Part shown: piece after piece, positions 1 to 60,747 of the stretch
Layout: each line of letters opens with the position of its first letter
How positions within the stretch are numbered: position 1 is the stretch's first letter
Sequence record: NC_029021.1
Reading direction: 5' to 3' (one strand)
Length of the DNA stretch: 60,747 bases
Source: Enterobacteria phage JenK1
Position numbers and translations under genes: made by a program
The notes under the pieces: model-generated
Database searches by the model: none
Seen by the model: the letters and a program-made list of their open reading frames with translations, nothing else
What the model was told of the DNA's origin: nothing

Positions 1-552
1 ATGGTAAAGCCTATTCTACCTTGGACACGTAGCATTGAATACGAAGCCGATCTCACTAAAGAAGAGATGGCTATACGTGACTCTGTCGTTGAAGAATATC
101 TGTTCGATTATGATTGGGTTAATGCGTGTAAACGTGTAGGCATGAGCTCCGCAATGGCGTTTGATTATGCTAAACGTTTTCAGGATGATAGCTATTGCCA
201 AAGACGAATTAAAGAACTTCAACAGCAGAAAGCAAGAAGTGCTCAACGTGACAGCAAATATGAAATAGAACAAGAGCGCCAGCGCATCATTGAAGGTCTT
301 AGATTTGAATCCACTTATCGTGGACCTGGATCTTCTCAAGCTGCTCGTGTTGCTGCATATAAACAATTATGTAGCATCTTTGGATTTGAAGCTCCTAAGC
401 AACAGAAGATGGATGTTGGTGTATCTACTGGTGTTATGCTGGTTCCTATGGTTGGTTCTATGGATGATTGGGAAAGAGTTGCTGGGGAGTCTCAGACTAA
501 GCTGCAAGAGGATACTTTAAATGGACTCAATGATTCAGACACCGTCCACTAA
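1..552 (+). CDS. putative terminase small subunit
   Basis: 183-aa ORF starting at position 1, directly upstream of and overlapping the large terminase ORF; assigned by synteny only. An AGGAG RBS sits 7 nt before the window end, positioned for this ATG if the sequence is circular. Confidence 0.4.
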   Translation: MVKPILPWTRSIEYEADLTKEEMAIRDSVVEEYLFDYDWVNACKRVGMSSAMAFDYAKRFQDDSYCQRRIKELQQQKARSAQRDSKYEIEQERQRIIEGLRFESTYRGPGSSQAARVAAYKQLCSIFGFEAPKQQKMDVGVSTGVMLVPMVGSMDDWERVAGESQTKLQEDTLNGLNDSDTVH

Positions 553-2119
553 GGTAGTATGGAAACCACATCCAGGATCTCAGGTACTGGCACTGAGTTG
601 TCCAGCAGATGAGATTTTATATCATGGTACTCGTGGCCCTGGAAAGACCGATGCTCAGTTGATGCGTTTTCGTCGTTATGTTGGCATGGGGTACGGTAAA
701 CACTGGCGCGGTATCATTTTTGACCGAGAATACAAAAACTTAGATGACTTAGTTGCAAAGTCACAGCGTTGGTTTCCTGAATTTAATGATGGTTGTAAAT
801 TCTTATCTTCCAAGTCAGATTATAAATGGGTATGGCCTAGCGGCGAAGAACTAATGTTCCGTGTTGCTAAAAAGCCTAAGGATTACTGGCTGTACCACGG
901 TCAGGAATTTCCATTTATTGGATGGAACGAATTAACTAAATATCCTGATAGTGGACTTTATGAAGCGATGAAGTCCTGTAACCGTACATCCTTTGTTGCA
1001 GAAGAAAACCCGATAATTATTGACGGTGATGTGTATCAGAGAACTGGGCGTCTTGTGCTTGTTCAACCGGACCATGAATACGCAATGCAGTTCATACTAC
1101 CACCTTTGCCGTTGCAGATCTTTTCTACGACTAACCCATTTGGGGTTGGACATAACTGGGTCAAGAAATATTTTATTAACTCTTGCCCTCTTGGGTCCAT
1201 GAAGAAGGAAGTAACAAACGTCTTCAACCCGCGTACACAGAAACGGGAAGACGTAGTTCGAACTCGCTGCCATATATTTGGTTCGTATCGAGAGAACCGT
1301 AACTTGACACCCGAGTATGTTGCGCAGCTTGTAAACATTGACGATCCTAACCTCCGTATGGCATGGCTCGGTGGTAGCTGGGATATTACGTCAGGTGGAA
1401 TGTTCGACGACCTGTGGCGCCAGAATATACATGTGGTCAAACCATTTCCAATACCTCACTCCTGGAGAATTGATAGATCATTTGACTGGGGCTCAAGTAA
1501 ACCGTTTTCTGTTGGTTGGTGGGCAAGAAGTGATGGTAGCGATATCGTGTATCCAAATGGGCGTCGTGTACGAACAGTACGAGGTGACTTATTTAGGATC
1601 ATGGAGTGGTATGGTACTAACGGGAAACCGAACGAAGGTTTAAGATTATTGGATTCTGAAATTGCTCGTGGTATCATCGTCAGGGAAATTGAAGCTGGTT
1701 TATACGGTCGCGTAGTTCCAGGCCCTGCTGATAACAGCATTTGGGACGTTAAGGATGGTAACAGTACCGCAGCAACAATGTCTAAACCAATAACTATCAA
1801 TGGTCGGTCTTATCCCGGTGTACAGTGGATTCGAAGTGATAAATCACCTGGATCTCGTAAAGCAGGTTGGAAACGAATGCGAGAATATTTAGCTGCTTCA
1901 ATTCCGGATCCTAAGGTTGCCGCTTTACGTGAAAGACCTTCTATGTTTATTTTTGACAACTGTCATCACTTTATAGATCTTGTTCCAACTCTTGCTAGAG
2001 ACGAAGATGATCTTGATGATGTCGATACTGATTCCGAAGACCACATTGCTGACGAAGCTCGTTATCGCGTAGCCAACGAAGCACGTGGCGGTAGTATCGG
2101 TAAGACTGTTGGGACATAA
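521..2119 (+). CDS. terL: terminase large subunit
   Basis: 532 aa; Walker A-like GTRGPGKT near the N-terminus; followed by portal-sized ORF. Confidence 0.75.
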   Translation: MDSMIQTPSTKVVWKPHPGSQVLALSCPADEILYHGTRGPGKTDAQLMRFRRYVGMGYGKHWRGIIFDREYKNLDDLVAKSQRWFPEFNDGCKFLSSKSDYKWVWPSGEELMFRVAKKPKDYWLYHGQEFPFIGWNELTKYPDSGLYEAMKSCNRTSFVAEENPIIIDGDVYQRTGRLVLVQPDHEYAMQFILPPLPLQIFSTTNPFGVGHNWVKKYFINSCPLGSMKKEVTNVFNPRTQKREDVVRTRCHIFGSYRENRNLTPEYVAQLVNIDDPNLRMAWLGGSWDITSGGMFDDLWRQNIHVVKPFPIPHSWRIDRSFDWGSSKPFSVGWWARSDGSDIVYPNGRRVRTVRGDLFRIMEWYGTNGKPNEGLRLLDSEIARGIIVREIEAGLYGRVVPGPADNSIWDVKDGNSTAATMSKPITINGRSYPGVQWIRSDKSPGSRKAGWKRMREYLAASIPDPKVAALRERPSMFIFDNCHHFIDLVPTLARDEDDLDDVDTDSEDHIADEARYRVANEARGGSIGKTVGT

Positions 2120-2131
2120 GGAGTTTAACAG

Positions 2132-3658
2132 ATGGCCATTTCTTCGGTTCATCCTAAATATTTACAGTTTAGTGCATTATGGTTGAAGATGCGGGACTGT
2201 TTCCTTGGAGCTGACCACGTTAAGGCTCAAGGTACTTTGTATCTTCCACCGACACCCGCTATGCGTTATGACGGTATGAAACCAGGCGAAGATGGCTATA
2301 TCCGTTACAACGATTATAAAGAACGTGCGGTGTTCCCGGAGTATGTCGCTGATGCGGTAGTTAATCACAGTGGTATGCTTCATAGTAAGTCAGCTATTAT
2401 TCAGTTACCTGCTGCAATGGAACCCCTTCGTCAATCTGCTACCAGCAAGCGCGAAGGTTTAGATCAGCTATTACGCCGCATAAACGAGCTACAGCTACGC
2501 GATGGTCGTCTTGGCCTTCTGTTGGAGCTGCCAGCGGGAAGTACCCGTGACACGCTGCCGTACATCGCAGTATACGAGGCGTTAAGTATACGAAACTGGG
2601 ACGACGGTGAAGATGATCTTGGTTCACTTAACCTTAACCTAGTTGTTCTGGATGAGTCCAAAGAAGTAATGGACAAGACTTCATTTGATTGGACTTATAA
2701 AGTTCAATATCGAGTTCTTGTTCTTGGAAGCGCCAACGTAGATGAACCATCAGATAGCGGTTACGTGTATGGGCAGTATATGACAGAACTGCTTCCTGGT
2801 GAAGATGACGAACCAGAAGAGGTGAGCTCTGACGTTGTAGTCCCTCAGTATAAAGGTACTCCGCTTGAGCAGATACCTTTCGTATTTTGTAACGCTATGG
2901 ACTTAGTCCCAGAACCAGATAAACCACCACTACTCGCATTAGCAAACAGATGTATTTCCATTTATCAGGGTGAAGCTGATTATCGACAGGCTTTGTTTAT
3001 GCAGAGCCAGGATACGCTGGTTGTTCGTGGTGGTATTACGAACAGTGACGCAGTTGATGATAAAGCCCCTGTTCGTGTTGGTGCTGGTGCTCGTATTGAT
3101 GTATCTCCGGACGGTGATGCCAAATACATTGGTACTAATTCACAAGGTTTACCGGAGCAACGTAAAGCACTTGAAGCTGACCATAAAGACGCTCAGACCC
3201 GTTCCGGGCATTTAACCAGTGCAGAAAGTGCTTCTCAAGAATCTGGTGACGCACTGGAAACACGTCTTATCACTAAGACTGCTTCATTAGTTGGTATTGC
3301 TAAGACTGGTGCTGCTGCGTTAGAAAAAATCCTTCGTATTTGTGCTATATGGATGGGATTAAATCCAGACGAAGTTAAAGTTACACCTAACCTTGACTTC
3401 AGCAAAGCTAATATTGAAGGACAGGAATTGGTGCAGGTGCAGACTGCCAAGAATCTTGGTGCTCCGTTATGTGCTGAGTCTATGCACAACTGGTTGCAGG
3501 ATAAGGGAATGACCTCTTTGACGTTTGAAGAGGAGATGAAACGGCTTGAGGAGGAGCGCAAAGAATACCCGTTCCTTTTACCTCAAGTTAAAAACGATCA
3601 GAACCAAATCCAGCAAACAACTGGAGAACAGACGGGGAATGAAAATGCCGCTAAGTAA
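2132..3658 (+). CDS. portal protein (putative)
   Basis: 508-aa ORF immediately after terL and before scaffold and capsid genes; assigned by size and synteny. Confidence 0.6.
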   Translation: MAISSVHPKYLQFSALWLKMRDCFLGADHVKAQGTLYLPPTPAMRYDGMKPGEDGYIRYNDYKERAVFPEYVADAVVNHSGMLHSKSAIIQLPAAMEPLRQSATSKREGLDQLLRRINELQLRDGRLGLLLELPAGSTRDTLPYIAVYEALSIRNWDDGEDDLGSLNLNLVVLDESKEVMDKTSFDWTYKVQYRVLVLGSANVDEPSDSGYVYGQYMTELLPGEDDEPEEVSSDVVVPQYKGTPLEQIPFVFCNAMDLVPEPDKPPLLALANRCISIYQGEADYRQALFMQSQDTLVVRGGITNSDAVDDKAPVRVGAGARIDVSPDGDAKYIGTNSQGLPEQRKALEADHKDAQTRSGHLTSAESASQESGDALETRLITKTASLVGIAKTGAAALEKILRICAIWMGLNPDEVKVTPNLDFSKANIEGQELVQVQTAKNLGAPLCAESMHNWLQDKGMTSLTFEEEMKRLEEERKEYPFLLPQVKNDQNQIQQTTGEQTGNENAAK

Positions 3659-3731
3659 AGGCGTGCAACGTAAAGCAAAAGACAAGAGTAAAAAATAGTT
3701 GCTTCATTCTTAATGATGTATTAGTCTTTAT

Positions 3732-3761
3732 AGCGCGGTAGAACGGTCTATCGCGCTTTTT
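3732..3761 (+). terminator. intrinsic terminator after portal gene
   Basis: Stem agcgcggtaga / tctatcgcgct (11 bp, one G-T pair) with acgg tetraloop, then TTTTT. Confidence 0.6.
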
Positions 3762-3789
3762 AGTGGAACGGTCCACAATGGAGAATTTT

Positions 3790-4668
3790 ATGAACAAATA
3801 TCACATTCATCTAGCGGTAGCTTATTCCGCTGGCTTCTTCCAGTCCATGCCTCGTTTTGGTGCATTGGAACTTGAATATACTTCTGAAGATGAAATCCCG
3901 GAAAACGCGCGTGAGTATTATTCCCAAGAAGGCGATAAGTGGATCCTCACTGGTGTAAAGGGTGGTGGCAAACAGAATATTGACAGGTTGCAATCTGCAC
4001 TTGAAAAAGAACGCAACGATCATAAAGCGGTCAAGAGTAAGCTAAGTAAGCTGAACGGACGTGATATTGACGAACTCTTGCAGCGCGACGCTGAATATGA
4101 AGAGCTTAAACTGCGTGCGGATAAAGTTGATGATGAAAAGTTGGAGCAAATCATTAACGTACGAATCCGTAACAAGTTGACTCCGCTTGAGCGTGAACGT
4201 GACGAGCTGAAAAACAAACTTTCTACCTATGAGAAGCAAGTAGAAGAGCTGACCACAAAAGAGAAGAACCGCATCGTTAAGACCGCTCTCAGCAAGGCTG
4301 CAATGTCTGCTAAAGTGATCACTGAAGCTATTGACGACGTGGAACTGATTGGCTCTCGTTTGTTTGAGCTCACTGAAGACGGTCAGGTTGTGACACGCGA
4401 CGGTGTGGGTGTAACTCCTGGGATCACCCCAGAAATGTGGTTACAGGACATCCAGGATAAGAAACCTCACTGGTTCCCTGGAAACGTTGGCGGTGGTGCT
4501 GGTGGCTCACGTACCCCTGGCGCTGCTGGTAAGAACCCGTGGAGTGCCGACGGTTGGAACCTTACTGAGCAGGGTAAAATTCTTCGTGAAAATCCTGAAA
4601 AAGCAGGCCGTCTGGCAGCCATGGCTGGCGTGGACTTGAAGCGTCCAGTACGTCCAGTTAAAAAATAA
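3790..4668 (+). CDS. scaffolding protein (putative)
   Basis: K/E-rich coiled-coil-like protein with Gly-rich C-terminal region, between portal and capsid genes. ATG at 3790 has a GGAG RBS; the ORF-track start at 3763 is a GTG just after the terminator. Confidence 0.5.
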   Translation: MNKYHIHLAVAYSAGFFQSMPRFGALELEYTSEDEIPENAREYYSQEGDKWILTGVKGGGKQNIDRLQSALEKERNDHKAVKSKLSKLNGRDIDELLQRDAEYEELKLRADKVDDEKLEQIINVRIRNKLTPLERERDELKNKLSTYEKQVEELTTKEKNRIVKTALSKAAMSAKVITEAIDDVELIGSRLFELTEDGQVVTRDGVGVTPGITPEMWLQDIQDKKPHWFPGNVGGGAGGSRTPGAAGKNPWSADGWNLTEQGKILRENPEKAGRLAAMAGVDLKRPVRPVKK

Positions 4669-4677
4669 TAAAATTTG

Positions 4678-4706
4678 TTGACACTCCCTCCGGTTGGTGT
4701 TAGTTT
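4678..4706 (+). promoter_or_regulatory. candidate sigma70-like promoter in capsid gene leader
   Basis: TTGACA (4678-4683), 17-bp spacer, weak -10 TAGTTT; followed by two overlapping hairpins. Confidence 0.25.
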
Positions 4707-4806
4707 TACATCAACCGGAGCACGGGCTCCGATCAATCAAGGATTATTGGAGCCTCCCACGGCGGTAGAGTTCCAAAGTAAATCGATTAACTTTGCGGAG
4801 ACTACC

Positions 4807-5910
4807 ATGTCTAAAATTCTGTCAGCTCCGATGCTTAATTTGCGAGCTACCAATTCAATTCTTCTGTCTGCTGTTCGTCGTGGTGCGATCACTGAACTTG
4901 CAGATGTTATCGTTCCAGAGATCTTCGTACCGTATGTGCAGAACCGCACAACTGAAAAGTCCCGACTGATTCAGTCTGGTGCTATTGAGATTTCTGAGCG
5001 TCTTAACGCTGCATTGATGGGTGAAGGTACTACCTTTAACCAGCGTTTCTTCAAAGACCTGGATCGTGACGAAGAAAACGTTTCAAGCGCAAGCGATGCA
5101 ACCGATTCTACTCCTGGTGGTATCAAATCTGGGCGTGAAATTCAGATCCGTCTGTCCCGTAACCATTCATGGGGTTCTGCGGACCTGCTGGACAGCCTGA
5201 TCTCCCCTGACCCGCTGGACGCTATCATTAACTTAGTGGCAAGCTACCGTCAGAGCCGTCTGCAACGTGCATTCGTTGCAACTGTAGGTGGTGTGTTCGC
5301 TATGAACGCCGCTGCTCCGGCTGGTTCCGGTGATAAGAAGTCTACTCACGTTCAGAACGATATGACCCACGACATTTCTGGTTCATCCTTCGTTGATGGT
5401 GTGACTAACTTCAACCCGGCTGGTGTTATCCTGGCGGCTGGTACTATGGGTGACTCCCTGAACGACCTGTCTATGATGATGGTTCACAGTGTGGTCTACC
5501 AGCGTATGCAGCTAATGAACCTGATCGACTTCATCCCAGATGCTCGTGCTGAAGTAATGATCCCGACCTACATGGGCCGTGAGGTTATCGTTGACGATAT
5601 GATGCCGCATGAAAGCGGTAAATACGAAACCTGGCTGGTTGGTCGTGGCGCATTCCAGTTAGGTGTTGGTTCACCGAAAGTTCCTGTTGAAACTGAACGT
5701 AAACCTGCATCCTACAAAGGTGGCGGTTCTGAAATCCTGTTCCACCGCTGGGAAAACATCATTCACCCTGTCGGTCACGCATGGGTTGGTACTGCTGCTG
5801 AAGGTGGTCCGGATAACGCCGCTCTGAAAACTGCTACCAACTGGGCTCGTGTATTCCCTGAGCGTAAACAGATTAAGATTGCTCGCCTGATCACTCGCGA
5901 ACACGCTTAA
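4807..5910 (+). CDS. major capsid protein
   Basis: 368 aa from ATG 4807 (ORF-track start 4675 is TTG inside the structured leader); strong host-like codon bias (ctg, cgt, ggt, aac); follows scaffold gene and ends at a terminator. Confidence 0.7.
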   Translation: MSKILSAPMLNLRATNSILLSAVRRGAITELADVIVPEIFVPYVQNRTTEKSRLIQSGAIEISERLNAALMGEGTTFNQRFFKDLDRDEENVSSASDATDSTPGGIKSGREIQIRLSRNHSWGSADLLDSLISPDPLDAIINLVASYRQSRLQRAFVATVGGVFAMNAAAPAGSGDKKSTHVQNDMTHDISGSSFVDGVTNFNPAGVILAAGTMGDSLNDLSMMMVHSVVYQRMQLMNLIDFIPDARAEVMIPTYMGREVIVDDMMPHESGKYETWLVGRGAFQLGVGSPKVPVETERKPASYKGGGSEILFHRWENIIHPVGHAWVGTAAEGGPDNAALKTATNWARVFPERKQIKIARLITREHA

Positions 5911-5930
5911 TGCTTTAGCCATGTAATTAA

Positions 5931-5954
5931 AGGGGCCTATATGGTCCCTTTTTT
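5931..5954 (+). terminator. intrinsic terminator after capsid gene
   Basis: Stem aggggcc / ggtccct with tatat loop, then TTTTTT. Confidence 0.6.
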
Positions 5955-5967
5955 GTTAGGAGGAAAC

Positions 5968-6402
5968 ATGCGTTATCAACGTCATTCAAGACATCGTCGT
6001 TATGTACGTCATGAACGTCACGGTTCAGATGCAACACCTAAAGCAAAGATTAAGACTGTAGGTAAAGTTCAGTATTCAGCTGACGGTGAAAGTGGTTGGC
6101 AAGATACAATCCCTGAAGGTCTTATGAAAGTAAGCACACCACTGACTTTCTACATTCGTGCTAAAGAAGTAGATCCAGAGGATGATGGTTCTTATGTTTA
6201 TAAGTTCCAGATTGCCGCTGGAACTGGCGATGCGTTGTCCCTTCAAAATGCGGGCGTCAACAAAGCAAAAATCTCTGGTACAGCTTCAGAGGATATGCTG
6301 AGTAAGACGTTCAGTGTTAACTGTACCGTTGAAGACAGTTATGGGACAGAAGTTACGGGAACTGCATTAACGCAAGCCTGGTCCGCAGCTCCCGCAGCAT
6401 AA
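5968..6402 (+). CDS. hypothetical protein with Arg/His-rich N-terminus (possible head decoration protein)
   Basis: Strong RBS aggagg 5 nt before ATG 5968 (track start 5941 lies inside the terminator hairpin); N-terminus RYQRHSRHRRYVRHERH followed by a beta-rich region; gene is bracketed by two terminators. Confidence 0.5.
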   Translation: MRYQRHSRHRRYVRHERHGSDATPKAKIKTVGKVQYSADGESGWQDTIPEGLMKVSTPLTFYIRAKEVDPEDDGSYVYKFQIAAGTGDALSLQNAGVNKAKISGTASEDMLSKTFSVNCTVEDSYGTEVTGTALTQAWSAAPAA

Positions 6403-6427
6403 ACGTTAAATTGCTAGATGTTTTAAA

Positions 6428-6462
6428 GGGTGTTACACTTCGCTTGTAACACCTTTTATTTT
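6428..6462 (+). terminator. intrinsic terminator
   Basis: Stem gggtgttaca / tgtaacacc with 7-nt loop, then TTTTATTTT. Confidence 0.65.
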
Positions 6463-6471
6463 GAGGAATGA

Positions 6472-7143
6472 ATGATGAAAGACAAGATCATTGAAGGGCT
6501 TCGTAAACTCAACGTTGAGAATGACAATCATTGGACTGCCGATGGCCTGCCTAAAATTGAAGCATTGAAGTTTACAGTTGGCCCGTCCGTCACGCGAGAA
6601 GATGTCAATTCTGTTGCGCCTGGGTTCACTCGTTCAAATCCTGTAATTGAGGACGTCGAACATGAAGAAAAGCATGACACTTCCTCATTGCAGGAAACCG
6701 AACAGACGGAAATTGTTGCAGATACCGACAATGCACAATATGAGTCCTTATCTAAGGCTGAAGCAGATAAGGAAACTGTTAACGGTAAATCGATTGTCAC
6801 TACGCGAGTAGCTTTAGAAGTCAACGTGAGCGATGCAGTTAAAGCAATGCTCAAAGGTATTCCAGATATTGACTTTGACACTGTTTCTGTGGAAGAACTT
6901 AAAGAATATGAAAAAGTTCTTTCAGAACAAGTCAACGCAGACAACCAGATGTTATCTGCAATGTACGAACTTGTTGAATCTCGTGCTAAATTGTACGCAA
7001 AAGTCAACACTGAAATTGAACGTCGTAAACCTAAGACCGAGCTGGCTCACACGTTAGCATCTTTCCGTGATCAGATGGCACAAATCCCACATGTGGTCAA
7101 TCAGCCTCGTATGGTTGTTCGTAACGGTATCCGCACTCGCTAA
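6472..7143 (+). CDS. hypothetical acidic protein
   Basis: 223-aa ORF with GAGGAA RBS; no recognisable motif. Confidence 0.55.
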   Translation: MMKDKIIEGLRKLNVENDNHWTADGLPKIEALKFTVGPSVTREDVNSVAPGFTRSNPVIEDVEHEEKHDTSSLQETEQTEIVADTDNAQYESLSKAEADKETVNGKSIVTTRVALEVNVSDAVKAMLKGIPDIDFDTVSVEELKEYEKVLSEQVNADNQMLSAMYELVESRAKLYAKVNTEIERRKPKTELAHTLASFRDQMAQIPHVVNQPRMVVRNGIRTR

Positions 7144-7151
7144 GGTGACAT

Positions 7152-7481
7152 ATGGCATTTCGAACAGACAAAAAGTTCTTGTTTCATATGATGCAACGTA
7201 ACAGACGTCGTCGAGATGCCACGTTGAACCCTGTAAGCGGTGTCCTGGGGTGGGTAACGCCGCCCCCGTCGACAGGTGTGGTAGATACCGATTACGTTAC
7301 AACGTGGCAGAATGGACAAACACCTTACGTTGTACAGGTCTTTAAAGATAAAGAATTGGTCTCACAGAATCAGTCTGATTTGCAGACCTTCACAATTAAC
7401 GAATCGTCTGCTGCAAGGTATGACATTAAAATTATAAGTGCAGACGGACAGATTCTTAATGCTACGATAGATATTGCTTGA
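7152..7481 (+). CDS. hypothetical protein (head-tail region)
   Basis: 109-aa ORF in a translationally coupled series between capsid and tail genes. Confidence 0.5.
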   Translation: MAFRTDKKFLFHMMQRNRRRRDATLNPVSGVLGWVTPPPSTGVVDTDYVTTWQNGQTPYVVQVFKDKELVSQNQSDLQTFTINESSAARYDIKIISADGQILNATIDIA

Positions 7482-7488
7482 GGCGCAT

Positions 7489-7992
7489 ATGACTGTAACT
7501 ATCATTGTTGAAGATGGGTCTTGTGTACCTAATGCAAATAGCTATATTGATGTCGAATATGCTACGCAATATTTAGAAGACCGTGGATTTACTGTCCCAG
7601 CGGAAGATAAGTTGAAACCTATGCTTATCAACGCAATGGATTTTATGGAAAGTCTTAATCGCTATAAGGGCAAGCGCACTAACCAAGATCAGGAACTACA
7701 GTTCCCGCGCAGCGGCTTATACAGCGACGGTGTAGAGATTCCAGGTAATACCATACCTGTAGCAATTAAGCGAGCACAGGCCCAACTGGTCGCGGATACG
7801 GTGCAGAGCGGTAAGCCATTATTAAGTAACAGTACCAATTATGCACTGAAAAAGCGTATTCTTGGACCTCTGACGCTTGAATACGCAGTTGGTCAGAGTG
7901 CTGTATTAGAAAGTGCAACACCACACCCGCGTTTCTGGGCTTTGATTAATGACTACCTGCGAAGCTCTAGCTCAAAAGGAGTAATGCGATGA
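7489..7992 (+). CDS. putative head-tail connector protein
   Basis: ATG 7489 with GAGG RBS (track start 7474 is TTG); position between capsid and tail genes. Confidence 0.45.
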   Translation: MTVTIIVEDGSCVPNANSYIDVEYATQYLEDRGFTVPAEDKLKPMLINAMDFMESLNRYKGKRTNQDQELQFPRSGLYSDGVEIPGNTIPVAIKRAQAQLVADTVQSGKPLLSNSTNYALKKRILGPLTLEYAVGQSAVLESATPHPRFWALINDYLRSSSSKGVMR

Positions 7993-8363
7993 CAATTGCT
8001 TCAGAATTTATTGCAATGGCACATGAGATGTTGAACGACCAAGAAATTGGTTTTGATGGAACACTCATTGTTAAAGTAAAAGAAGATGGAAGTGAATCAA
8101 GGCCTTGGGCTCCAACTTTTAAAGAACAAGAAGTACCACTGCGTTTGTTCTATGACGAGCAGTCAAAGACTAACGTAAACGGTAGCATAGTTCTTCAAGG
8201 TGAAAAGGTCTTTATCACTTACGAACCGGACGGTATTAGTCTGGAAGATTGCATTGGTTTTAAATTTATTGACCACAAAGGGCGCTCGTTCGTTGTTAAT
8301 GCAGTTGAGCCTATCGGTGCGGGTGGAACTACAATCATTAGTTACGTTAAAGTTGGTTCCTAA
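7989..8363 (+). CDS. putative head-tail joining protein
   Basis: 124-aa ORF; start overlaps upstream stop (ATGA); AAAGGAG RBS. Confidence 0.5.
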   Translation: MTIASEFIAMAHEMLNDQEIGFDGTLIVKVKEDGSESRPWAPTFKEQEVPLRLFYDEQSKTNVNGSIVLQGEKVFITYEPDGISLEDCIGFKFIDHKGRSFVVNAVEPIGAGGTTIISYVKVGS

Positions 8364-8782
8364 TGGCTAAGAAGAGCTTCCGTGATCAGTTTACCAGTGC
8401 TCAATTAAGAGCCATGCAAAAAGCCGCAGGTGAGGTAAAACAAAGACTTTATGGCTTCGTTAGTGCTGTTGTTGATGACACTCCTGTTAAGGACGGTGGA
8501 TTACGCGGAAGTTGGCAGATACAGAAATCACCCGACCTTATTGAGGACAATCTGCCGGAAGACCCGTCCGGAGCTGCTACGAAACAAAGATTGTTTACTA
8601 AAATAAGATATCTCCCAATCCATCAAGATTGGGATATTTATTTTGGTAACGGTAAGCCTTATGCTCAGAAGATCGAATATGAAGGTTACAGTAAGCAGGC
8701 GCCTAACGGGATGTTGCGTAAGAACATCGCAAGAGGTGGACAAGCATTCAGTGGATTTAAACTTGGGAGCTTTGATAAATGA
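8363..8782 (+). CDS. putative head-tail joining protein
   Basis: 139-aa ORF; TAATG overlap with upstream gene. Confidence 0.5.
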   Translation: MAKKSFRDQFTSAQLRAMQKAAGEVKQRLYGFVSAVVDDTPVKDGGLRGSWQIQKSPDLIEDNLPEDPSGAATKQRLFTKIRYLPIHQDWDIYFGNGKPYAQKIEYEGYSKQAPNGMLRKNIARGGQAFSGFKLGSFDK

Positions 8783-9246
8783 TCCCGTATCCGTTTCATT
8801 GGGTAGAAGATACCCTGAAATCACACTTAGTGAATAACTATGCTGAAATGTCACACGCTATGGCGTGGAAGAACTTGACATTTGATGCCAGCGGCTTTAA
8901 AGTGTGGTTAAAGATTATCAATACCCCATCCAGTGAAGATCCTGTAACGTTAGGCCCTTATGGCGATAATGAAATGCGTGGGTTTTTACAGATTGGTATA
9001 TATTCACAGTTGAATATCGGTATTGAAGAATCTAACGCTGTTCTTGGGCATGTGAGTAAAATCTTTAGTGTGCCAAGACAGCTCCAGGCACCGGACGGCT
9101 GCATGTTAAGACTGACAAGAAAGACGTTTTCCCAGGGCGGGCAGACGTCAATTGCAGACTTCACTCGCGGTGGTGTTGAAGGTGTTTGGGATGCTCAATA
9201 TGTAACAATCTACTGGCTCGCACGTGAGCCTAAACAGAGGATATAA
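8779..9246 (+). CDS. putative tail completion protein
   Basis: 155-aa ORF; ATGA overlap with upstream gene; precedes major tail gene. Confidence 0.5.
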   Translation: MIPYPFHWVEDTLKSHLVNNYAEMSHAMAWKNLTFDASGFKVWLKIINTPSSEDPVTLGPYGDNEMRGFLQIGIYSQLNIGIEESNAVLGHVSKIFSVPRQLQAPDGCMLRLTRKTFSQGGQTSIADFTRGGVEGVWDAQYVTIYWLAREPKQRI

Positions 9247-9248
9247 CG

Positions 9249-10430
9249 ATGGCTGAAGGTTCACGTTATAGTAGCTATTACATCAAAGAACAGACCTCCG
9301 GTGTCACTCCGTCTAGCGGAACTCTGAAGGTCTTTCGTGCTACTAAATCGGGTCTTGATATTAAAGTCGCTACTCTGCAATCTGAAGAAATTCGAGATGA
9401 CGCGGAAGTGGCGGATTTCCGTCTTGGTGCTCGTCACGTAGAAGGTACAGCAACGGGTGAATTGTCTTATGAGACATTTGACGACCTGTTGGGTGGTGCA
9501 TTACGTGGTACGTTTGCGGGAGAAGCGTTGACCGCAAGTATCGAGCGCCAATCTTTTACCTTTATTGACTATAACGCAGATATTCCGGATTTCCCGTATA
9601 CCATCTATCGTGGTTGTGAAGTTAACAGTCTTGCAATTACTGTAAGTGCTGAAGCTATCACCAGCGTGGAATTCGGTATCGTTGGTCGTACAATGGAACA
9701 GGCTGCTACCCTGCCGTCTGGTCTAAGTAAAGGTACTCGTACGACTACGTCACCTATGGATGGCTTCTCTGGTAAGCTAACTATGGGCGATGTGTCTGTT
9801 GATGTTATCACTGAGATGGCTATTAACATTGAGAACGGCATCGAGCCTCGTTTCGTTGTTGGTTCCAAGTTCTCTATCAAGCCAAGCTCTAAACGTCGTC
9901 AGATCAGTGGTACACTGACCGCCTACTACGAAGATAACAAACTGCGTAGTAAATTCCTGAACGAACAGGAAAGCGACCTAACTATCGACATCCTGGACGG
10001 AACTACTGGTGCTGGTTATCGTTTCAGTATGCCTCGTATCAAGATTACGGAAGCTCCGCGTCCGATCGATGGTGAAGGCGATATCATGCTGAACATGAGT
10101 TATACTGGTCTGTTGGACCAAGACGAAGGTTACAGCATTCGTATTACTAAACTTCCTCCGATGTCTTTCACGACCGATCTTACAGGAAACAAGACTATCA
10201 CTAAAGGACAAACACTAACCCTTTCAGTTGTGGTCAAAGGTGGCGAAGAACCTTATACCTATGTATGGAAGAAAGGTGGTGTTGTTATTCCGGAAGCTAA
10301 ACAAGCGACATACACTAAATCTAACGCACAAGAGGCGGATGCCGGTCAGTATGTATGTGAAGTAACAGATTCACATGGTCGTACTATACCGAGCACACCT
10401 TGCCTTGTTGCTGTTAATCCTGGTGAGTGA
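9249..10430 (+). CDS. major tail protein with C-terminal Ig-like domain
   Basis: 393 aa; C-terminal roughly 90 aa has an Ig-like pattern (YTYVWKK...GQYVCEVTD); located just upstream of the chaperone and tape measure genes. Confidence 0.65.
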   Translation: MAEGSRYSSYYIKEQTSGVTPSSGTLKVFRATKSGLDIKVATLQSEEIRDDAEVADFRLGARHVEGTATGELSYETFDDLLGGALRGTFAGEALTASIERQSFTFIDYNADIPDFPYTIYRGCEVNSLAITVSAEAITSVEFGIVGRTMEQAATLPSGLSKGTRTTTSPMDGFSGKLTMGDVSVDVITEMAINIENGIEPRFVVGSKFSIKPSSKRRQISGTLTAYYEDNKLRSKFLNEQESDLTIDILDGTTGAGYRFSMPRIKITEAPRPIDGEGDIMLNMSYTGLLDQDEGYSIRITKLPPMSFTTDLTGNKTITKGQTLTLSVVVKGGEEPYTYVWKKGGVVIPEAKQATYTKSNAQEADAGQYVCEVTDSHGRTIPSTPCLVAVNPGE

Positions 10431-10470
10431 TTGGAACGGGGTGCAAACCCCGTTTTATTAAGGAACGATT

Positions 10471-10899
10471 ATGTCTTCAGAAAACAAACAAGTATCCACT
10501 GAAGTTGCAAAGAAAGCTGTTGGTACATCTTTCCGTGACTTTAACTTGAAAAAGAAATTAGAAAACGCTCCGCTGTTGCATTACCCGCTTGTTTTTCCAG
10601 GACAGGGTGATACAGGTCACTGGTTGAAAATTCGCAACCGCCACAGCGAAGAATTTCGTCAAGCAGATTTAAAAGCGCAACGTCAGATCAGTGCGCTTGT
10701 CGTTGCCAACGGATCTTTTGAAAAGATTGATAAGGACATGCTCGACGATATCAATATGCGAGCGTTCTGTAAATTGGTTGCTTCGTGGAGCTTCGAAGAA
10801 GAATGCAACGAAGACAATCTTCTTGAATTCTTTGATAATAATCCGTTTGCGTATGACGACATTAATCGTCTGGCAGCTCAAGATTCCCTTTTTTTCTAA
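10471..10899 (+). CDS. tail assembly chaperone (G-like)
   Basis: 142-aa ORF directly upstream of tape measure; ends just after a T-rich slippery run. Confidence 0.65.
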   Translation: MSSENKQVSTEVAKKAVGTSFRDFNLKKKLENAPLLHYPLVFPGQGDTGHWLKIRNRHSEEFRQADLKAQRQISALVVANGSFEKIDKDMLDDINMRAFCKLVASWSFEEECNEDNLLEFFDNNPFAYDDINRLAAQDSLFF

Positions 10900-11282
10900 G
10901 ATCCCGCGAAAAGTTAATTGATCACTTACTGCTCGAATGGCAATTGCACAGTTGCCCGCCGGGCAGTAAGACTCCAACAATTAAACATCTCCAGCACGTT
11001 AAAAAAGTCACTGGTAAGACTCCCTCCTTACTAGCAAAGTACGAATCCAGCTCCGTACCGCACGAACTCAGATACATTTACAAGTTATTTCTTGACTTTT
11101 ATAATGGTGATAAATTCAGTTACAGCGAATTTAATGCCTGGCAAGATTATATAGGTGTAGAACTTGATTTTAGAGAGCGTGAACTAATTCGGCAGATTTG
11201 TCTTGAACGGCAAGCATTTGATATTAGGCGTCAACAAGAACTTATGCAACACGCTCAGACCAATAATAAAGGAGGTAAATAA
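10471..11282 (+). CDS. tail assembly chaperone frameshift product (GT-like) via -1 frameshift near 10890-10896
   Basis: Heptamer T TTT TTC (10890-10896) lies 1 codon before the G stop; the -1 frame is open from 10866 to 11282 and ends in TAATG overlap with the tape measure start. Confidence 0.5.
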
Positions 11283-14200
11283 TGGCTGATGCAGCTGACA
11301 TCGTCATTAGAGTCCGTGCTGAAGGTATTCAGAATGCTGAAACAGCACTGCGACGCTTGCAAGCGGCAGGTGTAAGAGTTGAGACTGTCAGCTCGCGTAT
11401 GGAGAATGGTTTTCAACGTGCGGCTACAAGTGCTGACGCATTCCATCATGCCATTAGTGCAATCTATACGGTAATGACTGTAACCACACTGACATCCTAC
11501 GTCGGCGGGCTTGCTAAGTTATCGGATGCGTGGCTGGACGTTACTAACAAACTGGCTAACGCCAACTCTGCAAACGAGCAGATGGTTGATATTCAAGAGC
11601 GAGTATTTGGTATCGCTCAAAGAACTCGTACGAGCCTGGAAGCTACGTCAACTCTTTATGCTCGTATGGAACGTTCACTGAACCAGTACGGTGTGACTGG
11701 TAAACAGGTCGCTCAGATCACTGAAACAATTAACAAGGCAATGATTGTTTCTGGTGCAACCACTGCAGAATCTACTGCTGCTATTATCCAGTTCTCACAG
11801 GGTCTGCAATCCGGCGTGTTACGTGGGGACGAATTCCGTTCTGTAATGGAACAAGCTCCTCGTCTTGGTAAGATGATTGCAGATGGTCTTGGTGTTGGTA
11901 CTGCTGGTCTACGTGAGATGGCTAACACTGGACAATTAACCGCTGATGTTGTTATTAACTCCATCTCTAAAGCTGCATCAACTATTGACGATGAGTTTAA
12001 TCGTACAATACCAACGTTCTCTCAGCGAATGGAGATTGCGAATAACAACCTGATTAAATTCGCGGGAACGTCAACCTCGGTACAAACTGTGGTCAATTCA
12101 ATGGGTGCTGTCATTGAAACTGCTACAGACCACCTCACCTTGCTGTCTAATATCGCAATCGGTGTTGCTGCTATTGTTGGCGGTCGAATGATTACCGCCC
12201 TGGCTGGGCAGATTGCAGCATTCATAAAGCTCAACGCGATACAAGCAAGTAGCTCGGCCATAAACATCAAGACCATTGATGGTATCACAAGATCCGCAGT
12301 AGCTCGATATAATGAAGCACAAGCAACGTTAGCACAGGTTGCAGCCGAGCGCACCAAGATTCAGGCGGCATTGCAAGCCAACCAAACGTATTATAAAGGT
12401 ATAGCGACACTCAACGCATACATGCAGAATACGCGGCAGGTGCGCGAAGCTACGGAAGCTGTTGCTATTGCCCAGACTACCATGCAGGCGCGTATGGCTG
12501 CCGCGACTGTAGCGTCCCGTGTGCTTACTGTCACCATGACAGGCCTGCGGACGGTAATGGGCTTGATGGGTGGACCTGTAGGTGTGGTCACATTGGCTGC
12601 TGCCGCATGGTTCATGTGGAGTCAAAACAGTAAACAAGCTGTCCAGGATGCACAGAACCTTGCTTCCTCCCAAGAAGATTTAAAGAACAAGTTAAAAGAA
12701 ACAACTCTTGAACAGCAACGAGCTCTTAGTGTTCAGTTGCAACGTGCCGCTATTACGTTGGACGAACAGATTGCCTCTGAAAACAGGGAGTTGGCTGAAT
12801 TAAAGAACCGTCTTAGCACAGTAACGCGCTATCAAGCTGAAGCAACTGAAGGAACAAGCGAGTATAACCGACTCACTAAAGACCGTAAGGAATTAGAAGG
12901 TGACGTTGCTATTAAGATTGGTGAAATATCTACTCTTGAGCAAAAAGCACAACAGATTAAATCTAATTTAACGACTGTACTGAACAATTTAACTGCTGCT
13001 GTAATGGGTCATACTGATGCACTCAAAGCAGAAAACGAGCAGTTATCTATTAATATCAGTTCTGCTGCCGGTCGTTCGAAGGAGCTAGTTAGTGCAATCC
13101 AAGCTCAGAATAATGAGCTCGATGTTGCTCAATTGAAGATGTCTGGTCATGCACGACAAGCAAGCATCTTAAAAGATGCTCAGACAGCTCTTGGTAAGAA
13201 GTATAAAGAAAACGAATCCTTCATCAAGAACTATATTAGCGGTCATGCTGACGCAACTGCTGTATTAACGGATGAGCAACGAGGACTGGTTGAATTTATC
13301 AACTTGTCTGGAAAGAACTATGACGCTCAGAAGAAGATCCATGAACAGCAAGAAAAAGAACGTCAGAGTAAGAAAGACAATAAAGCTGCCATACGCTATG
13401 CTGAACAATGGGATAAAGCATATGAACGCGTAGAAGCGCGTGGTGCTACTGGTTTACAGCGTCTTAACTTACAGCAAGAAGCTGAAGTTCGTGCTATTCG
13501 TGATAAAGCTGAACGAGCTAAAGCATCTGAAGAAGAATTACAGAATGCGTTACTGGCTATTCAACGTAAGTACGATCTGAAACGTGCAGAACTGGCAGAG
13601 CAGTACAAGCCAGGCGTTGCAATGGTGCGTGCGTACAAAGAAGCCCAGCAAGAAATAAATCAGTTGCTTGAAGCTGGTTTATTGACAGAGCAACAGGCAT
13701 ATACGGCTAGATTGAATTTGCAGGCGGATTATTATACAAAACGTGCGCAGATGCAATCTGAATTGAACCCTGCTGGACAAGCTGCTGATCAAGAAGCTGC
13801 TGAACTTGCAACACTTAAATCCCAGTATGAAACAGCGATTGAACTAGCTGCTGGCAAAGAAGAGCAACTAACCGCTATCAAAGAGAACTATGAGCGCATA
13901 CGACACGACATTCAGTTGAAGTACGCTCAGAAGCAGATGCTCGCTCAGAACCAGACGGCAATGGCTTACATTGAAAGTCTGAGTTCTATGGCTGGGTCAA
14001 TGACCACAATTATGGCGGCTGCTGGCGATGACGCTAGTGGTGCTTACAGGGTTATGTTTGCACTGTCTAAATCGTTCAGTATTGCTCAGTCGATGTTAAG
14101 TATTACCACCGCACTGTCGCAGGTGTTAGCAGATCCGACAGCATTGACACCGATGCAAAAGATGGCCAACTATGCAACTATTGCGGCCGCTGGTGCTAAC

Positions 14201-14542
14201 ATTATTTCGACATTATCCAGTGTCGCTCTTACTGGTATGGCTCACGATGGTATAGCCAACGTTCCAGAAGAGGGTACGTGGCTTCTGAATAAAGGTGAAC
14301 GAGTTCTTAGTCCCCAACAGAACGCGGACTTTACTAACTTTATGAAGGGTCAATCAAATACTGGCAATAATTCGGGTGGGGGTGTTATCATTAACCAGAA
14401 CTTTAACATCCAGGGTAGTGGTGATGCAGCTTTGAAAAGCGCAGTTCAACAAGCTGCGAGAGATGGCGCCCAGCAAGGTTATAACATGGTACTCCAAGAC
14501 TTTGCTAACCGTGGATCAATTAGAAAATTAGCGTTGGGGTAA
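11282..14542 (+). CDS. tail tape measure protein
   Basis: 1086 aa, Ala/Gln-rich and largely helical-looking, with hydrophobic Gly-rich segments; follows chaperone pair. Confidence 0.85.
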   Translation: MADAADIVIRVRAEGIQNAETALRRLQAAGVRVETVSSRMENGFQRAATSADAFHHAISAIYTVMTVTTLTSYVGGLAKLSDAWLDVTNKLANANSANEQMVDIQERVFGIAQRTRTSLEATSTLYARMERSLNQYGVTGKQVAQITETINKAMIVSGATTAESTAAIIQFSQGLQSGVLRGDEFRSVMEQAPRLGKMIADGLGVGTAGLREMANTGQLTADVVINSISKAASTIDDEFNRTIPTFSQRMEIANNNLIKFAGTSTSVQTVVNSMGAVIETATDHLTLLSNIAIGVAAIVGGRMITALAGQIAAFIKLNAIQASSSAINIKTIDGITRSAVARYNEAQATLAQVAAERTKIQAALQANQTYYKGIATLNAYMQNTRQVREATEAVAIAQTTMQARMAAATVASRVLTVTMTGLRTVMGLMGGPVGVVTLAAAAWFMWSQNSKQAVQDAQNLASSQEDLKNKLKETTLEQQRALSVQLQRAAITLDEQIASENRELAELKNRLSTVTRYQAEATEGTSEYNRLTKDRKELEGDVAIKIGEISTLEQKAQQIKSNLTTVLNNLTAAVMGHTDALKAENEQLSINISSAAGRSKELVSAIQAQNNELDVAQLKMSGHARQASILKDAQTALGKKYKENESFIKNYISGHADATAVLTDEQRGLVEFINLSGKNYDAQKKIHEQQEKERQSKKDNKAAIRYAEQWDKAYERVEARGATGLQRLNLQQEAEVRAIRDKAERAKASEEELQNALLAIQRKYDLKRAELAEQYKPGVAMVRAYKEAQQEINQLLEAGLLTEQQAYTARLNLQADYYTKRAQMQSELNPAGQAADQEAAELATLKSQYETAIELAAGKEEQLTAIKENYERIRHDIQLKYAQKQMLAQNQTAMAYIESLSSMAGSMTTIMAAAGDDASGAYRVMFALSKSFSIAQSMLSITTALSQVLADPTALTPMQKMANYATIAAAGANIISTLSSVALTGMAHDGIANVPEEGTWLLNKGERVLSPQQNADFTNFMKGQSNTGNNSGGGVIINQNFNIQGSGDAALKSAVQQAARDGAQQGYNMVLQDFANRGSIRKLALG

Positions 14543-14544
14543 AG

Positions 14545-15135
14545 ATGGCGATATTAACCTGGCCTGAAGCCTTAAGACCTTCTACAATGGACTGGGATCT
14601 CGTATCTAACTCTGTAAAATTTACAAGCCCCTTCAACGGGGCTTCACAGGTTGTAGGATATCCAGGATCACGTTGGAAGGCAAGTCTTAAATTTAATAAC
14701 TTGGACGATTGGGAATCCCGAAAGCTGGAAGTCCTTATCGCTAAGTTGGACGGCATGGTTGGCATGATAAAGTTGCACGACTTCGGTAGATGGGGACGCC
14801 CACCAGTTGGGACACCTGTGGTCAAAGGAGCAAATAATACCGGGACACAGATACAGTCAAGAGGTTGGCTCGCTAAACGCCTTGTTCTACAAGAAGGTGA
14901 TTACATTACTGTCAACAACGAACTCAAACTTGTTACAGAAGATGTATGGAGCGACGCCAGTGGTCTTGCTACGGTGTACTTTGCACCTATGTTAAGAAAT
15001 GTTCCACCTGACGGAGCTAAGATAGAGACTGAAAACCCATTTGGATTGTTTCGTTTATCCGATAACACAAATGGTGTGTCCCGTCAACCCGCATTCAATA
15101 ACTCGTTCACGTTAGAGTTTGAGGAGACTTTTTAA
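14545..15135 (+). CDS. minor tail protein
   Basis: 196-aa ORF between tape measure and tip protein genes. Confidence 0.5.
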   Translation: MAILTWPEALRPSTMDWDLVSNSVKFTSPFNGASQVVGYPGSRWKASLKFNNLDDWESRKLEVLIAKLDGMVGMIKLHDFGRWGRPPVGTPVVKGANNTGTQIQSRGWLAKRLVLQEGDYITVNNELKLVTEDVWSDASGLATVYFAPMLRNVPPDGAKIETENPFGLFRLSDNTNGVSRQPAFNNSFTLEFEETF

Positions 15136-15720
15136 ATGATATTTAGTCCATTCAGTGACTCTTTATTGGACTCTATGGAACAACCTAGCGTCACGATGAT
15201 AATTGCAGTTGCAATTTATTTTGATTCGGGAACAACAAGAGTCCATTCTGGTACTGGCGTATTATCTATTGATGGTCAGACATTCGTTGGTGTCGGTAAT
15301 CTTGGTGATGTAGGTGGTGTCACGGAAGAGAATACTACCAGTGCAAGTACGATGTCTCTTACATTAAGTGGACTTGATATGACACTTGTTGGGCAGACAC
15401 TCAATGAAAACTGCGTAGGACGCGATGTGAAATGTTATATTGCTACTATGGATGAAAGAGGGCAAGTGACTAACGCTAACGTCCTTTTTGAAGGTTTTAT
15501 TAGTGATACTGCAATGCAAGCGGGCACAACAAACGCTATCACATATACGGTGTCAAATATATTTGAAAAGTGGTCTTCCGGTATACCGGATCGTTATACG
15601 GATGAAAGCCAACAGCGATTACATCCAGGAGATCGCTTCTTTAGATATGTTGCACAGATGGCAGAGCGTTCAATTTATTGGGGAAGTAAAAAAGATGCAC
15701 CAGGATTCAACTACAATTAA
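15136..15720 (+). CDS. minor tail protein
   Basis: 194-aa ORF, translationally coupled in the tail tip module. Confidence 0.5.
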   Translation: MIFSPFSDSLLDSMEQPSVTMIIAVAIYFDSGTTRVHSGTGVLSIDGQTFVGVGNLGDVGGVTEENTTSASTMSLTLSGLDMTLVGQTLNENCVGRDVKCYIATMDERGQVTNANVLFEGFISDTAMQAGTTNAITYTVSNIFEKWSSGIPDRYTDESQQRLHPGDRFFRYVAQMAERSIYWGSKKDAPGFNYN

Positions 15721-16129
15721 GATTCCAGGTTGGCAGACACGCTTGCTAACCACAGTTAACTCCCTCAAAGAAGTTCCTTTCCAATGGGGTCAAAATGATT
15801 GCTGCATCTTTGCCGCTAAGTGTATTGATGCTCAATATGGTACAAAGATTGCGGATGAAGTTGTCGGTCAATATGACTCCGAGATTAGCTGTAAACGATT
15901 TATGCTAAAACGAGTCAAAGACACATCCTTAGCAATGGTTCTTGACTCATTCTTACCAGTTCGTGTAGACAGAAAGTTTGCTCAACGCGGTGACGTAGTG
16001 ACATTTAACGGGGATCTTGGCTTAACTGCTGGGGTGCTGTGGACAGGTTGCATCTGGGCGATGGGCCCGAATGGTGTTGTTACCTTTAAACTGGCGGACG
16101 TCGAAATCACAGACGCGTGGAGGGTGTAA
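15695..16129 (+). CDS. tail assembly protein with NlpC/P60-like motif (lambda K-like C-terminal domain)
   Basis: ATG at 15695 (track start 15488 overlaps the upstream gene); WGQNDCC and GDVV motifs resemble the NlpC/P60 part of lambda K; immediately precedes the J-like gene. Confidence 0.4.
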   Translation: MHQDSTTIKIPGWQTRLLTTVNSLKEVPFQWGQNDCCIFAAKCIDAQYGTKIADEVVGQYDSEISCKRFMLKRVKDTSLAMVLDSFLPVRVDRKFAQRGDVVTFNGDLGLTAGVLWTGCIWAMGPNGVVTFKLADVEITDAWRV

Positions 16130-19100
16130 ATGCCACCAGCAATAATTGGAGCTGTAGTTGCTATCGGTGCAGCGGCTGGGGCAGCGGCAGGTATTATCAC
16201 AGCCACTACTGCGCTTGTGATTGGTATTGCTGCCAGTGCTGCTGGAGCTCTACTTACAAAAACTCAGAGCTATAACTTTGACTCCTATACACCTCAGAGT
16301 GAGCGTAAACAGGTTATTCGTGCTGCTGCTGCATCCAGGACAGTGATTTATGGGACAACTGTGTCTAGTGGTGTTCTTGTATTTGCAGAAGAAGAACCTG
16401 GAGTACAGGATCCAGATAAACACGGTGAGAACTACGAGAAGTTGACTCTTGTATTGGCATTAGCTGGGCACGAACTGACCGAAGTAGGACAAGTGTGGTT
16501 AGGGGATGATCCAATAGGTACTTATGCGGGAAATGCGTCCTATAAGGTATACAACAATCCTACTACGGTCAGCCAAGACATGTTGAATCGTTGCCCATCA
16601 TGGAAAAGGGACATGATTGGTAAAGGTATCTGCTGGATGCAATTGAATCTAGTATATGATTCACAGAAGTTTCCAGCTGGGCTTCCTAATGTCAAATGTG
16701 TTAAGAAGGGGAGAAAAGTTCTAGACCCTAGAACTGGTCAGATGGTGTTTAGCAATAATGCCGCCCTTGTGATTTTGGACTATCTTCGAGTGTATCTTAA
16801 ACGCGGAGACGATTCAATTCTTTGGGACCAGTTCAAAGAGGCCGCTAACATATGTGATGAAAGAGTTAAGAACGCGGATGACACGTTTGAATCCCGGTAT
16901 ACTATCAACGGGGAATTTGACATGGATGAAGCACCTTCCAAGATCCTGGAAGACATGCTTGACGCTTGCGGTGGGGAGTTGACTTATATCGGCGGTAAGC
17001 ATGGTATCCTAGTAGGTGCATATTACGGGCCTCCGGAATTAACTCTGGATACGAGTTGCATTGCTGGTGACATTAAAATCACACCAGAGACAGCTTTTAA
17101 AGATCGAACTAATACAATCACAGGTACTTACATCGATCCTCTGCAAAACTATCAAGAAGCAGACTTCCCGTCTGTAAGTGTTTCTGAATGGGTACAACAA
17201 GACGGTCAAGAGATTACACAAGACGTCGATTATCGTTTTGTCACAAGCCCATATCAGGCTCAACGTCTAGCTAACTTGACGTTGAAACGCAAACGTATTG
17301 GTCGTTCCATCGAGATACCATGTAACATGCGTGGGTATCGTTTCCGTCCAGGTATGTATGTCTACGTTGACATTCCTAATATTGGAATGAACAAAGTAGA
17401 GATGCGTGTTATTAAGTGGCAGTTTGATCCGAAAGGTGGTGTCACTGTAACTGTACGTCAAGACTTCCCGGACTTATGGGACGATGCAATTGGCAAACCT
17501 GTAGAGCGACCAGATCTAGTGGATTTGCCTACTGGTGGCGCTATGCAACCTCAGAACCTACAATATGAAGTCTTACAAATTAGCGACGTTGTACAGGGTG
17601 TTCTGTCGTGGCAAAATATAATGGCTGTAGCCTACAACAACGTAGTAATTAAGAAAGATGGTACTACCGTATTGACGGTGCAAGTACCGGGCCAGAGCAC
17701 GCGGATTACGGGGCTTATTCGCGGCGCTTATACAGCACATGTGAAAGCTGTGGCGTATACCGGCGCAACAAGTCCAGAAGCGTATCTTGAATTCAATATT
17801 CAAGCACCTTCCGCCCCTACGTCTGTTGAAGTAACGCAAGGCTACTTCGCAGTGACATTGAAACCAAAATCTGCAGATCTGGCGAACGTTAGTACACAAT
17901 ATGATTTCTGGACGTCCGGTGAAACAAGATTACCATCCGCCGCTGTAGACGTTGTAGAACGACAGGCCACCCGTGCTGGTATGGGCACAACGTGGACTTC
18001 AGAGGGGTTGCTTAATGACCACACTTATTACTGGTACGTGCGGGCAATTAATGCTTTTGGTTCTTCTTCATTTGTAGAGGTGGCTGCAAGATGCTTCACA
18101 GATGCTGCTGGCCTTATTCCGCAAATTGACACAGAGTTCAAAGGTACTAACACCTATAAAGAACTTATGGCTGAGATTGGAAGCGTCAGCGATGGTGTCA
18201 AGAGTTATGTGGACGACCAAATTGAAACCTCTGAAGGGCGCTTAACTCAAACAATAGATACAGTACAACAATCTGTAGTTCTTGTTGACGGTAAAGTGCA
18301 GCAACAGGGCGTCACAATCAATGAACAGGGGCAGTTAATAGATGCTCAAGGTAAGTTGATCGAGACAAACGGCCAACAGATCAATGTGGTCAAAGCTACT
18401 GTACAGGAAGTCAGTAAGTCCGTTGTGGATCTTGAAGGTAACGTCAACGCTCAGTGGGGTGCCAAGATCCAGGTAGATAGTAAAGGTCAAAAATACGTTG
18501 CCGGTATTCAGTTAGGTATGGAAGGTTCCGGTGGAGCCATTCAATCTTACTTTATGGTCAACGCCAACAACTTCGCTATCTATAACCCAACTAACAGCAC
18601 AGCGGATTTAGCATTTGCAGTTAAAAACGGTCAAGTGTTCATGAAGGCAGCGTTCATTGAGAACGGTTCTATTGATAATGCTAAGATCGGTAACTATATT
18701 CAATCTAACAACTATGTAGCTGGTTCTGCAGGCTGGAAGTTGAATAAAGCTGGGGATGCTGAACTGAATAATGTTGTCGTGAGGGGTACGGTATATGCCA
18801 CGAACGGTAGATTCACAGGCGAGATACAAGCAACTAGTGGGACATTTAAAGGTACAGTTGAAGCAAGTAGATTTATCGGGGATGTAGTCGCAATCTATAC
18901 TTTCCCAGATATATTAAGTATAGGTACGGATATTTCCGGTGAGCAATATAAAGTATACACTTATAATGACTCGTCATCCTCCCCACAAGCAAGATCTGTT
19001 GTATTTGATTGTATAGTGAGAACTACAAATACTACAAATGGATATAAATTAAAACTAACATTAGCAGGTCAATATAGGGAATATGTATTCTATCAAACTA

Positions 19101-19258
19101 ATACTATGATTCCTATAAAATTCGGAGTAAGTGGAGTTACAACACGTAGTATACAACTGATTCTGGATACAGATAGGGGTAGTGGTACACATATAGATAT
19201 AATAGCACCGACATTAACAATAGGGAGAGCTAGTGGTACTTTCACTGTAAGTGGATAA
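16130..19258 (+). CDS. tail tip / host specificity protein (lambda J-like)
   Basis: 1042 aa; C-terminal half contains segments matching lambda J as recalled (YVAGIQLGMEGSG...NNFAIYNP, fibronectin-like YYWYVRAINAFGSSSFVEV). Confidence 0.85.
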   Translation: MPPAIIGAVVAIGAAAGAAAGIITATTALVIGIAASAAGALLTKTQSYNFDSYTPQSERKQVIRAAAASRTVIYGTTVSSGVLVFAEEEPGVQDPDKHGENYEKLTLVLALAGHELTEVGQVWLGDDPIGTYAGNASYKVYNNPTTVSQDMLNRCPSWKRDMIGKGICWMQLNLVYDSQKFPAGLPNVKCVKKGRKVLDPRTGQMVFSNNAALVILDYLRVYLKRGDDSILWDQFKEAANICDERVKNADDTFESRYTINGEFDMDEAPSKILEDMLDACGGELTYIGGKHGILVGAYYGPPELTLDTSCIAGDIKITPETAFKDRTNTITGTYIDPLQNYQEADFPSVSVSEWVQQDGQEITQDVDYRFVTSPYQAQRLANLTLKRKRIGRSIEIPCNMRGYRFRPGMYVYVDIPNIGMNKVEMRVIKWQFDPKGGVTVTVRQDFPDLWDDAIGKPVERPDLVDLPTGGAMQPQNLQYEVLQISDVVQGVLSWQNIMAVAYNNVVIKKDGTTVLTVQVPGQSTRITGLIRGAYTAHVKAVAYTGATSPEAYLEFNIQAPSAPTSVEVTQGYFAVTLKPKSADLANVSTQYDFWTSGETRLPSAAVDVVERQATRAGMGTTWTSEGLLNDHTYYWYVRAINAFGSSSFVEVAARCFTDAAGLIPQIDTEFKGTNTYKELMAEIGSVSDGVKSYVDDQIETSEGRLTQTIDTVQQSVVLVDGKVQQQGVTINEQGQLIDAQGKLIETNGQQINVVKATVQEVSKSVVDLEGNVNAQWGAKIQVDSKGQKYVAGIQLGMEGSGGAIQSYFMVNANNFAIYNPTNSTADLAFAVKNGQVFMKAAFIENGSIDNAKIGNYIQSNNYVAGSAGWKLNKAGDAELNNVVVRGTVYATNGRFTGEIQATSGTFKGTVEASRFIGDVVAIYTFPDILSIGTDISGEQYKVYTYNDSSSSPQARSVVFDCIVRTTNTTNGYKLKLTLAGQYREYVFYQTNTMIPIKFGVSGVTTRSIQLILDTDRGSGTHIDIIAPTLTIGRASGTFTVSG

Positions 19259-19263
19259 AAAAT

Positions 19264-19283
19264 AGGCGCTCTATCGAGCGCCT
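19264..19283. terminator. bidirectional terminator between J-like gene and minus-strand moron
   Basis: Perfect 8-bp stem aggcgctc / gagcgcct with tatc loop, A/T runs on both sides. Confidence 0.6.
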
Positions 19284-19288
19284 ATAAT

Positions 19289-19579
19289 TTATTTACAACC
19301 TTCAGACCAACCAACACGGTTCATAGCCGGTGAGCAATCAGGTTTGACTTTTTTACCTTTCATCCACTCAGCTTTAGCTTTACCAGCGGTAGTACCTTCG
19401 TAGATGGAAGTCTGGTGCTCAATGTTACTTACTCCACCAGTATGCCCGCCTAATGATGAACCACTACCAGGACCACCAGCTCCACCATTACCTGGACCAC
19501 CAGTACCACCGGAAGGACCAGTCGCGTAAGCAAACGTAGCAGTCATAGAAAGGATAATGGCGCAGATTAAAGTCTTCAT
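19289..19579 (-). CDS. secreted Gly-rich small protein (moron)
   Basis: Start at second Met (MKTLICAIILSMTATFAYA signal peptide) with AAGGAG RBS; Gly-rich mature region with two C-terminal Cys; opposite strand to flanking tail genes. Confidence 0.6.
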   Translation of the reverse strand: MKTLICAIILSMTATFAYATGPSGGTGGPGNGGAGGPGSGSSLGGHTGGVSNIEHQTSIYEGTTAGKAKAEWMKGKKVKPDCSPAMNRVGWSEGCK

Positions 19580-19610
19580 TTCGAACTCCTTTATGTTTGT
19601 GTGTAACAAC

Positions 19611-19638
19611 TATATAGGGATATAATTTAAGATGTAAA
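19611..19638 (-). promoter_or_regulatory. candidate sigma70 promoter for moron
   Basis: Minus strand TTTACA - 16 bp - TATATA upstream of the moron RBS. Confidence 0.35.
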
Positions 19639-19665
19639 CCCCGATCTTATATAAGGGCACAACTC

Positions 19666-22600
19666 ATGGCAATTCGTTTACATGGTATTTTAGTTGATGG
19701 ATTGAATAAACCAATCGTCAATGCAAACGTCTTCTTACTTGCACGAAGCAATACTATTGTAGTTCTAGGTGGAAGTAAAGCGGTATTTAAGACCGATTCA
19801 CAAGGTGCTTACGACGTCACAGTGAACACCGGGCATTATGTGGTTATCATTGGACCAGAAGGTAAGGAACCATATAAAGCGGGTGACATTGTAATCTATG
19901 CAGATAGCCAGAACGGTTCACTTAACGCATATCTTACTAAATGGGCTCCAGAAGAAACCACACCTGAAATACTTCAGGAAATAAAGCAACTGGTGGCTAA
20001 CTCTGAGCAATTTGCATTGCAGGCGTCTGAATCTGCTGCTAATGCTAAGAAGAGTGAGCTTAACGCGGAGACAAGTAAAAACTCTGCTGCAACGGACGCA
20101 GCGTCAGCTCTGCTGTCAAAACAGGAATCTGCTGCTAGTGCGTCTTCCGCATTGCAATCCAAGAACGCTGCGGCTGGTTCTGCTACATCAGCTCAACAAG
20201 CTCTTACTGCTGTGCAAGGACTCAAAGCTGAAGTTCAGCAATTAAAAACCGACACGCAGCATATTAAAGAAGAGGGCGTCGCTGAAGTAACAGCTCTCAA
20301 AAATGCTGCAACTACTGCGGCTAACAATGCTAAAGCATCAGAAACTGCATCTGCTAATAATGCGACTTTGGCTGATACTAAAGCAAAGGAAGCGTCTGCA
20401 AGTGCAACCACTGCCAATCAAGCGAAAGTAGCTGCTGAGGCAGCAAAGGCCGCATCCGAAGCAAGCGCAGTTGAGTCCGCTACTTCTGCTGGTAAATCGC
20501 AGACCGCAGCTAATGCAGCTAAGGCAAGCGAGACGGTTGCAACACAGAAGGCAGCTTCGGCCTCTACGTCTGAAACTAATGCGGCAGCTTCCGCTCAGAC
20601 TGCGACTAGCAAAGCTGGTGAGTCTGCCGCTAGTGCTACCGCAGCTAAGGCAAGCGAAACTAATGCTAAGACTTCAGAAACTAATGCTGGTACATCAGCT
20701 GGAAGATCTGAGTCTGCTGCTTTACGCTCAGAAGCTGCTGCCCAACGTGCGGAAGACATCGCTGATGCAATTGGTCTTGAAGACGCAACTTTGACTGTCA
20801 AAGGTATCGTTCGTCTTAGCAATGATACTAACAGCACTGCTGAGAACCTGGCAGCTACACCAAAAGCTGTTAAAACAGTCATGGACGTTGTTAATACTAA
20901 AGCTCCGTCAAGCAGTCCTGTTCTAACTGGTGTACCAACGGCACCAACTCCAGCACCTGAAGTCAATAACAATCAAATTGCTACAACTCAGTTTGTACAC
21001 CAAATTATAAGCGCACTGATTGGTGATGCACCAGGCGCTTTAAACACTCTGAAGGAGTTAGCTGACGCTCTTGGCGGTGATCCGAATTTTGCAACGACGA
21101 TAACCACACTTATTAACAGTAAGTTGGCTAAAGATCAGAACGGTGCTGACATTCCTAATAAGCAATTGTTCATTGATAACGTTGGTCTACGCGAGACTGT
21201 CAACTTAGCTCTCGGTGCATTGAAGAAGAACCAAAACGGTGCGGATATACCGGACAAAGGTGTCTTCCTTAATAACATCAATGCTGCCAGCAAGACGGAT
21301 ATGGCCGCTAAGAAAGGCATGAAATATACTGTGGTCAATGCCCCAGCGGGGGTTGAAGCAGGTAAGTTTTATCCTGTTGCGATTCGTCGTTCTTCTGGAT
21401 TCAGCAGTGAATTAGCATCCAGGGTGACAATAAGTACAGGTTCAAGAACGGGAAACCATAGGCTGAACAACTGCGAGTTCAATGGTTTTGTTATGACTGG
21501 TGGTTGGACTGACAGGGGACGTTATGCTTATGGAATGTTCCACGCATATACTGCAAATGAACGTGCTATTCATTCCATTCTGATGAGTAATAAAGATGAT
21601 GATCTGTGCTCTGTGTTCTATGTCGAAGGTGAAGCGTTCCCTATTTCTGTATATGTAGAAGAAGGTTTATCTGTTGTTGTACCATCTGCCGACTATGTTG
21701 TCGGACAAACGACTTACAAATGGGGTGCTACAGACCCTAGAACAGAATGCGTGGCCACTGATACTGTACTTGATTTCTCCAATGGTAGAGGATTCTATAG
21801 TTCTCACGCTCTCCTCACAAATGTAGATATTAGTGGTGCCAGAATCTACGCTAACGGTGAAATCGTAGCTCGTGGTGAGAATCAAGTCCGCATGATTGGT
21901 GGAGACTATGGTGCATTATGGCGCAATGACGGTGCCAAGACCTATCTCTTATTTACCGCTAAAGGCGATCAATACGGTGGTTGGAACGATTTAAGACCAT
22001 TTATGATTGATAACGCTACCGGTGAGTTTACCATTGGTACTAAATTGAACGCCGGTCAAGGTGTGAATGGTAACGCATCCAGTGCTACTAAGTTACAAAC
22101 AGCGCGTAAGATTGGTGGCGCCTCGTTCGACGGTACTGCTGACGTCAATCTTCCAGGTGTTAACATTCAGGGTAATCAGAACACAACTGGTAATGCGGCA
22201 ACTGCTACCAAACTACAGACAGCACGTAGGATTGCCAATGTACCTTTTGATGGTAGTGGTGATATATCAATTCCACCTAGAAATGTGAATGCGTTTGCGT
22301 TAGGACTGACAGGTAGTATTAGTGTAGAAGATGATATAGATAACAACAGCGTTCCGTGGAATGCTATATCTGGTGTCTATAACCATCAGAGAAGGGGTAG
22401 CTCGGATCTTGTAGTTCACTTTTATCAACATACTGGTTCAACTCCTGCTTTACAGATAAGAGGTAACTATAAGAATGGTGGTATTTGGTATCGTACAGCG
22501 CGTGATGGCTATGGTTTCGAAGAAGATTGGGATCAAATTTACACTAAAAAGAACCCACCTCCTGTGGGTGAAACCTTACCTGTAGGTGTTCCATTACCGT

Positions 22601-23328
22601 GGCCTACAGATACACCACCGTCCGGTTATATTGTAATGCAGGGTCAACCCTTCGATAAAGCTGCATACCCGAAACTGGCTGCTGTATACCCAACGGGTGT
22701 ACTTCCAGATATGCGTGGTCAAACTATCAAAGGTAAACCAGCAAGCGGTCGTGACGTACTTTCTACAGAAGCTGATGGTGTGAAATCACATACTCACACT
22801 GCGTCTACTGCATCTGTCGATCTTGGAAGCAAGACAACTTCTAGCTTTGATTATGGTACTAAAGGGACAAGTAGTTTCGACTACGGTACTAAGACGAGTA
22901 ATAATACTGGTGCGCATACACATGGTATTAGCGGAACAGCAAATAGTGCAGGTGGGCACCAACACCAGAGTTCTGGACCATATGCGAATTCTAGTGATAG
23001 TGATCTCTTTCCTAACGGTTATACCCAGGTTTCAGCCACAAACAAACCAGTTGTACCACGGCAAGGTGGCGCAGGTATGACCCGTGTATCAGGGAAGACA
23101 TCATCAGATGGTGCTCATACCCACTCGCTGTCCGGTAGTGCCGCAAGCGCAGGTGCTCACGCACACACTGTTGGTATTGGCGCGCATACGCACTCAGTCG
23201 GTATTGGTGCTCATAGTCATACAGTCGCTTTAGGTTCGCACAGCCACGGTGTTACAGTTAACGCAACTGGTAACACAGAAAACACTGTTAAGAACGTTGC
23301 ATTCAACTATATTGTGAGGGCTGCTTAA
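19666..23328 (+). CDS. stf: side tail fibre protein (lambda Stf-like)
   Basis: 1220 aa; N-terminal domain, long Ala/Ser/Thr-rich repeat region, and C-terminal GAHxH repeats ending [16 protein letters not shown], which matches the lambda Stf C-terminus as recalled. Confidence 0.85.
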
Positions 23329-23905
23329 TGTCTTTTGAAATGAGTAATGAAGACCAGACTGTAACTGTGTACGACTACTCCAATGATACGGGCGAATATG
23401 TGGGAACCCGTGAAGCGTATGTGGTGGCCAACACAGGTCTTCCAGCATGTTGTACTGATATGGAGCCTCCAGTGGCTCCAGAAAATCATGTGGCGATTTT
23501 TAAAATAGACAGCGAAGTATGGATTTTGCGTGAGGACCATCGAGGGAAAGTCGTATACGATAAAAATACAGGACTTCCTTTAGTGATAACCACAATTGGA
23601 TCACTCCGGATAATGTGACCTATATCGCTCCCAACGGCGAGTATATGAAGTGGAACGGCGATATGTGGGTGGACGACCCGGATGCACAACGTGCTAAGTT
23701 GGTTGCGGATGCAACACAACATAAAACAGATCTTCTTAATTTAGCAGATTATAAAATCAGTATTCTGCAAGATGCTGTGACTTATAATCTAGCTACTGAC
23801 GAAGAAAGTTCGATGTTGGAATCGTGGAGAAAGTTTCGTGTACTTGTGAACCGCATAAACGAAAACGATCCACAGAATATTATCTGGCCTGAGTCTCCAG
23901 AATAA
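23328..23905 (+). pseudogene. tfa: tail fibre assembly protein gene (tfa) split by a frameshift at about 23604-23606
   Basis: ORFs 23328-23618 and 23615-23905 together align colinearly with lambda Tfa as recalled; continuity is restored by a -1 shift after CTC at 23604-23606. Confidence 0.6.
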
Positions 23906-23944
23906 TACCTGTCGTAGTGACCTCCATTAGCTTGATATAAATAA

Positions 23945-23987
23945 TTATCCGCTGTAAGTCCAACGACCAGCGGATAATTTTTATTTT
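23945..23987 (+). terminator. intrinsic terminator after tail fibre module
   Basis: 10-bp stem ttatccgctg / cagcggataa, 13-nt loop, then TTTTTATTTT. Confidence 0.7.
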
Positions 23988-24099
23988 CAATATTTACAAA
24001 TCATTTTTACGCTTTACCTTGTGATTCCCCACTTTTGCTATATGCTTGCTCTGTAACGTAAGAGTTACATCAATTTAACAATCTAAATGGGGAATCCAT

Positions 24100-24813
24100 A
24101 TGTCTGACATGACTCTTATTCCGGGCGGTTTGGGTGGCGGTTTCGGTGGTGAAGCTGGCGCAGCGGCCGTTGGCGGTGGTATCGGTGGCTTAATCGGTTC
24201 GTGGATCGGAAATGGTTGGGGTGGCAATGTCGGTTGGGGTGGTCGCGGCGGTTGGGGTGGTGGTGTCGGTGAAGTCCAGGCTTCCGTAGATACTAACGCA
24301 ATTCTGCAAGCCATCAATAACGGCAACCTGCAAAACATCCAGGGCCAGAACGGTACTAACCTGACTGTCGAACGTTCTGCGGCGTCCACCTTCAACGGTA
24401 TTACTCAACAGAACACTCAGAACATGCTGGCTTCCGTTCAGGGCTTTGCTGGTCTGAACACTGAAATTCGCACTGGTACAGCGTCTGTCGTAGCTGCTGT
24501 CAATGCTGCGGATGTAAACGCGTTGAACCGTTCCTTCCAGGCTCAGTTAGCTGCTCAGGAATGTTGCTGCGAGACCAACCTGAACATCGAACGTCAAGCG
24601 AACGAAACCCGTGGCCTGATCCGCGATCAGTTTGCTCAGTCTCAGGCTGTTCTGATCTGTGATCTGAAATCTCAGTTGCAGGAAGCTCGCTTTGCGAACT
24701 CCCAGCTTCATCAGACCGCTCAGATCGATTGTAAGATCAATCAGGTTGCACAGCTCGTTAACTTCAAACTGCCAACCCCTCCGACTCCGCCGACTGGTTG
24801 TTGTGGTTGCTAA
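24100..24813 (+). CDS. Gly-rich N-terminal / Cys-containing hypothetical protein
   Basis: 237 aa; N-terminal 60 aa dominated by GG/GW repeats, Q/N-rich middle, CCC and C-terminal GCCGC; strong host-like codon bias; bracketed by terminators. Confidence 0.6.
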   Translation: MSDMTLIPGGLGGGFGGEAGAAAVGGGIGGLIGSWIGNGWGGNVGWGGRGGWGGGVGEVQASVDTNAILQAINNGNLQNIQGQNGTNLTVERSAASTFNGITQQNTQNMLASVQGFAGLNTEIRTGTASVVAAVNAADVNALNRSFQAQLAAQECCCETNLNIERQANETRGLIRDQFAQSQAVLICDLKSQLQEARFANSQLHQTAQIDCKINQVAQLVNFKLPTPPTPPTGCCGC

Positions 24814-24834
24814 GATCCTAAAGTGTGGTCAACT

Positions 24835-24858
24835 AAACGCCTCTCACGGGGCGTTTTT
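24835..24858 (+). terminator. intrinsic terminator
   Basis: Stem aaacgcc / ggcgttt with 8-nt loop, followed by TTTTT. Confidence 0.5.
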
Positions 24859-24875
24859 AAAAAGAGGTCAGACAT

Positions 24876-25241
24876 ATGGGTCACATTAAATTAGCAACAC
24901 TTGCGTTACCACATATCCGTCTTCCAATGATTGCTTTACCGCATCTGGTTTACAAGACGGGTGAGCACCATACAGAGGAGCATCACGAACATGATAAACT
25001 TCATGCTAGAGATCATGAATCTATGGCAGTTATGGAATATGTGCATGAGCGGATGGAACAACCTCCGTCAACTTGGGCGGCGTACAGTAGCAAGTCCGGC
25101 GGTATGATGTCAATTGTCGAAATGGAGTATCGTGAACTGATGGAAAAGAAAGCTGAAGGTTCACATACTGGTGTAGAAAAAGAACTAACTGATCTTGCTG
25201 CCGCTTGTATTTGTGCGCTCAAGAAAATGAAAGCGAAGTAA
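24876..25241 (+). CDS. His/Glu-rich hypothetical protein (possible MazG-like NTP pyrophosphohydrolase)
   Basis: 121-aa ORF with E/H/D-rich helix-like segment; assignment weak. Confidence 0.35.
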   Translation: MGHIKLATLALPHIRLPMIALPHLVYKTGEHHTEEHHEHDKLHARDHESMAVMEYVHERMEQPPSTWAAYSSKSGGMMSIVEMEYRELMEKKAEGSHTGVEKELTDLAAACICALKKMKAK

Positions 25242-25257
25242 AAGATAGGAAGCCGAC

Positions 25258-25806
25258 ATGCAGAACATAAACAATGGTATGGGCGTTACTCAATTCAATG
25301 GTATGAAACCGAAAAGCTCCATCAGCGTTGGCGGCGTTGAATGGGCGTTACGTCGGGACGCTACCGATTCAACGACTGCGTTTCCGCACCAAAAGGTCAG
25401 CTGGCTAAATGCTGGTTGCGAACCTATGGCAGATGGTCGGGTTCATTATTGTTGGATAATGGGTGTGATACCACCAACGCCAGGTACTATCGAACGTCCA
25501 GTGAATGTGATGTATGTTGGCTTCCACCAGTTTAAGATCACAATAGCTCCGAACTCCATTAGCCAATCCGATCTCGATCGTATGCACGTATATGTGAGCG
25601 ATAACTCTGACTTTGCAGGTGAATTCGTAAGTAAGTTCTTAGGGCTGGAACCCGCGCAGCCTGTAGAATCCCGTGAGAGCATTAGCCCATGGCCACCAAC
25701 GATAGATCAGAGCGTGTTACACGCGAAACCGCAGACTCCAGAACCTCAGGCGCAACCACAACCGCAAACTGTGGTCAAGCCAGAGCAGAAAGGTGAAGTT
25801 AAATGA
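25258..25806 (+). CDS. hypothetical protein
   Basis: 182-aa ORF with Pro/Gln-rich C-terminus. Confidence 0.5.
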   Translation: MQNINNGMGVTQFNGMKPKSSISVGGVEWALRRDATDSTTAFPHQKVSWLNAGCEPMADGRVHYCWIMGVIPPTPGTIERPVNVMYVGFHQFKITIAPNSISQSDLDRMHVYVSDNSDFAGEFVSKFLGLEPAQPVESRESISPWPPTIDQSVLHAKPQTPEPQAQPQPQTVVKPEQKGEVK

Positions 25807-26072
25807 CGAAGAACGAAGGTATTGATAAAGTAGTTCAGCAACTGGCAATACGTGCCCATGTTGTAGTAGACGAAGGTCATTCCGAATTAGACATCCTAAA
25901 GTCCGCTTTCAATGACTTCAAATCCATGGGTTCTTTAACTGGTATTATGTCAGTGATGAGCTCAGGTAAATTAACTCAGCAACAAGTTGATGTTGCACAA
26001 CGTATTGCTGTAAAGGTCTTGGCTGTGCTAGGCATCCAAGAATCAAATAAAAAACAAAAAAAAGAAGAATAA
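25803..26072 (+). CDS. hypothetical protein
   Basis: 89-aa ORF; ATGA overlap with upstream gene. Confidence 0.45.
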   Translation: MTKNEGIDKVVQQLAIRAHVVVDEGHSELDILKSAFNDFKSMGSLTGIMSVMSSGKLTQQQVDVAQRIAVKVLAVLGIQESNKKQKKEE

Positions 26073-26108
26073 GCAGAGGCAACGTGCGGTATTTTGGGGC
26101 ATTTTATT

Positions 26109-26144
26109 GTGGGCCAGTATAAACGTATTGGCCCACTTTTTATT
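26109..26144. terminator. terminator at convergent junction of plus late genes and minus replication operon
   Basis: 8-bp stem gtgggcca / tggcccac, 12-nt loop, then TTTTTATT on plus strand. Confidence 0.55.
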
Positions 26145-28116
26145 AAGCGGCGTATGCGAGTTTTTCCAGCAATTTTTCCGCTTTAGCTATGTACACTTCG
26201 TGGTTGAGATCTGGCGGTAATTGGTCAGTGAGTTCCATCATTGGTTTACCCCCTGCTGTCTTACCAACACGACCTCCACTCTTGACTATTAGTATTTCAG
26301 GTACTTCTTCTTTTGTATAGTACCAGCGAACAACCTTACCTAACGGCTCACTATTCCACGCAGCTCCACCATTAGCTGTCTTGATACAAACAAACTTACG
26401 AATATCCTGACACTCTGTGATAGTTTTGGCAATTGGTGTACCGTCACGAAGCAGATTAACAACTGCATCCATAATGATCTCACCTTCTGCGTTTTTAGCA
26501 AGACCTGTCTCAGCGAACCAACCTTTACGCTTGGCTTTACCATCCGCTTTGATTGCAACGTAGTTGTTAACGTTTGCAGAGTTAAGGCGCAGGTACTGGT
26601 TCAACTCCATTTCAAAGCCAGTTGTCTCTTCCCACCACTTAATGATATCTGTCATTAATTGCTTCTTAGCTTTGCAAGGTTTAATAACAATACCGTCCGT
26701 GTTAGCACTGACGACCTGAATACCGTTAAGCTCCAGTGTTTCAATGAGCATAAGCAAAGCCAACTGGCCTGTCAATGTGGTCTGAATAATAAGGTGCGGT
26801 GCATACAGAATAGAGAACGGTGAACCGAACTTACCATAAGAACCGTTAATAACGATCTTAAGAGTTTGTGCAGTCTTATCGTCATGAGCCATCTTAGCTG
26901 CAATACGTCGTTCTACGATCTTAACAAAGATATCTATAAAGCGCGGGCCCAGGTGCTCAGGATACAGTTGCTGGTTAATGATACAGATTGGGTAGTATGA
27001 CGTTACGTCAGCATCCCACATCTCTTCATCTTCAGATGGTACAATCTCCATTAACTCTTCGCAGGAGTGCAGACCACCGATACCCATGTTGTAGGTTGTC
27101 TGATTGATTGTAAACTTCAAAGAGTTCATTGTAGATGGTTGCTTAATTTTACCATCTTCTGCAACTCGGAAGTAACTATCAAGCACAACCTGAAATACAG
27201 ACTTCATTAGTGGAGTTTGGAAACCTAACCACACTGGAGGATTGTACCTAAAGGTTCTGCCAACTTCCACCATTCCCTTCTGTGGTACGAAGCCCAGCAT
27301 TTCCTTCATTTCGTGACGGATTACAGCTTCTGCAATCTGTGCATCGGATTTAGAGCGAAGGTCCACTTTATACTCTTCACTCATAATCTCACGTAGATGG
27401 ATCTGTTCTTCCAGGGAGTTAAACAGAGCCATTGTTGTATCAAGGTCGTTAATACAGTAGAAGCGCACAATAGCGATCTGTTCTACGGATAACGCCCAAT
27501 GTGGTGGGAATGGTAAGTCCTGGAGCTTCTGCATGTGCATACGGCCACCATACAACTTCAGCGAACCGAAGCCAGGAGCTACCTCTTGAACGTCAATGTG
27601 GTCAATCCAAAACTGTTTTACACCAAAACTGTTAAGAATGTCCCACGGAGCCCACTCTTCCTGGATCATCCTGTCACTTGCTTCTTTCAGCTTGTCAACA
27701 GTTAAACCAGCAATGGCAAGGAATGTCATCGTATTATCGTAGTTTCTTGAGTTGAAACCAACAGTACGAAAGTTCTTCATTATCCATTCATATTTTTCCG
27801 TGTCGAGTGTCTGACCGGCAGTCATTTCTAGATAATAGACCTTACCGAACTTAACCCCTTTAAACGCCACAAGAAAATAGTTCTTGTAACATTCAATATC
27901 GTATACGAACGTTTCTTGCGCAAAATACATCTCCACTAATTCACCGTCTGTCATACGCGGATCATTAGCTGCAAAACGCATTGCTGCATCAAGACCTGGA
28001 AGGTAATCCGGGCGTTCCCATACCCTTTCAACTGGTTGACGTTTTACTTTCTGTTTCTTCTCTTTCTTAGCGGGAGGTAAATCCTCCCAAAAGAAACCAA
28101 TAGCATCTTTTCTCAT
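26143..28116 (-). CDS. DNA polymerase, family B, with 3'-5' exonuclease motifs
   Basis: 657 aa; Exo I YDIE, Exo III YCINDLD, motif A DVTSYYP, motif B KIVINGSYGKFG, motif C NTDG. Confidence 0.8.
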   Translation of the reverse strand: MRKDAIGFFWEDLPPAKKEKKQKVKRQPVERVWERPDYLPGLDAAMRFAANDPRMTDGELVEMYFAQETFVYDIECYKNYFLVAFKGVKFGKVYYLEMTAGQTLDTEKYEWIMKNFRTVGFNSRNYDNTMTFLAIAGLTVDKLKEASDRMIQEEWAPWDILNSFGVKQFWIDHIDVQEVAPGFGSLKLYGGRMHMQKLQDLPFPPHWALSVEQIAIVRFYCINDLDTTMALFNSLEEQIHLREIMSEEYKVDLRSKSDAQIAEAVIRHEMKEMLGFVPQKGMVEVGRTFRYNPPVWLGFQTPLMKSVFQVVLDSYFRVAEDGKIKQPSTMNSLKFTINQTTYNMGIGGLHSCEELMEIVPSEDEEMWDADVTSYYPICIINQQLYPEHLGPRFIDIFVKIVERRIAAKMAHDDKTAQTLKIVINGSYGKFGSPFSILYAPHLIIQTTLTGQLALLMLIETLELNGIQVVSANTDGIVIKPCKAKKQLMTDIIKWWEETTGFEMELNQYLRLNSANVNNYVAIKADGKAKRKGWFAETGLAKNAEGEIIMDAVVNLLRDGTPIAKTITECQDIRKFVCIKTANGGAAWNSEPLGKVVRWYYTKEEVPEILIVKSGGRVGKTAGGKPMMELTDQLPPDLNHEVYIAKAEKLLEKLAYAA

Positions 28117-29105
28117 AGACGAAATCCTACAATTACCCCACGTAGATTTTCACCATAAAAAATAATAGGAGTTGAAAGACCCCTTTCGTCCTTTTCATTG
28201 AAACGCGAGGCATCCCAGTCCGTTGCAAGTCCTTTCAACTGCATAATAAGATCTATATTATACACGCCAATTGACTTGGATTCACGGAACATTGCACTAG
28301 CACCATCCAACTCGTTGTAATGTGTGCGTACAACACCGTTTTCCATGTAAATACGCCCATCCCGCTCACAGAACGGTTTTATCTTTTCTAGGCAATTAAA
28401 AAGCTCAGTATCAAGCGTATAAACGTCGGACCCCTTTTCTGTGCGCTCAATTATCTTATCAATGTTAGGCCACTTTAATTCCAGCAATTGTGTACGCAAC
28501 CAGCAACCGTCTTCGTAGTGAAATGTCATACTGGTATCCGTACATTGAATTCTTACTGGTGGCTTTTTAATACGCAATAATTCTTTGATGGCCATACGTG
28601 GCACAACACAATCTACAGGGAATACAGCACCGAACCAATATTGTATAATACTAGCGTTGTTGGTCGCGTACATGCTGCCCTGTTTTACCAGCACGCCGCA
28701 AGACCACGGGCGGGAAGCATCGTCGCTTATAAATGGCGTTACGCGGCTTAAACCGTTGAGAAAAAGCTGACCGTCTATTTCGTGAATTGTTCCTTCTGGC
28801 TCTACGTGTGCAGTTGGTTTTTGAAGAGTATCCACACTAACCTTAAAGCCACCAGACTTAATGCTCAACTTACCGTTCGCCAACATTGTCATCTGTACAG
28901 CTTCATCACATGCTGCAATAGCTTTCAACATTGGTTCAGCTTTAGGTGTGCAGTCAATATTCAGCGGCACTGGACTACACAATGAAATAGTTCCGTTGAA
29001 CCCGCGCACAGTACCATCAACAATACGGAAGTGAGTTAAACCTTCCTGAAGTTCTTTCTTAGCTACAGAACCCTGAACAAACTTTAAAGCATCAAGTAAA
29101 TCCAT
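28113..29105 (-). CDS. hypothetical protein between DpdA and DNA polymerase
   Basis: 330-aa ORF, translationally coupled to polymerase; no motif recognised. Confidence 0.5.
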   Translation of the reverse strand: MDLLDALKFVQGSVAKKELQEGLTHFRIVDGTVRGFNGTISLCSPVPLNIDCTPKAEPMLKAIAACDEAVQMTMLANGKLSIKSGGFKVSVDTLQKPTAHVEPEGTIHEIDGQLFLNGLSRVTPFISDDASRPWSCGVLVKQGSMYATNNASIIQYWFGAVFPVDCVVPRMAIKELLRIKKPPVRIQCTDTSMTFHYEDGCWLRTQLLELKWPNIDKIIERTEKGSDVYTLDTELFNCLEKIKPFCERDGRIYMENGVVRTHYNELDGASAMFRESKSIGVYNIDLIMQLKGLATDWDASRFNEKDERGLSTPIIFYGENLRGVIVGFRL

Positions 29106-29113
29106 AAGTAACC

Positions 29114-30067
29114 TTATTCGTCAAATAAATCCTGGAGACGTTCGTTGAACTTCCCATTGTGGTTAGCAAGAATCATAGCGTTGACCACACCATACGCCCA
29201 TAAATTGTATGCAGCGCGTGATTCGTATATCGTTGAAAGTCGTTCGTATGTGAAACCTGACTCCTCTAAGTAGCGTAGAACGTTATTCTGTTCTATTTCT
29301 GAAAGGTTACAGATATGCTGTCCTTGATAATGGCGTGACGGGGACTTTTCGGATACCTGCATTGGGCCCCACTTAGGAGTTTCAATAGCACCAAACGCCG
29401 CAGATTGAATCCAGGAGGATGAGTCACAGGAGTACCACGGGTAACGCTCCATAAGCGGGCGGGACGTAATACCAAAGCCGTGGACTTTAATCTTAGCGCG
29501 TCCACTACCGTCTACAAGGTGTTTATCCCATACCCTGTCCAGCCATACCTGAAGTTGTTGTGTACTCGCTCCAACAAGACCACCGAGAGTGATATATTCA
29601 TAATTTCGCACATAATGGTCCAGGTATTCAAAAGGTTCACCGGCGTGGAAGCATGGTAAAGGTCTTACACCCCTGGCTTCCATCTCTTCCTGGTTGCGCC
29701 ACGTTTGAAGTGGATCTCCGATACCATCGAGTACAGAAGCCATAAGCGAACCATCTTCTACACGGATGATATCTATGTTTCGTTGGATGTAATCACAGTA
29801 TTCTTTAACCGATAACGTAACTCCCAAAGTGTAGGCTGAGAACGCCCCGGAGTCGAGGAATATCTTGGCCCCATCGGCACGCATGGCATCAACATAGGAT
29901 TGCTTTCCAACGTAGTGCCAGGATTCAAGAATGTTTGGAATATTCTCGACAACGCGTTTTTCTTGCTCGTTGAGTTTGACATAGCGGTTCATTCCTGGTT
30001 TATAGCTGTTCGTATATACGGCAGCCATATAAATCTGAAAGGTATAATCGATATCTTGTCTGTGCAT
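29114..30067 (-). CDS. dpdA: tRNA-guanine transglycosylase-like DNA 7-deazaguanine transglycosylase (DpdA-like)
   Basis: 317 aa; FLDSGAFS motif resembles the TGT DSGGFQ substrate-binding motif and YSCDSSSW resembles the catalytic Asp region; adjacent to the preQ0 pathway genes. Confidence 0.6.
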   Translation of the reverse strand: MHRQDIDYTFQIYMAAVYTNSYKPGMNRYVKLNEQEKRVVENIPNILESWHYVGKQSYVDAMRADGAKIFLDSGAFSAYTLGVTLSVKEYCDYIQRNIDIIRVEDGSLMASVLDGIGDPLQTWRNQEEMEARGVRPLPCFHAGEPFEYLDHYVRNYEYITLGGLVGASTQQLQVWLDRVWDKHLVDGSGRAKIKVHGFGITSRPLMERYPWYSCDSSSWIQSAAFGAIETPKWGPMQVSEKSPSRHYQGQHICNLSEIEQNNVLRYLEESGFTYERLSTIYESRAAYNLWAYGVVNAMILANHNGKFNERLQDLFDE

Positions 30068-30136
30068 TGTTCACCTAACAAATAAGCGCCCGTAGGCGCT
30101 TATTATATTAAAGATAATGTATGATTCGCAAATCAG

Positions 30137-30751
30137 TTACTTTTTACACGCTTCAAGAAATTCCCGACGCCATGTGTCACCAGTTACGTCCGGTAATACA
30201 CCATCGCCCAATGCAGTACGCCCGCGGAATGCCTTAGTGATGGTTGAGCTACCGCATACCTGTTTAATACCGCGCGACTCCATGCACATATGTTTTGCAT
30301 CGATGTAGACGCACACAGCTTTCGGCTCTAAATGGTCACGGATGGCGTCCGCAATCTGGTTAGTTAAACGTTCTTGGACTTGCAAACGTCGAGCGAAAGC
30401 ATCAACTACCCGAGATAACTTGCTGAGACCGACAATTTTTCCATTTGGAACATATCCAACCACCGCATGACCAATAATAGGAGCCATGTGATGCTCACAA
30501 TGACTATATACAGGGATATCGCGAACGATGACCATTTCATCGCAGTCTTCCCCACCATCTTCAAATGTCTTGAACAGGGATGCGATATCGACAGAATAAC
30601 CCCCGAACCACGTCTCAAATGCTTTAGCGACGCGCAATGGAGTTTCAACTAGACCTTCACGCAAGTCATCGCCACCTTCAATCAACTTTAAAATCTTTTC
30701 AATACTGTGCGAAATTTCTGCTCGGTTTGTCATCTTTGTAAATTCATTCAT
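30137..30751 (-). CDS. folE: GTP cyclohydrolase I
   Basis: YSHCEHHMAPIIG signature; ATG at 30751 chosen (track start 30787 is TTG and overlaps QueD). Confidence 0.85.
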   Translation of the reverse strand: MNEFTKMTNRAEISHSIEKILKLIEGGDDLREGLVETPLRVAKAFETWFGGYSVDIASLFKTFEDGGEDCDEMVIVRDIPVYSHCEHHMAPIIGHAVVGYVPNGKIVGLSKLSRVVDAFARRLQVQERLTNQIADAIRDHLEPKAVCVYIDAKHMCMESRGIKQVCGSSTITKAFRGRTALGDGVLPDVTGDTWRREFLEACKK

Positions 30752-30777
30752 GGTTTGCAGTTTCCTTGTGTGGTCAA

Positions 30778-31311
30778 TTATTTGCAATAGTTAACATGGC
30801 ATTTGGACGTTTCTTCAATGGTGCATTCTACCAATTCAACACCATATTGGTCAAGCAGTTGAGGACCAATTACGTCAACCATATATGCAGCTAAGTTTTC
30901 CGCAGTTGGGTTGAATGGTAAAGCTACCAAAGAATCAAAGAACGGATCATAATCTTCATCCGTTACTAAATTGTTCTCACGTGCAAACTTAGTCGATGCG
31001 ACAACAATGAGCGAATTAATTACGCTGTCTTGTTCCCAATGCAGGAACTTATGATCCCAATTATCTTCCAACCACTGGCAAAGCGTAGTTTTAACCACAC
31101 TGAAGTCGATAACGCGACCTACGTCATCCAGCGAACCTTCTAGAGCAAATCCACTTACAGACTTGACGTAACCTTCCGACAATGTTTTCTTCGGGGCAAC
31201 TTTAAAATGGAACTTATAGTTGTGGCCATGCAGGTGACGACATTTACTTTCATGTCCTACGACACGATGCCCAGCGCAAATCTCATGTGAACGAATAACA
31301 GTGTAACCCAT
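30778..31311 (-). CDS. queD: 6-carboxy-5,6,7,8-tetrahydropterin synthase
   Basis: CRHLHGHNY zinc-binding Cx4HGH motif; start at Met 31311 avoids overlap with upstream gene. Confidence 0.8.
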   Translation of the reverse strand: MGYTVIRSHEICAGHRVVGHESKCRHLHGHNYKFHFKVAPKKTLSEGYVKSVSGFALEGSLDDVGRVIDFSVVKTTLCQWLEDNWDHKFLHWEQDSVINSLIVVASTKFARENNLVTDEDYDPFFDSLVALPFNPTAENLAAYMVDVIGPQLLDQYGVELVECTIEETSKCHVNYCK

Positions 31312-31312
31312 T

Positions 31313-32728
31313 TTATTCCTCGCTTTCGTATTTAATAACTTCTTGTGCATTATTAATATTAAACGCAGTCCGACGCATCATGCAAGGGCCACAAGTACCG
31401 CAATGCAAATCCCCGTTACGGTAACAGCTCCAAGTGTGCTCCAACGGGGCCCCTAAACGCAGACCTGTAGCGACAATTTCGTGCTTCATTAAGTTACCTA
31501 CCGGCATGAGCACTTCAACGCGCTTACCGTCCCCTACAGCGAACGGTAACACTTGATTAAAGCGGTTAATAAACTCAGGCTCGTTGTCCGGATAGGCTCC
31601 AGCTTCTTCTAGGTTGTTACCAAGAACAATATAGTCGAAACCGTTAGCTTCTGCGTATGCAGTAGCAACAGAAAGCATTACAAGGTTACGAGCTGGAACC
31701 CATTCATGCGCGAATTCAGCGCCTTCTTCACCGCCAGCAATTGCAGCATCTTGATCAAATAACGGGCTATCTTTTTTATCGTAAATTGGAATTGGGAATT
31801 CAACTAATGGAACTTCCATCACTTCCGCAATCTTACGAATAGCATACAGCTCATTAGTTTCTGCACGACAACCATACTGGAAGTTAATCAGAGTAACATC
31901 TAAACCATTGGACTTACACATTTGAGCTGCTACTGTGCTGTCCATACCGCCACTGGCGACAACTAACGCACGTTGAGTTTGCTTATTTGGAATAAGATCA
32001 ACTTCATTGCACACATCAGTCGATGTGACCACATTACATGAATAAGGCTTCAGCATCTGCTTAATAGCGCGGGTTGGTAGCATGTCTTCCTGGCTGGCGA
32101 AATACATACCAGTATCAGTCTTACCGATCCAGATTGGACGATAATTACATGCTGTAAACACACATCCTGGAAAGGAATCATGTGTTGCAAGGATTGCGAA
32201 GCTACCTTTCAATTTGCGAACAACTTCATGAAACACACTGTACAGGTAATTAAAGTCAGACAAACACATTTCATCTGCTGAAAGTGTACATTCTGCCAAC
32301 TGTTCAACGATCGCAGCACTATCAATCTTAGTCTGTAGGGCATAGGTACGAAGGTCTTTATCGTTCGCAATAGTACCGTTATGAACAATAGTCCAACCAT
32401 CCATATGATACGGTTGCTGGTCCCACTCATTCTTGTCAACGACCCACTCTGTAGTCGGTTCAGCGCGAGCGTTACCAATCATTGTGAAGCTACCAATAGC
32501 TCCAGCATGAGATACAATGCGCCCAACTTTAACAAGACGTTCCAGCGATGTTTTCTTACCGACACTAACAATACGTTGCGGGTGCATACTGTGGTCACCA
32601 TGCGTAAAGCGTACACCAAGACCATCACGACCACGGCTGATACTAGCTTTAATAAGATCCTCAATGTCGTTACGGATAATAAGACTTTCAGGTTGACCGT
32701 TAGTAATAACACCAAAGATAGAGCACAT
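31313..32728 (-). CDS. queC: class-II glutamine amidotransferase fused to QueC-like PP-loop synthetase (Gat-QueC)
   Basis: Start at MCSIFGV (AsnB-type N-terminal Cys nucleophile); SGGMDS PP-loop; C-terminal WSCY...CGTCGPC...R zinc motif typical of QueC. Confidence 0.75.
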   Translation of the reverse strand: MCSIFGVITNGQPESLIIRNDIEDLIKASISRGRDGLGVRFTHGDHSMHPQRIVSVGKKTSLERLVKVGRIVSHAGAIGSFTMIGNARAEPTTEWVVDKNEWDQQPYHMDGWTIVHNGTIANDKDLRTYALQTKIDSAAIVEQLAECTLSADEMCLSDFNYLYSVFHEVVRKLKGSFAILATHDSFPGCVFTACNYRPIWIGKTDTGMYFASQEDMLPTRAIKQMLKPYSCNVVTSTDVCNEVDLIPNKQTQRALVVASGGMDSTVAAQMCKSNGLDVTLINFQYGCRAETNELYAIRKIAEVMEVPLVEFPIPIYDKKDSPLFDQDAAIAGGEEGAEFAHEWVPARNLVMLSVATAYAEANGFDYIVLGNNLEEAGAYPDNEPEFINRFNQVLPFAVGDGKRVEVLMPVGNLMKHEIVATGLRLGAPLEHTWSCYRNGDLHCGTCGPCMMRRTAFNINNAQEVIKYESEE

Positions 32729-32729
32729 A

Positions 32730-33491
32730 TTATTTACCTTCCTTAACCATTTCAATTTCACGCTCAACGGATGCAATAATATCGTTGAGGTCTTCCAGTA
32801 AGTCTTTATGACCGCGCTCACCCGCACACAGCACTTTCTTCAGTGCATGTTGCATGGGCCCACTGGTTACATTGAATGCTTTAATTACGTCGTACACGTC
32901 AACCCATACATCGATTTCGATTGGGCTACCGTTAAGGTCATGGGATTCAAAAGTTTTAATTTTGCGCATATATTTATTTGGACGTGGAGCTTTAATCTCC
33001 TGGATACAACCCTTGTCGATAAACGTTTCTTTAATGAATACTTCCGGATCGCCTTCTTTGTTACGATCAACTTTAAAGACGCTCGTAAGTACATCTTCCA
33101 TGATACTTGTTAATTTATGAGTGGACGTTGTGTGCTTCATGGTATTCGCTTCCGCTTCTTCTGACACTTTCTGACTTCTTCTAGCAGAAGCATTGATACG
33201 CCATTTGTAAAGTGCGTTACGTGGAGGTGTTACATGCGTGTTGTAGACCGTCTTTAAGTTCATAAGATCGTGTCCATCCATAGCTTCAACAAAAACAGTG
33301 AGTGCAGGACTACTATCGTTCAGAACATCCACCAAATATCCTTCCCGAATTACAGATGCAAGAGCTGCATGTGACGCGGCCTGAGAAACTGTGGTTACAT
33401 AATGTTTCACAAATCCGTCTTCATCAAACAGACACTGGTTTAACACATTTTCTGGAACAATTTCACCGAGTAATTGAACGTGCTTATTCAC
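32730..33491 (-). CDS. hypothetical protein embedded in 7-deazaguanine cluster
   Basis: 253-aa ORF between Gat-QueC and QueE, tightly coupled; no motif recognised. Confidence 0.55.
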   Translation of the reverse strand: MNKHVQLLGEIVPENVLNQCLFDEDGFVKHYVTTVSQAASHAALASVIREGYLVDVLNDSSPALTVFVEAMDGHDLMNLKTVYNTHVTPPRNALYKWRINASARRSQKVSEEAEANTMKHTTSTHKLTSIMEDVLTSVFKVDRNKEGDPEVFIKETFIDKGCIQEIKAPRPNKYMRKIKTFESHDLNGSPIEIDVWVDVYDVIKAFNVTSGPMQHALKKVLCAGERGHKDLLEDLNDIIASVEREIEMVKEGK

Positions 33492-33525
33492 AATAATTTA
33501 CCTTATTAGTTGAATATGTATAACT

Positions 33526-34314
33526 TTACTCTACACCTAAATATTTATGAATCTGCAATTGCACGATGTAATTGTGCTTCATTGCATATTTAACGACAGC
33601 TTGAGCGTTTGCTTTATTAGCATCGTCGTCCTGTTCATCCATAGGTTGAAGATAAATCTTACCTTTAAAGTGTACAGGTGGGCGTGCAATAAATGGTGTC
33701 GCACGGTGATCCAGTGCCTGCAACGGTAATCCATCTTCCTCGTTGACGTTTCCGCTTTTCATTACATATTTGAAAGCATCCGCTCGAGCGGAAACGCTAG
33801 GGTGAACCTTTGCTGCCTTAGGACTACATACTACCACACAGTTATAGTTGAGTTCACGCGGGATAGGCATAGTTCCGTTAGTTTCGACCTGTACGCGATA
33901 ACCTTTCATATCAATAAGGTAATTGATAAAATTAGCAACTTCAGGTTGACGGAAAGGTTCGCCGCCAGTAATGACAACTAAGTTAGTCTTGGCTTCACCA
34001 GTAACACGGACAATCTCTTGCCAAATGTCACCGTGGTTCATCTTCTTACGATTGGATGTATAGTTTGTATCACATCCTGGGCATTGCAGATTACAACCAG
34101 CTAATCGAACAAATACGGCAGGTTGACCACAAAATGGGCCTTCGCCTTGAATGGTATGAAAAATGGAATGTACGTCAAGAATACCACGTTCACGAACTAA
34201 CTTCTCAGGTTCCTGAGTATTAATAATTTTCATATGATTTCCAAATTTGGCTTGAGCCCAGTGGTGGGCGATAATGGCTTGTGCAAACATTTGAACCTCG
34301 GGGTAAGATAACAA
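33526..34314 (-). CDS. queE: 7-carboxy-7-deazaguanine synthase (radical SAM)
   Basis: CNLQCPGC radical-SAM Cx3Cx2C-type motif; 262 aa. Confidence 0.85.
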   Translation of the reverse strand: MLSYPEVQMFAQAIIAHHWAQAKFGNHMKIINTQEPEKLVRERGILDVHSIFHTIQGEGPFCGQPAVFVRLAGCNLQCPGCDTNYTSNRKKMNHGDIWQEIVRVTGEAKTNLVVITGGEPFRQPEVANFINYLIDMKGYRVQVETNGTMPIPRELNYNCVVVCSPKAAKVHPSVSARADAFKYVMKSGNVNEEDGLPLQALDHRATPFIARPPVHFKGKIYLQPMDEQDDDANKANAQAVVKYAMKHNYIVQLQIHKYLGVE

Positions 34315-34358
34315 AGGGGCAGTAAATGCCCCTTCTGAGTTTCCGAAGTATCTACAGA

Positions 34359-35183
34359 TTACTCTGCAGTTTTCTGAGACGGAATTTCTACGTTAGCGGC
34401 CGCTTGTGCAATATTAGCAGGTACTGGAACGGATACGCGACCAGTAATGCCCATGTATTTTTTCCAGCGAGCGTATTCCGCTTTAACGTTCGCTTCGTTC
34501 AGGCCTTTGTCCAGTGCAACAGGCAGAACGTAGCTGATCGGTGCAGTCTGACCCAGCTCCATGGTGACAGCGTCAAAGATATCCCATGCAGCACGGCACA
34601 GAGTACCGACACCAGGCTTACGAATACCGTTCTGTTCAGGCTCTTTCTTAGCTTCGCGTTCTGCTGCTTTACGAGCACGCTCTTCGTCCTGCAGACGTTT
34701 CTTCTCAGCGCGTTGTGCGTCACGTTGAGCTTTTTCAGCGGCCTTAGTGGCTTCGCGGGCAGCGGATACACGACCTTTAACATCTTTCAGAGTGGATTCA
34801 ATGGAGGAAACCAGATCTTCAGATGCTGCAACGGCAGTTTTCAGCTGATCGTTGTCTTTAACTTTACGTGCTGCCGCTTTAACAGCTTTCAGACCTTCTT
34901 TAGCGGTCTTCAGTTGAGCGGTAACTACGCCTTCAACTGCTTTAACTTCGTCCAGCAATGAACCTTCGTTCAGGGTCGCGAACTGTTCTTTAACAGCGGA
35001 CATAGCACCTTCGATCACATTGTAACCGGCAGTGGCTTCGTTCATTGCGGCGTCAACTTTAGCCTGCAATTCACGTGCTGCTTTTTCTTCAGCTTCACGT
35101 TTTTTCTTTGCTTCAGCTTCTTTTGCTGCTTTCTTTGCTGCTTCTTCTGCTTCCAGTTGTTCTGGAGTTTTCTCTTTAGCCAT
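34359..35183 (-). CDS. highly charged coiled-coil protein, probably abundant
   Basis: 274 aa, K/E/A-rich N-terminus, globular C-terminus; very strong host-like codon bias; strong promoter immediately upstream. Confidence 0.6.
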   Translation of the reverse strand: MAKEKTPEQLEAEEAAKKAAKEAEAKKKREAEEKAARELQAKVDAAMNEATAGYNVIEGAMSAVKEQFATLNEGSLLDEVKAVEGVVTAQLKTAKEGLKAVKAAARKVKDNDQLKTAVAASEDLVSSIESTLKDVKGRVSAAREATKAAEKAQRDAQRAEKKRLQDEERARKAAEREAKKEPEQNGIRKPGVGTLCRAAWDIFDAVTMELGQTAPISYVLPVALDKGLNEANVKAEYARWKKYMGITGRVSVPVPANIAQAAANVEIPSQKTAE

Positions 35184-35238
35184 GATTTAAATCCTCACAG
35201 TGTGGTTATTGGTTGTGAACTACGTTCTAAGTGGTTGC

Positions 35239-35267
35239 ACTATAACCCCTCTAAAAGAACTATGCAA
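35239..35267 (-). promoter_or_regulatory. candidate sigma70 promoter
   Basis: Minus strand TTGCAT - 17 bp - TATAGT, then GAGGA RBS for the 34359-35183 gene. Confidence 0.4.
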
Positions 35268-35279
35268 TATTTTAATTAA

Positions 35280-36002
35280 TTAATTTAAGCCACGTTCTTT
35301 TACCCAGACCCCTAATGTATTACTTGATGTATTACGCTTCACACCTTGTGCCTCTAAACGATCCATCATTTGTTTTCTAAGCTGTAGGATTTCCTTCTTG
35401 TCACGAGGTTCACCAGCTTCTTTCCACATTTCGTCAGCAACAGCGAAAATAATATCGCGAGTGCCGGCTGTACGCGACGTTGCGGCACGTTTTTCGTTTG
35501 CCGGTGTGCTAGTACCTTGCCGCTCTCTTGTCGGTGTCCATGCCCCTTGTATGCCCATATTTGTTTGTACGGTTGGGCCGTCAATGATGGTGGATTCCAA
35601 TGAACTATCATTCCGTACTTGAATATTAGGCTCCTCCCCCAAATCTGGAACAGAGCTGCCTTCGCGGTACATGCACTCACCCTCTTTATTACTAGCAATT
35701 GCCCAGTCCGCTTGTTCAGCCACATCCGCATCTATTACTGTCTCCGGTATTTCATTTAAAAAGTAATGGATGATCTTACTGATCATTTTCTTTGGATATA
35801 AAGCACCTTGCTTATTACCCGTTAAGTTGATGTACAAAAGCTGCATTTGCACATCATCAAACTCTTTATACAGTTCTTCAACTTCTAACGGAAGAACTAC
35901 AGAACTTTCGCTACAGCATAGAATTCCATACTCATGAAGACGTTGGAAGTTTGGATGTTTGGCTAACACCTGCATCCGATCATAATCAATTAAGACGTAC
36001 AT
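35280..36002 (-). CDS. hypothetical protein
   Basis: 240-aa ORF downstream of helicase. Confidence 0.5.
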   Translation of the reverse strand: MYVLIDYDRMQVLAKHPNFQRLHEYGILCCSESSVVLPLEVEELYKEFDDVQMQLLYINLTGNKQGALYPKKMISKIIHYFLNEIPETVIDADVAEQADWAIASNKEGECMYREGSSVPDLGEEPNIQVRNDSSLESTIIDGPTVQTNMGIQGAWTPTRERQGTSTPANEKRAATSRTAGTRDIIFAVADEMWKEAGEPRDKKEILQLRKQMMDRLEAQGVKRNTSSNTLGVWVKERGLN

Positions 36003-36022
36003 GTTAATCCTTCCAATTAAAA

Positions 36023-38026
36023 TTAAAACGGTATGTCGTCATCAAAATCTGGTGGTAGTTCTTTACCGTTACCAGTAAGAATAGGTTGATTAGACGTAGA
36101 ATGCAATACTGTCGTACGGGAATCAGTCTGCTCATCTTCATCAAACTTATTCGTATAACTTCCACCAAACTGGGACAGACCATTCATTGCTGCAATTTGT
36201 ACAACAGGACGTTCGTTTGTTGCTTCTTTCTTACCGAACTCGCTACCGTCATAACAACTATTCAACACTTCAGGGAACTTACCCTTCAAGTTGACATATA
36301 TGTGCGTCGGTACACGAAGCTGGCTGACCACATTGAGAGCTTCGTCAATGTTAGCTGGGATTGCCAAGCTGCAATGCTCGCGCCACCAGTTACGCGCTTT
36401 CTTGCCCGCAAAGCCAGTATGGAACAGGCAGATATATTGTTGGATAGTCTGTGAGCCACAAAGATAGTCGACACGAAGTGTTGGTGGTTTAGAACGGTCG
36501 CCCCTGTTCTCGTGGCGGTAGTAACTTACCATATCAACTTTCAATACCTCAGTGACCGGTAAATCATTCTTGATAATAGCTTTCGTACTAGCACTCGCCA
36601 TTAGTTTCTTCTCAAAAGTAAACTCATGACCGCAATAACCAGCACGGCACGCTTTATTATTTGTAATGGTATAGCCTAATCCTTGTAGATAGAGTATTTC
36701 TTCATGCGACATGCTACTTGTGTCGAATGGTTTTAACCCACCACAGAATCGAACTGACGCATGGTTCCATGTTTTACATACCGGGCATTCTTTAACAGGT
36801 GCAGCGGACTTTCCTTTCTGCCCTGGGCGCTTAGGAATTACAGGGTCATTAATAGGCCCAAGGCGTCTTGTGTTACCTGCATAGTCCAATACAAGACAGT
36901 TCTGTTTATGCGAAGCGGAGATAGCTTGCAAACGACCCTCTGTTGTGGTCAAATCAAAACCATCTGCATAATCAGGTCGTGTACCACGTCCAAGCATCTG
37001 AACCCACAAACGGGAAGATTGAGATGGTCGCATACCAATTATCAAATCAAGCCCCGGATGGTCAAAGCCTGTCGTTAATACGTTGTTGTTTGCTATTGCC
37101 TGTAAACGACCAGCTTTAAAATCAATAAGATACTGGTCACGCAAGGCTTTCGGTGTATCACCAGTTACAACTTCACAACTAATACCGCGCTCGTTGAGGT
37201 AGTCTTTGACATCTTTTGCATGGTCTACACCAGCACAAAAGACAAGCCAACTCATTCTATTCTCTTCTTCCGCAATACTAATCGCATCATCTAATAAATG
37301 GCGAGTTACATCAGGATCGTTTACAACCTTTTGAAGTTCGCTTTCAATGAACTCACCGCCTCGAGTATGAACACCACTTACGTCATACTCTTTCTTTGTT
37401 TTACGTGGTACTAACGGAACAAGATAACCTTCATCAATGAACCAGTTGAAGCACTCTACGGTACACGCGTTAAATACGATTTCATCAAATAGAGCGTTAG
37501 GCGCATAATCATCTTTGATGATAGAACCAAAACCAAGACGCCAACTCGTAGCAGTAAGACCGATAATCTTTAGATATGGGTTCTTTTCACGAATGTGCGC
37601 AAAGAACTTCTGATAACTTGTTTGCTGATTTGGGCTAATAAGGTCACATTCGTCAACTATAATAATATCAACGTCCTCGAAGTATTTAGCTTGTTTTGCA
37701 ACAGACTGAATACCTGCGAACGTTATCATTGCATTCTTATCCTTGCGACCCATACCAGCACTATAAATACCAGTCGGTGCTTCAGGCCACAACTTCTTAA
37801 ATTTATCGTGGTTCTGGTCTATCAATTCTTTTACGTGAGTAATTACCATCATGCGGGTACTACCCCAATTATCGTGAATTGTCTTTAATAGACCAGCAAT
37901 TACAAGGGACTTACCAGTCCCTGTAGGCAACAAGATAACAGGATTTCCTGACTTTTCACCATACTTGATGAAATAGCGCAATGTACTGTTTACAGCTTCT
38001 TGCTGATAATCACGTAGTTTGAACAT
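36023..38026 (-). CDS. superfamily 2 DNA helicase with SSB-like C-terminal tip
   Basis: Walker A LLPTGTGKS, DECD box, Cys-rich region; extreme C-terminus PPDFDDDIPF matches the E. coli SSB C-terminal tip. Confidence 0.75.
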   Translation of the reverse strand: MFKLRDYQQEAVNSTLRYFIKYGEKSGNPVILLPTGTGKSLVIAGLLKTIHDNWGSTRMMVITHVKELIDQNHDKFKKLWPEAPTGIYSAGMGRKDKNAMITFAGIQSVAKQAKYFEDVDIIIVDECDLISPNQQTSYQKFFAHIREKNPYLKIIGLTATSWRLGFGSIIKDDYAPNALFDEIVFNACTVECFNWFIDEGYLVPLVPRKTKKEYDVSGVHTRGGEFIESELQKVVNDPDVTRHLLDDAISIAEEENRMSWLVFCAGVDHAKDVKDYLNERGISCEVVTGDTPKALRDQYLIDFKAGRLQAIANNNVLTTGFDHPGLDLIIGMRPSQSSRLWVQMLGRGTRPDYADGFDLTTTEGRLQAISASHKQNCLVLDYAGNTRRLGPINDPVIPKRPGQKGKSAAPVKECPVCKTWNHASVRFCGGLKPFDTSSMSHEEILYLQGLGYTITNNKACRAGYCGHEFTFEKKLMASASTKAIIKNDLPVTEVLKVDMVSYYRHENRGDRSKPPTLRVDYLCGSQTIQQYICLFHTGFAGKKARNWWREHCSLAIPANIDEALNVVSQLRVPTHIYVNLKGKFPEVLNSCYDGSEFGKKEATNERPVVQIAAMNGLSQFGGSYTNKFDEDEQTDSRTTVLHSTSNQPILTGNGKELPPDFDDDIPF

Positions 38027-38977
38027 TTACTCACCGTAATAATCTGCTGCTTCGTATTGACCACATGCTGCCATCTGATCTTCCTTCGTTAATACACCTT
38101 CGGTTCCATCTGTGATGTATGCAGTAGCAGAAGCTAATTTTATTGCACATCTCCAGGTTCCATCTTCAAGCGGATAAGAGTGCTTACAGGTGCGGCAGTT
38201 AACTTCAGGCATCTTGTTGTTATGGCACACTGCTTTGTGGTCACACCATTTGCATTTATAGTAGGATTTACTTTCATTGATCTTAGGTGGTGGACATTCT
38301 GCCAGTGCAATTACAAATCCACGGTCTTTGTAGCGTTCCGCGGTTTCTTTATCAAATGGTACAAGCTCTGCCCAAATCTCGTCCGTGTTCTTATTAACTG
38401 CAATATAAAGAGCGGCTGGGAGCCCATAGTACAACATGTACTCCTGCATCTGAACATAGTGCTCCCATTTGGATTCCATCACACCATTAACGACAAGTTT
38501 CTTGAACGAATCGTTATTGTGCGTTTTCATCTCCGTCAAGATTGGTGTAGAAGGTTGTGGCATGTCGGGGCAACCAATGACAATACCATCTATCGCAGAG
38601 CCAAAGTGCCCGTTGAGATAGCTAACTCGATACTGGCTGCCATTTTCGTCTTGTTGGATGACTTGCATACCAGCGGTAAGTAATAAGGCCACGAAGCGGC
38701 CTTCTTCAAGATGCCCGCGATTGAATAGACGTAATGTTTTACCGTTAAAGTGCGGTTTTGTTGCCCATCGCCATCCGTAGAAGATTGCTCTGCTACACTC
38801 TTGCCCGATAAGACTAATCCCAAGATGCGAACGGAATCCGCCATCTCCCTCTCGATATGCGTCTTCAATATGTGGTAATACTTTTCCGAGCCATACTCTG
38901 TAAGCGGATCCTTGATCTCGTTCAATACAGTCATTGAATAACTCCATTGTCTTAGTAGCAGGATAAAAATGTGGCAT
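38027..38977 (-). CDS. PD-(D/E)XK exonuclease (RecB/Cas4-like) with C-terminal Cys cluster
   Basis: Motifs AIDGIV, LTEMK, QMQEY plus multiple C-terminal Cys (CKWCDHKAVC...CRTC). Confidence 0.55.
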   Translation of the reverse strand: MPHFYPATKTMELFNDCIERDQGSAYRVWLGKVLPHIEDAYREGDGGFRSHLGISLIGQECSRAIFYGWRWATKPHFNGKTLRLFNRGHLEEGRFVALLLTAGMQVIQQDENGSQYRVSYLNGHFGSAIDGIVIGCPDMPQPSTPILTEMKTHNNDSFKKLVVNGVMESKWEHYVQMQEYMLYYGLPAALYIAVNKNTDEIWAELVPFDKETAERYKDRGFVIALAECPPPKINESKSYYKCKWCDHKAVCHNNKMPEVNCRTCKHSYPLEDGTWRCAIKLASATAYITDGTEGVLTKEDQMAACGQYEAADYYGE

Positions 38978-39039
38978 ATCATAATCCTATATAGAAAAAT
39001 AAAGCTCCCGGAGGAGCTTTATTATAACATGATTTTTAA

Positions 39040-39963
39040 TTACTGTGCAGCGTCATCGCCTTCAGTGGAACGTTTCCACGGTGGAGTCTTGGTCTGAGCT
39101 GCTTTAGCGATATCGTCCTGGACTTCAGGTTCTGCATGGTTAGCAGTACCAGTGTTCTGAGCCTGAGTTTGCGGTTGCTCTGCTCCAGGTTGTACCTGCT
39201 GAGTTGCCCAGTTAGGTTGCTGTGTGGTTTGTTGCTGCGGCTGCTGCGCACCAGTAGCCCACGGTTGAGATTGCGCCGCACTGTTAAAATCAACTGTTCC
39301 AGACTGCTGCTGTTGCTGTACCGGCTGCTGCGGCTGTTGTTGCTGCTGCGGTTGCTGGAACCCCTGAGTCTGAGGTTGTTGCTGCTGTTGCTGCGGCTGC
39401 TGCCCAAATGCGCCCGGGAAACCCTGCTGCTGCGGTTGCTGCTGTTGTTGCTGAGCACCACCGAACGCACCGCCACCAAATGCTGGAGATTGTGCTGCCG
39501 CTGCCGGAGTTGATTTAGGCAGGTTAGCCATATCCGCCTTAGTTGCGTATACAACACCTTCCATGTTATCAATTGCTTGATAAATCTGAGGTTCGTTGTT
39601 TGGCTCATAGCCAGGTTGTTGACGAACTTTCACTTTCAGGTTAAACGGAATACCGTGCAGTTGTTCAGTATCGTTCCAAACTGGAACTTTAACAGCACGG
39701 GACAGCTCTGCCAGTTCTTCCATTGCAATCTGTACAGCGACAGGGTTCGCGTTCTTGACGTTGTAACCGCCAAACATCACACGACCAGCAAAATCACCCT
39801 GCATAATCTTAAACTGAAGATTCAGACGCGCACCGCCTGGAGTTTTAGTCGGTTTGATTTCAGAGTTTACAATCTGAACAACATACCAACCAGCGGGCAT
39901 CAAGCTGTTGTGTTGACGCTCTGCGTGCTGTCCAGCGTTAAATTGCATTCCTAAACCGGCCAT
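39040..39963 (-). CDS. putative ssDNA-binding / annealing protein with Gln-rich linker
   Basis: Folded N-terminal 150 aa, then roughly 100 aa of poly-Q/P low complexity and acidic C-terminus; adjacent to Sak4-like ATPase. Confidence 0.45.
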   Translation of the reverse strand: MAGLGMQFNAGQHAERQHNSLMPAGWYVVQIVNSEIKPTKTPGGARLNLQFKIMQGDFAGRVMFGGYNVKNANPVAVQIAMEELAELSRAVKVPVWNDTEQLHGIPFNLKVKVRQQPGYEPNNEPQIYQAIDNMEGVVYATKADMANLPKSTPAAAAQSPAFGGGAFGGAQQQQQQPQQQGFPGAFGQQPQQQQQQPQTQGFQQPQQQQQPQQPVQQQQQSGTVDFNSAAQSQPWATGAQQPQQQTTQQPNWATQQVQPGAEQPQTQAQNTGTANHAEPEVQDDIAKAAQTKTPPWKRSTEGDDAAQ

Positions 39964-40709
39964 TATTGTACCCCTTTGATTTTGTTAATGATTGCACCGA
40001 GATGTGGATATTCCATCTGTTCTAACGAACCAGAACGATCTTTACATACATTTGACAGATCTGGTCTGGTCAGCAGATAACGAAAATCTGCTTGAGTATT
40101 TTGGTCTTTACCAACACTAATTTTGAAAACTTCATCAAAAAAGTATGGTAATTCTGGACCTAATTTTGCACCAGGCATAGAAGGACCATAAGACGTAATA
40201 CCTGTTAACTCGTCCTTATTACGGGACATTTTAGCTGCCATGTATACGTTAAGTCCAGGGATATCTCGAAAAGCACGAACTAACGTTTGCATCTTCTCAA
40301 TGAGATCCCCATAAGCCTGACGCGGATCCTTCACAGTGCGCTTCGCATTGTTAAGGCACTTTTCAGCAATCTCAGTAAGTGAATCCAGCGCAAGAGACTG
40401 AAAGCGCGGTAAACCATCTTCACCTACAGGATTGTTTGCAGGGTTAGTCGCCCAAACATAAGCCTGCTCCACATCCTGGATATTTTCAACCGTGATGGTT
40501 GGAATATCGTAACAGATATCTGGTCTGTTTTCACCAAACACACGAGCAATGTTATTCGGTGTTAAAGACAGAAGCCCAGACTCTGCAGAAATCAGCAACG
40601 GTCTTGGAAGGGTTGCTGTAAGCATGGTCTTACCCATACCGGATTCACCATACACAAGCATCTTGACACCAGTGTCCAAAACTGCCTGCGCGGTAGTTGT
40701 AAATTGCAT
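39963..40709 (-). CDS. RecA-like recombination ATPase (Sak4-like)
   Basis: Walker A GESGMGKT, Walker B-like LALDSL; roughly 250 aa; ATGA coupling with neighbour. Confidence 0.5.
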   Translation of the reverse strand: MQFTTTAQAVLDTGVKMLVYGESGMGKTMLTATLPRPLLISAESGLLSLTPNNIARVFGENRPDICYDIPTITVENIQDVEQAYVWATNPANNPVGEDGLPRFQSLALDSLTEIAEKCLNNAKRTVKDPRQAYGDLIEKMQTLVRAFRDIPGLNVYMAAKMSRNKDELTGITSYGPSMPGAKLGPELPYFFDEVFKISVGKDQNTQADFRYLLTRPDLSNVCKDRSGSLEQMEYPHLGAIINKIKGVQ

Positions 40710-40773
40710 ATGTTGTTCCTTGTGTGGTTACGGTTGCAATACTAGGACCTAATTAACCTGAATGCAAACGTGA

Positions 40774-41721
40774 TTATTCACTAATATCTGTTGGATCACG
40801 GAAACTTTGATGCGTAGGAATACGCAATTTGTCCTTCATACCATGAGCAAAGAATTTCCATTTAGAAATCTTCCCAATGAATTCATCAGGATGTTCAAAA
40901 TAATATTTACGTTCTTCGTGCGTAAGACGACCAGCACCTACACGCATCTCTTGTCCGACTTCAATAAGACCTTCGAGGCCTTCTGGTACTGTAAGCACAC
41001 GTACATCAAATGAGCCAACCATACCATTTGGAACCATATTAGCTTGATGGCTTGAACGATAAGTCTGCCCTAATTCATTAATCTGGGCTTCATTCTCATT
41101 GGTGCAACCTTCGATGATACGAATGATCTCACCTTCACCATCAGTGAAACGTTTAATGCGGAGATAACCGCCTTCACGCTGCGTACTGCGACCCCATTTA
41201 TATTTCGCTTCAAGGTCACGAATGATCACACCTTCGTATCCCATATCAAGCCAAATATTTTCCCACTCCAAGAGTTCTTGTTCGTTGTTGACCACATACA
41301 GTGGCACAAGTTTCACGTCCATCAACTCGCCGTTAGCGTGACATTCGTCCACGTACTTCTTGAGCATATCATAACGCTCTTTGTACGGTAGATGTGCAAC
41401 GTTTGGTTCGCACAAATCGAATACATGCCACGTCCAAACGTATTCACCTTCAATTTTAGATGTTGCACTACTTGTTTTGCGACATAAGTCAAAGTCTGTT
41501 TCGTTCCCAACGGCAAGCTCACCGTCCATACCATCATAAATGGGAGATCCAAACACCTTTGCGACCTGCTTATTTGCAAAAGATTTAAGACTTCGTCCAA
41601 CAAGCTCCCCAAACGGTTTCATTCCACGAACGCCGTCAATTTTAGGCATAATACCTACAGGATATTTCTGTTTAGCTGAATCCCAATCTGTTGCAAGAAA
41701 AGGACGAAATTTTTTAGTCAT
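40774..41721 (-). CDS. ATP-dependent DNA ligase
   Basis: Motif I KIDGVRG (KxDGxR); start at MTKKF (track start 41736 is 5 codons upstream). Confidence 0.75.
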   Translation of the reverse strand: MTKKFRPFLATDWDSAKQKYPVGIMPKIDGVRGMKPFGELVGRSLKSFANKQVAKVFGSPIYDGMDGELAVGNETDFDLCRKTSSATSKIEGEYVWTWHVFDLCEPNVAHLPYKERYDMLKKYVDECHANGELMDVKLVPLYVVNNEQELLEWENIWLDMGYEGVIIRDLEAKYKWGRSTQREGGYLRIKRFTDGEGEIIRIIEGCTNENEAQINELGQTYRSSHQANMVPNGMVGSFDVRVLTVPEGLEGLIEVGQEMRVGAGRLTHEERKYYFEHPDEFIGKISKWKFFAHGMKDKLRIPTHQSFRDPTDISE

Positions 41722-42248
41722 CTGAACCCTCCACATGCAAATTCGTCATGTATAGATTTTCTCATATCATCTAACCATTCTGAAGCAAGAGCTAAACCTT
41801 CATCCGTAAATGGAAACACCTTCTGTTTACGTTTACCATTAACTTGAATTGCGGCGCACCAACGCTCATAACCATTATTGTTTACAAACCGAGATACACC
41901 TTTTACACCGGAAGTGTTGTTAGCCTGAATAATTTTATTACAGTTATTTTGGCTTGATGTGGCTTTTCTAATATTACACCATCTGTTATCAAAACCTTTC
42001 CCGTTTTTATGGTCTATTTCGGCTTGAGGATCTTCCCCTGTCATCCATTTCCAAATGACCCTGTGAACAAAGTAATCGCGTCCTTTAAGACCTACATACT
42101 TATAATTTAGACCATAATACCCAGCTTCCGCTCCAGCAACTCTTCTCCGCCAACTTTTACGCCAACTAAGAATGCCAGTTTCCGCGTTATAATCCAATAA
42201 CTCTTTTAATTCCTGTTGACTATAAGGAATAGGTTTAAATCGAGCCAT
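41718..42248 (-). CDS. HNH homing endonuclease with AP2-like DNA-binding domain
   Basis: HRVIW...IDHKNG...N...NLR HNH motif and GVKGVS...W.A AP2-like segment; free-standing between ligase and RNase H. Confidence 0.65.
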   Translation of the reverse strand: MARFKPIPYSQQELKELLDYNAETGILSWRKSWRRRVAGAEAGYYGLNYKYVGLKGRDYFVHRVIWKWMTGEDPQAEIDHKNGKGFDNRWCNIRKATSSQNNCNKIIQANNTSGVKGVSRFVNNNGYERWCAAIQVNGKRKQKVFPFTDEGLALASEWLDDMRKSIHDEFACGGFR

Positions 42249-42825
42249 TGAAATTTACCTTTGTGTGTTCCCGAACAAGAAGTTTTAACTTCCTAACCCA
42301 AGATTGCTGTTTCTCAATGTTAACTTTCTTCAGTTTAGGAATAACGGATTTTGCTGTATCTACTTTTAATTTATCGTAGTCCATGCGTCGTCTACCTGTT
42401 CGCATGTGCATACCCGCAATTTCATCGCACTTGTCTTGTGCAAGGCTACGGGAATCCATCCTACCTGAATGACCTTTAACATGACGAAATTGGAAACTAA
42501 GCCTATTCTCGACAATAGTATCCATGAACCATTTATATACTTGCTGCTCTTCTCCTCTCGGTGGACGTTTACCTTCGAACATATGGATAGCTGCTTTGCA
42601 ATCCGTCTGGAACAATATAACGTCGTTTGTGTAGATAAGTCCAGCCTCTATACCGTGATATAAACCGTTAGCTACTGCAATACATTCAACTACGGTATTA
42701 TCTGTGTGACCATGTGCAGGGCCACCAAAAGCCTTCTTACCCCGTTTGGAGGCTACCCAAATCCCATAGCCTCCACATTTAGTACGGTGACAAAACGACG
42801 CATCCGATATTATCGTGATGAGCAT
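42235..42825 (-). CDS. rnhA: ribonuclease H
   Basis: DASF...E...D...HVKGHSG...CDE catalytic pattern of RNase HI. Confidence 0.75.
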   Translation of the reverse strand: MLITIISDASFCHRTKCGGYGIWVASKRGKKAFGGPAHGHTDNTVVECIAVANGLYHGIEAGLIYTNDVILFQTDCKAAIHMFEGKRPPRGEEQQVYKWFMDTIVENRLSFQFRHVKGHSGRMDSRSLAQDKCDEIAGMHMRTGRRRMDYDKLKVDTAKSVIPKLKKVNIEKQQSWVRKLKLLVREHTKVNFNGSI

Positions 42826-43251
42826 TTAACCCTTCTTAACAGCGATCTTAACCTGTGGAGAACCTGGAGTTGTGGTCACACATTCGTCAAAGATCGCCAA
42901 CTGTTCAGCTGTGAGCTTACGATATGCAGCCACACGGAGTTCTACTTTAGTTTCAGTAACTTCGTTAACATCCACACCAGCTTCAATAAGGTCTGGCAGG
43001 ATCTGACTAAAGATCGCCTTATCAACTTTACGCGTATAAGGTTGAGTAACAACAAGATCATCACCTGTATCAAGTTTAATCTTGTTAGTATTCTCGTTAA
43101 GACCATCTGGAAAGAAGACGCTAACCACACTTTGGCGCAGTGCGCGTTCTTGCGCTTGTACTTTGGCCAATTCTTCTTTCTTAGAATACCAGTTGTAAAG
43201 GAGTTCGTACTTCTGCTCTTCAGTTAAGTTCATTTCTGGTAGCTGGACCAT
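42826..43251 (-). CDS. hypothetical protein
   Basis: 141-aa ORF; no motif. Confidence 0.5.
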   Translation of the reverse strand: MVQLPEMNLTEEQKYELLYNWYSKKEELAKVQAQERALRQSVVSVFFPDGLNENTNKIKLDTGDDLVVTQPYTRKVDKAIFSQILPDLIEAGVDVNEVTETKVELRVAAYRKLTAEQLAIFDECVTTTPGSPQVKIAVKKG

Positions 43252-43260
43252 GTTATCACC

Positions 43261-43578
43261 TTATTGCAAAGATAAAGATACAGTAATAAAGTTTCTTGCC
43301 TGAATATCACTACTTACATTTTTGTCATTCATTGTGGATTCTACGAACTGCATTACTTCCTTCGTAGACATACCCGATTCTGAAGCTGTTCTTGCAGCTT
43401 TACACAGACCGATGCTAGTCTTAATGACGTTATCAGCGTACTTCTTATCAATATTGTAACGCTCATTCTTAATAAGAATGTCTTTATTTACAATGTCTGA
43501 GACAGTTTCACAATTGAACGTATATGCGTTCGCGTTGACAGATACAACTAATCCTAACAAAACAAGTAGCTTTTTCAT
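43261..43578 (-). CDS. secreted small protein
   Basis: Signal peptide MKKLLVLLGLVVSVNANA; AAGGAG RBS; own promoter upstream. Confidence 0.6.
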   Translation of the reverse strand: MKKLLVLLGLVVSVNANAYTFNCETVSDIVNKDILIKNERYNIDKKYADNVIKTSIGLCKAARTASESGMSTKEVMQFVESTMNDKNVSSDIQARNFITVSLSLQ

Positions 43579-43605
43579 TTCTAGCTCCTTTTTCTTAATG
43601 AGGGT

Positions 43606-43634
43606 ATATTACCCAACTAAAACGTTGATGTAAA
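43606..43634 (-). promoter_or_regulatory. candidate sigma70 promoter enclosed by inverted repeat
   Basis: Minus strand TTTACA - 17 bp - TAATAT, flanked by 8-bp inverted repeat GAGGGTAT / ATACCCTC. Confidence 0.4.
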
Positions 43635-43649
43635 TACCCTCGGAGCTTA

Positions 43650-44168
43650 TTACAGCTTACCAGTAGAACCAAAACCTCCGCGGCCTGTTTCTTCTACAAT
43701 ACCAGAAACAATGCGCGTACGAACCAACTCCACAAGACGTGCCTGTGCAATACGTTCGCCAACCTGGACTGTATAAGGTTCACAAGAGTCGTTATGCAGA
43801 CGTATCTTCAACTCATCACGGTAATCATGATCAATGATACCAGTACAGTTACCTAAACGAATTCCGTGTTTAAACCCGTGACCGCTACGTGAATAAACTT
43901 CCAGGCCGTAACCATGAGGGATCTGTAGCTTAATACCCGTGCTGAACGTATACGCACGACCTCCATAGATAGTTACGGGCTCTGGTTCATCCGCATAGAT
44001 ATCAAAGCACATAGAACCTGGAGTGGCAAATCGCGGCATTTGAGCAGTGTCCGTAAGGAGCTCCACGATTAGCTGTTGCACAGCGCCATCTTGAACCGCA
44101 ATAGTACCTTTGACAGTTACATCTTTGATAATATTAGACATATCGTCTTTGTTAGTCATGTTTTTCAC
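43650..44168 (-). CDS. dut: dUTP diphosphatase
   Basis: Motifs RSG, GIIDHDYRDEL, RGGFGSTG. Confidence 0.8.
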   Translation of the reverse strand: MKNMTNKDDMSNIIKDVTVKGTIAVQDGAVQQLIVELLTDTAQMPRFATPGSMCFDIYADEPEPVTIYGGRAYTFSTGIKLQIPHGYGLEVYSRSGHGFKHGIRLGNCTGIIDHDYRDELKIRLHNDSCEPYTVQVGERIAQARLVELVRTRIVSGIVEETGRGGFGSTGKL

Positions 44169-44307
44169 TCTCTTTATCAGACAGACGTTATTCCCACTGT
44201 TGCTTTAACTGATAATAACGATAAGCGTCCTCACCAGTTTCAGCTTCCCGTTGCATACGTTCACACCATTGAACGGGACTTTCCTCACTACTCACTTCTT
44301 ACACCTC

Positions 44308-44769
44308 CTAAGCGTGGCCGTTTCTCTTAATGTATTCGTAAGCATGTGATTTAAAGATCATTCGAAAATCTTCCAGGGATATTTCACATCTTGGGGGATC
44401 TTCTTTGTGATGTTTCGCTTCATCAGCGAAAAGCATGATAGGGTTCATATACAGGACTACGCGCCAGGACTTTTTATTCTGACGGTACATAAGAACTGGA
44501 AACTTGTCTGCTTCCAATGCGCTCTTAACACACTGCGCCCACCATGTGTTAATTGATAACTGCTCCTGTCGTTTAACTTCTACCGCATAGAAACAGGTAT
44601 TTGTGATATCACAACCACCTACAGCACTCTGATTTTGGTTACGTTGTGCTATGGGCTTTTCTGGATAAGTCATTCCAAGAGCGGCGTAAACTTCTTCGTA
44701 GATATCATTAAAGAATTTACAAATTTCACGCTCACCTGTTTGACCTTTGGTACGAGGATTAGCTCCCAT
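44308..44769 (-). CDS. putative nuclease (PD-(D/E)XK-like)
   Basis: GQTGERE and D-x-EVK pattern; start at second ATG (44769), which has a GGAG RBS. Confidence 0.4.
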   Translation of the reverse strand: MGANPRTKGQTGEREICKFFNDIYEEVYAALGMTYPEKPIAQRNQNQSAVGGCDITNTCFYAVEVKRQEQLSINTWWAQCVKSALEADKFPVLMYRQNKKSWRVVLYMNPIMLFADEAKHHKEDPPRCEISLEDFRMIFKSHAYEYIKRNGHA

Positions 44770-44784
44770 GTTATAAATCTCCAT

Positions 44785-44814
44785 CCAAAAAATAGGGGGT
44801 ACACAAGTACCCCC
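44785..44814 (-). terminator. hairpin with U-run (terminator or attenuator) on minus strand
   Basis: Perfect 8-bp stem GGGGGTAC / GTACCCCC, 4-nt loop, then TATTTTTTGG on the minus strand immediately before the nuclease gene start. Confidence 0.4.
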
Positions 44815-44955
44815 GAAAGCGAAGCATATAATAGATAATAACATGTCAGCGAGAGGCAGCCTTCGAAAAGGGGTAATCTACCAACCACTCTCGCAAATAA
44901 TGTTAACCCGTTTACGTGTTTGATTACAATACACGAATTCGTCAGAATTCACAGG

Positions 44956-45231
44956 TCATACCGTACATTTTTGCCAATGGCCCATAGAAAATGACAGCGA
45001 AGTACAGACAACTTCCAGCCCGTCATCATCACGCACCACGGGCAAAGCTAGGCCGCTGCGGACGTTATGTACAGTGCGGTGTACTCTATACACAGAGTTA
45101 TGCGTAAAGCGCCGCGTGTTCGCGTTTGTGCAGCGTAATAACGCTCCGATATGTACAAGTGGAGCAGGCATAGTAAAACCAATCATTAGATCCTTCTCTT
45201 TCTTATTAGGCTGGCGTACAGTTACATTCAT
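44956..45231 (-). CDS. hypothetical protein
   Basis: 91-aa ORF; ATGA overlap with upstream small ORF. Confidence 0.4.
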   Translation of the reverse strand: MNVTVRQPNKKEKDLMIGFTMPAPLVHIGALLRCTNANTRRFTHNSVYRVHRTVHNVRSGLALPVVRDDDGLEVVCTSLSFSMGHWQKCTV

Positions 45232-45407
45232 TGTGTCGTCCCCTCATTTAAAGATTCCAGGCGCTCACCTAACAAAATGAGCGATTTAATTTGATGCGGT
45301 TTCTTACCAAGATGTTCAGCAATGTGGTTATAAGTAAAACCTTTCTCCCGCATACGATAAGCAGTAATGGCGGCATTGCGATTGCGGATATCGGTTTTCT
45401 TACTCAT
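45228..45407 (-). CDS. small helix-turn-helix protein (59 aa, below ORF-track cutoff)
   Basis: Translation MSKKTDIRNRNAAITAYRMREKGFTYNHIAEHLGKKPHQIKSLILLGERLESLNEGTTQ; start overlaps upstream stop. Confidence 0.35.
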   Translation of the reverse strand: MSKKTDIRNRNAAITAYRMREKGFTYNHIAEHLGKKPHQIKSLILLGERLESLNEGTTQ

Positions 45408-45712
45408 GGTAAACTAGCTCTCCTTAATTTAGCTTCAATACGATTAATTAGCATCGACATACTACGATCTGCAACCATATGATGCGGTTCGTAGTAACCA
45501 TATGCCCAATAGTTTACCTCTTGCCCACAATGATTACAATTAATCTTTGACTCGCATACAGGCGAATAGTAGCCATCAACTTGATCTACGACAGTCTCTG
45601 TAAACTCAGTGTGACCACACTTTGGGCATCGTATGCACTTCATTTGCTTGTCGTAGTTTGAGCGAAAAGTATAAGGCTTCCACCCTAACACCTTGTATAT
45701 TTTGCTGGGCAT
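45404..45712 (-). CDS. zinc-ribbon protein
   Basis: Two CxxC pairs (CIRCPKCGH ... CNHCGQ). Confidence 0.5.
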   Translation of the reverse strand: MPSKIYKVLGWKPYTFRSNYDKQMKCIRCPKCGHTEFTETVVDQVDGYYSPVCESKINCNHCGQEVNYWAYGYYEPHHMVADRSMSMLINRIEAKLRRASLP

Positions 45713-45936
45713 TAGTGTAGATTCTCTTTAGGTTGTTCTTCGCTCGTCATAAGATGAGCTAATACGCTACATGTGTTTGATTTCTGCCAGGCTTTCTCAA
45801 TTTCATCTAATGAGGATTCTGGTTTACATAAGCGATAGGCTTCCATGAAGGAATTCTGGGCTGCTTCAATGATTGCCAGAGACACTAATACTCTTTCGTC
45901 TATCATTGTCATCATTTCTTCACATTTATTACACAT
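45712..45936 (-). CDS. hypothetical protein
   Basis: 74-aa ORF in coupled series. Confidence 0.45.
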   Translation of the reverse strand: MCNKCEEMMTMIDERVLVSLAIIEAAQNSFMEAYRLCKPESSLDEIEKAWQKSNTCSVLAHLMTSEEQPKENLH

Positions 45937-45953
45937 ATTATTTCTCCTGTGTC

Positions 45954-46175
45954 CTAATCATTAATTAATGTGATATCATCTACAAAAAATAAGCTATCGT
46001 TCTGGATACATTTACGTCGATTGATAATATCGTCGACATTGTAGTCCATCAAGGAAGGGTACTCGACCTCATCCTTCATACAAGGCCCATACACACTCAG
46101 ACCCAACTCAGCCAAATGTTGCATGAATCCTTCAAGAGATTTTTTAGTATAAATTGTCGTTTTTAATTTACCCAT
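45954..46175 (-). CDS. hypothetical protein
   Basis: Internal Met start chosen to avoid overlap with 46211-46408 ORF. Confidence 0.35.
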   Translation of the reverse strand: MGKLKTTIYTKKSLEGFMQHLAELGLSVYGPCMKDEVEYPSLMDYNVDDIINRRKCIQNDSLFFVDDITLIND

Positions 46176-46210
46176 CGCCCACTCCTTAAATCTTAATGGT
46201 AAACTGGAAG

Positions 46211-46408
46211 TTAAAAGAACGTACCAGTTAGCACATACAGCACAGCGTCGCGCAGTGTTGGCAACAAAGGTGAACAATTAGGAACGCTGTAGAATTTACG
46301 TGATCCCACTTTAACACTTACTATTGTAATAGAACGTTTATTGCGCTCTACTGCGTAGAGACCACCACCAAGACGACGGACTTTATATAGAGGTTGATGC
46401 TTTTGCAT
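46211..46408 (-). CDS. hypothetical protein
   Basis: 65-aa ORF. Confidence 0.35.
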   Translation of the reverse strand: MQKHQPLYKVRRLGGGLYAVERNKRSITIVSVKVGSRKFYSVPNCSPLLPTLRDAVLYVLTGTFF

Positions 46409-46425
46409 GTTTTAACTCCTTTCAT

Positions 46426-46704
46426 TTATTTGCTGACACGCATGGCTCTACCTGTTAAGAAGGTGTATCCACAGTGCCGCATTAAGTCACGTTCTTCTAT
46501 TACACTTCGTAACTGGCGTGACAGCGTTTCATAGTAAGGACGGACTTCGTTCTTACTGATAGCTAAAGCATAGGCGAACAGTTGTTCCGAGTCAATACGA
46601 TTAGACTTGATTCTTTTGATCGCCTGCTCAATTCCTGGGAACTCCTCATCCTGGTATAGAGCACCGTACACAATTTTAATAGCTGCTAGATTGTAACTGG
46701 ACAT
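46426..46704 (-). CDS. hypothetical protein
   Basis: 92-aa ORF with GAGGG RBS. Confidence 0.5.
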   Translation of the reverse strand: MSSYNLAAIKIVYGALYQDEEFPGIEQAIKRIKSNRIDSEQLFAYALAISKNEVRPYYETLSRQLRSVIEERDLMRHCGYTFLTGRAMRVSK

Positions 46705-46739
46705 TTGACCCTCGGACGTAAAATAATTCTTGATACCTA

Positions 46740-46767
46740 TTGCATTCCTAAGGAAATGCTCTATAGT
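46740..46767 (+). promoter_or_regulatory. candidate sigma70 promoter for plus-strand small gene
   Basis: TTGCAT (46740-46745) - 16 bp - TATAGT (46762-46767), then GGAGG RBS. Confidence 0.45.
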
Positions 46768-46802
46768 ATGTATTATACAGTTTGTAAGCGGAGGAACACA
46801 AA

Positions 46803-47033
46803 ATGACTCACCAAGATCTTATAAAAAGAAACATCAGAACTGCAATGAACAAGTCAGAGGAATTCTCACATAACTGTACTGATGGTACTCATAAAATTAG
46901 ATACGAATATATGGGATCCTCAACTGTGGTTAAGTTTGAGAAAGATGAGTATCACGTTGGAGATTTTTCAACACCAGATTACGACGAGATGTTTGAATAC
47001 GTTGTATGTGGGTTCTTAAAATTGCACGAATAA
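46803..47033 (+). CDS. small Cys/His-containing protein on opposite strand to surrounding operon
   Basis: 76-aa ORF with its own promoter, RBS and terminator. Confidence 0.55.
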   Translation: MTHQDLIKRNIRTAMNKSEEFSHNCTDGTHKIRYEYMGSSTVVKFEKDEYHVGDFSTPDYDEMFEYVVCGFLKLHE

Positions 47034-47036
47034 TAT

Positions 47037-47064
47037 AATGGGCGCATATAGCGCCCATTTTTTA
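47037..47064. terminator. intrinsic terminator
   Basis: Perfect 9-bp stem aatgggcgc / gcgcccatt, atata loop, TTTTTT on plus strand. Confidence 0.7.
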
Positions 47065-49611
47065 TAACTTAATAACTTCGTTCATTCTCTCAATATCTAC
47101 CAAATAACACTTCATTCTCGGTGGTGTAAACTCTGCGCCGAAGAAATTTGAAAAGTCCATTGGCCTCATCTCGGTAAGAACTTCCATAGACATCAAACCA
47201 TAGATTGTATTGTCTATGACCTGTAGGATGTTGTCATTTCTTGTCTGTTTAAAAGCCTTGAACTGGCGACATACTGTGCATAAATCACTCCTTGTGACAA
47301 TAAATGCGTCCTTAAACATGGGAAACCGTTTATATACACCAGCTTTAACTTCACCATCCAAGAACTTCTTAATGGAGTTCAGCATTATCTTCTCACGACT
47401 TGTACTGTCCGTAGAACCAATCTGCCCACTGTTACGCTTCTCTAAGAAACGCTCGTTACCCTGATCGATAAATGACTCAGCCCAACGATAATGTTCCATG
47501 GTGACAACAGGACGCTCACTGTTATCTGCAACAGCAAGAAGAGAAGCTATACGCAATACCTTCAACGCCTTCCTTGTGTACATCTGACGAATTACTTCGT
47601 CTTGCACCTGCTCACCATCATTGCCGCTGTTCAGGAACTTCGCAACAATATTATCAAGATTATCAAACGCTTCGTGTACCTCTGCTTCCATTTCAACATA
47701 ACATGGAGCAGTCCCTGACATAATACGCACAGCTTGTTTATAGATAGCTCCAATAGTGCGCAGAATTGCTTCTGGATATTCCAGGAGCATACTTTTATTC
47801 ATCAACGGTCGGTTAGCAGTACATTCCCATGCGATAATGCGGGACATGAAACCACTTGACATCATACGGTCATCTACGTTCCCGTAAAATTCATCTGGTG
47901 TCGTTTCACCTGCAAAACTATACGCCTTGACCTTACCGCCAGCAGTCGTATTATCTTTACTAGAGTGCTTTGAACCACCTGAGAAAGCGTAGAAATGCCC
48001 CTTATCATAAAGGGAAAGCATTTCATCCATAATGTCTTTAGCTTTACCGACTTCCATCTTACCGTTACGGAAAAACGCACCGACTTCAGTCTTATAGTTA
48101 ATGGATGAGCCACAGGACATAACTGACGTATCCATTATGACGTCTTTACGCAATGCAGCATCAGACGCATATGTACTTGTATCCAGGACACGTTCAATAC
48201 CAAATATCTGCTGCCCGTCCTGGCCGCCATAATTGGATACTTGAGAAAGAATAGTTTCAATGTTAGAGCGAAACGCTTCTTTACCAATACCAGAACGTGC
48301 AATCAGTACAAAGTAGTTATTCAAACCACTTCGTGTGACTGTGTTCCACGCCTTACCGCACATACCACTAAATAAAGCAAGAGCAGACAGAATACTAATG
48401 TCTTTAATAGGCAACAAGCTCGCTTTATACATATTACGCGCAACCTCGCCCATAAAGCCCGGAGGCCAAGCCAAACCGTCTGCCTGCTCTTCAGTGTAAT
48501 TGCCATCTGTGGTCAACACTTCTTCAGGTGGGCGTTCTGGTGTAGTTGCTTGACGTAGTTTTTCCGTGCGCTCTATAGCTGCATTAACGTTATTCTGAAC
48601 TATCTGCATAAGTCCCATAGATTTGACATGGGCATCATAGCGATAGTTGCGAATCATTCTATCCAGGTGATACGGGCGTTTGATTTTTTCACCAGGCAGA
48701 CGACGGGAATCATCGTAACGACTACTCATTGGTGAATACATGAACAAACGTCTTACCTGGAAATTGTACTTACTCTTAAAGCAAAGAAAGTCAATTAATG
48801 CAAACTCTGCTTCGGACTGAGAAGGGAAACAACGTTCACCGATAGAAGTATCAACTTCTTCAGCTCTCCAACGACCTTCCCATAGTTGCTTAAACAATGT
48901 TCCGTTTTCTTGTTCACACAACTGAATATAGACATCCTGGTCTTCCATTGCATATGGGTCGTTACTAAAATCTTCTTCAGTAAGTTCCAGCATTTGGAAG
49001 CCATCAGACTCATTAATCTCACTCATCTCAGACATAAGTTGATGAATGAGATTAGCGATATACCCTTCGCTTTCACTGCCTGGAGCACCAGACACAGTAC
49101 GCGGAGTAATATCCCAGTGATCTCCTGTACAGATAATAAAGCGATACTGTGAATACACTTCCACACCATCGCGGCGCTTACCAGCCTGAGGTATGGAATA
49201 AATCCATGTGTGCAACCCATCACCACTTCTGGAAATTTCCGTATAGCTATGGAACGATTCAACAATCTTCTTATATCGCTCACCAGCAACTTTCTTTTCC
49301 ATTTCAGACATGGTATCTTTAATGTCCATGTCTATACAACAGAACGGGTCACTTGGAAGTAGATAGAAACCTAAACGCAAGTTATGGCCGATCTCGTTAT
49401 AATAACGAACGCAGCGTTCAGCATCTTCAAAAGACATAAGTAAATGCAGGTTAGACGGTTTCTTATCATTGCCGTCTTTACGAAGTGGGACCATATCCCC
49501 TAAATCATCGTCCCATACATAAGGTTGTTTTTCTGATGATGTACCTGGATGGAAACCGCAGACAGCCCACTGTTCGTATTGTTTAATTTCTTGAGGAAAA
49601 AGTTCCAGCAT
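47062..49611 (-). CDS. DNA primase-polymerase (archaeo-eukaryotic primase-like) replication protein
   Basis: 849 aa; N-terminal AEP-like motifs CIDMDIKD (DxD) and SGDGLHTWIY (sGxGxH); large C-terminal domain unassigned. Confidence 0.55.
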   Translation of the reverse strand: MLELFPQEIKQYEQWAVCGFHPGTSSEKQPYVWDDDLGDMVPLRKDGNDKKPSNLHLLMSFEDAERCVRYYNEIGHNLRLGFYLLPSDPFCCIDMDIKDTMSEMEKKVAGERYKKIVESFHSYTEISRSGDGLHTWIYSIPQAGKRRDGVEVYSQYRFIICTGDHWDITPRTVSGAPGSESEGYIANLIHQLMSEMSEINESDGFQMLELTEEDFSNDPYAMEDQDVYIQLCEQENGTLFKQLWEGRWRAEEVDTSIGERCFPSQSEAEFALIDFLCFKSKYNFQVRRLFMYSPMSSRYDDSRRLPGEKIKRPYHLDRMIRNYRYDAHVKSMGLMQIVQNNVNAAIERTEKLRQATTPERPPEEVLTTDGNYTEEQADGLAWPPGFMGEVARNMYKASLLPIKDISILSALALFSGMCGKAWNTVTRSGLNNYFVLIARSGIGKEAFRSNIETILSQVSNYGGQDGQQIFGIERVLDTSTYASDAALRKDVIMDTSVMSCGSSINYKTEVGAFFRNGKMEVGKAKDIMDEMLSLYDKGHFYAFSGGSKHSSKDNTTAGGKVKAYSFAGETTPDEFYGNVDDRMMSSGFMSRIIAWECTANRPLMNKSMLLEYPEAILRTIGAIYKQAVRIMSGTAPCYVEMEAEVHEAFDNLDNIVAKFLNSGNDGEQVQDEVIRQMYTRKALKVLRIASLLAVADNSERPVVTMEHYRWAESFIDQGNERFLEKRNSGQIGSTDSTSREKIMLNSIKKFLDGEVKAGVYKRFPMFKDAFIVTRSDLCTVCRQFKAFKQTRNDNILQVIDNTIYGLMSMEVLTEMRPMDFSNFFGAEFTPPRMKCYLVDIERMNEVIKL

Positions 49612-49620
49612 GTTATTACC

Positions 49621-49857
49621 TTAAAACGTAGCGGGATTAATTTCAAATAACGAACGTGATGGTACAACATCAAAGTTGACATCTACCAGCTTAAAAGAAT
49701 TCGTGTAAACACACCATGTACCGACTTTTTCATTAAAGACGGGCTTGTCATTATTAAATGCGTACACGCAACCATCAGAATCTGTTGCAATATATCTTGT
49801 GTCTTTTGGTACTTCTACATCTGAACCATAATAGTGAACGGTAATTAAATCTGACAT
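49621..49857 (-). CDS. hypothetical protein
   Basis: 78-aa ORF. Confidence 0.45.
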   Translation of the reverse strand: MSDLITVHYYGSDVEVPKDTRYIATDSDGCVYAFNNDKPVFNEKVGTWCVYTNSFKLVDVNFDVVPSRSLFEINPATF

Positions 49858-49931
49858 GTTATTCTCCTACGATCCATTAGGACACACCTAGTATATACTG
49901 ATGGATCGGCAGGGGGCTAACCCCCTGCAAA

Positions 49932-50330
49932 TTATGGTACTAAGACCCAACGACAGGTGATAGGTTTACACGTTACTTGTTCTTTAGAGATAGTAATTCT
50001 GTCCCTGAACATTATTCTCGGATAAAAATATTGCATGTAATTATCCGAATCCGTTTTACATTGTGCATTCAATATGCGGGAGCTAACAATAAACTTTAAA
50101 TCCGCCCAATCCTCCATAGAATCAGAAAAGGATAAGATACGCCCATTTCCACGGACTTTAGCTGTTGACTTAGCTGGTAGTCTGTGGTCAATATCACACG
50201 GTAAGTCTAAAGCAGGTAGCTTCCCTTTGATTAATTTATCGGTATTAAAAGAGCCAATTTCCAAAGTATGGATATTTTGACCTTTAATTGGTTCTTCAAA
50301 CTTAACATCGACAACGAGTTTAACTAACAT
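49932..50330 (-). CDS. hypothetical protein
   Basis: 132-aa ORF. Confidence 0.5.
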   Translation of the reverse strand: MLVKLVVDVKFEEPIKGQNIHTLEIGSFNTDKLIKGKLPALDLPCDIDHRLPAKSTAKVRGNGRILSFSDSMEDWADLKFIVSSRILNAQCKTDSDNYMQYFYPRIMFRDRITISKEQVTCKPITCRWVLVP

Positions 50331-50344
50331 AACTTACCCTATAA

Positions 50345-50614
50345 TCACCATAAAATTTCTACACTTTCAGTATCCAGCTGACTTAATGGTTGCTTATATG
50401 AGATTGTATATCCAAATGATACCAGTTGTTCAGTGACCTTTCTCATTACAGGACGTGCATTAGGACTACCGATTTCACTATATGGCTTTTTAAATAATTT
50501 AATATGATCCCTGCCATCTAGAGACGCTTTAGTAATCCATTTATCCAAATCATCAAGATATGCACCGGTATCCAAGTTTTCACTATTTGTACGAGCTTCT
50601 TGTGCTGTAATCAT
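50345..50614 (-). CDS. hypothetical protein
   Basis: 89-aa ORF. Confidence 0.5.
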   Translation of the reverse strand: MITAQEARTNSENLDTGAYLDDLDKWITKASLDGRDHIKLFKKPYSEIGSPNARPVMRKVTEQLVSFGYTISYKQPLSQLDTESVEILW

Positions 50615-50616
50615 GA

Positions 50617-50832
50617 TTATTGCTCCATAGCTTGTTTCATCAATGCGTCATAGATACGTTTCGCACTAGACGCGTTCCACAGTTGTTCGTCTGTCTGAAC
50701 TTCCTGGTTCCATTGCTTGTCAAACAAACCTTCTTCATACGCATCTTTAATACGCTCGCACAAAGTAAGAATGTCGGTCTGAAGAATATCAATTTCTTCT
50801 TGTGTTAACGCAGTTTGGAGTTCTTTACTCAT
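50617..50832 (-). CDS. hypothetical protein
   Basis: Internal Met start (MSKELQ) chosen to reduce overlap. Confidence 0.4.
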   Translation of the reverse strand: MSKELQTALTQEEIDILQTDILTLCERIKDAYEEGLFDKQWNQEVQTDEQLWNASSAKRIYDALMKQAMEQ

Positions 50833-51217
50833 CCTTATCACCTTCTTTATTGAGTTGACCACATGCTTGAGTCCATTGTCCGTTCAATGTTCGCTTAAGA
50901 TCGTCTTTGCGCATACGTTCGAACCATTCAGTGTGGTCATGTGGATTGTCGCTTACTTTATAGTCAATATTAACACACGTTTCTTTGAAATCCATACCTT
51001 CCAGGTCCACGTTATAACAGATATCGATTTCAATACCTGGCTCAGTTAATACCCAAAAACCATCGCCATCAATACATTCGCACCACTGAGGTTCATTCTC
51101 AAATGCAGTTAAAGTACCGTCCTCGTCAACCGCAAGGTATTTCGCCCACACTGGAACAAAGAACACTTCACCGAAGTAGCGCACAGCCTTCTGAGTAAGG
51201 TTAATTTGCATCTTCAC
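50825..51217 (-). CDS. hypothetical protein
   Basis: 130-aa acidic ORF. Confidence 0.5.
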   Translation of the reverse strand: MKMQINLTQKAVRYFGEVFFVPVWAKYLAVDEDGTLTAFENEPQWCECIDGDGFWVLTEPGIEIDICYNVDLEGMDFKETCVNIDYKVSDNPHDHTEWFERMRKDDLKRTLNGQWTQACGQLNKEGDKDE

Positions 51218-51554
51218 CTCCCGATACTAGTTCCAAAGTCTCACGAAGCAGACGCTCGAGCTTCGATTTATTTTTGATAAGCTGATATTGCCGATCTACC
51301 ACCAGCACCTTCTCGCGGTTACGCATAAGGTATTCGAACGCACTTTGAAAATCTTCGACTTTACCTTCATAACCTAAAGCCTTGGCAACGTGCGACACGC
51401 GATGGAACAGAAAGTCCGCAAAGTCCATAAATTCCATCGCATTGACAATAGCGTCAAGTAAATCAGGATTTGTATTCGGGTCGACCTGTTTGGCTTGTTC
51501 AAGAAGTCGCACCTTTGCTTTATATAAAGGTGAATTGCTCACTGTTTGCATCAC
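51201..51554 (-). CDS. hypothetical protein
   Basis: 117-aa ORF. Confidence 0.5.
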   Translation of the reverse strand: MMQTVSNSPLYKAKVRLLEQAKQVDPNTNPDLLDAIVNAMEFMDFADFLFHRVSHVAKALGYEGKVEDFQSAFEYLMRNREKVLVVDRQYQLIKNKSKLERLLRETLELVSGGEDAN

Positions 51555-51820
51555 TTCCTCCAGATTTTACGTGATTCTTCAATACGGATGTTGTACCGTA
51601 TAAGCTGTTGCATAACTTTATGCAGGTCATCAAGATGCTTCCTTAAACGAAGACGTTTCTTGATAGCCCACAGGTTCTTCATATCTGTTCGGCGGAGCTC
51701 CTCCCTTAAATACAATGAAAAGTCAGTCTGGTGGTTTAAGATAAATTGAATACGCATCAAGGTATCCGACTTACGATAATCAGGATACCATTTAGGAAGA
51801 AGATCTTGTTCGCCAACCAT
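51551..51820 (-). CDS. hypothetical protein
   Basis: Start at internal ATG 51820, one nt after the stop of the upstream gene; the longer track ORF overlaps the upstream gene. Confidence 0.4.
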   Translation of the reverse strand: MVGEQDLLPKWYPDYRKSDTLMRIQFILNHQTDFSLYLREELRRTDMKNLWAIKKRLRLRKHLDDLHKVMQQLIRYNIRIEESRKIWRK

Positions 51821-51821
51821 C

Positions 51822-52442
51822 TCACGCTCCAAACTGATCAATGTATTCAATGAGCTCTTGCAATTCTTTCTGTAACTGCACATTACCACTATTATTCGTC
51901 TGAAGTCTAACGAGGCACTCCTTGATATGTGCAATGTGGTTAGCACCCATCCGACGCTTCTGTACATCACACCAGCGAACAACACCATCTTCAATATATG
52001 CACGACGCGCTTTACCACGTGGGTATCGCAGCGGCCGAACTTCACACTTATCGCCAACCCACTTAAAGCCCAGGATCATAACAGCGTTACCTTCCGTATC
52101 AGGACACACGTCAAAACAACTGGTGAACCCTTTACTGTGCATATACTCGTCGAGCGGAATCACACAATCCACCTCTAACAACCAGTACCCGAAGTAAATG
52201 TCAACAGTAAACATCATCCCCAACATCGGAGCCGACCAGCACATATACATCCGCCCGTCATCCAACTTCTTGACCGCATTCGGCCGCAACACGAGGCCAG
52301 CCTCCTTCCACGCTTTGACCACATTACTTAGGCTTTCATTATGCTGCTCTAATATGGCTACCGCTTTGGCGTACATTTCTTCGTTGTAACCGAACATTTC
52401 TTGTACGTGTGCGTGTGTTATTTCAATTTTACGATTGCGCAT
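51822..52442 (-). CDS. hypothetical early protein (first gene of long leftward operon)
   Basis: 206-aa ORF preceded by repeat-rich control region. Confidence 0.55.
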   Translation of the reverse strand: MRNRKIEITHAHVQEMFGYNEEMYAKAVAILEQHNESLSNVVKAWKEAGLVLRPNAVKKLDDGRMYMCWSAPMLGMMFTVDIYFGYWLLEVDCVIPLDEYMHSKGFTSCFDVCPDTEGNAVMILGFKWVGDKCEVRPLRYPRGKARRAYIEDGVVRWCDVQKRRMGANHIAHIKECLVRLQTNNSGNVQLQKELQELIEYIDQFGA

Positions 52443-52505
52443 AACCTCACCCTTGATGATAATAAATCGATTAATTTTGAAATTCAGTTGCCAAGTTTTA
52501 ATTTA

Positions 52506-52576
52506 TGCGAAGTTTTTGCTATTTGCAACTGTGATATTTTGCGGTGTTTGTATATGCAAAGTTTTTGCTTTTGCAA
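52506..52576. promoter_or_regulatory. two operator-like palindromic repeats upstream of leftward operon
   Basis: tgcgaagtttttgctatttgcaa (52506-52528) and tgcaaagtttttgcttttgcaa (52555-52576); each carries TGCAAA/TTTGCA inverted half-sites around palindromic TTGCAA. Confidence 0.4.
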
Positions 52577-52605
52577 AAATTACAACAGTCTGAAGGTGAG
52601 AAATT

Positions 52606-52651
52606 GTACATTTATAAAGATCGGTGAAAAAATGCACAATTTATAAAGACC
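52606..52651. repeat. direct repeats of TTTATAAAGA motif
   Basis: tttataaaga at 52611-52620 and 52640-52649; inverted copy tctttataaa at 52789-52798. Confidence 0.5.
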
Positions 52652-53039
52652 CCGTAATACATAAAACGGCGAAGCGAAGTGTATGAAAAATAATGGAAAA
52701 TTTTGAGGATTGGGAGGTTTGTAGTGATTTATATTATTTATAAAGGGGTCTCGTGGGGGTCGTCAGTAGACAACTCAAAAACAAAAAATCTTTATAAAAT
52801 TTATATAAATACACACATATACACATTTTTACCTTATTTTTCATGCACTTACCTCCTTTCATTTCGTATATTAAGCGACAATATACGAGCAATATAAGAA
52901 ATATTTGTTGCGCAACGACTGTGTGTTTTCTAACCAATCGAAAGATTGCTTTATATACGTCCGCGCGTCTAACACAAAAGAAAAGTAGATTGCAAGCGAT
53001 TTTTGCTGAGGTAACTCTCGAAGTGAAAGCGATTTGCGA

Positions 53040-53420
53040 GTTTGAAATTTTGTAGCCCGAAAACGATTCTATTTTATGGTATAAATGTCGGATTTTTCGG
53101 TGAAAGGTGGCTTTTCGGTGAGGTTGGGTGGCTGGAATCGGGGTAGCGGGTAGACCATAAAGCGAAAATAGCCGCGAAAACGGGGCACGCAGCGCGATTA
53201 ACTGGTTGGATCGGTGTAAGGGTGGCGGTGAGGGGCGAAAATGCCGCAAAATCGCGTACAGGGAAGCAGGGAGTGGATCACTGTAAGGGCGTGTAAGGCG
53301 ACTGAATTGGAGTCAATGGTAATGTACGGAAGAGGGATTCAGGTTCTTAGAGCGCGAATGGTGGAGTTATGGGTGAGGAATATGTGGTCAGCAGGGTAAC
53401 GCGGGAGGTTATGCAGGTAC
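53040..53420. repeat. purine-rich non-coding tract with tandem and dispersed short repeats
   Basis: ttttcggtga(a/g)(a/g)gtgg twice (53094-53131), gcgaaaat(a)gccgc(g)aaaa twice (53162-53183, 53234-53255), recurring GGTGAGG / GTAAGG motifs; no convincing ORF. Confidence 0.5.
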
Positions 53421-53457
53421 AAAAACGAAAGCGCCCCGTTGGACTTCAACAGGGCGC
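53421..53457 (-). terminator. intrinsic terminator ending leftward early operon
   Basis: Minus strand stem GCGCCC / GGGCGC with 15-nt loop, then TTTCGTTTTT. Confidence 0.5.
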
Positions 53458-53480
53458 GGATTATATAATGCAGTTAGAAG

Positions 53481-53729
53481 TTATTTACAAGTTAATAGTA
53501 CCGCCCAGGTATTATCTGGAAGCGTACCAACTCCAAGTATTTTAAGTTGAAGCGACTTGTTCTGCATGTTGTAATTGTCCAGTAACTCCTGGGCCGCGGC
53601 AGCGGCGTTCGCTTCACCGTTCAGGTTGTAGTCGTTTGCAGTTATTGCGCACATACCGAGGCCAACCGCTTTGAAGCGCATACCTTTGGATTGAGTCGGT
53701 GCTAGTGCTTTGACATGGATAGCGTTCAT
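53481..53729 (-). CDS. hypothetical small protein, paralog family B (copy 2)
   Basis: 82 aa; alignable with 54260-54505 product (shared AAA.EL...G.LPD pattern). Confidence 0.55.
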   Translation of the reverse strand: MNAIHVKALAPTQSKGMRFKAVGLGMCAITANDYNLNGEANAAAAAQELLDNYNMQNKSLQLKILGVGTLPDNTWAVLLTCK

Positions 53730-53758
53730 ATTATTTATCTCCGTTACAATTTGAAAGG

Positions 53759-54016
53759 TTAGCAGCTTTTTAACAGGTTAATGAAGCCCACCAGCGTGGA
53801 CGCGGTTGCAACCAGGCGGCCCATAGTATGCAGTTCCGCGTAAACTTTACCGTCGTTGAACACTGTTAAATAAACGTTAAGACCATTGCAACGGACGCGA
53901 TATTTGCGCGAGTTATTATTGAAAGTTTCTAATTCCGCAGTGATAGTCGCAAGATTAGCTATACGCTTGCCGATAATGCGGCGAGTGATAGTGGACTGGT
54001 TTAATACTGTAGACAT
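53759..54016 (-). CDS. hypothetical small protein, paralog family A (copy 2)
   Basis: 85 aa; N-terminus STITRRIIGKRI matches SMITKRIIGKRL of 55331-55636 product; AGGA RBS. Confidence 0.55.
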   Translation of the reverse strand: MSTVLNQSTITRRIIGKRIANLATITAELETFNNNSRKYRVRCNGLNVYLTVFNDGKVYAELHTMGRLVATASTLVGFINLLKSC

Positions 54017-54053
54017 AATCTTTTCCTCTGTTAACTATGCGAAGTGCATATTA

Positions 54054-54076
54054 TTGCCCACTGTTACTATGGGCAA
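54054..54076 (-). promoter_or_regulatory. palindromic element overlapping candidate promoter (copy 1)
   Basis: ttgcccactgttactatgggcaa; on minus strand reads TTGCCC - 17 bp - TAATAT upstream of 53759-54016 gene. Confidence 0.4.
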
Positions 54077-54084
54077 TGTATATG

Positions 54085-54249
54085 TCACTCAGCGGACACA
54101 TATTCTAACGCTTCTGATAGTGTAGCGAAGTGACCATCACTCACCAGATTAATAGCGTACTCAAGTTGATCCCGGGTCAGGTTGCGAAACTTGTTACGGA
54201 TGTGATAGCAACGACCGCGATAAATAACCTGGAAATAATTGCGTTCCAT
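54085..54249 (-). CDS. hypothetical small protein
   Basis: 54 aa from internal ATG 54249 with GGGGA RBS (longer track ORF overlaps upstream gene). Confidence 0.35.
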   Translation of the reverse strand: MERNYFQVIYRGRCYHIRNKFRNLTRDQLEYAINLVSDGHFATLSEALEYVSAE

Positions 54250-54259
54250 AATTATCCCC

Positions 54260-54505
54260 TTATGCAACGATGAACGCGTAACCGCTTTGATCCGGGAGCT
54301 CACCACCAGCAACAATCTCAAACTCAACACCCGCTTTATCGTTGAACTTTTTGATAAGCTCTTCCGCTGCGGCGCGGTGGTTGCCGTAAACACCCAAATC
54401 GTCACGCCATGTGATAGTCAAGGAGCCGTTCCAGCCTGTTGCTTTTACGCGCGGGTCACGGGTGGCAGTCGGGTTGATGAATTTCGTGATGATAGCTTGA
54501 GCCAT
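54260..54505 (-). CDS. hypothetical small protein, paralog family B (copy 1)
   Basis: 81 aa; paralog of 53481-53729 product. Confidence 0.55.
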   Translation of the reverse strand: MAQAIITKFINPTATRDPRVKATGWNGSLTITWRDDLGVYGNHRAAAEELIKKFNDKAGVEFEIVAGGELPDQSGYAFIVA

Positions 54506-54510
54506 GATAA

Positions 54511-54729
54511 TTACTCCGGTAAAATTACAGTGACGTTAATATTTGCAATGCGAGCGCACTCGCGGAAACCTTTTACATAAGCATCCATTTCGTCATAGGA
54601 TGCGAATGTCACGTCCGGGACTGGTCCGTTGTTAATATTCACGCAATATTCGTGTTCGTCCAGGTCAACCCAGCAGTATAGAACTATAGTTTCCATATTA
54701 TTTACCCTCCGTATAGTAAAGACCCGCAA
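54511..54729 (-). CDS. hypothetical small protein
   Basis: 72-aa ORF (possibly starting at internal METIVLYC). Confidence 0.45.
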   Translation of the reverse strand: MRVFTIRRVNNMETIVLYCWVDLDEHEYCVNINNGPVPDVTFASYDEMDAYVKGFRECARIANINVTVILPE

Positions 54730-54774
54730 CTATTGGAGCTCCGAACACCAAGAAAGCTAATAAGTAGAACATAA

Positions 54775-55269
54775 TTAGTTACCCCCTTTATTATTGAGCC
54801 CGTTGAATTTACGCCATGCGTAGAATTCAATCGTTGCATTATTAATATTCCAACCATTAGCTTTCGCAAGGTCACGGACGTTACCAATAGTTGGCACACT
54901 ATCAGGTAACATATTATCCAGGGCATTCCAAACGTCTGCGCATTTACCTTTAATTGGGCGGCGGACCCCGTTGCGCGTTTCGCTGCGCGTTTTGCTCTTG
55001 GCGGGAGCGACCGGAGCTTGTTGTGTGGTCACTTCCACGACAGTCGCTTTATCAGCTTCAACCAGATCGTTAGCTGCCTTGTTAACCGCGCTTTCGCTGT
55101 ACCAGTAGCGGCCACCGTCTTCTTGCGGTTCCTGGTGAATAAAGCTATTAGCTGTCGCAGTGTCCACATCCAGAACCTTTTTTAAGGCACGGCGAGCGTT
55201 AGACATATTGGTGAAGAAGCGAGCATCTTTTGCTACGCGAGTGATAGTAACCATTGTGAATATCTCCAT
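54775..55269 (-). CDS. hypothetical protein
   Basis: 164 aa; N-terminal TITRVAKDA loosely resembles paralog family A; preceded by second copy of the palindromic element. Confidence 0.5.
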   Translation of the reverse strand: MEIFTMVTITRVAKDARFFTNMSNARRALKKVLDVDTATANSFIHQEPQEDGGRYWYSESAVNKAANDLVEADKATVVEVTTQQAPVAPAKSKTRSETRNGVRRPIKGKCADVWNALDNMLPDSVPTIGNVRDLAKANGWNINNATIEFYAWRKFNGLNNKGGN

Positions 55270-55296
55270 GTTGTTCTAGCGGATTGCTAGTGGGAG

Positions 55297-55317
55297 CCCA
55301 CTGTAACAATGGGCAAC
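55297..55317 (-). promoter_or_regulatory. palindromic element (copy 2)
   Basis: gcccactgtaacaatgggcaa; 19 of 21 nt identical to copy at 54056-54076. Confidence 0.4.
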
Positions 55318-55330
55318 CATTAGCACGCTA

Positions 55331-55636
55331 TTATTGTTGAATAGCTTTATCTATCATTGCGATGAAGCAGAACACAGACCAAAGGCTATTCGCTTGGCAT
55401 ACTGCGCGGCCGTACATTACAGCGTGAGAGCTAACAGTACCGTCCTCGTTAATGCGAATATATAACGGGGTGCTGGAATACTTTTCGTTGCCCGGGAGCA
55501 TTACTAAATACTCGTCGAAACCCCAATCCCCGTCGACTTTTTCCGCAGTAAGGCCCAGCTGATACAGGCGCTTGCCGATAATACGTTTGGTGATCATGGA
55601 CTGGGACATAGAACGCGGTAAGTAGATAATGGACAT
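55331..55636 (-). CDS. hypothetical small protein, paralog family A (copy 1)
   Basis: 101 aa; AAGGGAG RBS; paralog of 53759-54016 product. Confidence 0.55.
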   Translation of the reverse strand: MSIIYLPRSMSQSMITKRIIGKRLYQLGLTAEKVDGDWGFDEYLVMLPGNEKYSSTPLYIRINEDGTVSSHAVMYGRAVCQANSLWSVFCFIAMIDKAIQQ

Positions 55637-55821
55637 AATGCAATCTCCCTTCGGGTGAAGCGGGCGCGGAACCCGTGTCCCGCTTTAAAACCCCCTTTAC
55701 CCCACGCGTTTATAGTATGACAACAGGGTATCAGATGCAACTATTATCTGCATTATTTTAGAACTTTTTTAGTTGTGTTTCATAATAATAACATCCGGGA
55801 CTATACGGTAGATGGTGTGCC

Positions 55822-55890
55822 GGAAATACCAGGTAGCGCGAGTGTGCTGAAAATACCAGGTAACAGCACGCGCAGGAAATACCAGGTAGC
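55822..55890. repeat. three iteron-like direct repeats in divergent intergenic region
   Basis: ggaaataccaggtagc (55822-55837), gaaaataccaggtaac (55849-55864), ggaaataccaggtagc (55875-55890); spacing 27 and 26 bp; each contains CCAGG. Confidence 0.55.
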
Positions 55891-56241
55891 ACATACATAG
55901 ACAGCACATAGTGGGCAGGTGGATAGTAACAGATGTAATTATACTGGACGGTATAGTATAGTCATGTAATAGATAGCACACTAATCAAATAAAAAATAAT
56001 AACGCGTGTAACAATAAACAACGTTATAGTAGAGCGCATGACAGTCACATCACGTAACAATCACCTCACTGACGATCACGGGACGTTATAGTAACGCCGC
56101 GGGGCGGCTCTTAGATCTCTGCCAAGGATTCATCGTTTGTAGATTGTCTCGTCACTAGACACTTTATATCCTCACCTCACCTGCCCTATATTGTTCGTAT
56201 AAAGTTAATTCCGTATGTAAATACTCGAGAGGAGATCTGTT

Positions 56242-56529
56242 ATGTTCGTTCTGGCTTTCAGTAGTGCAATATGGCTAGGTATCAACTGGATCCTTGCAAT
56301 TATATTGGGTCTTGTGATTTGGTATGTGCCGTTTATGCGTTACGCTGTTATCATTTCGCTTGTATATTTAGTTGTTAAACATTTCTTCGTATGGTGTGTA
56401 TGCAACCCACAAGCTGCAAACATCAAACGTAACAAAGCGAACTTCTTTAGTGTACTTATTTTAGGTTCACTGATTGTGTACGCATGGTTGCTCGGTGCGC
56501 AGAACTTAGGTTGGTTCACGTTACCTTAA
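56242..56529 (+). CDS. small membrane protein
   Basis: 95 aa with two or three hydrophobic helices. Confidence 0.5.
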   Translation: MFVLAFSSAIWLGINWILAIILGLVIWYVPFMRYAVIISLVYLVVKHFFVWCVCNPQAANIKRNKANFFSVLILGSLIVYAWLLGAQNLGWFTLP

Positions 56530-56614
56530 TGTGGTCACTAATTGTTGCGGCCGGCTATGTTAATCAACTTGCGTATCCTGTTATAGTTATTCCGTTAACG
56601 TTAAAGGGGTTTAT

Positions 56615-56980
56615 ATGAACGAGAATATAGTTAAAGCCTGGTCTATCTTACGACCACAGTTGAAAGACGATCGTGTCGCTTTTGTTTTATGTCCTGCTAA
56701 CGAATATCGCCGGAAGCTCGAAGAAGTGTTGCGCGAAGATCCTGAGTTCGTTCGCTGTGTGCAACTGTCGCGGGAGTCATCTGTGGTACAGTTTGATCGT
56801 TTCCATCTTCGTTTGGTTGCTCATCGCAGAGACTCGTATGAAGACACTGTAATTCGTACGAGTGGCTTCCATTGTGATATTGCGATTCTTGACTGTGAAT
56901 TAAGTATTGGGCAGAAACAAGAGTTATATAATCTCGCTCGTGAACGTCATGGTGAATTGTTGATTGTGGAAGTGCAATAA
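56615..56980 (+). CDS. hypothetical protein
   Basis: 121-aa ORF. Confidence 0.5.
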   Translation: MNENIVKAWSILRPQLKDDRVAFVLCPANEYRRKLEEVLREDPEFVRCVQLSRESSVVQFDRFHLRLVAHRRDSYEDTVIRTSGFHCDIAILDCELSIGQKQELYNLARERHGELLIVEVQ

Positions 56981-57318
56981 TGGCCAAAGATATCGTTATT
57001 CCGAAAATGTATTGCCAACTTCGTGATACTTTATTACAAAGCGGTTGGATTATTAGTCACACCGATGTGAATGATACTTATATTGTTCTTATACCACCTG
57101 ACGGGACGATATCCTGCATTTTGCACTACATGCCCGAAGCAAAGACGGTTTATCCGAACGGGTCGTTCTTACTTCGTCTGCGCTCCGATACATGGAAGAT
57201 CCAAACGGATACCTGTGCAATTGACGAGAATACCAGTAAAGAGTTTATTCGCAAGCTAACTCAGCTGAATAAAATCTACCAGCATGTTAAATTTGATTTA
57301 TTTAAGGAAGTCTTCTAA
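56980..57318 (+). CDS. hypothetical protein
   Basis: 112-aa ORF; coupled to neighbours. Confidence 0.5.
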   Translation: MAKDIVIPKMYCQLRDTLLQSGWIISHTDVNDTYIVLIPPDGTISCILHYMPEAKTVYPNGSFLLRLRSDTWKIQTDTCAIDENTSKEFIRKLTQLNKIYQHVKFDLFKEVF

Positions 57319-57758
57319 TGCTTACTATCAACGATCCAATCAAGCATAAAACTCAGAAAAGCATAATGGCTTGCATTCCTACCTGTCTTGCTATGCTTCT
57401 TGACAAAGACCCTGAGCAGGTATATGACGAGTTCACAAAGGACTATATCCGTGGACATATTGATGTTGCTAGTTATCTATATCGATACGGTATCTTTGCG
57501 CAGCCGCATATCACTGCCGGTATGCACCAAATCCGACCTGGGCGCTTGTATCTTGCGACTGTACCCTCTTTGCAGTTACCTGGACTTTTCCATCAGATCA
57601 TTATTGACGCTCGCTTCGGCGATGTTAAGGTATACGACCCATGTAAAGGTCTGCAAGGGAAACAATACTATTCCTATGACCACGTTGCAGAGGGTAATGA
57701 TCTGGCGTATCCTCTGCGGTCTTTCCTGATTGATTACGAAATTATATTGCCGGGGTGA
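57318..57758 (+). CDS. papain-like cysteine peptidase, C39-like
   Basis: Q at -6 then CIPTCLAML (compare C39 CGxACLAM), later HQIIIDARFGDVKVYDP (compare C39 HFVVL...DP). Confidence 0.5.
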   Translation: MLTINDPIKHKTQKSIMACIPTCLAMLLDKDPEQVYDEFTKDYIRGHIDVASYLYRYGIFAQPHITAGMHQIRPGRLYLATVPSLQLPGLFHQIIIDARFGDVKVYDPCKGLQGKQYYSYDHVAEGNDLAYPLRSFLIDYEIILPG

Positions 57759-57761
57759 TTT

Positions 57762-58115
57762 ATGAGCTTGCAACGTTTTGACAATGCAGAACTCGCGTGT
57801 GAATTTGCAAAGCGTAAGTTCGCTAAAACAGGTACGCCGCGATGCGTACATGCGGCTATTGGGCAAAATGGGGCAAAGTATTGGTACGTTGGTACAGTAG
57901 CTCAGATCAAGCGAAGATTCGCGACTACGCCCGAAATGCGCCGGCTTGGGTCCCCTACACTTGTGCGAAACAGGCAGTTGGATAAAGAGGAAATTTATCA
58001 ATTTCTTAGGAATTACACTGGTAAAGAGAATAGATTTCAGGTTGCAGCGAAAGAGTTCAATATCGGTCTTTCCACTGCTTATAAAATTTATCACATATAT
58101 GGGCGTTTAATATGA
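57762..58115 (+). CDS. putative DNA-binding protein (C-terminal HTH-like)
   Basis: 117 aa; C-terminal segment QVAAKEFNIGLSTAYKIY resembles a helix-turn-helix. Confidence 0.4.
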   Translation: MSLQRFDNAELACEFAKRKFAKTGTPRCVHAAIGQNGAKYWYVGTVAQIKRRFATTPEMRRLGSPTLVRNRQLDKEEIYQFLRNYTGKENRFQVAAKEFNIGLSTAYKIYHIYGRLI

Positions 58116-58606
58116 CCGCAATTGCTTATCGTAATGGTATATTGGCTGTAGATCGTCAGGTTACATGGGGTAATATTGCAACAACTACGGATAAAGTTCA
58201 CACTGTCAACATTCCAGGAATTGGACTTTGTCTTGTTGCGATGTCTGGTAAACTACGTCCTGTAACTGATATTATAGACCATCTGAAAACTACGGTTCGT
58301 GGACGCAAAGAACCTTTCTCAGATTTAAATCCGGATTCCCGTTATGGTATTGCGGTGACGCAGGAGCTTGTCGTATATCCTATCTACGGGGATGGTAAAT
58401 TAGGTCTACCGGACACTAATGAATTTATTGCGGAAGGTAGCGCGTTTGAGTTCTTGATGGGTGCAATGGCGGGAGGTTGCACCGCCGAAGAGGCTGTACG
58501 GCTGGCGTGCGTATATTGCGATAGTTGTGGTCAAGGGGTTAAGTTCTATGATGTAGCCTATACTCTTAAAGTGGCGCAGTGTAAAATCGAGGAGAAACCA
58601 TTTTGA
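58112..58606 (+). CDS. HslV-like N-terminal nucleophile peptidase
   Basis: MTAIAYRNGILAVDRQVTWGN aligns with HslV N-terminus [24 protein letters not shown] as recalled (Thr nucleophile after Met); later IAEGSAF...AGGCTAEEA resembles HslV IAIGSGG...TELSAREIA. Confidence 0.55.
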   Translation: MTAIAYRNGILAVDRQVTWGNIATTTDKVHTVNIPGIGLCLVAMSGKLRPVTDIIDHLKTTVRGRKEPFSDLNPDSRYGIAVTQELVVYPIYGDGKLGLPDTNEFIAEGSAFEFLMGAMAGGCTAEEAVRLACVYCDSCGQGVKFYDVAYTLKVAQCKIEEKPF

Positions 58607-58794
58607 AGAAACCTAAGACTGGTCTGTTCCTTTGTGTTGGTGGACCTTTTGACGGTAAGCGTATACGCTTAACAACATCAGATTTGTATCCAAGTTCCTC
58701 CGTTTTCTCTGTTCCATCCTATAAAAACGGTGAGAAGGGGCAATACGTCTGGAATGATGAAATTCGAAACAGTGTAATCTGGAGAACATCGTGA
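58603..58794 (+). CDS. hypothetical small protein
   Basis: 63-aa ORF; ATGA-type coupling. Confidence 0.4.
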   Translation: MKKPKTGLFLCVGGPFDGKRIRLTTSDLYPSSSVFSVPSYKNGEKGQYVWNDEIRNSVIWRTS

Positions 58795-59018
58795 GTGATC
58801 CTACAAATGCACAATTAGCCGCTGCAAGAGTGTATATGCGCGGAGCTGCCGCTGAGATTGATGCTTTGCCACAATTTGAAAAGCATGTACAGCAACTCGA
58901 AGATAAATTCAAGACTCTTAAAGATCTAGGGGATACAAAAGATGCTATAGCCTTTCTTCTTGCTATCCAATACTTGTCTATGGGGGTTGGTGACAAAGTA
59001 TGTTCCTTAGAAGAATAA
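58791..59018 (+). CDS. hypothetical small protein
   Basis: 75-aa ORF. Confidence 0.4.
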   Translation: MSDPTNAQLAAARVYMRGAAAEIDALPQFEKHVQQLEDKFKTLKDLGDTKDAIAFLLAIQYLSMGVGDKVCSLEE

Positions 59019-59500
59019 TTGGTATTGTTGCACCTTGGATACCACTTGTCATAATTGCTATTCTAGCCAACTGGGCTTATGACAATGCCATAGAATCAGC
59101 TAGAAAGGAGGGTTTCGATGCCGGTGTGTCGTACCAAAAAGAAACTCAGAAAGCGGTTGATTTCGAGGAGGAGAAACGAAGAGCGTATGAGAAAGACACT
59201 ATCGAACGTCAGTACCGATCTCGTATTGAATCTTTGGTTGCCGATCTTAATAATTATCGCGCTACTAATGACAGGTTGCACAACGAAATCGCAACCGTCC
59301 GTAAGTACCTCGGTGACGCTACCGGCCCTCAGCCCGACAGCAAGACAACCGCCCAGATCGCCCGTGTGCTCACCGAGCTGTATTCAGAAAGCGTCACAGA
59401 ATACAGACAAGTGGCAGAAGAGGCTGAAAAGTATCGTCTTGCCGGCGAGCAGTGCGAACTACAGTATGATGCAATGCGAAATCCGCGTAAAGAACGGTGA
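59000..59500 (+). CDS. inner-membrane spanin (Rz-like)
   Basis: N-terminal transmembrane helix, then charged coiled-coil-like periplasmic domain; contains embedded +1-frame lipoprotein ORF. Confidence 0.55.
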   Translation: MFLRRIIGIVAPWIPLVIIAILANWAYDNAIESARKEGFDAGVSYQKETQKAVDFEEEKRRAYEKDTIERQYRSRIESLVADLNNYRATNDRLHNEIATVRKYLGDATGPQPDSKTTAQIARVLTELYSESVTEYRQVAEEAEKYRLAGEQCELQYDAMRNPRKER

Positions 59501-59531
59501 TAAACTGCAAAGTCCTTGCCGGATTGCGTAA
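59187..59531 (+). CDS. outer-membrane lipoprotein spanin (Rz1-like), embedded in +1 frame
   Basis: Signal peptide ending in lipobox LLMTGC, Pro-rich mature region; ATG 59187 preceded by GAGGAGGA. Confidence 0.55.
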   Translation: MRKTLSNVSTDLVLNLWLPILIIIALLMTGCTTKSQPSVSTSVTLPALSPTARQPPRSPVCSPSCIQKASQNTDKWQKRLKSIVLPASSANYSMMQCEIRVKNGDKLQSPCRIA

Positions 59532-59622
59532 CTAACCGTTCAATCTTAATCACACATAATTGATTGTGTGCGTGTGATAATTCAACTATGCTCTATTCGG
59601 TTTAACTGAATGGAGCTTTTTT

Positions 59623-60057
59623 ATGACTATGCAACCACGAGGCATCCGGAATAACAATCCTGGAAATATTCGTTGGGGTGATAACTGGAAAGGTCTTGTT
59701 CCTGAAAACAAACGGACTGACCGTTCTTTCTGTCAATTTATCGATGTAAAATACGGTATTCGCGCCATTGCGCGTATTCTACTAAACTACCGCAACCGCG
59801 AAGGGATGAAACGTGTCGGAAATAAAGGGATTGACACTGTACGGGAGATTATTTCGCGCTGGGCTCCGCCGAATGAAAATAACACTGAAGCTTATATTCA
59901 ATCTGTGTCTAAGGCTTGTGGTGTTGGTGCAGAACAGCCGATTTCAGTGACCGATGATAAAATCATGCTCGCAATCGTGAAAGCGATTATCAAACATGAA
60001 AACGGTGTGCAACCTTATTCTGATGAAGTTTTGCTCGCGGGTATCCACATGGCATAG
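59623..60057 (+). CDS. hypothetical protein, possibly lysis-associated (candidate endolysin by context only)
   Basis: 144-aa soluble protein between spanin pair and two small membrane proteins; no catalytic motif recognised. Confidence 0.3.
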   Translation: MTMQPRGIRNNNPGNIRWGDNWKGLVPENKRTDRSFCQFIDVKYGIRAIARILLNYRNREGMKRVGNKGIDTVREIISRWAPPNENNTEAYIQSVSKACGVGAEQPISVTDDKIMLAIVKAIIKHENGVQPYSDEVLLAGIHMA

Positions 60058-60070
60058 TAAGAGGTTATAA

Positions 60071-60379
60071 GTGTCGCCGAACTGGGATTGGAATATAGTT
60101 TTTATTCTGACTGCCATTGCAATGGTAGGGGGTTCCCTTGGCTACGCTGCAAGAACCCATGATGCTAAAGAAAGGTTCAGACTCAGTGTCTTCATTCAAG
60201 AGGGTGCTTTTTCTGCATTCTTTGGTTTCTTGATAGGTGTAATTAACGTGGAACATGGTGTCTCACTGGGGCTCAGTGGGGCGTTCATAGGTGTGTTATC
60301 TTGGTCCGGTTCAAGAACCATGCTAAAGTTTCTACGGAGAAAGACAGAAGTATGTGACCGAGAAAAGGAAAGAGGTTGA
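60071..60379 (+). CDS. small membrane protein (holin-like)
   Basis: 102 aa with two to three hydrophobic helices and charged C-terminus; GTG start with GAGG RBS. Confidence 0.4.
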   Translation: MSPNWDWNIVFILTAIAMVGGSLGYAARTHDAKERFRLSVFIQEGAFSAFFGFLIGVINVEHGVSLGLSGAFIGVLSWSGSRTMLKFLRRKTEVCDREKERG

Positions 60380-60381
60380 TT

Positions 60382-60618
60382 ATGCGTCACTTCATCAACG
60401 ATCTTCTCATGTTGTGTAAGAAACCGCGATTGCTTTTCATCTATATGATGATTGGACTTGTACAAATTGGAGTCAGTGCTATCGCCATTGATCAGATGCA
60501 CAAGAAACACAGGGCAAACCTGCAACCTTCAACACCACCTGTTTATGTGGTCAATAAGGTTGAACAAATCAAACAAGATATCCGGGAGATAACGTACATT
60601 CCTAAAGTGGAAATGTAG
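60382..60618 (+). CDS. small membrane protein
   Basis: One predicted transmembrane helix; ATG 60382. Confidence 0.4.
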   Translation: MRHFINDLLMLCKKPRLLFIYMMIGLVQIGVSAIAIDQMHKKHRANLQPSTPPVYVVNKVEQIKQDIREITYIPKVEM

Positions 60619-60633
60619 ATTGGTTTATAAGTA

Positions 60634-60671
60634 AAGCCCGCTCCTTGAATTTATATCGAGCGGGCTTTTTA
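60634..60671 (+). terminator. intrinsic terminator at end of right arm
   Basis: 10-bp stem aagcccgctc / gagcgggctt, 14-nt loop, then TTTTTAT. Confidence 0.7.
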
Positions 60672-60690
60672 TTGACATTTGCTATAACCC

Positions 60691-60719
60691 TTGCAATTAA
60701 TTAATCCACCGCTTATATT
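60691..60719 (+). promoter_or_regulatory. candidate sigma70 promoter reading across the window junction toward terS
   Basis: TTGCAA (60691-60696) - 17 bp - TATATT (60714-60719); AGGAG at 60736-60740 lies 7 nt before the window end. Confidence 0.35.
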
Positions 60720-60747
60720 CGTGTCAAGAATCGACAGGAGTAACTTT

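Follow-up and report, generated by a model that had tools for sequence, protein, structure and literature searches.

A distant beta-type sliding clamp encoded between dpdA and the DNA polymerase gene of phage JenK1, with conserved terminal peptides on both neighbours

The window analysed here is the whole 60,747-nt sequence of Enterobacteria phage JenK1 (NC_029021.1), which is of the Nonagvirus type (phage 9g/JenP1). On its minus strand, dpdA, a gene for a 330-aa protein and a gene for a family B DNA polymerase follow each other in this order (Table 1). An earlier note on this DNA had given exact coordinates for the middle gene but left out the strand; the ORF is confirmed and lies on the minus strand. 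The overlap with the polymerase start described there can be read directly from the sequence: 'tcat' on the plus strand at 28113-28116 is ATGA on the minus strand, where the TGA stop codon of the 330-aa gene occupies 28115-28113 and the ATG of the polymerase 28116-28114. The gene was also said to follow dpdA directly, and indeed 8 nt separate the dpdA stop codon (TAA, 29116-29114) from its ATG (29105-29103). It is a real gene and not a chance ORF, as shown by 568 homologues (E<=1e-3) and by relatives that turn up in 319 phage records.

Table 1. Features of the dpdA-clamp-polymerase locus of JenK1 (positions refer to the whole window).
Feature	Position	Strand	Basis
Family B DNA polymerase, 657 aa	26143..28116	minus	PHROG 1252, E 1e-228
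Lys/Pro-rich variable linker, polymerase residues 11-40	27997..28086	minus	varies between loci
Polymerase peptide RKDAIGFFW (residues 2-10), candidate clamp-binding motif	28087..28113	minus	conserved N-terminal motif
ATGA: clamp stop overlapping polymerase start (translational coupling)	28113..28116	minus	sequence read
Sliding clamp ORF, 330 aa, ATG start	28113..29105	minus	sole ORF listed there (ORF list)
Three clamp-fold domains, beta-type sliding clamp (DNA polymerase processivity factor)	28113..29105	minus	PHROG 947, profile, AF2, Foldseek
8-nt spacer, dpdA to clamp gene	29106..29113	minus	sequence read
dpdA, DNA guanine transglycosylase (7-deazaguanine insertion), 317 aa	29114..30067	minus	PHROG 887, E 3.9e-98
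DpdA tail RLQDLFDE (residues 310-317), candidate clamp-binding motif	29117..29140	minus	C-terminal conservation

The 330-aa gene had been described as unassigned, and its product as devoid of a recognisable motif. The first label is wrong: public phage records name its orthologues DNA polymerase processivity factor, beta subunit or replicative clamp. As to the second, the protein matches the PHROG 947 family ('DNA polymerase processivity factor') at E 8.5e-82, with residues 2-330 covering profile positions 11-365 of 368. It is 99-100% identical to the proteins of 9g and JenP1 annotated as replicative clamp; the 9g orthologue gp02 (YP_009032325) is named 'DNA polymerase processivity factor; replicative clamp' in the public annotation. 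The assignment as a clamp is correct and was already known from these records. The annotation of the 9g protein is computational, and in the searchable literature (Nonagvirus/Queuovirinae clamp or processivity, DpdA plus clamp) we found no experiment on a PHROG 947-type clamp.

A single-sequence search of the PDB was marginal (E 0.2) and a Pfam scan of the clamp protein yielded no DnaN domain at E<=1, so that profile comparison and structure prediction were needed. A profile built from 56 homologues retrieved five solved beta clamps from the PDB (E 5e-6 to 4e-5), and hhalign related the clamp family to E. coli DnaN with a probability of 86%. The AF2 model (pLDDT 93, pTM 0.87) consists of three domains with about two helices in each. 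The top 50 Foldseek matches in the PDB are all chains of beta sliding clamp (DnaN) entries, with E values of 1e-19 to 1e-18, full-length alignments of 368-396 columns and TM scores of 0.71-0.78. According to model and Foldseek, the protein has the DNA clamp fold in its beta (DnaN) architecture, i.e. three tandem domains in one chain. Membership in the DnaN sequence family is a different matter: for Pfam DNA_pol3_beta and the TIGR00663 equivalog it falls below the curated cutoffs, the dnaN model TIGR00663 giving a weak match of 24.9 bits (E 8.7e-6; cutoff 137.65). With no Pfam DnaN domain and TIGR00663 far under its cutoff, the protein is a very distant relative that is assigned mainly by fold and PHROG; it represents a distant phage clade of the DnaN fold and is not a DnaN equivalog.

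Two other folds were considered and rejected. A ParB-like or DpdB fold (PF02195) has no Pfam match in the 330-aa protein, whose top fold matches are all beta clamps; and a two-domain trimeric clamp of the T4 gp45/PCNA type disagrees with the three domains of the model and with the top 50 matches, which are three-domain DnaN proteins. A fold comparison against sliding clamps and ParB-like proteins, proposed in the earlier note, was thus positive for the former and negative for the latter (Foldseek, AF2 model). The clamp-like polymerase accessory factor suggested there is borne out by PHROG 947, by the profile matches to solved beta clamps and by the predicted fold; we also count in its favour that the clamp-then-polymerase order is kept in phages without dpdA.

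Within the clamp family, the invariant columns are ATNN147-150, WP212-213 and RG322-323/G327. The first two align to ATDG171-174 and FP241-242 of E. coli beta (hhalign; domain III lies outside the alignment), with WPNIDKII alignable to FPDYRRVL, and the C-terminal GFRL is comparable to PMRL of E. coli. We take the peptide-binding pocket of E. coli beta to comprise T172/G174, P242 and the C-terminal MRL. The corresponding segments of the phage protein would line a putative pocket of its own, and their invariance is as expected for a working clamp.

The polymerase encoded next to the clamp shows weak matches to PolB/Pol II models (NCBIfam, Pfam) and is annotated as DNA polymerase in 9g. Of 80 IMG/VR loci, 71 have a family B polymerase directly after the clamp. 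At least three others (L049, L056, L072; L079 by motif) have a polymerase of ~680 aa there that is shown or likely to belong to family A, and one (L052) ends at the clamp. Every polymerase adjoining a PHROG 947-type clamp starts with MRxD[AS][IL]G[LFM]FW, followed by a linker that differs in composition and length from locus to locus; some polymerases have an insertion of ~60 aa there, with the motif kept. The same motif begins non-homologous family A polymerases (PF00476; L049, L056, L072 and L086), and it is also borne by the polymerase of L079, a putative member of family A. The JenK1 version, MRKDAIGFFWEDL, resembles QLGLF, the clamp-binding motif of E. coli Pol II; the Gln that is canonical in the bacterial motif is missing from it. 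Judged from these N-termini, the peptide may be a portable mark of polymerases, of family B or A, that are paired with this clamp, which appears to be new.

We consider it probable (roughly 0.88) that JenK1 encodes its own beta-type (DnaN-like) sliding clamp, which tethers the downstream polymerase via its N-terminal peptide. Two copies of the three-domain clamp would join head to tail into a ring that encircles double-stranded DNA. Carried on the flexible Lys/Pro-rich linker, M-R-K-D-A-I-G-F-F-W would serve as the docking peptide and plug into a hydrophobic pocket at the junction of clamp domains II and III; the tethered polymerase would thereby become processive. Loading of the phage clamp would be performed by the host clamp loader. 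No clamp loader was found among 33 window proteins (replication and early modules) scanned with Pfam, eight of which were also scanned with PHROGs, so that the clamp is likely to make some contact with loader proteins of the host. Such contact would also suit a clamp mimic directed against the host, e.g. one that sequesters its clamp loader or Pol III, and part of the helicase of the adjacent module mimics the tail of the host SSB, from which it follows that the phage engages host replisome partners. However, the clamp gene is translationally coupled to the phage's own polymerase, the conserved polymerase peptide co-occurs in every locus, and the segments lining the putative pocket are invariant; we therefore regard mimicry as very improbable.

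The neighbourhood of dpdA raises the question if the 330-aa protein could instead be a dedicated DNA-loading partner of DpdA, analogous to DpdB, rather than a processivity factor of the polymerase. In favour of this, 77 of 80 related loci have dpdA upstream of the clamp, the scan of 33 window proteins revealed no ParB-like protein, and DpdA of bacteria depends on DpdB, which forms a dimer with a tunnel sized for DNA (PMC10164549). Nevertheless, the clamp is found with a polymerase where dpdA is missing: in L072 both are present and the 6 kb around them hold no dpdA, and more distant members of the clamp family (about 24-26% identity) directly precede the polymerase in phages with no dpdA at the locus, as in Pseudomonas phage 73 and Paracoccus phage R3. 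Moreover, the stop/start overlap is with the polymerase, and the polymerase N-terminal peptide accompanies the clamp across two polymerase families. A role confined to DpdA has, in our view, hardly any chance of being correct.

The DpdA protein of JenK1 is 95-100% identical to that of 9g-type phages, and the core of its AF2 model matches TGT and ArcTGT structures. For 9g, the role of DpdA in dG+ formation has been described (PMC6884629). Its C-terminal end, NERLQDLFDE, is the second candidate clamp-binding peptide of the locus. The pattern ...[IV]Q[EQG]L[FY]-COOH is conserved across 77 IMG/VR loci and 120 database homologues, L314 being invariant, and the AF2 segment holding the tail (residues 297-317) has a pLDDT <50 and is predicted to be disordered. 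By background, such C-termini occur in 2 of ~925 ORFs (about 0.2%). A Q-x-L-F tail is present on DpdA in all Queuovirinae-type loci with an adjacent beta-type clamp. Two distant DpdA lineages with a beta-type clamp gene nearby, 0.06-3.6 kb downstream, show variant tails in most of their loci: DpdA of the Dp-1 type ends in ...R/K-L-F, that of the ZHS type in ...S-L-W or G-L-L. ParB-like genes flank dpdA in actinophages and in Cellulophaga phage phiSM, and four DpdAs paired with ParB-like genes have no tail.

Based on these sequence patterns, the Queuovirinae-type clamp may be a hub with two clients, the polymerase binding by its N-terminal peptide and DpdA by its C-terminal tail, a proposal to which we give just under even odds. 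DpdA, encoded immediately upstream, would bind the same clamp by its ...Q-D-L-F tail and, once bound, couple the exchange of G for deazaguanine to newly replicated DNA. Insertion would then take place in physical contact with the replication fork, or with clamps that stay behind on new DNA, and the clamp would replace the ParB-like ring DpdB used by bacterial and actinophage DpdAs. The second suggestion of the earlier note, a partner that brings the transglycosylase to DNA, gains indirect support from the conserved tail.

A real alternative, though one we place somewhat below an even chance, is that the clamp serves the polymerase only and that the DpdA tail is unrelated to it. The tail could act in folding or oligomerisation of DpdA, attach to some other partner such as the beta clamp of the host, or form the ribosome binding site (RBS) of the next gene. 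In most loci the next gene begins at the dpdA stop codon or a few nt from it, and the Q-E codons are CAG GAG, which gives AGGAG, the Shine-Dalgarno (SD) core; GAG is used 44 times versus three for GAA. The variants R-E, M-E, P-E, Q-G and R-G all retain GGAG, GGA or GGG. Selection at the nucleotide level therefore explains part of the tail motif. An RBS effect alone was rejected as the cause of the conservation: it is partly true for the Q-E codons, but not for L-F. L and F are invariant although any of the six Leu codons and either Phe codon may encode them, and Q, L and F are kept even if the next gene is served by an SD sequence of its own past the stop codon (the QQLF loci, and JenK1 with QDLFDE).

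A clamp that serves the polymerase only would also agree with phage phiSM, in which a clamp gene lies about 2.5 kb from dpdA and the tail is missing, with two loci (L124, L125) that have distant clamp matches nearby and a DpdA without tail, and with one (L141) that has the tail ...KAQQKLF and no clamp detected within 6 kb. Furthermore, a comparable claim for T4, the interaction of alpha-glucosyltransferase (alpha-GT) with gp45, is disputed and was not reproduced in a 2025 preprint. On the other hand, hydrophobic C-terminal dipeptides recur in the two distant DpdA lineages with clamp genes and the tail is lacking in the four ParB-paired DpdAs; the low pLDDT of the tail segment and the rarity of such C-termini in the background likewise speak against a tail unrelated to the clamp. 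Covariation between the tail and the C-terminus of the clamp was discarded as evidence. M-E-L-F tails pair with G-[EQ]-R at the clamp C-terminus, Q-E-L-F tails with G-M-R, but in a neighbour-joining tree all M-E-L-F/G-[EQ]-R combinations belong to one clade, and they therefore reflect a single evolutionary event.

Being in the public annotation already, the identity of the clamp closes a question and opens none. What appears to be new are the pattern of the polymerase N-terminal peptide and that of the DpdA C-terminal tail near the clamp, the tail being present with a clamp neighbour and missing with a ParB-like one. In the literature we found no study of a JenK1-type clamp or of a DpdA-clamp link; publications on deazaguanines treat insertion by DpdA as free-standing and post-replicative, and we found no mention of a clamp in them. 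If the two-client hub exists, DpdA would be the first enzyme of base-exchange DNA hypermodification to be brought to DNA by a sliding clamp. This would account for the ability of phage DpdA to do without DpdB and would provide a mechanistic reason why DpdA1 enzymes replace 25-30% of G, versus <0.1% for bacterial DpdA. Deletion of the tail would then offer a handle to separate DpdA catalysis from targeting.

Among known systems, the bacterial beta clamp (DnaN, e.g. E. coli beta) is similar in having three clamp-fold domains in one chain (full-length match, TM 0.72-0.78) and in segments of the putative pocket that can be aligned, with F-R-L at the C-terminus of the phage protein in place of M-R-L. 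As for DnaN, the clamp gene adjoins, and is co-translated with, that of a replicative polymerase. The two differ in that sequence identity is only 13-18%, the JenK1 clamp has 330 instead of 366 aa, and its partner is a phage polymerase of family B (family A in relatives) and not Pol III alpha. Also unlike the bacterial system, the candidate binding peptide is N-terminal and without the canonical Gln, and no cognate clamp loader was found in the window scan. The clamp of JenK1 and gp02 of 9g (PHROG 947) are essentially one protein, in the same gene order dpdA-clamp-polymerase. T4 gp45 and PCNA would share the proposed logic of a hub, in which short hydrophobic peptides at protein ends bring several enzymes, some of them DNA-modifying, to one clamp; gp33 and gp55 are partners of gp45, and DNMT1 and UNG2 bind to eukaryotic PCNA. 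Those clamps are two-domain trimers, whereas that of JenK1 is of the three-domain DnaN type, and its proposed partner, a base-exchanging transglycosylase, is unlike the clients of gp45 and PCNA. Finally, Salmonella DpdA shows no activity in vitro unless DpdB is present (PMC10164549). DpdB and the ParB-like activators (Salmonella DpdA/DpdB; phage 5mYOX/ParB) resemble the situation in JenK1 in that a DNA-loading or encircling partner is found beside the modifying enzyme. Unlike DpdB with its ParB/NTPase fold, however, the JenK1 protein is a DNA clamp without an NTPase, and its primary partner would be the polymerase.

Both adjacencies described in the earlier note are borne out by the sequence, and the coordinates it gave for the 330-aa ORF agree exactly with the ORF listing. 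The TGA stop of the clamp gene and the ATG of the polymerase gene overlap in ATGA (28116-28113, minus strand), a translational coupling of the two, and 8 nt separate the dpdA TAA from the clamp start. The neighbours are also what they were said to be: the 657-aa protein matched PHROG 1252, phage DNA polymerase (E 1e-228; family B signals are weak), and the 317-aa protein matched PHROG 887, 'queuine tRNA-ribosyltransferase' (E 3.9e-98), with a predicted core that resembles tRNA-guanine transglycosylase structures in a structure search. Over these 3.9 kb, identity to the genomes of 9g, JenP1/JenP2, HdK1 and other Nonagvirus (Queuovirinae) members is 94-97%.

Features of the window and of related loci (L-numbers: IMG/VR or phage loci)
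Feature	Sequence	Position	Strand	Source
DNA polymerase ORF, 657 aa	window	26143-28116	-	ORF listing
Clamp ORF, 330 aa, ATG start	window	28113-29105	-	ORF listing
dpdA ORF, 317 aa, TAA stop	window	29114-30067	-	ORF listing
Last dpdA codons, Shine-Dalgarno of next gene	window	29117-29131		
Tail-module ORF, 142 aa	window	10471-10899	+	
Gly-rich ORF, 237 aa	window	24100-24813	+	
SF2 helicase ORF (C-terminus 36023-36049)	window	36023-38026	-	
HNH_3 ORF, 176 aa	window	41718-42248	-	
~680-aa family A polymerase (PF00476), start MRxD[AS]xG[LM]FWED	L049	7138-9174		
~680-aa ORF, start MRxD[AS]xG[LM]FWED	L056	7393-9438		
~680-aa family A polymerase (PF00476), start MRxD[AS]xG[LM]FWED	L072	7650-9698		
~680-aa ORF, start MRxD[AS]xG[LM]FWED	L079	6897-8960		
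~680-aa family A polymerase (PF00476), start MRxD[AS]xG[LM]FWED	L086, Vibrio phage 1.117.O	7886-9922		
Gamma/tau-like clamp loader	L087, Edwardsiella phage ZHS	12117-12696		

The description of the 330-aa gene as unassigned is inaccurate, because orthologues in 9g and other phages are annotated: RefSeq lists gp02 of 9g as 'DNA polymerase processivity factor' with the note 'replicative clamp', and other public records use DNA polymerase beta subunit or putative DNA polymerase III subunit beta. The JenP1 product is 100% identical to the window protein. Existing annotation already identifies the gene as a clamp; literature searches returned no experimental work on the protein. Nor does it lack a recognisable motif, as had been stated: a Pfam scan alone is blank, and PHROG 947 ('DNA polymerase processivity factor') covers its full length (E 8.5e-82). 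TIGR00663 (dnaN) remained sub-threshold (E 8.7e-6; 24.9 bits against a cutoff of 137.65). A database search yielded 568 homologues, and a profile of 56 of these (A1) matched five solved beta sliding clamps (E 5e-6 to 4e-5) and aligned with E. coli DnaN at a probability of 86%. In the AlphaFold2 model obtained with A1 as input (pLDDT 93, pTM 0.87), strand and helix elements recur in three domains, and the best 50 Foldseek matches in the PDB are exclusively beta sliding clamp (DnaN) entries aligned over the full length (E 1e-19 to 1e-18, TM 0.71-0.78). By its predicted fold the 330-aa protein is a DnaN-type clamp with three domains, in line with the clamp-like alternative of the earlier note; a ParB-like fold is ruled out by the same 50 matches. 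In sequence the protein is very distant from bacterial beta clamps (13-18% identity). Two segments are invariant in the family: ATNN147-150, which aligns with ATDG171-174 of E. coli DnaN, and WP212-213, which aligns with FP241-242. The C-terminus ...GFRL is comparable to ...PMRL of DnaN. In the E. coli structures, these segments line the peptide-binding pocket.

Gene order was surveyed with the window proteins (tblastn) in 80 related IMG/VR loci, whose clamps are 39-100% identical to that of the window. dpdA lies upstream of the clamp gene in 77 of them and a family B polymerase downstream in 71; among the nine loci without a family B match, four (L049, L056, L072, L079) have a ~680-aa ORF after the clamp and one (L052) stops at the clamp. 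Distant clamps (about 24-26% identity) directly precede the polymerase in Pseudomonas phage 73 and Paracoccus phage R3, with no dpdA found at the clamp locus, and L072 likewise has clamp and polymerase without dpdA. The polymerase is therefore the deepest conserved partner of the clamp.

Every polymerase adjoining the clamp opens with M-R-x-D-[AS]-[IL]-G-[LFM]-F-W (MRKDAIGFFW in the window), followed by a variable Lys/Pro-rich stretch. Six loci at first thought to lack the peptide carry it as well, and have a ~60-aa insertion (...DYKTEKKQTLLTEEGWVQVFPGFWAE...) between it and the polymerase core (L019, L021, L025, L036, L057, L058). The Pfam scan, which covered L049, L072 and L086, identified the polymerase after the clamp as family A (PF00476, E 1e-57 to 1e-65), unrelated to the window's family B enzyme and yet beginning with the same peptide (for example MRNDSIGLFWED, MRADSVGLFWED and MSRFDSIGMFWED), as do the ORFs of L056 and L079. 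In these relatives the polymerase has been swapped and the terminal peptide kept. A terminal peptide on a variable linker that tracks the clamp rather than the polymerase fold looks like a clamp-binding motif; it resembles QLGLF, the C-terminus of E. coli Pol II. We infer with good support that the clamp is the processivity factor of the polymerase and binds its N-terminal peptide.

Pfam scans of 33 window proteins, 8 of them compared with PHROGs as well, found no clamp loader, and our guess is that the host gamma complex loads the clamp. In contrast, phages of the ZHS lineage have a gene for a DNA polymerase III gamma/tau-like loader immediately behind the polymerase gene; their polymerase carries a UDG domain as well. 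Elsewhere in the window, the SF2 helicase ends in ...LPPDFDDDIPF, its last 8 residues being identical to the end of E. coli SSB (...PPMDFDDDIPF). Phage 9g has this ending too, and ORFs in L067 and L072 have similar DDDIPF ends. It seems to imitate the C-terminal tip of host SSB, by which numerous replication and repair proteins of the host are recruited. An ORF with a very Gly-rich N-terminal third (GGLGGGFGG...GWGGRGGWGGG) and the C-terminus PTGCCGC has no Pfam match; its neighbours are the tail-fibre genes on one side and, encoded on the other strand, the polymerase. The HNH_3 endonuclease ORF, flanked by the ligase and RNase H genes, probably represents the insertion of a homing endonuclease; the 9g annotation has no gene at the equivalent place.

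The earlier note had also considered a DpdA partner. We propose, with a probability of about 0.45, that DpdA binds the same clamp as the polymerase, via its C-terminal tail. All 77 DpdAs of the related loci end in ...[IV]-[QRM]-[EQG]-L-[FY], as do the 120 best database homologues (120/120, at least 70% identity); the Nonagvirus ending is ...QDLFD[DE]. L314 shows no variation in the DpdA alignment (A3), and conservation is at least 90% at Q312, E313 and F315. Residues 297-317 have an AlphaFold2 pLDDT below 50, compared with 70-93 in the core; short linear binding motifs typically combine conservation with such low predicted confidence. Of the 999 ORFs of at least 100 aa in the window and the 80 loci, 71 end in the pattern, all but two of them DpdA. 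The 142-aa tail-module ORF, in the position of the tape-measure chaperone, has the clamp-motif-like ending ...AAQDSLFF; on a protein unrelated to replication, this indicates that single short-motif matches arise by chance.

Conservation of the tail could also stem from selection on a ribosome-binding site, since in the majority of loci the gene behind dpdA begins at its stop codon or overlaps it. The Q-E codons CAG GAG contain the Shine-Dalgarno core AGGAG at the correct spacing, GAG is used 44 times and GAA 3 times, and GGAG, GGA or GGG is retained in the variants R-E, M-E, P-E, Q-G and R-G; such selection therefore accounts in part for the middle of the motif. The last dpdA codons of the window, and the equivalent 3' ends in L005-L086, are a clear case of an embedded ribosome-binding site biasing amino-acid conservation. 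However, all six codons occur for the terminal Leu (18/16/11/10/8/6) and both for Phe, and Q, L and F are retained in loci whose downstream gene has a separate Shine-Dalgarno sequence behind the dpdA stop (those with QQLF, and the window with QDLFDE). L-F-COOH, and for the most part Q, are selected at the protein level.

Tails of this kind co-occur with clamp genes in other lineages. In ten Streptococcus Dp-1-type loci with a clamp and complete C-terminus (42-99% identity), DpdA ends in ...RRLF, ...KTLFTF, ...KSLF, ...NRLF or ...RKLF, with a DnaN-type gene 0.4-3.6 kb downstream. Nearly all of 17 ZHS-type loci (50-100% identity; own clamp gene 0.06-1.6 kb downstream) have a hydrophobic C-terminal pair, e.g. 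...QSLW, ...GSLW, ...QGLL or ...ESFFD. BcepGomr (...QQGLFV) has a clamp gene nearby and Vibrio phage 1.117.O (...QPGLF) an adjacent one. The DpdAs of Mycobacterium phage Typha, Arthrobacter phage Mufasa8 and Cellulophaga phage phiSM, each adjoined by a ParB-like gene, have no tail, nor has that of Mycobacterium phage Rosebush, which has no clamp and an unnamed ORF as neighbour. Exceptions are phiSM, with a clamp gene 2.5 kb off, L124 and L125, with distant clamp matches and untailed DpdAs, and L141, with ...KAQQKLF and no clamp detected within 6 kb. Also among these cases, L104 ends in ...KKQLFGFGL and has a window-type clamp match just downstream, and no clamp was detected within 6 kb for L105 and L106 (...GFGL) or in the large contigs L130-L140 (...ARRIGL in most). 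An apparent covariation between DpdA tail and clamp collapsed to one clade and was discarded.

Beyond the known clamp identity, the interest lies in this unreported, testable pattern, which raises the possibility that DpdA, too, is recruited by the clamp. In that case, base exchange would be linked to DNA that has just been replicated or to clamps moving along it. In the main papers on phage deazaguanines, insertion is described as post-replicative and no clamp is mentioned. A cautionary precedent is the reported interaction of T4 alpha-glucosyltransferase with gp45, which was not reproduced (2025 preprint). No ParB-like protein was detected among the 33 window proteins scanned, and the division into ParB-like-paired and tailed DpdAs suggests that the DNA-associated partner of phage DpdA can be of two alternative kinds. 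Recruitment by a clamp would fit the behaviour of bacterial DpdA, which has no activity unless partnered by DpdB, a dimeric ParB-fold ATPase with a positively charged tunnel of ~20 Å (PMC10164549); other phage DNA-modifying enzymes need ParB-like activators, too (PMC13229309).

Follow-up and report, generated by a model that had tools for sequence, protein, structure and literature searches.

Hypermodification of DNA with 7-deazaguanines is an important means by which phages counter host defences; it blocks most type II restriction enzymes and can impair Cas9, as seen in vitro for dPreQ0. Among the closest described systems, the virion DNA of phage 9g carries 2′-deoxyarchaeosine (dG+) at 25–27% of dG and blocks 71% of more than 200 type II enzymes (PMC5567051). 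The 9g genes folE, queD and queE complement E. coli ΔfolE, ΔqueD and ΔqueE, respectively; 9g dpdA alone yields dPreQ0 in plasmid DNA, and dpdA together with gat-queC yields dG+ at 9–18% of G in plasmid DNA, a ΔqueC host included (PMC6884629). DpdA-mediated insertion is post-replicative (PMC10516641), and no phage replication protein is needed for DpdA and Gat-QueC to modify plasmids in E. coli (PMC6884629; PMC10516641). In phage CAjan, the DNA contains dPreQ0, not dG+, at GA and GGC motifs (PMC6884629; PMC10484667). Recently described glycosylase defences target 7-deazaguanine DNA and act on 9g (bioRxiv 10.1101/2025.10.29.685425).

A 9g-like gene cluster in JenK1

The window analysed here, the 60,747 nt of Enterobacteria phage JenK1 (NC_029021.1), is the complete genome of a Nonagvirus (9g-like; subfamily Queuovirinae), and the cluster at positions 29114–34314 is, as judged by sequence, the ortholog of the 7-deazaguanine DNA-modification cluster of phage 9g. 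Six ORFs, all on the minus strand, occupy this interval. A preliminary description had listed five co-oriented pathway genes, all of which are present, but had missed the sixth, a 253-aa ORF. The interval is 96.2% nucleotide-identical to 9g across 100% of its length, and the six genes are shared with 9g (9g_00003 to 9g_00008) in the same order and orientation and with identical annotated starts, encoding proteins that are 92.9–99.7% identical; this likeness supports the earlier proposal that a 7-deazaguanine replaces guanine in the genomic DNA. None of the amino acid differences from 9g falls within the motifs that we checked. The flanks are also common to both phages, with the polymerase and clamp on one side and two hypothetical genes and the helicase on the other. 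The cluster differs from that of 9g by point substitutions and by an indel of ~29 nt in the spacer between queE and the 253-aa ORF, the interval spanning 5201 bases in JenK1 versus 5230 in 9g.

Fifteen further records that cover at least 80% of the interval are 90–96% identical to it, all of them from 9g-like (Nonagvirus) coliphages or Salmonella phages, and the remainder of the window is 93–98% identical to Nonagvirus genomes. In ChristophMerian and other Nonagviruses, small additional ORFs separate queD from gat-queC and the 253-aa ORF from queE; JenK1 and 9g have none of these. A third, cryptic copy of the pac-site repeat was reported inside the 9g tgt/dpdA gene (Tsai 2017); in JenK1 dpdA, the 12-bp core of this repeat had no match at up to 1 mismatch.

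The cluster lies among polymerase, helicase and ligase genes, as previously described: its same-strand neighbours encode the polymerase, the clamp, the helicase, a Cas4-like exonuclease, an SSB-like protein and a Sak4-like protein, and the ATP-dependent ligase, RNase H and primase are likewise on its strand. Scans of positions 25800–38200 for promoters and terminators returned counts at or below shuffled expectation, so that operon boundaries cannot be claimed. The earlier statement that the phage has no tRNA genes also held. ARAGORN made a single call, a tRNA-Ala at 26546–26619 on the plus strand, antisense within the DNA polymerase ORF; Rfam reported no tRNA at the gathering threshold over the entire window and none at E ≤ 10 within a 601-base segment spanning the call, which we therefore regard as a false positive. 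The window contains 18 EcoRI, 7 BamHI and 24 EcoRV sites.

Enzymes of the precursor pathway

Three genes encode the first steps of the pathway. folE (30137–30751, minus strand; longest ORF from a TTG at 30787) encodes a 204-aa GTP cyclohydrolase I that matches Pfam PF01227 at 4.5e-62, exceeds three NCBIfam FolE cut-offs (TIGR00063, 193 bits against a cut-off of 181.6 bits), contains the motifs CEHH and HMCM and is 96.1% identical to 9g FolE, with about 8 amino acid differences. queD (30778–31311, minus strand; longest ORF from 31350) encodes a 177-aa 6-carboxytetrahydropterin synthase that matches PF01242 at 1.8e-20 and phrog_2389 at 1.2e-55, with scores under the curated cut-offs of the QueD-specific NCBIfam models, and is 98.9% identical to its 9g counterpart. 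queE (33526–34290, minus strand; longest ORF from a TTG at 34314) encodes a 254-aa radical-SAM 7-carboxy-7-deazaguanine synthase, 99.6% identical to 9g QueE, with matches to Radical_SAM PF04055 (8.4e-11), phrog_2076 (9.7e-70) and five QueE NCBIfam models (1e-21 to 1e-26, all under their cut-offs) and with the motif CNLQCPGC (Cx3Cx2C). Pfam, NCBIfam, PHROG and motif evidence thus identifies the three proteins as phage-encoded FolE, QueD and QueE whose catalytic motifs are intact. The diagnostic motifs named in the preliminary description were recovered for FolE (CEHH), the QueE cysteines, the QueC PP-loop and zinc site and DSGxF; that of QueD had to be corrected from Cx4HGH to Cx3HGH (CRHLHGH).

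The fourth pathway gene, gat-queC (31313–32728, minus strand), encodes a single 471-aa protein that joins QueC to an N-terminal class-II glutamine amidotransferase domain with a cysteine directly after the initiator methionine, a predicted preQ0 and archaeosine synthase. The longest ORF reaches a GTG at 32827; we chose the ATG that begins MCSIFGV because it is the annotated start in 9g and because the alignment to phrog_10428 (2e-287) begins there, at residue 34 of the long ORF. In long-ORF numbering, Pfam QueC PF06508 matches residues 286–491 at 2e-55 and GATase_7 matches residues 130–250 at 1e-6, with GATase_6 below cut-off. Besides the N-terminal Met-Cys of class-II amidotransferases, the protein has SGGMDS and the C-x7-C-x2-C-x2-C motif of QueC. 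It is 97.7% identical to the 9g protein, with about 11 amino acid differences, and its amidotransferase domain shares 97–99% identity with the 9g and HdK1 domains.

The DpdA1 transglycosylase

The gene dpdA (29114–30067, minus strand) encodes a 317-aa protein of the DpdA1 subfamily, a predicted DNA guanine transglycosylase that would exchange G in duplex DNA for preQ0. It differs from 9g DpdA by one amino acid (99.7% protein identity) and carries DSGAF at residue 72, HGFG at 196 and CDSSSW at 214. In an alignment of 95 DpdA1 representatives that are 31–72% identical to JenK1 DpdA, H196, S213 and D215 do not vary and D72-S-G-A hardly does; the conserved histidine noted in PMC6884629 is H196. 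Placement in DpdA1 follows from near-identity to the experimentally tested 9g enzyme (PMC6884629; PMC10516641) together with H196, D215 and D72.

The preliminary description had called this protein TGT-like, a label that our searches did not bear out. The sole profile match among the libraries scanned was to phrog_887, ‘queuine tRNA-ribosyltransferase’ (3.9e-98), with no Pfam match even at E ≤ 10 and none in NCBIfam or PADLOC. Searches of the PDB by phmmer and with two profiles, one based on 38 close homologs and the other on the 95 representatives, found no TGT or DpdA chain, and 0 of the 95 representatives matched PF01702 in a Pfam scan. With hhalign, E. coli Tgt aligned at a probability of 2–7% and over the DSGxF region only, where the DpdA motif aligns with TDSGGF of Tgt. 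The predicted core has β and α elements in alternation, as a TIM barrel would, and a fold search returned generic TIM barrels, with TGT first appearing at rank 43; the CxCxxC zinc motif is not visible in the sequence. Every attempt to link DpdA by sequence to TGT or to bacterial DpdA (Pfam, NCBIfam, PADLOC, phmmer, PDB profiles and hhalign) thus failed, and neither the family profile nor solved TGT/DpdA sequences placed it in the TGT superfamily (PF01702). A DpdA–TGT relation has been reported in the literature from HHpred with deeper profiles.

Profile searches, proposed earlier as a check on the cluster, returned the expected families for FolE, QueD, QueC and QueE but no Pfam match for DpdA. 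Taking lack of homology as refutation, as the preliminary description did, would wrongly fail DpdA, which is Pfam-negative yet near-identical to a validated enzyme. The predicted function of JenK1 DpdA rests on this near-identity to the tested 9g protein (PMC6884629), and the gene should be named as a DNA transglycosylase rather than a ‘queuine tRNA-ribosyltransferase’.

Predicted product and alternative explanations

The cluster is almost certainly a 9g-type system that hypermodifies genomic DNA with dG+. Along the proposed route, FolE, QueD and QueE would convert GTP through H2NTP and CPH4 to 7-carboxy-7-deazaguanine, which the QueC half of Gat-QueC would turn into preQ0. DpdA1 would take guanine out of already polymerised duplex DNA and put in the 7-deazaguanine base, and the amidotransferase half of Gat-QueC would give the ammonia that turns the nitrile into the formamidine of archaeosine, before or after insertion. 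Because the cluster has Gat-QueC instead of a plain QueC, the predicted product is the dG+ of 9g and not the dPreQ0 of CAjan (PMC6884629). About a quarter of phage dG would be replaced, and most type II restriction enzymes would be resisted. Gene content, motifs, families and near-identity to 9g were computed here, and the 9g literature supplies the enzyme activities and the nature and amount of the base; we infer that JenK1 behaves as 9g does.

Two other uses of the pathway can be weighed against this reading. A genome ending at preQ0, CAjan-like and with dPreQ0, would need an amidotransferase half that is inactive or unused on DNA; DpdA alone does insert preQ0 (PMC6884629), and Pfam detects the GATase domain weakly (GATase_7, 1e-6; GATase_6, under cut-off). 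However, the close similarity of this domain to those of 9g and HdK1, the retained N-terminal nucleophile cysteine and the finding that the 9g fusion gives dG+ with little or no dPreQ0 (PMC6884629) make such an outcome very unlikely. Even less probable is a role in translation, with the cluster serving to enrich host tRNA in queuosine or archaeosine while the phage infects. Phage clusters of this type were first proposed to work in this way, an idea that Kulikov 2014 discusses (PMC4276943) and that draws on the origin of four of the genes in the tRNA queuosine/archaeosine precursor pathway and on the tRNA-ribosyltransferase label that PHROGs and GenBank still attach to the DpdA gene. Yet 9g dpdA fails to complement E. 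coli Δtgt and 9g gat-queC fails to restore tRNA-Q in ΔqueC, both acting on DNA instead (PMC6884629); JenK1 DpdA is nearly the same protein as the tested 9g enzyme and leaves the Pfam TGT model unmatched, and JenK1 has no credible tRNA gene.

The position of the cluster, directly beside the genes for polymerase and clamp in a single co-oriented run, would also suit synthesis of the modified base as a deoxynucleoside triphosphate that the phage polymerase then builds into the new strands during replication. We give this scheme next to no credence: the cluster contains no kinase, nucleotidyltransferase or phosphoribosyltransferase, plasmids copied by host enzymes are modified by DpdA and Gat-QueC (PMC6884629), and every deazaguanine phage encodes DpdA, from which the field infers post-replicative insertion (PMC10516641). 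Replacement of only about 25% of G is also a better fit to a sequence-selective enzyme than to replacement of a nucleotide pool. For the 9g-type system preferred here, siting among replication genes would reflect co-expression, not polymerase incorporation; co-transcription with the replication module would let new DNA be modified as it appears. The earlier suggestion of modification during replication accordingly agrees with the location of the genes but not with published work, which puts insertion after replication (PMC6884629; PMC10516641).

The 253-aa ORF between queE and gat-queC

The remaining ORF (32730–33491, minus strand), packed between queE and gat-queC, is the ortholog of 9g_00007, to which it is 92.9% identical. 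It matches phrog_18443 (function unknown) and has no match in Pfam, NCBIfam, PADLOC or the PDB; an AF2 model (pLDDT 62, pTM 0.41) had no fold match at E ≤ 0.001. We found 63 homologs in total. Those at 37–42% identity occupy the same slot between queE and gat-queC in 4/4 contigs inspected, with stop and start codons that abut or overlap there in all four. The C-terminal domain, which is conserved, also turns up across many other groups of phages, in hundreds of records. In other Gat-QueC phages, the slot is empty (PaMx25) or holds small ORFs without evident similarity (Vid5 and PSTCR4); we considered whether these ORFs, or the CAjan ORF beside queD, might be homologs of the C-terminal domain, and obtained no convincing alignment.

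Instead of being a passenger, the 253-aa ORF could be a lineage-specific accessory gene of the dG+ pathway, which we consider unlikely. At the DNA, its product might then influence DpdA or Gat-QueC, with possible roles in, for example, targeting, efficiency or the order of amidation and insertion. Retention of the slot in the four homologs inspected, with a family or fold undetectable, speaks for an accessory role; against it, 9g dpdA and gat-queC suffice to produce dG+ in E. coli (PMC6884629), the Gat-QueC phages PaMx25, Vid5 and PSTCR4 have no evidently similar ORF in this slot and the C-terminal domain is widespread in other groups.

Comparison with known systems

The JenK1 cluster is already known in kind, being another Nonagvirus copy of the reference cluster, and brings no new biology. 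Its value lies in annotation, as a flag that the JenK1 genome is probably dG+-modified, with consequences for restriction mapping, for some sequencing chemistries and for the host range to be expected in phage therapy.

Of the two models originally named, 9g was the right one, and CAjan, with its stand-alone QueC and dPreQ0, was not. CAjan (Seuratvirus) also belongs to the Queuovirinae and shares the order dpdA-folE-queD-...-queC-...-queE beside the polymerase and clamp, with FolE and QueD DNA about 75% identical to that of JenK1. It encodes a stand-alone QueC (240 aa, from a gene of 723 nt) and a putative preQ0 transporter and, unlike JenK1, whose QueC is fused to a GATase domain, has neither the amidotransferase fusion nor a full-length 253-aa ORF.

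The bacterial Dpd system (DpdA/DpdB/DpdC, Salmonella Montevideo) begins alike, with DpdA swapping guanine in DNA for preQ0. Bacterial DpdA uses two catalytic aspartates (PMC10164549) and requires the DpdB ATPase, less than 0.1% of G is modified and DpdC turns the product into dADG, whereas the phage enzyme forms the separate DpdA1 subfamily and does not need DpdB (PMC6884629; PMC10516641). When the six cluster proteins were scanned with PADLOC, no Dpd model other than QueC matched, and neither a DpdB ATPase nor DpdC was found among them; QueC and QatC matched Gat-QueC, pVip matched QueE weakly, and DpdA and the 253-aa ORF drew nothing. Finally, the bacterial TGTs and archaeal arcTGT (PF01702) have a base-exchange mechanism in common with DpdA but act on tRNA, whereas the substrate of DpdA is DNA.

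Gene content and family assignments

In the ORF list of the window, positions 29114–34314 are filled by six closely spaced minus-strand ORFs: a DpdA-like protein (29114–30067, 317 aa), FolE (30137–30751, 204 aa), QueD (30778–31311, 177 aa), Gat-QueC (31313–32728, 471 aa), an unassigned ORF (32730–33491, 253 aa) and QueE (33526–34290, 254 aa). This confirms the 7-deazaguanine cluster that the preliminary description had placed here; its five named genes are all present, although the extra 253-aa ORF brings the gene count to six. Position 34314, at which the described interval ends, corresponds to the TTG where the longest QueE ORF starts. Automatic ORF listing extended FolE, QueD, Gat-QueC and QueE upstream of the ATG starts that we adopted, which are those of the 9g annotation and the points at which PHROG profile alignments begin. 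The ATG start gives Gat-QueC a Met-Cys N terminus; in class-II amidotransferases, an N-terminal Cys is the obligatory nucleophile.

Profile searches matched the FolE, QueD, QueC and QueE families as proposed, but not DpdA. FolE matched PF01227 (4.5e-62) and passed three NCBIfam FolE cut-offs, QueD matched PF01242 (1.8e-20), and Gat-QueC comprises a GATase_7 domain (1e-6) followed by a QueC domain (PF06508, 2e-55). QueE matched Radical_SAM (8.4e-11) and phrog_2076 (1e-69); its E-values against five QueE-type NCBIfam models ranged from 1e-21 to 1e-26, but none of these matches reached the model cut-off. The sole match of the DpdA-like protein was phrog_887 (3.9e-98), labelled ‘queuine tRNA-ribosyltransferase’, with no sequence match in Pfam, NCBIfam, PADLOC or PDB. 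The motifs CEHH, CNLQCPGC, SGGMDS, Cx7CxxCxxC and DSGAF were all recovered; the QueD motif exists too, but as CRHLHGH (Cx3HGH), not with the Cx4HGH spacing first given.

Predicted DNA modification

The interval matches Enterobacteria phage 9g (KJ419279, 3007–8236) over its whole length at 96.2% identity, and 15 further records that each cover ≥80% of it at 90–96%; all 15 are 9g-like (Nonagvirus) phages. Protein identities to 9g are 99.7% for DpdA, 96.1% for FolE, 98.9% for QueD, 97.7% for Gat-QueC, 92.9% for the 253-aa ORF and 99.6% for QueE, alongside 99.5% for the polymerase and 99.1% for the clamp. Of the two halves of the window, the structural one shares 97.8% identity with phage HdK1 and 96.1% with 9g, and the replication one 93–95% with BRET, JenP2 and others; by these sequence similarities, the window is a complete, mosaic Nonagvirus genome (Queuovirinae).

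The 9g genes have been characterized experimentally. Its folE, queD and queE restored queuosine synthesis in the matching E. coli mutants, dpdA did not complement Δtgt, and ΔqueC cells given gat-queC did not regain tRNA-Q (Hutinet et al. 2019, PMC6884629). By itself, 9g dpdA produced dPreQ0, the preQ0 form in DNA, in plasmid DNA; together with gat-queC it produced 2′-deoxyarchaeosine (dG+) at 9–18% of plasmid G, also in a ΔqueC host but not in ΔqueD (PMC6884629). The 9g enzyme has been assigned to the DpdA1 subfamily (2023 NAR study of additional 7-deazaguanine derivatives, PMC10516641). In 9g virions dG+ amounts to 25–27% of dG, and the DNA resists 71% of the >200 type II enzymes examined (PMC5567051; Tsai et al. 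2017); the window holds 18 EcoRI, 7 BamHI and 24 EcoRV sites.

From this published work on near-identical genes, we infer that the phage would exchange around a quarter of its G for dG+, by base exchange on duplex DNA; amidation of the nitrile may come before or after the base is inserted (PMC6884629). The earlier interpretation of guanine replacement is therefore supported by near-identity to the 9g cluster, with refinements. Incorporation by the polymerase during replication is very unlikely, because all such 7-deazaguanine modifications have been argued to be post-replicative (PMC10516641). Co-expression with replication genes would instead allow prompt modification.

In Pseudomonas phage iggy, the target motif is GA. 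GA contexts make up 26.46% of all G on both strands of the whole window (30.3% for GA plus GGC), to be compared with the 25–27% of dG in 9g (PMC5567051), and weakly suggest a GA-only DpdA target as in iggy; the suggestion is weak because the restriction sites that Tsai et al. found resistant shared no obvious motif (PMC5567051). The 9g DpdA motif was described as unknown in 2023 (PMC10484667).

Relation of DpdA to TGT

We examined the TGT link of DpdA as the one claim of the preliminary description that profile searches did not directly back. Searching the PDB with a profile built from 38 DpdA homologs (70–87% identity) gave nothing relevant. The family is large, with 6239 representative clusters at E ≤ 0.001 in an exhaustive HMMER search; across 95 of the best-scoring representatives, which share 31–72% identity with the window protein, the residues H196, S213 and D215 do not vary, and D72-S-G-A, D114, G162-G163 and G197-F198 are nearly invariant, a spacing that we take to resemble the TGT catalytic layout. 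The deeper profile of these 95 retrieved no TGT or DpdA chain from the PDB, none of the 95 matched PF01702, and hhalign against E. coli Tgt aligned the DSGxF stretch alone, at a probability of 2–7%. The AF2 model is moderate (pLDDT 63, with a poor C-terminal third) and consistent with a TIM barrel; generic TIM barrels lead its Foldseek search, in which the first TGT chain ranks 43rd (E 0.016), although TGT chains have the highest query TM-scores, 0.40–0.42. Profile, PDB and hhalign comparisons thus did not recover TGT superfamily membership, which is based on published HHpred and structural work (PMC6884629; PMC10164549). The missing link does not weaken the predicted function of DpdA, as that prediction rests on 99.7% identity to the tested 9g enzyme.

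The 253-aa ORF

This ORF has only 63 detectable homologs, and family and fold searches, including an AF2 model, gave no assignment. Homologs at 37–42% identity occupy the same slot in all four contigs inspected, between queE and a 468–476-aa Gat-QueC, with stop and start codons that abut or overlap; by contrast, Pseudomonas phage PaMx25 has no ORF in this slot, and Vid5 and PSTCR4 have ~65-aa ORFs of no evident similarity there. The N-terminal ~130 residues are confined to Nonagvirus-like phages, and the C-terminal 55–80 residues form a domain shared by 753 phage records that span many phage groups (pattern VDVYDxI...QHxxKKxL..G.RGHKD...II.S..RE.E). Because two 9g genes, dpdA and gat-queC, are enough for dG+ in E. 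coli (PMC6884629), the ORF is probably not essential to the chemistry.

Genomic context

One long minus-strand block encloses the cluster, running from DNA polymerase, clamp, the cluster itself, two ORFs without assigned function and helicase through a Cas4-like exonuclease, an SSB-like protein, a Sak4-like protein and an ATP-dependent ligase to an HNH endonuclease, RNase H, dUTPase, RusA and primase. The replication genes share this block with the cluster, and locating the cluster within the replication operon is right as far as description goes; transcription units are not claimed, because promoter and terminator pattern counts were at or below shuffled expectation.

The two conserved ORFs without assigned function sit between queE and the helicase: a 274-aa ORF (34359–35183, minus strand; phrog_11298) with a lysine/alanine/glutamate-rich N terminus, and a 240-aa ORF (35280–36002, minus strand; phrog_7864). 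Both are kept in 9g, ORFs of like size stand at this position in two related contigs (L005 and L008), and at this position Vid5 has an ORF whose annotation notes similarity to 9g_00010. A G+C-rich hairpin with a 9-bp stem (34313–34335, minus strand; GAAGGGGCATTTACTGCCCCTTT) lies in the short spacer that separates queE from the 274-aa ORF. Ahead of the cluster, this hairpin may serve as a weak terminator or as a structured RNA element; its tail is not clearly T-rich and regional terminator-like counts do not exceed shuffled expectation. A strong 12-bp-stem hairpin followed by TTTTT (26109–26136, plus strand) lies at the boundary between the structural genes, on the plus strand, and the end of the polymerase gene, on the minus strand; it coincides with a sign change in GC skew and is probably a terminator dividing two convergent modules.

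Tsai et al. 2017 (PMC5567051) mapped the pac site of 9g. Its 12-bp core, SRYCRCGGGRCG, occurs in two exact plus-strand copies 21 bp apart (56074–56085 and 56095–56106; 0.06 expected by chance), and 56074–56106 is probably where terminase recognizes and cleaves the DNA. In 9g, a third, cryptic copy has been reported within the tgt/dpdA gene; no such copy was found in the window at ≤1 mismatch.

ARAGORN called one tRNA-Ala(TGC) at 26546–26619 on the plus strand, antisense within the DNA polymerase ORF. Rfam gave no tRNA at the gathering threshold and none at E ≤ 10 around this call, which is most likely a false positive. With these negatives and no tRNA genes found in 9g by Kulikov et al. (PMC4276943), the statement that the phage carries no tRNA genes stands.

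Comparison with 9g and other Nonagviruses

Cluster order and neighbours are identical in 9g, in which the spacer between queE and the 253-aa ORF (7386–7447) is ~29 nt longer than that of the window (33492–33525). ChristophMerian and other Nonagviruses differ in carrying two or three extra small ORFs in this spacer and at the queD/gat-queC junction, and both places are hot spots for insertion. The JenK1 cluster belongs to a system described previously and is essentially its reference example.

Follow-up and report, generated by a model that had tools for sequence, protein, structure and literature searches.

The fusion of an amidotransferase domain to QueC, named Gat-QueC, and its role in placing dG+ in phage DNA are already known, having been established for phage 9g between 2016 and 2019. 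About 25% of the dG in 9g virion DNA is replaced by dG+, as determined by LC-MS/MS (PMC5699537, PMC10516641). Expression of 9g gat-queC and dpdA in E. coli yielded dG+ at 9-18% of G, with essentially no dPreQ0, and dG+ was also formed in a delta-queC host, while a delta-queD strain carrying the same two genes gave no EcoRI-resistant plasmid (PMC6884629). Together with DpdA, the 9g enzyme covers the canonical QueC step in vivo, replacing the host QueC but not QueD. When expressed singly, 9g dpdA gave only dPreQ0, at 0.03-0.3%, and 9g gat-queC did not restore queuosine in the tRNA of delta-queC E. coli (PMC6884629). Phages of the sister genus Seuratvirus, which carry a plain QueC, have dPreQ0 in their DNA (PMC6884629, PMC10516641), and the exchange of Gat-QueC for QueC is a known genetic switch between the dG+ phages (Nonagvirus) and the dPreQ0 phages (Seuratvirus).

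Gat-QueC is also a known archaeosine synthase of Crenarchaeota and Thaumarchaeota (PMC5485725). The archaeal proteins are reported to cluster with those of phages and, on expression in E. coli, to produce G+ (PMC6884629, PMC5485725), but their target is tRNA, with G+ at position 14/15 and arcTGT as partner, whereas the phage enzymes serve DNA and are paired with DpdA. The end product G+ is likewise reached, from the level of preQ0, by ArcS, a TGT paralog, and by QueF-L, a T-fold protein; neither is homologous to Gat-QueC, and both work on preQ0 already in tRNA (PMC5699537, PMC5485725). In Nonagvirus, dG+ protects the DNA against a large proportion of the type II restriction enzymes (PMC5567051), and defence glycosylases degrade 7-deazaguanine-modified DNA, that of 9g included (bioRxiv 10.1101/2025.10.29.685425).

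The gat-queC locus of JenK1 and its neighbours

The window analysed here is the whole 60,747-nucleotide stretch of phage JenK1 (NC_029021.1), which by its sequence is that of a Nonagvirus (Queuovirinae) and a relative of phage 9g. The two phages are different isolates, and JenK1 is nearest to vB_EcoS_HdK1 (99.4% protein and 97.8% DNA identity). The predicted Gat-QueC is encoded by a single uninterrupted ORF of 471 codons with its stop at 31313-31315; it is 98% identical to 9g AHN84522 over all 471 amino acids, has the same length, and none of the 11 substitutions between the two proteins falls at an invariant position. It is covered end to end by phrog_10428 (E=1.7e-287), and in related phages the gene is annotated as "dPreQ0 and archaeosine synthase Gat-QueC". 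Assignments by Pfam, NCBIfam and PHROG show folE, queD, queE and dpdA clustered with it (Table 1), and the module DpdA-FolE-QueD-GatQueC-hypothetical-QueE is fully syntenic with that of 9g, at 96.4% nucleotide identity. Very probably, the ORF encodes the Nonagvirus ortholog of 9g Gat-QueC, the bifunctional enzyme of a five-gene dG+ DNA-modification module.

Table 1. Predicted features of the gat-queC locus and its module, with positions in the window.
Feature	Position	Strand	Basis
DpdA, DNA guanine transglycosylase inserting 7-deazaguanine	29114..30067	-	9g DpdA identity; phrog_887 E=4e-98
FolE, GTP cyclohydrolase I	30137..30751	-	Pfam GTP_cyclohydroI E=4.5e-62; start is Met13 of the ORF
QueD, CPH4 synthase	30778..31311	-	Pfam PTPS E=1.8e-20; start is Met14 of the ORF
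Gat-QueC CDS, dPreQ0/archaeosine synthase	31313..32728	-	ORF translation; 471 aa and stop
QueC-type PP-loop ATP pyrophosphatase domain, ~residues 246-471	31316..31993	-	Pfam QueC; QueC structures
Zinc motif CYRNGDLHCGTCGPC, C435-x7-C443-x2-C446-x2-C449	31382..31426	-	Motif search; near the C-terminus
PP-loop SGGMDS, residues 259-264	31937..31954	-	Motif search; invariant in 64 homologs
Class-II (Ntn) glutamine amidotransferase domain, ~residues 1-245	31994..32728	-	Pfam GATase_7 and GATase_6, NCBIfam GlmS, AF2
Catalytic Cys2 codon of Gat-QueC	32723-32725	-	Nucleophile position of the GlmS model
Shine-Dalgarno sequence AAGGAAGG of Gat-QueC	32737..32744	-	Direct sequence reading; 8 nt upstream of ATG 32728
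Conserved 253-aa protein, putative pathway member at most	32730..33491	-	phrog_18443; between Gat-QueC and QueE
QueE, radical-SAM CDG synthase	33526..34290	-	Pfam Radical_SAM and Fer4_12; NCBIfam QueE E~1e-26

Translation from ATG 32728, which begins 1 nt after the upstream gene ends in TAA, gives the N-terminus MCSIFGV that had been read in the initial annotation. A longer ORF could be opened at GTG 32827, but it was rejected because no Shine-Dalgarno sequence precedes that codon, the upstream gene would be overlapped and the homologs start with MC. This dipeptide is the N-terminus of 63 of the 64 diverse Gat-QueC homologs compared (52-67% identity), the Cys2 being invariant in their alignment, and archaeal homologs start with (M/V/L)CS. 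With the start mapped in this way, the catalytic Cys is kept. The orientation of the gene on the minus strand had not been stated in the initial annotation.

The neighbouring genes also follow those of 9g. DpdA has no match in Pfam or NCBIfam, but 316 of its 317 residues (99%) are identical to those of the 9g enzyme. The starts adopted for FolE, QueD and QueE, the latter at Met9 of its ORF, give genes of 615, 534 and 765 nt, as annotated in 9g, where FolE also starts at Met13; for QueD, ATG 31311 is preceded by GAGGAA, and ATG 31350 has no Shine-Dalgarno sequence in front of it. The 253-aa protein is found at the corresponding place in both 9g and ChristophMerian and has no Pfam or NCBIfam match even at E<=10. 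It was set aside as a required pathway component, given that dG+ is formed in E. coli without it (PMC6884629) and that it has no family assignment. Searches with Pfam and NCBIfam found no homolog of ArcS or QueF-L in the module. FolE has a weak Pfam match to QueF, which lies under its cut-off and was discarded as a hidden QueF; it probably arises from the fold common to both families.

The two domains of the enzyme

Domain prediction with Pfam resolved both parts of the fusion, GATase_7 scoring 29.4 bits (cut-off 25) over residues 97-217 and QueC 188 bits over residues 253-458. GATase_7 is the sole Pfam amidotransferase model over its cut-off and is too unspecific to separate GlmS from AsnB. 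The alignment to the GlmS-subfamily model of NCBIfam takes in residues 1-218 and starts at profile position 1, which puts Cys2 at the nucleophile position, and C2, R32-G-R-D-G36, N86, R88, N117-G118 and D136 are invariant in this domain in all 64 homologs. In the AF2 model (pLDDT 89.8, pTM 0.86) the N-terminal domain has a fold resembling the glutaminase domains of GlmS, AsnS, PurF and EgtC, and its top single-domain match is 1xff, the glutaminase domain of GlmS (TM 0.77).

The initial annotation had called this domain AsnB-type. The class-II Ntn domain with its Cys nucleophile stands, but the label was dropped as too specific, as GlmS comes ahead of AsnB in NCBIfam (E=3.8e-11 vs 3.3e-6), in PDB sequence matches and in Foldseek, where GlmS/GFAT structures hold ranks 1-30 and AsnS and AsnB ranks 31 and 38. 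The AsnB equivalog TIGR01536, with a cut-off of 267 bits, reaches 26 and spans only residues 96-217, the glutaminase region, and the protein has no Pfam match to Asn_synthase. Judged by sequence and predicted structure, this domain belongs to the class-II Ntn amidotransferases and is nearest to GlmS. AsnB, GlmS and PurF likewise consist of a Cys1-bearing Ntn glutaminase at the N-terminus and a synthase domain after it; in AsnB this second domain is Asn_synthase, whereas QueC takes its place in Gat-QueC. As in Gat-QueC, the synthase domain of AsnB is one of the ATP-pyrophosphatases and activates a carboxylate by adenylation, and the overall logic of the phage enzyme is AsnB-like in that ammonia from glutamine attacks an adenylated acid.

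The C-terminal domain matches the QueC structures 2pg3 (E=3e-13) and 3bl5 (E=2e-10). The PP-loop and the zinc motif had both been described as ending the ORF; the zinc motif does lie near the C-terminus, but the PP-loop is found where the C-terminal domain begins. The four zinc Cys, Y436 and a first spacer of seven residues are invariant in 64 of 64 homologs, as are SGGxDS, VPARN, Y285, R347 and Y379, and the C(x)7 spacer is also present in the 19 archaeal and bacterial homologs checked (19/19). A tblastn search of the window for a second QueC, with either the QueC domain of Gat-QueC or phage CAjan's stand-alone QueC as query, gave none at E<=1; both queries led to the Gat-QueC locus only, in keeping with the earlier observation that a stand-alone QueC is absent from the window.

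Gat-QueC shares with the canonical QueC proteins (E. coli, B. subtilis 3BL5, CAjan) the PF06508 fold, SGGxDS, VPxRN and the zinc Cys cluster, and it keeps as Y285, R347, Y379 and Y436 all four residues that are essential in E. coli QueC (Y35, R99, Y131 and Y189). The canonical proteins have no amidotransferase domain, and the identity to QueC of CAjan, a sister-genus phage, is only 28-29%. By the canonical motif definitions (PMC13329287), all 64 homologs differ from QueC in having YG(C/S)RA..E in place of YxQxHxxE, with the Q and H absent, and YPDN in place of YPDC; moreover, their zinc spacer is one residue shorter, C(x)7 against C(x)8 in QueC. These differences are also seen in alignments with 2pg3, 3bl5 and CAjan QueC. 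The QueC equivalog TIGR00364 is narrowly missed (148.5 bits, cut-off 150.3); NF008317, at 48 bits, stays well under its cut-off of 378. Since three QueC motif residues are missing and TIGR00364 is not reached, the chemistry of Gat-QueC may differ from that of a plain QueC with an added step. What the alignments add here is small: as far as sequence goes, the Gat-QueC family of phages and archaea keeps the four QueC-essential residues and has fixed differences from QueC.

Full-length homologs from Crenarchaeota and Thaumarchaeota have 36-42% identity over residues 1-468 and share the two-domain architecture with the phage enzyme. The signature common to both groups consists of the N-terminal Cys-Ser, VPARN, YPDN and C-x7-CGxCGPC, while the PP-loop is followed by the motif Y-x-H-x-A-E in the archaeal proteins and by Y-G-(S/C)-R-A-E in those of phages. 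Matches in bacterial genomes were not taken as cellular Gat-QueC; the one inspected, in Paraburkholderia, sits in a prophage beside a large terminase.

Possible routes to archaeosine

The initial annotation predicted either an amidated, archaeosine-like product or a single enzyme for both nitrile formation and amidation, and held that the base installed could not be deduced from sequence. The first prediction matches the dG+ published for the 98%-identical 9g system, and a single enzyme for both steps fits the finding that 9g gat-queC and dpdA suffice, even in delta-queC (PMC6884629). The reservation was too pessimistic, since the near-identity to the characterised 9g system allows the installed base to be inferred by homology as dG+. 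For JenK1 the practical value is one of annotation: dG+ would be expected in the phage DNA, where it would bear on host range as well as on cloning, restriction mapping and some sequencing chemistries.

In the proposed pathway, FolE, QueD and QueE would convert GTP to 7-carboxy-7-deazaguanine (CDG). The QueC domain, with its PP-loop and zinc, would activate CDG with ATP and take it through the amide ADG to the nitrile preQ0, like canonical QueC. Glutamine would be hydrolysed in the amidotransferase domain at Cys2 (Cys1 once Met is removed), and its ammonia would pass to the QueC site, where it could serve in the formation of the amide and also in turning the nitrile, or an activated form preceding it, into the formamidine found in archaeosine (G+). 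DpdA would then replace some of the guanines of the phage DNA by the 7-deazaguanine base, and the dG+-bearing DNA would resist many restriction enzymes. In this scheme we infer the individual chemical steps within Gat-QueC and the channelling of ammonia.

We lean slightly towards G+, or an enzyme-bound precursor of it, being made before insertion and not on dPreQ0 in the DNA. The reverse order, to which we give somewhat less than an even chance, would have Gat-QueC hand preQ0 directly to DpdA and afterwards convert dPreQ0 in the DNA to dG+, in parallel with the action of ArcS or QueF-L on preQ0-tRNA in archaea. In its favour, preQ0 is put into E. coli DNA by 9g DpdA acting alone (PMC6884629), DpdA1 has been described as inserting preQ0 and the failed queuosine complementation was read as channelling of preQ0 to DpdA (PMC6884629, PMC10516641), and in archaea preQ0 enters tRNA before its modification by ArcS or QueF-L (PMC6884629, PMC5485725). 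However, from the level of dG+ reached with both genes (9-18% of G), set against the 0.03-0.3% dPreQ0 with DpdA alone (PMC6884629), we infer a difficulty for insertion of preQ0 as the earlier step. No free preQ0 appears to reach QueF/TGT, and this is more easily explained by an enzyme that releases something other than preQ0. Moreover, the Gat-QueC family yields G+ in tRNA, both archaeal and of E. coli, as well as in phage DNA, a breadth that would be unexpected of an enzyme recognising one particular polymer, and Pfam and NCBIfam found no nucleic-acid-binding domain in the protein. A more specific form of synthesis before insertion, possible in our opinion but rather doubtful, is that Gat-QueC never releases preQ0: ammonia from glutamine, passed through an interdomain tunnel, would intercept the second ATP-activated intermediate, the O-adenylated amide, or the nascent nitrile within the QueC pocket, free G+ would be released and DpdA would insert it directly. 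If this were true, the change of YPDC to YPDN, the loss of Q and H from YxQxHxxE and the shorter zinc loop would constitute the switch from nitrile to amidine synthase. The question of 2019, whether modification comes before or after insertion, would be settled as well, for the whole Gat-QueC family and not specially for JenK1.

It is very improbable that Gat-QueC is only a glutamine-dependent preQ0 synthase, with dPreQ0 as the installed base and the amidine supplied by some other protein of the phage, for example the 253-aa one next to it. Ammonia is the nitrogen donor of canonical QueC (PMC13329287) and a fused glutaminase could feed that step, and the neighbouring protein is conserved and of no assigned function; but the two 9g genes gave dG+ and essentially no dPreQ0 without it, delta-queC included (PMC6884629), dG+ is what 9g virion DNA contains (PMC5699537, PMC10516641), and dPreQ0 belongs to Seuratvirus with its plain QueC (PMC6884629, PMC10516641). 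Hardly to be expected at all is that the fusion is unreal or non-functional, through a mis-assigned start that would leave the protein without its Cys nucleophile or through decay of the N-terminal domain to a relic. The longer GTG-started ORF and the modest Pfam amidotransferase score of 29 bits could be read in this way, but the Shine-Dalgarno sequence stands at the ATG and not at the GTG, whose ORF would run into the upstream gene, and the MC start is nearly universal among the homologs, with Cys-Ser retained in archaea. Every class-II catalytic position is invariant, and the N-terminal domain is modelled by AF2 with high confidence and superposes on the glutaminase domain of GlmS.

Gat-QueC and its domains

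The glutamine amidotransferase-QueC fusion (Gat-QueC) of phage JenK1 is a real feature that was correctly read from the sequence, and an already known one: its ortholog has been characterised by experiment, in a phage genus that is well described. It is identical at 460 of 471 residues (98%) to AHN84522 of the Nonagvirus coliphage 9g and at 99.4% to the HdK1 protein, and the same gene in the BASEL phage ChristophMerian is annotated as 'dPreQ0 and archaeosine synthase Gat-QueC'. Tsai et al. 2017 described the protein as bifunctional, with a GnAT-II N-terminal and a QueC C-terminal domain, and listed the same homolog set (PMC5567051). The fusion is one of three alternative types of archaeosine synthase and was first recognised in Crenarchaeota (PMC5485725).

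Features of the JenK1 genome considered here
Feature	Position	Strand	Description
237-aa ORF	24100-24813	+	Gly-rich N-terminus, Cys-rich C-terminal tail (…TGCCGC)
DNA polymerase ORF	26143-28116	-	657 aa
tRNA-Ala (anticodon TGC)	26546-26619	+	ARAGORN call
DpdA	29114-30067	-	316/317 residues identical to 9g DpdA
Gat-QueC	31313-32728	-	ATG 32728, stop 31313-31315; 471 aa, N-terminus MCSIFGV
253-aa protein	32730-33491	-	between Gat-QueC and QueE; position conserved in 9g and ChristophMerian

The ATG start lies 1 nt past the TAA of the upstream gene and 8 nt past the Shine-Dalgarno sequence AAGGAAGG. The GTG at 32827, taken from a mechanical ORF list, was rejected: no Shine-Dalgarno sequence precedes it, and the ORF starting there runs into the upstream gene. 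From ATG 32728 the protein has Cys directly after the initiator Met. The predicted fusion was confirmed by Pfam, which places GATase_7 at residues 97-217 (29.4 bits, cut-off 25) and QueC at 253-458 (188 bits), together with the SGGMDS PP-loop (259-264) and the zinc motif CYRNGDLHCGTCGPC (435-449). Moreover, residues 1-218 align to the NCBIfam GlmS-subfamily model from its position 1 onwards, so that Cys2 falls on the nucleophile. A tblastn search of the window with this QueC domain and the stand-alone QueC of the Seuratvirus CAjan found no second QueC, as the initial annotation had proposed.

A search of a 5.8-billion-protein collection (E<=1e-10) returned 1548 homologs, the best 120 of which are all full-length fusions. 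Among 64 of these, aligned at 52-67% identity, the invariant glutaminase residues are M1 (MC N-terminus in 63/64), C2, R32-G-R-D-G36, N86, R88, N117-G118 and D136-S137; those on the QueC side are S259-G-G-x-D-S264, P345-A-R-N348, Y379-P-D-N382, C435, Y436, C443, C446 and C449. The AlphaFold2 model built from this alignment is confident (pLDDT 89.8, pTM 0.86). With Foldseek against the PDB, GlmS and GFAT rank first, followed by AsnS/AsnB, PurF and EgtC, and the isolated GlmS glutaminase domain 1xff aligns with a TM of 0.77 and an rmsd of 3.5 Å. By this ranking the modelled N-terminal domain is a class-II Ntn amidotransferase, as first suggested, but the label 'AsnB-type' lacks specific support. 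The likeness to AsnB is one of overall logic, a glutaminase feeding a carboxylate-adenylating ATP-pyrophosphatase. The PDB search found no structure of the fusion; the C-terminal domain matched stand-alone QueC (2pg3, 3bl5) and Cap9 only.

Relationship to canonical QueC

Canonical QueC carries five motifs, SGGxDS, YxQxHxxE, VPxRN, YPDC and C(x)8CxxCxxC, and the residues essential in the E. coli enzyme are Y35, R99, Y131 and Y189 (2026 study, PMC13329287). All four are kept and invariant in Gat-QueC, as Y285, R347, Y379 and Y436. However, in 64/64 Gat-QueC homologs YxQxHxxE is replaced by YG(C/S)RA..E, with loss of the Q and H, YPDC by YPDN, and the first zinc spacer has 7 rather than 8 residues.

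In a scan of one prokaryotic genome per species, full-length homologs with 36-42% identity occur in Sulfolobales, Thermoproteales, Thaumarchaeota and Bathyarchaeota, and nearly all homologs inspected have the N-terminal Cys-Ser, VPARN, YPDN and C-x7-CGxCGPC. Paraburkholderia adhaesiva encodes a shorter homolog (NZ_JAJEJQ010000002.1, region L043 6001-11185; 414 aa, 40% identity), adjoining FolE, a radical-SAM protein and a large terminase in the chromosome, and therefore in a prophage; further bacterial matches came from Amycolatopsis, Arthrobacter and an Anaerolinea MAG. The signature (YPDN, Q/H loss, C(x)7 with CGxCGPC) is common to phage, archaeal and bacterial prophage members. Since archaea share it, the QueC of CAjan, from the sister genus, is only 28-29% identical to the Gat-QueC QueC domain, and this domain falls just under the NCBIfam QueC equivalog threshold (148.5 against 150.3), sequence comparison places the fusion in a distinct, old lineage common to phages and archaea. 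It was not formed recently from a QueC of the phage itself. The signature residues are candidates for what directs the enzyme to an amidine instead of a nitrile product. We found no mention of these differences in the accessible literature, and they are a minor descriptive addition.

Formation of archaeosine and its timing

In 9g DNA about 25% of dG is deoxyarchaeosine (dG+) (PMC5699537; PMC10516641). The 9g folE, queD and queE genes each complemented the corresponding E. coli mutant (Hutinet et al. 2019, PMC6884629). With dpdA as the only phage gene, these authors obtained plasmids whose sole modification was dPreQ0, at 0.03-0.3% of G; when gat-queC was present as well, dG+ made up 9-18% of G, also in a delta-queC host. 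With both genes, EcoRI-resistant plasmid was not seen in a delta-queD host, and queuosine was not restored in delta-queC by gat-queC on its own (PMC6884629). In archaea Gat-QueC is the archaeosine synthase, archaeosine (G+) lying at tRNA position 14/15 (PMC5699537), and archaeal Gat-QueC expressed in E. coli yields G+ in tRNA (PMC6884629; PMC5485725). Thus, the proposal of an amidated, archaeosine-like product from a single fusion enzyme is correct, although publications of 2016-2019 had already established it.

By analogy with 9g, FolE, QueD and QueE would make CDG, as complementation shows for that phage (PMC6884629). The QueC domain may then take CDG through ADG to the preQ0 level, in two steps that each need ATP, as canonical QueC chemistry (PMC13329287) and the delta-queC bypass (PMC6884629) suggest. 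Glutamine would be hydrolysed at Cys2, its ammonia serving both the amide and the formamidine in the QueC pocket, and DpdA, the DNA guanine transglycosylase, would exchange guanine in DNA, as shown for 9g (PMC6884629). G+ could be formed after base insertion, which is a serious alternative. However, the host Q pathway receives no preQ0 (PMC6884629), adding Gat-QueC raises the modification level 30- to 500-fold (PMC6884629), and one family yields G+ in both tRNA and phage DNA; for these reasons we lean slightly towards G+ being formed before insertion, as a free-base product.

The module and its surroundings

Window positions 29000-34400 show 96.4% identity to 9g over their full length and 91-96% to further genomes of Nonagvirus; vB_EcoS_HdK1 shares 97.8% identity with the first 25 kb of the window. 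The module order, all on the minus strand, is DpdA, FolE, QueD, Gat-QueC, the 253-aa hypothetical protein and QueE, as annotated in 9g. DpdA matches no Pfam family (the TGT family included) and no NCBIfam model at E<=0.01 and is recognised by phrog_887 alone; standard domain libraries would therefore overlook the module's key transglycosylase. Searches of Pfam and NCBIfam with the 253-aa protein were empty even at E<=10. Its PHROG match is phrog_18443, and several other PHROGs match the ~120 residues at its C-terminus; all of these groups are of unknown function. In the 9g experiments the protein was dispensable for dG+ formation in E. coli (PMC6884629).

A longer QueD ORF, starting 13 codons further upstream at ATG 31350 (-), would overlap the last 38 nt of Gat-QueC. 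This start has no Shine-Dalgarno sequence and is disfavoured, since the ATG at 31311 has one (GAGGAA) and agrees with the 9g annotation. The TTG-started ORFs of FolE and QueE exceed the 9g annotations in length.

Elsewhere in the window, the tRNA-Ala call lies wholly within the DNA polymerase ORF, on the opposite strand, and is probably a false positive. The 237-aa ORF, at the end of the tail/structural region, is mirrored on the opposite strand by a Pro-rich ORF.

Follow-up and report, generated by a model that had tools for sequence, protein, structure and literature searches.

The H-NS-type proteins (H-NS/StpA, MvaT and Lsr2) are abundant and combine an N-terminal helical coiled coil with a small basic C-terminal domain. 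KfrA, which is encoded on IncP plasmids and belongs to the context of plasmid partition, consists of a small winged-helix DNA-binding domain and a long alanine-rich coiled coil. Among phage proteins, D5 of T5 is an abundant early DNA-binding protein of 255 aa that is required for replication and late transcription, and TF1 of SPO1 is an abundant member of the HU family that coats hydroxymethyluracil DNA and prefers the phage's own modified DNA.

Here we compare these systems with a 274-aa protein of Enterobacteria phage JenK1, whose gene was analyzed within a stretch of 60,747 nucleotides (NC_029021.1), hereafter the window. The conserved C-terminal domain of about 65 aa with which this protein ends is called X, a name coined in this analysis. 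The 1.2 kb around the gene are 96–99% identical in DNA sequence to 16 Nonagvirus phage records, including those of 9g, JenP1, JenP2, HdK1, ChristophMerian, FritzHoffmann and SE1, and the source phage is a Nonagvirus (9g/JenP1-like) coliphage. All 16 records label the gene product hypothetical, and we found no functional study of it in the literature, including the 9g, Vid5, R7M and EC151 papers and a retron paper that mentions the BASEL collection. The 9g paper places the region in an early or early/middle transcription unit and gives the gene no function.

The gene and its setting

The preliminary description of this DNA reported an open reading frame rich in Lys, Glu and Ala, and this frame is real (Table 1). 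The profile of PHROG 11298 covers residues 1–274 of the protein (E = 2e-131), and the composition is as had been stated (A 20.1%, K 12.4%, E 12.4%). With 49 Lys and Arg residues vs 45 Asp and Glu residues the net charge is +4, and the pI is 8.9. The gene shares its strand with the genes for replication and nucleotide metabolism. In minus-strand order, a gene for an SF2 helicase and an ORF of 240 aa come before it, and the terminator, queE, an unknown ORF, Gat-queC and queD come after it; further on, the HdK1 record has folE, a queuine tRNA-ribosyltransferase-like (DpdA) gene, a clamp and a polymerase. Because of the position of queE, the gene does stand beside the modification cluster, as had been described.

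The virion proteome papers on Vid5 and R7M do not mention the ortholog in their main texts, and the product is probably a non-virion early/middle protein of the replication module. Apart from a 24-nt periodicity that belongs to the A/K/E-coding sequence itself, we found no repeated DNA sites near the gene. A role as an origin- or iteron-binding initiator accordingly finds no support, and the lack of repeated sites near the gene is also an observation that goes against a DNA-binding reading of the protein.

Table 1. Features of the JenK1 window discussed in the text
Feature	Coordinates	Strand	Basis or remarks
Coding sequence of the protein under study, 274 aa + stop	34359..35183	-	PHROG 11298; 9g_00009 homolog
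N-terminal A/K/E-rich helical region, aa 1–178	34650..35183	-	AlphaFold2
C-terminal domain X, aa 181–250	34434..34643	-	AlphaFold2, alignments
Variable A/P-rich C-terminal tail, aa 251–274	34362..34433	-	Low-confidence prediction
Promoter-like site, TTGCAT (35267-35262), 17-nt spacer, TATAGT (35244-35239)	35239..35267	-	Sequence
5′ leader	35184..35238	-	Shine-Dalgarno GAGG 35196-35193, 9 nt before ATG
Intrinsic-terminator-like hairpin GAAGGGGCATTTACTGCCCCTTT, then T-rich run	34313..34335	-	Between the gene and queE
queE	33526..34314	-	
Upstream neighbor, 240 aa	35280..36002	-	PHROG 7864; N-domain "MYVLIDYDRM...", linker, diverged X (about 35289-35477)
SF2 helicase	36023..38026	-	
Early-region paralog, 164 aa	54775..55269	-	PHROG 17772; "SNARRA" N-domain and clear X (about 54787-54984)
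Scaffold gene of the head module	3763..4668	+	phrog_206, E = 2.5e-50
Major head gene	4675..5910		Directly after the scaffold gene
DUF669 protein (SSB family)	39040..39963		phrog_6015, E = 1.8e-99

Codon usage and transcription signals

The gene had been credited with an extreme host-like codon bias, a claim that holds. With the weights of the E. coli table of Sharp and Li (1987), its codon adaptation index (CAI) is 0.627, the top value among the 75 ORFs of the window; the neighboring genes have values of 0.24–0.35. The other genes at the top are an unknown 237-aa ORF and those for the major head protein, a tail protein and the DUF669 SSB. As Lys and Glu codons could raise the CAI in an AT-rich phage, we also computed a control that is conditioned on amino-acid composition and takes the rest of the genome as reference. 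The gene keeps a z of 7.4 in this control and is exceeded by the major capsid gene alone (8.4), and when K, E and A are left out its CAI of 0.598 again ranks first. Leu is encoded by CTG at 14 of 16 positions, vs 19% in the remaining genome, and Arg, at all 15 of its positions, by CGT or CGC. The bias is also found in the orthologs of Vid5 (0.54), Seurat (0.56) and Klebsiella phage K9PH25C2 (0.65), whose neighbors range from 0.21 to 0.38. These orthologs, from three other genera, are only about 50–60% identical to the JenK1 protein, and their excess over the neighbors equals that seen in JenK1.

The promoter had been described as near-consensus. The string in question, TTGCAT-17-TATAGT, is present, but the wording overstates the case, because the site matches the sigma-70 consensus at 3/6 and 5/6 positions, 8/12 altogether, and a consensus promoter scan of the sequence passed over TTGCAT-N17-TATAGT at 35267. 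An A/T-rich tract (about 35268-35290) lies directly upstream of the site and GCAACC directly downstream. What distinguishes the site is its conservation. A TTGC(A/G)N-N17-TAnnnT layout precedes the orthologs in five genera and is kept in the Klebsiella, Pantoea, Pseudomonas and Seurat-type phages with unrelated spacers. In a survey of 65 non-identical ortholog upstream regions from IMG/VR, TTGNNN-N16-18-TANNNT occurred within 120 nt upstream in 52 (vs 7% of random windows), and the stricter TTGCNN-N17-TANNNT in 38 (vs 1.9%). As far as can be read from sequence, the putative promoter is real, by conservation rather than by its match to the consensus. The window contains five TTGCAT-N17-TANNNT sites, 1.05 being expected, and three of the five are intergenic on the early strand (35267, 40767 and 55740).

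The 5′ leader holds AACCACAC (35207-35200), which is also present in the leader of the AAA_24 gene. At the other end of the gene, the HdK1 record annotates a terminator after the ortholog, the position of the terminator is conserved among the relatives with differing stems, and a downstream hairpin of -10 kcal/mol or stronger follows 64 of the 65 surveyed orthologs. With a conserved promoter site and a conserved downstream hairpin, the gene thus forms a transcription unit that is complete in itself and conserved. The abundance of the protein that the preliminary description had proposed is backed by the capsid-level codon bias, which is kept in other genera, and by these private signals, and we infer that it is high, a conclusion that codon usage and signals support well, though indirectly.

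Predicted structure of the protein

An AlphaFold2 model was built from an alignment of 90 sequences. Its mean pLDDT is 92.7, with values of 95–98 for aa 11–160, 94 for aa 161–170 and 87 for aa 171–180. Structure prediction had been proposed as a check on the protein, and the model predicts a three-helix bundle followed by a C-terminal domain composed of a β-hairpin and three helices. Helices 7–68, 77–107 and 112–178 are predicted to form a long bundle of three antiparallel helices with a charged stalk of two helices. The length of this N-terminal region differs among relatives, from about 35 aa in Stenotrophomonas and Microcystis phages to about 90 aa in Pseudomonas phages, where it is a plain A/K/E helix, and about 180 aa in JenK1. 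When the full model was compared with the PDB by Foldseek, the matches were generic or designed helical bundles only, all with E above 0.1.

Domain X is predicted to consist of a β-hairpin, PEQNGIRKP (about 182–188), and short helices at 195–210, 216–225 and 230–243. The relatives follow the pattern PEQNG(I/V)RRP...C..W...D...G.P...G.N..N...EY..W(R/K)KF.G..GR, in which N185, P190, W200, D204, W240 and K242 are nearly invariant. The domain has a pI of 9.2 and conserved basic positions at 188, 189, 234, 239, 241, 242 and 249; its basic residues stand at the hairpin exit (RRP), at the end of helix 3 (RWRKF) and in the GR that follows. Helix 3 hardly varies among phages whose hosts are alpha-, beta- or gamma-proteobacteria or cyanobacteria. 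Two observations on this conservation go against a DNA-binding reading of X: W200, W240, Y237, F243, D204, N185-G186 and P190 may merely form the core of the fold, and a helix 3 that is near-invariant across hosts would also fit a conserved protein partner.

Distribution of X and its arrangement in phage genomes

The X family is almost confined to phages. A profile of X, searched against 1.84 billion representative proteins, matched 2,477 clusters at E ≤ 1e-3 and 1,585 at E ≤ 1e-10. A scan of 185,579 species, one genome each, gave 10 loci, mostly phage-like contigs in metagenome-assembled genomes or short contigs that represent contamination; larger bacterial contigs hold three of them. The family overlaps PHROGs 18634, 21588, 22313 and 17772 and is described by the motif N-G-x-x-x-P ... 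W-x3-D ... G-x-N ... Y-x2-W-(R/K)-K-F, which the JenK1 protein carries.

Clear homology to an unrelated function, which would weigh against the preliminary description, was not found in Pfam, NCBIfam or the PDB. The protein has no Pfam match up to E = 10, X has no family in NCBIfam or PADLOC, and for the relatives these three collections gave low-complexity or sub-threshold matches only. Searches of PDB sequences with the protein, two domain profiles and two paralogs found nothing at E below 0.1, and a BFVD structure search found uncharacterized phage relatives only. Some members of the family have sub-threshold Pfam matches to HNH_repeat and RecX_HTH1. HNH_repeat (PF18780) is matched by two of 37 isolated X domains (best E 8.6e-4) and not by the JenK1 protein itself, and the best full-length score, 16.9 bits, stays below the gathering threshold of 26 bits, so that membership in this family is not supported.

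X is found in several domain arrangements. Six chains contain two or three X in tandem; some of them, P0257 among others, consist of X alone, and one, P0203, is composed of three X domains with no other recognized domain. In another protein X is preceded by a bona fide Rho_N/SAP domain. In four further sequences the N-domain of the upstream neighbor is joined to a charged helix and X, and one of these fusions was checked and sits at the same syntenic position as the JenK1 region. A scan of viral contigs for relatives of the triple-X protein P0257 found none. Such modularity, with tandem X chains and a Rho_N/SAP fusion, suggests a nucleic-acid binder, of which it would be typical.

The window itself contains two more X proteins. 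BLASTP of the 274-aa protein against the upstream neighbor was negative, and the family HMM gave E = 0.17 only; in an hhalign comparison, however, X matched the C-termini of 50 homologs of the neighbor with a probability of 96.2% (E = 2.7e-9, 55 columns). The neighbor thus carries a diverged X, in which the hairpin is missing, as is the greater part of the basic motif; for a DNA-binding reading of X this divergence is an adverse observation. The 164-aa ORF is recognized by the family HMM, with X at its C-terminus (E = 2e-25), and lies among small early-region genes downstream of the TTGCAT-type promoter-like site at 55740. In PaMx25 a second copy of X (gp45) is found two genes upstream of the homolog of the neighbor.

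In five loci of distant relatives, three consecutive genes between the helicase and queE all end in X. The first has a "SNA(L/R)RA" N-domain, like the early-region paralog, the second a "YMLID" N-domain, like the upstream neighbor, and the third a short charged N-terminus followed by the QNGxxRP hairpin and X, like the 274-aa protein. From these arrays we conclude that there was an ancestral triad, of which the gene is the third and highly expressed member, and the JenK1 window keeps all three types of X protein. The definition of X and the conserved three-gene set of X-domain proteins are new.

The preliminary description had further suggested a tie to the modification machinery. A specific tie is not borne out by the wider comparison, in which the constant neighbors are the helicase upstream and the replication genes. 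The helicase lies 3.5–4 kb upstream of the ortholog in 76 of 80 IMG/VR loci, and queE immediately downstream in 78, the other two loci ending early as truncated sequences; DpdA, clamp and polymerase come next wherever the sequence reaches far enough. GenBank phages of Stenotrophomonas, Rhizobium and Microcystis have the same gene order. The locus of P0203 has no preQ0 genes and contains, in order, the helicase, P0203, a 78-aa ORF, a DpdA-like gene, the clamp and PolA, with P0203 in the slot that is filled by the three-gene array in the distant relatives above. In the locus of P0257, a short contig, the three-X gene is followed by a 91-aa ORF and then by the clamp, with no DpdA in between. Across all loci examined, replication genes flank the X gene even without preQ0 genes.

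Possible functions of the protein

Capsid-level expression, a basic X, tandem X chains, a SAP-type fusion and a variable helical region are together best fitted by an architectural nucleic-acid binder, and we tentatively favor the reading that the replication module encodes, in this gene, an abundant architectural protein that binds nucleic acid, a possibility that we hold short of even odds. The preliminary description had named a DNA-binding or nucleoid-remodeling factor among its possible roles, which was a reasonable guess. The private sigma-70-type promoter, the good ribosome-binding site, the host-optimal codons and the private terminator would make the gene a high-output unit. The A/K/E helical bundle, with its variable length, would probably be a spacer or an oligomerization module, and X, with a basic β-hairpin arm and a three-helix bundle, would be the nucleic-acid-binding module. 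Its ligand would most likely be dsDNA, bound without sequence specificity. The protein could then act stoichiometrically, like a nucleoid-associated protein or "phage chromatin", by coating, bridging or organizing the phage DNA as it replicates, and the other two members of the triad, with their different N-domains, could be recruited to the same location through the X that each of them carries.

As the main alternative, X could be a protein–protein docking domain and the protein an abundant scaffold or adaptor rather than a DNA binder. Candidates for the hub would be the adjacent SF2 helicase, the clamp, the Sak4-like ATPase with SSB, or the X proteins themselves with each other. That three proteins with different N-domains share X directly after the helicase agrees with such a role, as do several unrelated sequences in which the neighbor's N-domain is fused with a charged helix and X. 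A helix 3 that barely changes between very different hosts could point to a conserved protein partner that the phages carry with them, and protein-binding winged helices are among the fold matches. P0203, on the other hand, with three X and no other recognized domain, is hard to explain if X merely delivers cargo, and an abundance at the level of the capsid would be unusual for an adaptor of scarcer enzymes, the neighboring genes having a CAI of only 0.24–0.35. As the conserved basic patch and the Rho_N/SAP fusion furthermore suggest a polyanion as ligand, we regard a docking role as rather doubtful.

GenBank entries for the orthologs of Vid5, R7M, BA3 and other phages carry the labels "transcriptional activator" or "FtrA domain-containing", which would make the protein a transcription factor that binds promoters or RNA polymerase and switches on middle or late genes. 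We could not reproduce these labels. A search for FtrA/AraC-type activators in NCBIfam gave 0 families for the JenK1 protein and low-complexity noise for its relatives, and no transcription-factor family of Pfam or NCBIfam matched at any useful threshold. The predicted fold would be compatible with an HTH-like protein, one paralog lies in the small-gene early-strand region downstream of the promoter-like site at 55740, and the 9g paper calls the early–late switch unexplained. A phage's most codon-optimized gene, however, rarely encodes a regulator, near-invariance across phages with hosts in several phyla would not be expected of a sequence-specific recognition helix, and operator-like repeats are absent nearby, all of which makes a transcription factor improbable.

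The constant position of queE immediately downstream (78/80 IMG/VR loci), found in the same order in Stenotrophomonas, Rhizobium and Microcystis phages, could instead reflect a role in the 7-deazaguanine modification as its accessory or its reader, such that the protein would present DNA to DpdA or prefer to coat modified DNA. In line with this, DpdA is present in all contexts that are long enough to judge, and the locus without preQ0 genes retains a DpdA-like gene two genes downstream. These phages are, however, one clade that shares a replication block, and therefore the co-occurrence may be inherited rather than functional. A terminator moreover stands between the gene and queE, the gene is served by a promoter of its own, and in the short contig of P0257 the 91-aa ORF and the clamp follow with no DpdA between them. 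We know of no X module in DpdA phages of other lineages (Dp-1, Rosebush). We consider such an accessory role unlikely, by about the same measure as a transcription factor. A bolder form of the idea, in which X is a new fold that reads the phage's own 7-deazaguanine-modified DNA and the protein is a "chromatin" that coats modified genomes, is a long shot. If true, such a reader could mark the genomes as self for the two partner X proteins or protect them against nucleases directed at hypermodified DNA, and it would match SPO1 TF1 in role while resting on a wholly different domain.

A capsid scaffolding protein or an SSB, two classic kinds of abundant phage protein outside the virion, is very improbable: the protein is helical, charged, elongated and probably abundant, it goes unnamed in the main texts of two virion proteome papers, and its relatives have weak low-complexity matches to a siphophage capsid model, but both ideas are rejected because other genes fill these roles, as the head module has its own scaffold gene adjoining the major head gene, about 29 kb away from the gene under study, which lies in the early-strand replication block, and on the other strand, and the DUF669 protein is of the SSB family, the model of the 274-aa protein being essentially helical with no predicted OB fold.

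Across the Queuovirinae, a subfamily that includes phages of the BASEL collection used as models, and their relatives, which infect Pseudomonas, Vibrio, Rhizobium, Stenotrophomonas and Microcystis, codon usage ranks this gene as the one with the strongest expression. Despite this top rank it is still unnamed, is covered by no Pfam family and has no relative of solved structure. Should its product turn out to coat phage DNA, the protein would represent a nucleoid protein of a new type encoded by phages, and it may then matter for the replication and packaging of hypermodified genomes and for hiding them from host defenses. If X instead binds a protein hub, it would be the recruitment domain of a widespread replication module.

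Comparison with known systems

The layout of the protein recalls that of the H-NS-type proteins, since in both an N-terminal helical region is followed by a small basic C-terminal domain. H-NS-type proteins are abundant, and the JenK1 protein is probably so too. The two have no sequence relationship, Pfam gives no match (including Histone_HNS), and the predicted fold of X, a hairpin with three helices, differs. The conserved G-x-x-G-R after X bears only a resemblance to the Q/RGR minor-groove motif of H-NS; the GR motif is absent in distant members of the X family.

KfrA likewise joins a three-helix domain of DNA-binding type to a long Ala/Lys/Glu-rich helix, and to our eye the helix pattern of X, in which helix 1 ends in G-x-P and helix 3 carries W-R/K-K, looks KfrA-like, which we take as an impression. 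The order of the two parts is reversed, as the helical region of the JenK1 protein comes first, KfrA_N (PF11740) is not matched, and the context is a phage replication module rather than plasmid partition.

With D5 of T5, which is, like the source phage, a siphovirus of E. coli, the protein shares a similar size (255 vs 274 aa), an early gene among replication genes and small helical modules. D5 lacks the long charged helical bundle, and homology between the two is rejected (BLASTP E = 21, hhalign probability 1.4%). The likeness to TF1 of SPO1 is one of concept only, as there is no similarity in sequence or fold, and a preference for modified DNA, known for TF1, is pure conjecture for the JenK1 protein. 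By analogy, then, the protein would be H-NS- and KfrA-like in its layout and T5 D5-like in its lifestyle, and it is homologous to none of them.

Promoter-like sites and codon adaptation

The sequence following the −10 element, GCAACC, is common to the site upstream of the AAA_24 ATPase gene and to the promoter-like site of the gene encoding the 274-aa A/K/E-rich protein, and both genes carry AACCACAC in their leaders. As these two elements are shared, we suggest from the sequence that the two putative promoters belong to a common class. The AACCACAC octamer is found 11 times in the whole window, where 2.5 copies are expected, and a count of 11 was reached in none of 100 shuffles used as control; the copies are scattered over both strands and mostly lie within genes.

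By codon adaptation index (CAI), the phrog_9288 ORF ranks second in the window at 0.566; conditioned on amino-acid composition, its z is 6.9. It probably encodes another very abundant protein without an assigned role.

Features discussed in the text
Feature	Location	Strand	Remark
TTGCAT-N17-TAnnnT site, intergenic	window 40739-40767	− (early strand)	precedes AAA_24 ATPase gene
TTGCAT-N17-TAnnnT site, intergenic	window 55712-55740	− (early strand)	sequence pattern
237-aa ORF, phrog_9288, function unknown	window 24100-24813	+	CAI
Helicase C-terminal peptide	window 36026-36049	−	end of SF2 helicase ORF 36023..38026
Copy of the 274-aa protein gene	L001 (Escherichia phage HdK1, MK373794) 9205-9463		two-piece match with frame shift
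First triad gene with inserted four-cysteine motif	L107 8674-9291		sequence
First triad gene with inserted four-cysteine motif	L108 6036-6932		sequence
SNARRA N-domain + X, chromosomal	L106 7749-8258		Roseateles asaccharophilus chromosome
X-related fragment, short contig	L097, Sulfoacidibacillus thermotolerans contig60 (2.9 kb)		95% identical to query-alignment sequence
X-related fragment, short contig	L104, Dyella japonica contig (329 bp)		100% identical to query-alignment sequence

Related genes in phages and bacterial assemblies

In HdK1 the gene for the 274-aa protein is matched by two abutting pieces with the frame shifted between them, which is why the annotation there gives a truncated protein of 233 aa; the shift could stem either from an error in sequencing or from a genuine frameshift. 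In some distant relatives (L107 and L108) the first of three consecutive genes ending in X, the C-terminal domain of the 274-aa protein, has a CPHCG...CLAC/CLSC insert between its N-domain and X that, judged by its four cysteines, looks like a zinc ribbon.

The X gene on the Roseateles chromosome, of the same type as the SNARRA paralogue in the window, adjoins gyrB and dnaN. Its neighbours also include a 631-aa P-loop protein and a 296-aa ORF, and the locus may represent a small mobile or defence island. Another match, in Pelomonas sp. V22 (L105), lies within a 431-kb contig. The two short contigs encode fragments whose listed identities refer to members of the X-domain query alignment; these contigs most likely represent phage contamination of bacterial assemblies.

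The helicase C-terminus

The SF2 helicase ORF ends in ...PPDFDDDIPF, and E. coli SSB has an identical peptide, DFDDDIPF, at its C-terminal tip. This match suggests that host proteins recognising the SSB tail could be docking partners of the phage helicase.
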